From NCBI GenBank assembly GCA_041498975.1, contig JBGQJI010000076.1, positions 1-11,845 on the forward strand: a stretch of 11,845 nucleotides of DNA, given 5' to 3'. This stretch comes from Candidatus Methylomirabilis sp. GTDB taxonomy: Bacteria; Methylomirabilota; Methylomirabilia; Methylomirabilales; Methylomirabilaceae. The notes below the pieces were generated by a model that searched no databases, was not told where the DNA came from, and was given only the letters and a program-made list of their open reading frames with translations. Numbering within the stretch: position 1 is the stretch's first letter; each line of letters starts with the position of its first letter. The translations under genes and the position numbers were made by a program. Shown piece by piece: positions 1-11,845 of the stretch.

Positions 1-116
1 CCAGCCGTCGGTCCGGCCGGCATGCCGCCGCATCCGGTCAGCAGCGCGCCGAGGAACGCTGCGCCGGCGAGTACAATGAATGTGCGTCGAATAGAGGTCA
101 CCGCTTTCCTCGCCAT
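1..116 (-). CDS. N-terminus of a probable lipoprotein (runs off the left edge), possibly Tat-exported
   Basis: ATG at 116 preceded by AGGGAGATAAGGAA. Translation MARKAVTSIRRTFIVLAGAAFLGALLTGCGGMPAGPTA shows a basic n-region with RRTFI, a hydrophobic h-region and lipobox LTG-C (Cys29). Not in the ORF track because it is truncated. Confidence 0.75.
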   Translation of the reverse strand, partial: MARKAVTSIRRTFIVLAGAAFLGALLTGCGGMPAGPTA

Positions 117-277
117 TTCCTTATCTCCCTTATTGAAGCCGACCGGAATATGGAACCAGTCGCCGTATGCTGGTGCCTAACAACGAGTCGAGGGGAAACA
201 CGAGCGCGCTCGAACAGCTCGACCTCCGCCTCGACCTTCTCGGCGATCCCTTCGATCCTGCCATTTGATTGGATCAT
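98..277 (-). pseudogene. Possible degraded remnant of the N-terminus of a CofH/MqnC-like radical SAM gene (59-aa ORF)
   Basis: MIQSNGRIEGIAEKVEAEVELFERA resembles the family N-terminal helix (compare SGLERVYRKVLEGTRLAVEDGLALYRT in the adjacent MqnE) with about 8 residues missing. The similarity then stops. It lies directly downstream of mqnE. Confidence 0.3.
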
Positions 278-300
278 AGGTGTGTTTCCCGCTCAAGAGA

Positions 301-354
301 CCCCCCTCATCGTTGTCCTCTCCCCCAACACCAGGAGAGAGGGATGGGTGGGGG
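301..354. repeat. Imperfect palindromic REP-like element (CCCCTCA...CCTCTCC-loop-GGAGAG.GG...GGGG type)
   Basis: CCCCCCTCATC...CCTCTCC-CCCAACACCA-GGAGAGAGG-GATGGGTGGGGG. Both the inner and outer arms pair imperfectly. Intergenic, 40 bp after the mqnE stop. Confidence 0.55.
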
Positions 355-394
355 CCGTGCTCGACGCGCAGGTGCGGCGCAGACTCATAGCGCC

Positions 395-1504
395 TCAGTT
401 CAGTGCGAGAGGGTGATACAAGGCATCGCGCTCAACCGGTTGCCGACCCGCCTCGCGAATCATCGCAATCAGTTGCTCATGGCGCAGCTCCTGGTGGTGG
501 GAGGTATCGCCCAGCGCATGCGTGATCTCGTAATGCGTGACCGTCCCGTCGATATCGTCCGCGCCATACCAGAGGGCGAGCTGCGCCACCGCCGGCGTGA
601 TCATGATCCAGAACGCCTTGACGTGGGGGAAGTTGTCCAGCAACAGCCTGGCGATGGCGATCTCGCGGAGGTTGGCGTATCCCGTGGTGATCGGGATGTG
701 ACTCAGCTCGGTGTTGGCCGGATCGAACGCCAGCGGGATGAAGCACATGAAGCCGCCCGTCTCGTCCTGCAGGTCACGAATATGGAGCAGGTGTTTCACC
801 TTCTCCTCGATGGTTTCGATGTGGCCGTACAGCATCGTGGCGTTGGAACGGAGGCCCGCCCGGTGCACTGCCCTGGCCACGTCGAACCACCCCTGGTTAT
901 CCAGCTTTGCCCGGAACAGCTCTTCATGCACGCGGTCGCTGAAGACCTCCGCCCCCCCGCCAGGACAGCAGTCGAGTCCGGCCGCTTTCAGGTCTCCCAA
1001 GACTTCGTCCATCGGCTTTTTCGCGGCTCGCTGGATCTGGGCCAGCTCGATCATCGTAAAGGCCTTCACGTGGACGTCCGGACGCACGTCCTTCACCGCC
1101 TTGACCAAGTCGAGATAGTACTGATACGGCAGCTTCGGGTTGATCCCGGCCACCATGTGGACCTCGCGAATCGGAACATCGCTTCTCTTGCGAATCCGGT
1201 CCTGAACCTCCTCGATGCTCAGTGCATACGCCCGCGCATCGCCGGGCAGCGCGTAGAAGGAACAGAACTTGCAACCTTTGTTGCAGATGTTCGTGTAATT
1301 GATGTGGAGGTTGCGGACGAAATAGGTCAGGTTTCCGCTCTTGTGCTCGCGGACCAGATTGGCGAGGTATCCCACCGAAGTGAGGTCTCGCGTCCGGTAG
1401 AGGGCCAGGCCGTCCTCGACCGCCAGACGCGTCCCTTCCAGCACCTTCCGATAGACCCGCTCCAGGCCGGAGGCGGCCAGCCTGGATTCCATGAGGCGAC
1501 TCAT
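395..1504 (-). CDS. mqnE: Aminofutalosine synthase MqnE (CofH/MqnE radical SAM family, futalosine menaquinone pathway)
   Basis: Radical SAM motif CNKGCKFC after NLHINYTNI, plus PGGGAEVF, NATMLYGHIE, LRDLQDETGGF-like and FIPLAF motifs. MqnE-type KAFWIM and GADDIDGTV..YEITH rather than the MqnC-type QASW. ATGA overlap with the upstream gene. Confidence 0.88.
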   Translation of the reverse strand: MSRLMESRLAASGLERVYRKVLEGTRLAVEDGLALYRTRDLTSVGYLANLVREHKSGNLTYFVRNLHINYTNICNKGCKFCSFYALPGDARAYALSIEEVQDRIRKRSDVPIREVHMVAGINPKLPYQYYLDLVKAVKDVRPDVHVKAFTMIELAQIQRAAKKPMDEVLGDLKAAGLDCCPGGGAEVFSDRVHEELFRAKLDNQGWFDVARAVHRAGLRSNATMLYGHIETIEEKVKHLLHIRDLQDETGGFMCFIPLAFDPANTELSHIPITTGYANLREIAIARLLLDNFPHVKAFWIMITPAVAQLALWYGADDIDGTVTHYEITHALGDTSHHQELRHEQLIAMIREAGRQPVERDALYHPLALN

Positions 1505-1821
1505 CCCCCCTGCCCCTTTCGGGAGCGTGCACCCTTGCCGGCAGACCCCTCGCTCAGCCGGTCGATCTGTTCGAGCAGGGCAACCGCCCTCAGTTCGTAA
1601 CTGTGGCGAGTCTGCTGATAGTCGTCAAGGGACAGCTTGCCGGCCTGATGATCGAATTCGACCTCCTTGATCGCCGCGTACAAGGTCTGCTTCTCGGCCA
1701 GGAGTTCCTGCAGCTCAGCGTTCTCCGACTCCGGCGGTGGGCCCTCCGAGGTCCTGAAGAAAGGCATCACCACCGGCGAGACGGCGAGAAAGACCAGGAG
1801 CGCGCCGACCAGGTACTCCAT
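1501..1821 (-). CDS. Small membrane-anchored CcmI N-terminal-like protein (106 aa, no TPR domain)
   Basis: Start re-called at ATG 1821, 4 nt after the ccmH stop. One N-terminal TM helix (YLVGALLVFLAVSPVVMPFF), then LYAAIKEVEFDHQAGKLSLDDYQQTRHSYE, matching the E-x-E-x-D-x3-G-x-L/I-x3-D/E-Y pattern of the CcmI/CycH cytoplasmic loop. Confidence 0.7.
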   Translation of the reverse strand: MEYLVGALLVFLAVSPVVMPFFRTSEGPPPESENAELQELLAEKQTLYAAIKEVEFDHQAGKLSLDDYQQTRHSYELRAVALLEQIDRLSEGSAGKGARSRKGQGG

Positions 1822-1825
1822 ACCG

Positions 1826-2302
1826 CTAGCGCCCCCACTCCTTGAGTTCCGCTTCGAGCCGGCCAGCGTACCGCGGATCAAGGGGGGGCAGTTCCCCCTT
1901 CTGCCGGGCTCTGCCCCTGGCCGCCCCGCGGCGAACCACCCAGCCGATGGCGCCGGCCCCGGCCAGGATGGCGCAGAACGGCAGCAGCCAGGCAACCCAG
2001 TTGAATCCCTGGCGCTTTGGAGCGAGGAGGATCCACTCGCCGTAGCGGCTCACGAAGTAGGCCCGGACCTGATCGGGACTCTCCCCATTCTTCAACTTCT
2101 CCCGAATCATGTCGCGCATCTGGTTGGCCATCTCCGATGGCGAGTCGCCCACCGACAGGTTCTGGCAGACCGGGCAGCGCAGCTCTGCGGCCAGCAGATG
2201 AGTCTGCTCCTCGACGCTTCCCGCAAGCAGGCCAGTCGGCCACACCCCGAGGACTGCCATCATCACCAGGGAGAAGACTGTTCTACGCATGCGTACCCCC
2301 AT
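1826..2302 (-). CDS. ccmH: Cytochrome c-type biogenesis protein CcmH
   Basis: Signal peptide, ELRCPVCQNLSVGDS (LRCxxC), YFVSRYGEWILLAP and a C-terminal TM helix. Alternative start ATG 2290. Confidence 0.93.
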   Translation of the reverse strand: MGVRMRRTVFSLVMMAVLGVWPTGLLAGSVEEQTHLLAAELRCPVCQNLSVGDSPSEMANQMRDMIREKLKNGESPDQVRAYFVSRYGEWILLAPKRQGFNWVAWLLPFCAILAGAGAIGWVVRRGAARGRARQKGELPPLDPRYAGRLEAELKEWGR

Positions 2303-2309
2303 TGCTCGG

Positions 2310-2373
2310 GAGTTCCGGGTGCCAGGTTCCGAAGCTTCCTAACTTGGAACTTGGCACATGGAACCTGGAACTT
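2310..2373. repeat. Inverted array of heptamer tandem repeats (RRGTTCC x3 / GGAACYT x4) forming a hairpin
   Basis: Left units gagttcc, gggtgcc, aggttcc (2310-2330); right units ggaactt, ggcacat, ggaacct, ggaactt (2346-2373). Fills the ccmG-ccmH gap. Confidence 0.85.
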
Positions 2374-2377
2374 CAAA

Positions 2378-2896
2378 TCAGAACATCTCCTCAATCTTCG
2401 ACCGCAACACCTGCTTGGTCAGGGCCCCGACATGCTTGTAGTGGATCGTGCCGTCTTTTCCGATGAAGAAGGTCTCAGGCACACCGTAGACCCCATAGTC
2501 GATCGAGAGCTTGCCCTGGAGATCGGGTCCGTTCGGAAAGGTCAGCTTGAACCGCTCAAGAAATGCCTTGGCGTCGGCTTCGCGATCCTGGATGTCCACC
2601 CCGATCACCATGACCCCCCGATCCCGGTAGGCTTGCCAGGCCGCCTCAAGGGCCGGCGCCTCTTCGTAGCAGGCCGGGAAACACCACGAGGCCCAGAAGT
2701 TCAGGACCACCGGTCTGCCGCGAAGCTGCTCAAGGCTGGTGCTCTCCCCGTCAAAGGGGCGCAGAGAGAACGGCGGGGCCGGCCGGCTCACCAACGGCGA
2801 TGGGACCTGGCGCGGGTCGGTCTTGAATCCGTAGGCCAAGAGCAAGAGCACCGGAAGGATGGCGGCGGGAACGATCAGCTTCTTCCAGGTTGCCAT
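2378..2896 (-). CDS. ccmG: Periplasmic thiol-disulfide oxidoreductase CcmG/DsbE (TlpA-like), 172 aa, with an atypical CX3C site
   Basis: Start re-called at ATG 2896 (SD AAGGAG upstream). N-terminal anchor, PSPLVSRPAPPFSL, VVLNFWASWCFPACYEE and the cis-Pro motif YGVYGVPETFFI. Lies between ccmF and ccmH. Confidence 0.88.
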   Translation of the reverse strand: MATWKKLIVPAAILPVLLLLAYGFKTDPRQVPSPLVSRPAPPFSLRPFDGESTSLEQLRGRPVVLNFWASWCFPACYEEAPALEAAWQAYRDRGVMVIGVDIQDREADAKAFLERFKLTFPNGPDLQGKLSIDYGVYGVPETFFIGKDGTIHYKHVGALTKQVLRSKIEEMF

Positions 2897-4875
2897 GCCA
2901 CCCGCTCCTTCACGGGCTCGGCAGCCAGCACCCGTCGCCGATCGGGCCAGATCGCCACGAGCGCCCCCAGGGCCATCACTGCGCCGCCGATCCAGATCCA
3001 CATCACCAGGGGGCGGATCAGCATCTTCAGCGTGGCTGAACTCCCGTCCTGAGCAAACGACGAGAGGATCAGGTAGAGATCTTCCCGGGGGGTCGAGCGG
3101 ACATCGACGCTGCCGATCGGTTGCTGCTCCGATCGATAGAACCGTTTGGAGGGCCGCATCTCTGCCACCTTGCGAGCCGCGTTGAACACCGTGAAGGTCC
3201 CCTGCACGACGAAGCGATGCGGCTCCTGCCACGCGGCCAGTTCATCGAATCGTACCTGGTACCGACCCAGGTGCAGCGACTCGCCCCGCTGCAGCGTCAC
3301 CTCCTTCTCCTGCCTGAAGACCGTCGAGGCGGTGATCCCGAGCACGACGAGGACCACACCAAGATGGACGATGAGGCCGCCGTGCCGCCTCCGGCTGCGA
3401 CGGGTCAGGTTCGACAACGCCGTGAGGTACCCCTCCCCGGTGAGCCGTCGCCGCGTCCGCGCGCCGCGCACAAACTCCTGGATGACTGTCGCGGCGGCAA
3501 AGACGGCCAGGGCGAAGGCGAGGAGCGGGTAGAGTCCCCGCACCCCAACAAACGAGGACACGCCGGTGCCCAGGAACGCCAGGAACAGGGGAATGGTGAA
3601 GGTGCGGCGCAGGCTCTCCAGCGAAGCACGCCGCCAGGCGATGAGCGGCCCGACCCCCATCAGGAAGATCAAGACCAATCCGATCGGGACGTTGACGGTG
3701 TTGAAGAACGGCTCGCCCACGCTCACCTTGACCCCGCGCACCGCCTCGGACAGCAGGGGAAAGAGCGTCCCAAGGAAGACCGCGAAGGCGAACCCCAGGA
3801 GCAGCAGATTGTTCATGAGAAAGGCGCTCTCCCGGGAAACCAGGGAGTCGAGGTCCCCCTCCGCCTTCAGGCCGTCGCTCCGGTACACCAGGAGGCTGAA
3901 AGAGACGAGGAGGATCAGGGCGATGAAGGCCAGGAAGAGCGGGCCGATGGTCGAATCCGAGAAGGCGTGAACGGACGAGAGGATGCCGCTTCGCGTGAGG
4001 AACGTGCCGAAGATGGTGAGCGAGAAGGTTGTGATGATCAGGGCCAGGTTCCAGACCTTCAACATCTTCCGCCGCTCCTGGACCATCACCGTGTGCAGGA
4101 AGGCGGTGCCGGTCAGCCAGGGCAGGAACGAGGCGTTCTCCACCGGGTCCCACGCCCAGTAGCCGCCCCATCCCAGGACGGCGTAGGACCACCAGCCGCC
4201 GAGGATGATCCCCATCGTCAGAAAGCCCCAGGCCACGATCGACCAGCGACGGACCGTCCTGATCCATTCCTCCCCGAGGTGCCCTCTGATCAGGGCGGCC
4301 ATCGCGAACGCGTAGGGGACCGACCACCCAACATAGCCGGTATAGAGGCACGGCGGGTGGACCCCCATCAGCGGGTGATTCTGCAGGAGAGGGTTGGGGC
4401 CCCGCCCGTCGGCCGGCGGCGGAAAGAGCGGCGTGAACGGATTGGCCGGAAACGCCGCCAGAAACAGGAAGAATGCCTGGATGCATAACAGCACGGCGGT
4501 CACGTAGGGGATCGCCTCGCGGCTGCGCCTCCCCTCGATCACCACGGCGAGAAGGCTCATGAGGGCGAGGATCCATATCCAGAGGAGGATCGACCCCTCG
4601 AGGGCGCTCCACAAGGCGATGATGGTGTAGAAGAGAGGCGTCCCAAGGCTGCCGTTCCTGGCCACAAACTGGACGCTGAAGTCACGGCCGACAAGCGCCG
4701 CCTCCATCAACAAGACGGCGAAGGTGGCCAACCCGAACACCGCGTAGACCGCACCCCGCCCGCTGTCCACGAGCGACGGCCTGCGCCGCCTCGCCCCCAT
4801 GACCGAGACGATCACCCCATAGAGAGCGATCCCAAGCGCCAACGCCAGACTGAAACGGCCAAGCGTCGAGATCAT
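2875..4875 (-). CDS. ccmF: Cytochrome c heme lyase (synthetase) subunit CcmF
   Basis: WWD motif WGGYWAWDPVENASFLPW, W-x3-EGS, NPLLQNHPLMGVHPP, conserved His in FLHT and SVHAF, TFLTRSG and HLGV. ATGA overlap with ccmE. Confidence 0.97.
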   Translation of the reverse strand: MISTLGRFSLALALGIALYGVIVSVMGARRRRPSLVDSGRGAVYAVFGLATFAVLLMEAALVGRDFSVQFVARNGSLGTPLFYTIIALWSALEGSILLWIWILALMSLLAVVIEGRRSREAIPYVTAVLLCIQAFFLFLAAFPANPFTPLFPPPADGRGPNPLLQNHPLMGVHPPCLYTGYVGWSVPYAFAMAALIRGHLGEEWIRTVRRWSIVAWGFLTMGIILGGWWSYAVLGWGGYWAWDPVENASFLPWLTGTAFLHTVMVQERRKMLKVWNLALIITTFSLTIFGTFLTRSGILSSVHAFSDSTIGPLFLAFIALILLVSFSLLVYRSDGLKAEGDLDSLVSRESAFLMNNLLLLGFAFAVFLGTLFPLLSEAVRGVKVSVGEPFFNTVNVPIGLVLIFLMGVGPLIAWRRASLESLRRTFTIPLFLAFLGTGVSSFVGVRGLYPLLAFALAVFAAATVIQEFVRGARTRRRLTGEGYLTALSNLTRRSRRRHGGLIVHLGVVLVVLGITASTVFRQEKEVTLQRGESLHLGRYQVRFDELAAWQEPHRFVVQGTFTVFNAARKVAEMRPSKRFYRSEQQPIGSVDVRSTPREDLYLILSSFAQDGSSATLKMLIRPLVMWIWIGGAVMALGALVAIWPDRRRVLAAEPVKERVAWQPGRS

Positions 4876-5327
4876 CGTCCCTCCTCCCGCGGCTTCATGA
4901 GCGTCCGGTACAGATCCTTCGCCTGAGCCTGCCCGGGATGGGGGGGGCGGTACTCTTCGGAATGCTTGGCGAGGATCGTGCTTGCCCTGAACAGGCTGCC
5001 ATTCGCGTACCTCCCCTCGACGATCGCGCCGGCGCCCTCCTTAAACAGGTCGGGGGGAGAGCCCGTGTGCTCGACCGCCACCTGCTCCTTCCCGTCGCTG
5101 AGCAGGAAGGTGAGTTGGAGGGTACGCGGCTCCCAGCGAAGCGAACCAGGGACAACCATCCCGCCGAGGCGGAATGACTTGTCGGCCGCCGACGCGCCCT
5201 TTGCCCTCAGTTCGGTCGGCGTGATGTAGTAGACGGCGGCCTCTCGGATGCCCCCGTAAATCAGATAGCCCAGCGCGGCCGCGACCACGATGCCCCCAAG
5301 CAGCAGCTTCGTCTTCTTCTTCATCAT
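4872..5327 (-). CDS. ccmE: Heme chaperone CcmE
   Basis: N-terminal TM helix, YYITPTEL, RLGGMVVPGS, PPDLFKEG and the canonical heme-binding LAKHSEEY (HxxxY). Confidence 0.96.
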   Translation of the reverse strand: MMKKKTKLLLGGIVVAAALGYLIYGGIREAAVYYITPTELRAKGASAADKSFRLGGMVVPGSLRWEPRTLQLTFLLSDGKEQVAVEHTGSPPDLFKEGAGAIVEGRYANGSLFRASTILAKHSEEYRPPHPGQAQAKDLYRTLMKPREEGR

Positions 5328-5470
5328 GCCGCCTCCTTCGAGTACCGCTTGAGGAGAGCCGCGACCTTCGCGGTCATCGCCTTCGTCCGCCTGTTCACCG
5401 ACACGAGATAGCAGAGCATGGCCGCAGCAGCCAAGAGATACGCCGCGAGAACATAGGGCCAGGGGTTCAC
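5324..5470 (-). CDS. ccmD: Heme exporter protein CcmD (48 aa)
   Basis: GTG at 5470 overlaps the ccmC TGA (GTGA), with GGAG 8 nt upstream. MNPWPYVLAAYLLAAAAMLCYLVSVNRRTK has the YV-x-AAY motif, one TM helix and a basic tail. Its stop overlaps the ccmE ATG. This is the 3' part of track ORF 5324..5659. Confidence 0.85.
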   Translation of the reverse strand: MNPWPYVLAAYLLAAAAMLCYLVSVNRRTKAMTAKVAALLKRYSKEAA

Positions 5471-6150
5471 CCGAGATTCTCCATTCTCAGGCGATTCAAC
5501 TCCCATCTGGCCTCCTCCAGCCGAAGCCGCTTGGCCAGGAAATACCCGTACAGGAACAGCCAGGCGGCGAGGTTGGTGTAGAGCGCCACCTGCATCTCCG
5601 GCGCCACCGTCGAGGGACCGGGCCTGAGGATCGACGGCGGCTGATGCAGGGTGCGCCACCAGACGACCGACATGTGGATGATCGGGATATCCAGGAAGCC
5701 GATGATCGCGAGGACCGCGCTGAAGACCGCCCCGCGGGAGTGGTCATCCACCAGCGCCCGGAGCATCAGATACCCGATGAAGATCAGGAGGAGGATGGTC
5801 GTGGTGGTCAGCCGGGCATCCCACGTCCACCAGGTCCCCCAGGTGGGCCGCCCCCAGATCGAGCCGGCCGCGATCGCCAAGGCGGTGAACAGCACGCCGA
5901 TCTCGGCTGAAGAGTGCGCAATCGCGTCGGCCCGGTCCCGACGACGCCACAGATACAGGATGCTCGCCACGAACACGATGAAAAAGGCAAGGTAGCTGAC
6001 CAGGATCAAGGGAACGTGCAGGTACATGATCCGCTGCACCTCCCCCTGCACCCCGTCGGGCGGGGCGTAGAGGAACCCCGCGTACAGGCCGATCAGCAGG
6101 CCGAGCGCCGCCAGAAGGCCGAGCGCCCGTTCGACACCACGCCCGGTCAT
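5467..6150 (-). CDS. ccmC: Heme exporter/transfer protein CcmC
   Basis: RIMYLHVP, WWD motif WGRPTWGTWWTWDARLT and WWRTLHQP. SD GAGGAG upstream. Confidence 0.97.
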   Translation of the reverse strand: MTGRGVERALGLLAALGLLIGLYAGFLYAPPDGVQGEVQRIMYLHVPLILVSYLAFFIVFVASILYLWRRRDRADAIAHSSAEIGVLFTALAIAAGSIWGRPTWGTWWTWDARLTTTTILLLIFIGYLMLRALVDDHSRGAVFSAVLAIIGFLDIPIIHMSVVWWRTLHQPPSILRPGPSTVAPEMQVALYTNLAAWLFLYGYFLAKRLRLEEARWELNRLRMENLG

Positions 6151-6154
6151 CTCT

Positions 6155-6832
6155 TCACTCCTCGACCAGATACTCGAACGTCATCAACGACACCACGAGA
6201 ACCACGATATCGAACGCCGCCATCAGCTTCAGCCATGGCACGGCAAGTTCGAACGGCTCGCCGTGCAGGACGACCTCCGTCCCCCTGACCGCAGCGAGGA
6301 GCAGGGGAATCGTCACCGGGAAGAGGAGAAACGGCAGCATCGCCTCACGCGCCCGAAGCCCGGCCGTCATGGTGGACAAGAGAGTCCCCGCTGCGGCCAA
6401 TCCGAGCGTGCCCGGCACGGCGATCACCATCAGCTTGGGGAGTTGCGCCCAGAGATCCATATTGTACAGGACGGCAAAGATGGGCAGGATCACCAACTCG
6501 ACCACCAGGATCGAGCTGAAATTGCCGACTAGCTTCCCCAGATAGATCGCTTCTCGCTGGGCCGGATACAGCAGCAAGCCATCCAAACAGTCGTTCTCCA
6601 GCTCACCCTGGACCGATCGCGACAGGCCGAGCACGCTGGTGAACGTGAAGGCCAACCAGAGCAAGCCGGAGGACGCTCCACGAATCAGGGCCTGATCGGC
6701 TCCAAGGGCGAAGCTGAAGAGGAAGAGGACCAGGAAGGCAAAATAGAACATCGCCGTGACGCTTTCCCGGTCCCGCCATTCGGCAAGCAAGTCTTTCCGT
6801 GCGATCGCCCAGACGCGCCGCGAAAAGCTCAT
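6155..6832 (-). CDS. ccmB: Heme exporter permease CcmB
   Basis: IARKDLLAEWR, GLLW, LDGLLLYP, YLGK and LPFLLFPVTIPLL, with multiple TM helices. ATGA overlap with ccmA and SD GGAGG. Confidence 0.95.
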   Translation of the reverse strand: MSFSRRVWAIARKDLLAEWRDRESVTAMFYFAFLVLFLFSFALGADQALIRGASSGLLWLAFTFTSVLGLSRSVQGELENDCLDGLLLYPAQREAIYLGKLVGNFSSILVVELVILPIFAVLYNMDLWAQLPKLMVIAVPGTLGLAAAGTLLSTMTAGLRAREAMLPFLLFPVTIPLLLAAVRGTEVVLHGEPFELAVPWLKLMAAFDIVVLVVSLMTFEYLVEE

Positions 6833-7575
6833 CCTCCTTCCTCCCGCTCGCCATGCAGTGCGAACAGGGCGCGAAACGCGTCGAGGCTCGTCTCCTCCCG
6901 ACGACCATCGAAGACCAGGCGGCCCTGTCGCAGGATGGCCACCCGGTCGGCCACGCCGTATCCCATCGTCAGATTATGGGTGGCCAGAATTGTGCAGGCG
7001 CCCGCGGCCTTCGACGCCATCAGGAATTCCTCGAGCACCTTCGTGGCCTGCAGGTCCAGACTGGCAAACGGCTCATCCAGCAGGATCACCTTCGGTTCGC
7101 GCAACATCAGCTTCGCCAGCGCAAGGCGCCGCTTCATCCCGCTCGAGAAGGTCCTGACCCCTGAATCGGCCGCCGACTCCAGGCCGACGCGGGACAAGGC
7201 CTGCGCCACCCGCTCGCTCGGGCGGTCCAGTCCCAGCATGGCCGCCGCATACGCAAGGTTCTCCCTCGCCGTCAGCGCCTCGTAGAGCTGGTGCCCGTGC
7301 GCCAGGACTCCCAGGGCGCGCCGGACCTCGTTGCCATCCCGGTCGAGCATGTGGCCGGCGACCTGGACCGTCCCGCCGGTCGGCCGCACGCGGCCGGCCA
7401 GAATCCGGAGCAAGGTGGTCTTGCCGGCCCCGTTTGAGCCGAAGAGCGCCAGGATCTCCTCAGGCGCGACGGCCAAGTCGATCCCTCGCAGGGCCGGCTG
7501 GCCGCCATACCATTTGACAAGCCGCCGGACCTCGATCGCGGGCAAAACTGGGGCGCCACCCCTTCCGGCGCTCAC
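6829..7575 (-). CDS. ccmA: Heme ABC exporter ATP-binding protein CcmA
   Basis: Walker A GSNGAGKTT, signature FSSGMKRR, Walker B ILLDEP and H-loop ATH. Start re-called at GTG 7575 (GTGA overlap with the upstream stop, GAGG upstream). 7578 is an alternative. Confidence 0.92.
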   Translation of the reverse strand: MSAGRGGAPVLPAIEVRRLVKWYGGQPALRGIDLAVAPEEILALFGSNGAGKTTLLRILAGRVRPTGGTVQVAGHMLDRDGNEVRRALGVLAHGHQLYEALTARENLAYAAAMLGLDRPSERVAQALSRVGLESAADSGVRTFSSGMKRRLALAKLMLREPKVILLDEPFASLDLQATKVLEEFLMASKAAGACTILATHNLTMGYGVADRVAILRQGRLVFDGRREETSLDAFRALFALHGEREEGG

Positions 7576-8075
7576 CACCCGTGCCTCAGGGCGACGCCCA
7601 GGGCGGCCGCCACGCCGCCGAGGGCTGCAGATGTCCATGCGTACCCTTGGAGCCGGCCCGTCGACCTGAGCAGCGCCGCCATCCGGTCAGGAGGTACTCT
7701 CGCAGGCGCCCCTGACTCCTCGGCCATGGATCTCGTGAGAGGCAGACCCAGCCGGAAAAACTGATAGCTACTCAACAAGGCTAGGATGAAGACTACCAAA
7801 AGCTTCGACCCCAGGGCGGCGAAAAGCTGGCTGAAATAACGGCTCCCGAGCGCCGCTTTCAGGTCGGTCAGCATGGCGGCGCCCGTAACGATCAGGATGC
7901 CAAGGGATGCCAACAGGACCGGGTGCACAATCTTGACCACCTGGCCGATCGTCTGAAGGGTCCTTCCGGCCTCGCCAAGCCGGCGTGCCGACGGAACCAG
8001 GAGACCTGCAATAAACACCATGCCCCCCAGAAAGATGAGTGCCGAGACGACATGCAGATACGCCAGACCGGGCAT
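7572..8075 (-). CDS. CopD/DUF4149-like four-TM membrane protein of unknown function
   Basis: YLHVVSALIFLGGMVF...VP, ILIVTG and KLLVV fit the LH-x5-W/F-x-GG...TG...K pattern of CopD-like proteins. Start taken as ATG 8075; the track start GTG 8144 adds an unconvincing 23 aa. Confidence 0.7.
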   Translation of the reverse strand: MPGLAYLHVVSALIFLGGMVFIAGLLVPSARRLGEAGRTLQTIGQVVKIVHPVLLASLGILIVTGAAMLTDLKAALGSRYFSQLFAALGSKLLVVFILALLSSYQFFRLGLPLTRSMAEESGAPARVPPDRMAALLRSTGRLQGYAWTSAALGGVAAALGVALRHGW

Positions 8076-8164
8076 GCTTAACCGATGGGCTCCGCCCCCG
8101 ACCACAGGTTCACGGCAAGCGCGAACACACGACGCAAGGATCACGGAGTGTAGATGCTCACGCC

Positions 8165-8202
8165 GGTATAATACAATTAGAATACCTTGAGGGAAATTGC
8201 AA
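8165..8202 (-). promoter_or_regulatory. AT-rich island, probable promoter region of the copD-like/ccm/mqnE operon
   Basis: Minus strand reads TTGCAAtttccctcaaggtattctaattgTATTATacc in a GC-rich background. Both -35-like and -10-like hexamers are present, but the spacing is 23 nt, so the exact elements are uncertain. Confidence 0.4.
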
Positions 8203-8219
8203 GGAGGAACAGTTCTAGG

Positions 8220-9248
8220 TCAGGAGGGAGATGGCCTGTTTGCCAGCCAGCTTGGTCTGCCTTCCTCCAGTCCTACCAGTGGGTCGCCGGACTGCAGCAA
8301 GCTGATAAAGCGTTCTATCAATTCGGGATCGCGCCAACCCTTCTCAACTTCCTCCTTCATGATCGAGAACACCTGATCGGTCTTCAGTGACGGCTTATAA
8401 GGCCTTGCCGTGATGAGCGCGTCGTAGATATCCACGATCTGGATGATCCTGGCGGTCAGGGGGATCTCCTCTGCTTTCAAGCCATCGGGATACCCGCTGC
8501 CGTCCCATCGCTCATGATGATAGCGAATGACGGGTAGCACCAGCTTCAGCGATTTGAGCGGCTTGCAGATCCGTTCCCCGATCACCGGGTGTTCCCGCAT
8601 GATCTCCCACTCTTCCTCGGTCAATCCCGTCTTCTTGTTGAGGATCGATTCCGGAATGGCGATCTTGCCGACGTCGTGCAGGTAGCCGCCACGGTGCAGC
8701 GCCTTCAGGTGCTCCTTGCCAAGGCCCAGGCTCCGGCCCAGCGCGACCGAGTACAGGCACAGTCGCTCACAGTGGCCATCGGTGTAGGCATCCTTTGCCT
8801 CGACACTCAGGGCCAGCGTGCACAGGACATCCTCCGCATGCTCCAGTTCATCCGTGAACTGCTTGAGCTTCAGGAGGGACCGTACCCTGGCGCTCAACTC
8901 CGCGTGGTGGAAGGGCTTGCTCAGAAAGTCATCCGCCCCGGCCTCGATGCCACGTATCCTGTCTTCCACATCGCTCAGAGAGGTCAGCATGATGACAGGA
9001 ACGAGCCGGGTCCGCTCGTCCCCCTTGAGCTTGGAACAGACTTCGTAGCCGTCCATGCCCGGCATCATCACATCGAGGAGGATAAGGTCGGGGGGGCCGG
9101 CCGCCACCAGCTCGAGGGCGCGCTCGGCATCCAAGGCGGGTATGACCTGGTATCCCTGAGGGGCCAGGATGGCCTCCACCAACGTGATGTTGGCCTCCTG
9201 GTCATCGACAACTAAGATCTTCTGGCGAGGTGGAAGTTCTGGTTCCAT
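8220..9248 (-). CDS. Response regulator with receiver + HD-GYP phosphodiesterase domain (RpfG-like c-di-GMP phosphodiesterase)
   Basis: Receiver motifs ILVVDD, PDLILLDVMMPGMDG, MLTS and SKPF. HD-GYP motifs GHCERL, LHDVGKI, HHERWDGSGYPDGL, VDIYDAL and RPYK. SD AAGGAG upstream. Confidence 0.95.
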   Translation of the reverse strand: MEPELPPRQKILVVDDQEANITLVEAILAPQGYQVIPALDAERALELVAAGPPDLILLDVMMPGMDGYEVCSKLKGDERTRLVPVIMLTSLSDVEDRIRGIEAGADDFLSKPFHHAELSARVRSLLKLKQFTDELEHAEDVLCTLALSVEAKDAYTDGHCERLCLYSVALGRSLGLGKEHLKALHRGGYLHDVGKIAIPESILNKKTGLTEEEWEIMREHPVIGERICKPLKSLKLVLPVIRYHHERWDGSGYPDGLKAEEIPLTARIIQIVDIYDALITARPYKPSLKTDQVFSIMKEEVEKGWRDPELIERFISLLQSGDPLVGLEEGRPSWLANRPSPS

Positions 9249-9332
9249 TCAGCTCCTTGAAGGATGACCAATGAACCCTCACCTGACACACCCTCTGGAG
9301 AGGCCCGCAGACCGGGGCTTTCCGGCCCTTAA

Positions 9333-9361
9333 AAAATAGAGAACCTCCCCGGGTATGTCAA
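9333..9361 (-). promoter_or_regulatory. sigma70-type promoter for the HD-GYP response regulator
   Basis: Minus strand TTGACA (9361-9356), 17-nt spacer, TATTTT (9338-9333), with an AT-rich UP-like tract (AAATATTTGTA) just upstream. Confidence 0.7.
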
Positions 9362-9437
9362 TACAAATATTTACAGTCTAGGCGGGAACCGGGCTTGGCA
9401 GGTCCGGAGGTGCGCCGGCCATGAGCCGAGAGGGGGG

Positions 9438-10193
9438 TCAGGAGAAGGGTGCCACGGCGATGGTTTCCCGATCCGGAGGATCCAGGGGCAGACCCTCACG
9501 GCGCTCTTCGGTCGAGCTGAGCAGCAGATACCGTAAGGTGGAAACGAGATCGACCCCGAACTCCGCCTCGAACCGTTCGATCAGGCCGGGGATCACCTCG
9601 TTAACCGAAACCGGACGAGCCAGCTCCTTCGCCATACTTGTTGGCGTGGCATCCGGGATGCCGCATGGGACGATCAGTCCGAAGGGTGCCAAATCCATGT
9701 CCACGTTCAGCGCGAAACCATGGCGAGTCACCCAACGAGTGAGATGGATCCCGATCGACGCGATCTTTCGCCCGGCCACCCAGACCCCTGTCCGGCCGAT
9801 CCAGCGGTCAGCAACGATCTCAAAGGTCGAAAGAGTTTCGATCAAGACCCCTTCGAGTCGCCGGAGGTATCGGTGCAGGTCGCGGCCATGCTCGACCAGA
9901 TCCAGGATCGGGTACCCTACCAACTGGCCCGGACCGTGATACGTGATGTCGCCACCCCGATCCACCTCAAAAAAACCAATCCCCAACGCGCCCAGGAAGG
10001 ATTCGGGCACCAGTAGGTGACGTTTCTTTCCGGCGCGTCCCAACGTCATCACAGGGGGATGCTGGAGCAGCAACAGGACATCCCCGATCCGCCCTTCGGC
10101 CCGAAGTGCCGCAAGGCGGCGCTGGAGTGTCAAGGCCTCCTCGTAGGGCGTGAGACCCAAGTCGATCAGGCTGCATCTAGGCCGGCTAGGCAT
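9438..10193 (-). CDS. lipB: Octanoyltransferase LipB
   Basis: DLGLTPYEEALTLQ, QHPPVMTLGR, RGGDITYHGPGQLVGYP, KIASIG, HGFALN and IVPCG. Start taken as ATG 10193 because the in-frame upstream 35 codons look like pdhA/lpdA debris. 10259 and 10298 are alternatives. Confidence 0.93.
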   Translation of the reverse strand: MPSRPRCSLIDLGLTPYEEALTLQRRLAALRAEGRIGDVLLLLQHPPVMTLGRAGKKRHLLVPESFLGALGIGFFEVDRGGDITYHGPGQLVGYPILDLVEHGRDLHRYLRRLEGVLIETLSTFEIVADRWIGRTGVWVAGRKIASIGIHLTRWVTRHGFALNVDMDLAPFGLIVPCGIPDATPTSMAKELARPVSVNEVIPGLIERFEAEFGVDLVSTLRYLLLSSTEERREGLPLDPPDRETIAVAPFS

Positions 10194-10205
10194 CAGTCTT
10201 CGGCG

Positions 10206-10352
10206 ATGGGTCGGCCGACCGACGTCGGCCAGCGCGGCCACGCCCTCCGCCTCATTCATCTCCGCGCCCTTTTCTTCAACTGTGTGAATCAGGAGCATCT
10301 ACTCGAGAAGAGCGGTCAGCGCCTTCTGTTCCATTCCCAGCGGCATCCTCAT
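10206..10352 (-). pseudogene. Fused remnants of pyruvate/2-oxoacid dehydrogenase E1-alpha 5' end and dihydrolipoamide dehydrogenase 3' end (deletion scar)
   Basis: From ATG 10352 (SD AAAAGGGG) one frame reads MRMPLGMEQKALTALLE*MLLIHTVEEKGAEM | NEAEGVAALADVGRPTH. The first part matches PdhA 'L..L.RQMLLIRRFEEKAAEM' with TAG (10299-10301) at the Gln position. The second part matches the LpdA tail '(HPTL)SEAVGEAALAALGRPIH'. Confidence 0.7.
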
Positions 10353-11271
10353 TGTTTCCCCTTTTCCGGAGGACCTCGACGGCCTGCCCCCGAGCATGGT
10401 ACGAACTGCGAACGAGAGGGCCTGCTTCCACATGCTTGAACCCCATCCCCTCCCCGATCAGCTTCAACTCTCCGAACTCTTCCGGGGCATAGTACTTCAT
10501 GATCGGCAGGTGTTGCTGGCTTGGCCGAAGGTATTGCCCCAACGTCAGGATGTCGCAATCAACTCCCCTCAGGTCCACCATCGTCTGAAGCAGCTCTTGC
10601 CGCTCCTCGCCCAACCCCAGCATGATCCCCGATTTGGTCACCAAATCCGGGGCCATCCGACGCGCCCTGTCGAAGAGCTCAAGTGACCGCTCATATCGCG
10701 ATCCGGGCCGGGCGTCCCGGTACAAGCGGGGAACGGTTTCCATATTGTGGTCCAGGATGTCCGGGGCGGCCTCAACCACCGTGCGAAGGGCCGCCTCGTC
10801 GCCCTGGAAGTCGGGGATCAGCACCTCGACGCTGCAGCCTGGCGAAAGCGCACGCACCCGGCGGATCACTGTGGCGAAGATGGATGCGCCACCATCGGCC
10901 TGGTCATCGCGGTTGACGGAGGTAATCACCGCATGCTCCAGCCGAAGCAGCCCGATCGCCTGGGCCACCCGCTCCGGCTCAGCCAGATCGAGTTCCGTCG
11001 GTTTGCCGTGGGTGACGGCACAAAAACCGCAATTTCGCGTACAGATGTCCCCCAAAATCAGGAAGGTTGCGGTGCGCTGCTCCCAGCACTCGCCGATGTT
11101 GGGACAGTGAGCCTCTTCGCAGATGGTGTGGAGCTTTTGATCATGGAGGAGTCGCTTCAACCTTAGGTAATTGGGGCCGCCCGGGGCTTTGACCTTCAGC
11201 CACTGCGGCTTGCGGGCGCTGAGAATCTCGGCAGGAGAGGTAAAGCCACTTGCACAAGCGTGTTCTACCAT
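10276..11271 (-). CDS. lipA: Lipoyl synthase LipA
   Basis: RKPQWLK, auxiliary cluster motif CEEAHCPNIGEC, radical SAM motif CTRNCGFC, ITSVNRDD, TLGQYLRPS and GPLVRSSYHA. SD AAGGGAG upstream. Confidence 0.97.
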   Translation of the reverse strand: MVEHACASGFTSPAEILSARKPQWLKVKAPGGPNYLRLKRLLHDQKLHTICEEAHCPNIGECWEQRTATFLILGDICTRNCGFCAVTHGKPTELDLAEPERVAQAIGLLRLEHAVITSVNRDDQADGGASIFATVIRRVRALSPGCSVEVLIPDFQGDEAALRTVVEAAPDILDHNMETVPRLYRDARPGSRYERSLELFDRARRMAPDLVTKSGIMLGLGEERQELLQTMVDLRGVDCDILTLGQYLRPSQQHLPIMKYYAPEEFGELKLIGEGMGFKHVEAGPLVRSSYHARGQAVEVLRKRGNNEDAAGNGTEGADRSSRVDAPDSHS

Positions 11272-11385
11272 CGCTCCCTTATTCCACTTGGCGGAGTGTA
11301 TGACTCTCGCGATGACAGCTGGAAACGGTTTCTACTACAGACGCCGCAAGAAAAGTGTCATTGCTTCGAAAGTCCCCCTCACGCG

Positions 11386-11550
11386 TGTCATTGCGAGGCT
11401 GACGCAGTCGGCCGAAGCAATCTCAACAGGGTTCCAGGTTCCAAGTGGCGAGTTGCAACTTCCGAGTGCCGGGTTCCGAGTCGAGGATCAACCAAGCGCG
11501 GCTCTTAACCTGGGACCTGGAACAGCGAAGCCTGGTCGCTCGCAACGACA
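11386..11550. repeat. MITE/REP-like palindromic element of the GTCATTGCGAG...GAAGCAATC...CTCGCAATGAC type, interrupted by a heptamer array
   Basis: Left end TGTCATTGCGAG (11386-11397), internal hairpin GGCTGAC-gca-GTCGGCC, then GAAGCAATCTC. Right end CTCGCAACGACA (11539-11550) is 11/12 complementary to the left end. Extra half-sites at 11306-11317 (CTCGCGATGACA) and 11356-11368 (TGTCATTGCTTCG). Confidence 0.7.
11429..11525. repeat. Second inverted heptamer array, same family as 2310-2373
   Basis: Seven units gggttcc, aggttcc, aagtggc, gagttgc, aacttcc, gagtgcc, gggttcc (11429-11477), then the reverse-oriented units ttaacct, gggacct, ggaacag (11505-11525). Confidence 0.8.
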
Positions 11551-11585
11551 GTCTAACAATGCTTAAACCTCTTGCTATCGATGCG

Positions 11586-11614
11586 GTGATAGCATGTCTC
11601 GATCCGTCTGTCAA
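11586..11614 (-). promoter_or_regulatory. Candidate sigma70 promoter facing lipA
   Basis: Minus strand TTGACA (11614-11609), 17-nt spacer ending in TGC (extended -10 TGn), then TATCAC (11591-11586). The final T of the -10 is not conserved. Confidence 0.5.
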
Positions 11615-11844
11615 CCGAACACCGGGCACCGGGTGTGCGACAAATTTGTGGGGAAAGTGCCGCGGACCTTGTGAATCGGTATCGATCTGACAGGACCAGT
11701 ACTATCAGATGACATTCCACGCGGCCGCTTCAAACCCGTTCGCCCTGAGGAGCGGCCATCTTCCCAGGCCGCGTCTCGAAGGGCGCTCCGCATCCCGGCA
11801 GCCCGCACCCGGGCCGCGATCTGGGCGCTGCCGACGCGCTTCGA
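11611..11844 (-). CDS. Possible 3' end of a gene entering from the right edge (function unknown)
   Basis: The frame of track ORF 11611..11808 is open to the window edge (SKRVGSAQIAARVRAAGMRSALRDAAW...) and its first ~26 codons mostly end in G/C. The distal half looks non-coding. Confidence 0.25.
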   Translation of the reverse strand, partial: SKRVGSAQIAARVRAAGMRSALRDAAWEDGRSSGRTGLKRPRGMSSDSTGPVRSIPIHKVRGTFPTNLSHTRCPVFG

Positions 11845-11845
11845 G

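Follow-up and report, generated by a model that had tools for sequence, protein, structure and literature searches.

A scar of about 150 bases between lipA and lipB of Candidatus Methylomirabilis sp. fuses the beginning of pdhA with the end of lpdA and occupies the place of the four-gene pyruvate dehydrogenase (PDH) operon of sister genomes, an identification we regard as nearly certain. We interpret it as the scar of a deletion of pdhA-pdhB-pdhC-lpdA, which probably followed the gain of an unrelated PDH of the AceE-AceF-LpdA type. The window analyzed here is the whole of contig C76 (11,845 nt) of genome G000, a fragmented metagenome assembly of 2.68 Mb in 241 contigs that is 84.9% complete. 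The minus strand carries lipA (10276-11271), then lipB (to 9438), next a gene for an HD-domain response regulator, and cytochrome c maturation genes. The features of the locus are as follows.

10276..11271, minus strand: lipA, lipoyl synthase, 331 aa (TIGR00510, 369 bits against a cut-off of 310)
10357..10365, minus strand: Shine-Dalgarno (SD)-like site of the former pdhA (duplex of -8.0 kcal/mol with the presumed anti-SD)
10257..10352, minus strand: pdhA 5' stub, of which 10334-10257 aligns ungapped to PdhA
10299..10352, minus strand: dead ORF of 17 codons where pdhA used to start, closed by a new TAG at a position that is Gln in most relatives
10296..10298, minus strand: internal pdhA Met taken as the LipB start by gene callers, with no SD (energy 0)
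10256..10254, minus strand: junction codon AAT, fitting neither pdhA nor lpdA better, with about 4.6-4.8 kb missing
10200..10253, minus strand: lpdA 3' stub, its old stop now CGA (9-11 of 18 amino acids matching in 12 relatives)
10167..10243, minus strand: cluster of five strain differences; the four that alter the fused frame sit at codon position 2
9438..10193, minus strand: lipB, octanoyltransferase, with ATG 10193 as the likely ancestral start (TIGR00214, 170 bits against a cut-off of 84)

Both LipA and LipB exceed their NCBIfam equivalog cut-offs. LipA of close relatives stops at 309-312 aa, compared with 331 aa in G000, and the last 20 or so codons of the longer protein overlie the pdhA stub in another frame. 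This tail is identical in all three cluster members.

The frame that opens at 10352 reads exactly as an earlier, sequence-only reading of this DNA had given it, and a strong SD (-8.0 kcal/mol) precedes 10352/10346. All SD energies are duplex energies with an anti-SD sequence that we presume to apply here; a search found no assembled 16S 3' end. Over codons 10334-10257, an ungapped alignment with the PdhA proteins of 12 sister genomes has 13-15 of 26 amino acids in common, and the N-terminal helix motif of sister PdhA (LE.KELVDLLRQMLLMRRFEEKCAEM) is present; the first six codons (MRMPLG) show no clear alignment to PdhA. When BLOSUM profiles made solely from the relatives' genes were run over the six-frame windows of G000 itself, the PdhA stub ranked first of 5,316,130 windows with a score of 56.5, the next being 36.8. 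A full-length PdhA frame (about 320 aa, with the thiamine-binding region) is absent from the locus: a stop follows after 17 codons, and the homology ends at codon 32. Mismatches at codon positions 1, 2 and 3 number about 7, 7 and 10 in the stub, compared with 0.5, 0.8 and 5.4 among intact relatives. The alternative that MEQ is an LpdA start like that of G005 and G009 was rejected, because the next 23 codons align to PdhA.

The two stubs adjoin, in frame and in the ancestral order. The LpdA stub ranks second of 5,327,698 six-frame windows with a score of 36.4, one unrelated window scoring 37.0. The C-terminal pattern of sister LpdA (EA..EAAL..LGR.IH. followed by the stop) is matched at 9-11 of 18 positions in 10253-10200, where the old stop has become CGA (10202-10200). 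The HPTLSE active-site motif is not found in the stub; the junction falls at its Ser, and HPTL has been deleted. The dN of the LpdA stub is 0.28-0.36, versus 0.04-0.05 between intact copies, and that of the pdhA stub is 0.20-0.31. Codon-position constraint has been lost in both, and the aligned stubs contain no indel despite a change of about 20-30% at replacement sites. The sequence-only reading had proposed a fusion of the pdhA 5' end to the lpdA 3' end with decay on both sides. The alignment of both stubs to 12 relatives, together with ranks 1 and 2, bears out the fusion, and the lost codon constraint bears out the decay. The extents of the stubs need amending: the fused frame stands as it was given, but the lpdA stub reaches 10200, and AAT at 10256-10254 can be assigned to neither gene.

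Between the positions homologous to the two sides of the junction, seven intact genomes carry 4,606-4,814 bases, in agreement with the proposed removal of several kb. No repeat, promoter or terminator was found at the junction. A GC-ATG-GG-like stretch occurs in both genes, one codon out of register, and decay hides anything short. The flanking genes of G000 show a dS of 0.62-0.81 to G014/G016 and of 0.97-1.3 to G005/G009; taken with the decay of the stubs, and assuming a clock, these values suggest an age for the deletion about equal to, or less than, that of the split between G000 and G014/G016. An RR comparison with G005 was discarded as a spurious short alignment.

Sister genomes show the order lipA and then pdhA-pdhB-pdhC-lpdA-lipB, as had been predicted from the window. 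A PdhA ortholog occurs in 13 of the 20 genus genomes. Among the matches listed, pdhA lies directly behind lipA in all 12 pdhA genomes compared (G031 left out), and pdhA, E2, lpdA and lipB are ordered on one contig in 11 of these. In other families, five of five genomes read likewise have the block between lipA and lipB, with extra genes inserted in some; in a sixth, G019, pdhA is not directly behind lipA. In G006, PdhA passes TIGR03182 and LpdA passes TIGR01350, PdhB also exceeds its NCBIfam cut-off, and PdhC falls just under TIGR01349 (420 versus a cut-off of 445). No PdhA ortholog was found elsewhere in the 84.9% complete G000 assembly, where the best match is a 37% paralog on contig C106 that occurs in 19 of the 20 genus genomes and lies below both PDH cut-offs.

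A second cluster of E1 alpha, E1 beta and E2 genes lies at C106:3473-6958 of G000 (L021, L024; L217-L219); it occurs in 19 of the 20 genus genomes and scores under both PDH cut-offs. No E3 adjacent to it was found in the four genomes read, and its neighbors are genes that we take to be proteasome-ATPase-like. Long E1 proteins (frames of 915-985 aa) and extra E2 genes, presumably SucA/SucB-like, occur in only three of the 20 genus genomes (G014 C70 and C99, L214 and L213; G010 C10; G011 C53).

Contigs from two of four sequencing runs, X2 (9700-10527) and X3 (10015-10558), span the junction without gaps. X7 has 28 letters on one side of the junction, and X5 does not cover it; the runs may come from one campaign and hence may not be fully independent. 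The JGI protein P0002 holds the identical fused frame with the four amino-acid differences of X2/X3. Misassembly is therefore unlikely. A 21-base junction pattern searched in metagenome contigs gave four matches, all in unrelated DNA. Between G000 and X2, all five differences in 828 bases lie within 77 bases (P = 0.0003 if uniform), and four fall in 82 unconstrained stub bases, compared with one in about 170 synonymous sites (Fisher P = 0.04). The bias toward codon position 2 rests on four sites. The derived changes are present in both alleles of 10167-10243, and the cluster could stem from relaxed constraint or from a recombined tract.

Several other elements were observed in the window. CCTAG occurs twice, nine bases apart, at 10176-10190 just past the LipB ATG; the doubling gives LipB three codons more than most relatives and is likely a small duplication. 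A sigma-70-like promoter (10/12) at 9333-9361 precedes the response regulator/HD gene (8220-9248). The region 395-7638 holds cytochrome c maturation genes (ABC ATPase, CcmB, CcmC-type, CcmE, CcmF, thioredoxin-like and CcmH) together with a radical SAM gene whose C-terminus is of the CofH/MqnC kind; the gene order matches that of relatives. The stretch at about 11385-11550, the lpdA-lipB spacers of G007 and G008, and L074:12095-12245 resemble a dispersed palindromic repeat, a candidate family; the one in L074 has matches on dozens of G000 contigs.

In the RpoB tree, the seven pdhA-less genomes group as a single clade with moderate support (91/88). In a concatenated tree of 14 genomes, the five sampled pdhA-less genomes also form one clade (95.8/96), in which G000 is sister to G014+G016 (99/99) and G005+G009 come next (95.8/96). 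An AMO/pmoA match was found in none of the seven versus 10 of the 13 others (10 of the 20 genus genomes). The pdhA-less genomes are mostly 80-88% complete (G005, 82%; G014, 88%; G002, 81%), with G009 at 94%. The locus shows three end states: G000 has the stubs, G014 and G016 have lipA directly joined to lipB, and G005 and G009 have lipA-lpdA-lipB; no lipA or lipB match was found in G002 and G015. The state of G005 and G009 contains a second scar (L026, L028), the decayed last nine codons of pdhC (27 bases) ahead of an intact lpdA. This remnant ends 12 bases before lpdA, and 1-2 in 100,000 background windows score equally high. Since neither the G000 state nor that of G005/G009 can have arisen from the other, at least two deletions are required, and the two states together indicate that the clade ancestor kept at least the start of pdhA, the end of pdhC, and lpdA. 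At the lipA-lipB junction of G016 (L027), no ATG, GTG or TTG precedes the first conserved strand of LipB, and LipA extends a few codons further; this junction may reflect either a LipB with a non-canonical start or early decay.

Pieces of a candidate replacement lie at contig ends of G000. Contig C124 ends in 44 codons that are 95% identical to AceE of G016, and contig C123 ends in 44 codons that are 91% identical to LpdA of G016; aceF and most of aceE and lpdA are missing from the assembly. The gene upstream of the aceE start is the same as in G016, and the genes downstream of lpdA on C123 are the same as in G002 (90.7% over 2.4 kb). The full-length aceE, aceF and lpdA of G016 pass TIGR00759, TIGR01348 and TIGR01350, with other genes between aceF and lpdA, and G002 has a nearly whole AceE-type lpdA ahead of the same genes as on C123. 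An AceE-type lpdA was found in G000, G016 and G002 only. No database protein exactly matches the AceE start of G000, the best agreeing at 42 of 44 positions. G000 also encodes on C141 a NifJ-type PFOR (single-chain pyruvate:ferredoxin oxidoreductase) that passes TIGR02176. DNA matches to G016 and G002 further identify a dihydroorotate-dehydrogenase-like gene, PPDK, and an FAD/Fe-S oxidase on these upstream contigs, C141 and C124, and LUD-domain genes on C123. The lactate-related names of genes in these contigs are our assumption. The pyruvate/lactate gene region is thus common to G000 (C141, C124 and C123; L127, L067, L225 and L023), G016 and G002 (L074, L212, L215 and L216 are further loci of the region).

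The aceE gene exceeds its cut-off in one of the 66 genomes of the order, and single-chain PFOR was seen solely in G000, G016 and G002, which suggests that both were acquired in the sub-clade to which these three genomes belong. None of the 13 pdhA genomes and two of the seven pdhA-less genomes (one whole, one fragment) have aceE. Neither aceE nor NifJ was found in G005 and G009 (82% and 94% complete) or in G014 (88% complete); in G002 (81% complete) no aceE was found, and both AceE-type lpdA and NifJ are present. A search of the Atlas for an aceE donor gave no usable candidate. X1-X4 contigs cover aceE, aceF and lpdA of G016 at 80% likeness; many organisms contribute to them, and none could be tied to G000. 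The lipoyl clients GcvH and a second 2-oxoacid dehydrogenase E2 are present in G000, and the lpdA fragment on C123 is the only E3 found there. Judged from these sequences, G000 probably still has a pyruvate dehydrogenase, of the non-orthologous AceE-AceF-LpdA type. The sequence-only reading had taken the scar to record the loss of a central-metabolism complex; this holds for the lipA-lipB locus, but the genome probably has AceE-AceF-LpdA and does have a NifJ-type PFOR.

We propose that the lineage gained AceE-AceF-LpdA, which would have made the old pdh operon redundant, and that a deletion of 4.6-4.8 kb would then have removed pdhA-pdhB-pdhC-lpdA from between lipA and lipB. The new genes were presumably acquired in the ancestor of G000 and G014/G016/G002, and they presumably lie whole within the assembly gap of G000; the gain would have preceded the loss. 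The old lpdA would have become dispensable because the new lpdA would supply E3, and G005 and G009, where no AceE-type lpdA was found, would have kept the old one. The likely reason for the retention of lipA and lipB is a continuing demand for lipoylation by GcvH, the second 2-oxoacid dehydrogenase E2, and AceF. As for the stubs, their small size, their place within the lipA-lipB transcript, and their partial overlap with the LipA reading frame probably account for their persistence. A single deletion, as the sequence-only reading had it, is favored by the about equal decay of the two stubs over an early loss of pdhABC (P = 0.014 at d = 0.5), though it is not proven.

Two other histories would lead to the same scar. 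The loss could have been independent of aceEF-lpdA, with ferredoxin-dependent oxidoreductases making PDH dispensable clade-wide and aceEF-lpdA arriving later or being broken in G000. G005 and G009 lost pdhABC and no aceE was found in them, which shows that PDH loss is possible without the island; POR_N matches occur in 18 of the 20 genus genomes and a split PFOR-like pair in G008 and G009, on both branches, so redundancy with a genus-wide split PFOR-like enzyme could suffice. We nevertheless consider this history improbable, because G000, G014 and G016 lack lpdA at the locus whereas G005 and G009 retain it, the AceE-type lpdA was found in G000, G016 and G002 only, and GcvH and the second E2 of G000 need an E3, for which the C123 fragment is the only one found. 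A history of two nested deletions, in which pdhABC was lost in the ancestor of the seven genomes, leaving stubs of pdhA and pdhC, and lpdA was lost later in the G000 line, is to our judgment equally improbable; it would alter the history and not the identity of the stubs. The decayed pdhC end before lpdA in G005 and G009, with its 1-2 in 100,000 background windows, would fit it, and one early event would account for the absence of pdhA from all seven genomes. However, decay has gone no further in the pdhA stub than in the lpdA stub (dN of 0.20-0.31 versus 0.28-0.36), and 14 changes in 62 sites are fewer than the decay predicted since the clade root (P = 0.014 at d = 0.5 and 0.002 at d = 0.6, a clock being assumed).

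The scar itself could owe its appearance to assembly collapse or to chance resemblance, given that G000 is a fragmented metagenome assembly (241 contigs) and both stubs are short. This we hold to be hardly credible: contigs of two runs bridge the junction and a second allele exists at JGI, a collapse would leave the ends undecayed, and the two stubs take ranks 1 and 2 of 5.3 million windows while being adjacent and in ancestral order. The fate of the scar is a separate matter. As had been foreseen, gene callers absorb the stub into LipB, which both NCBI (P0001) and JGI (P0002) call as 286 aa, starting at the internal pdhA Met at 10298. LipB made from ATG 10259 or 10298, with a leader derived from the LpdA tail, would mean a co-opted scar. 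In both known alleles the lpdA stop is gone and the frame runs open into lipB, the aligned stubs remain free of indels despite their replacement-site change, and ATG 10259, which lies 17 bases past the LipA stop, carries a moderate SD (-4.6), compared with -0.3 for ATG 10193 and 0 for ATG 10298, which follows the TAG of the well-initiated 17-codon ORF. But a weak SD at 10193 is normal, as native lipB starts score 0 in five of 13 relatives having a start; the stub varies faster between strains, with four amino-acid changes versus none in the LipB core; and in-frame junctions are what readers would spot first. Co-option is thus unlikely, and LipB most likely still starts at 10193, from where six codons lead to the C-S-L-I-D-L-G strand, relatives mostly having 3-4. 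A 20-aa ORF whose TGA overlaps ATG 10193 was rejected as a coupling device, because the X2/X3 allele removes the TGA. The AlphaFold model of the 286-aa LipB (mean pLDDT of 32.5, alignment of two rows) is uninformative.

Gene presence tables cannot tell loss in one clade from gain in the other, and a scar can. Here the scars show that pdhABC-lpdA was present in the genus ancestor and disappeared from the pmoA-less branch, probably on more than one occasion. The locus is also a clean case of annotation hiding a lost operon, since both sources start LipB at a dead pdhA Met, and only contig ends reveal that G000 probably still has PDH. The likely replacement suggests that organisms so far described as methylotrophs use lactate or pyruvate. 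A broader reading, to which we give slightly less than an even chance, is a clade-wide rebuilding of the pyruvate node, in which PDH was deleted at least twice in parallel, one sub-clade swapped in the pyruvate/lactate region (aceEF-lpdA, NifJ-type PFOR, PPDK, a lactate-dehydrogenase-like protein and LUD-domain proteins), and the G000 scar may serve as a LipB leader. If true, this would point to organisms that grow at low oxygen on lactate or pyruvate.

A literature search yielded no report of PDH loss or replacement in the genus, with subscription journals and supplements outside its coverage; the type of event is known, and no publication was found on the present case or its direction. Non-orthologous gene displacement, in which one enzyme type is displaced by another, is well known. 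The present case resembles it, as far as family assignment of the sequences goes, in that a PdhA/PdhB heterotetramer E1 (TIGR03182) and a homodimeric AceE (TIGR00759) would serve one reaction, and the two E1 types never occur together in the 20 genus genomes searched. In contrast to the usual displacement, the displaced operon left a scar that gives the direction, and the complement is incomplete, with aceE in two of the seven pdhA-less genomes. A clade of Ca. Methylomirabilis without PMO is described in the main text of PMC11264602, which mentions pyruvate once, for another taxon, and in which no mention of PDH loss or replacement was seen. The seven pdhA-less genomes, in which no AMO/pmoA match was found, are alike in this respect and appear to be the same clade. 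Gene remnants in bacterial intergenic spacers are known as well, as described for Buchnera in PMC3164680, and the G000 scar is like them in consisting of decaying pieces between kept neighbors after a multi-kb deletion. Unlike Buchnera, a reduced symbiont, the G000 organism comes from sediment metagenomes, and its scar is an in-frame fusion of the two outer ends of a four-gene operon, concealed by two called genes, in the tail of LipA and the head of LipB.
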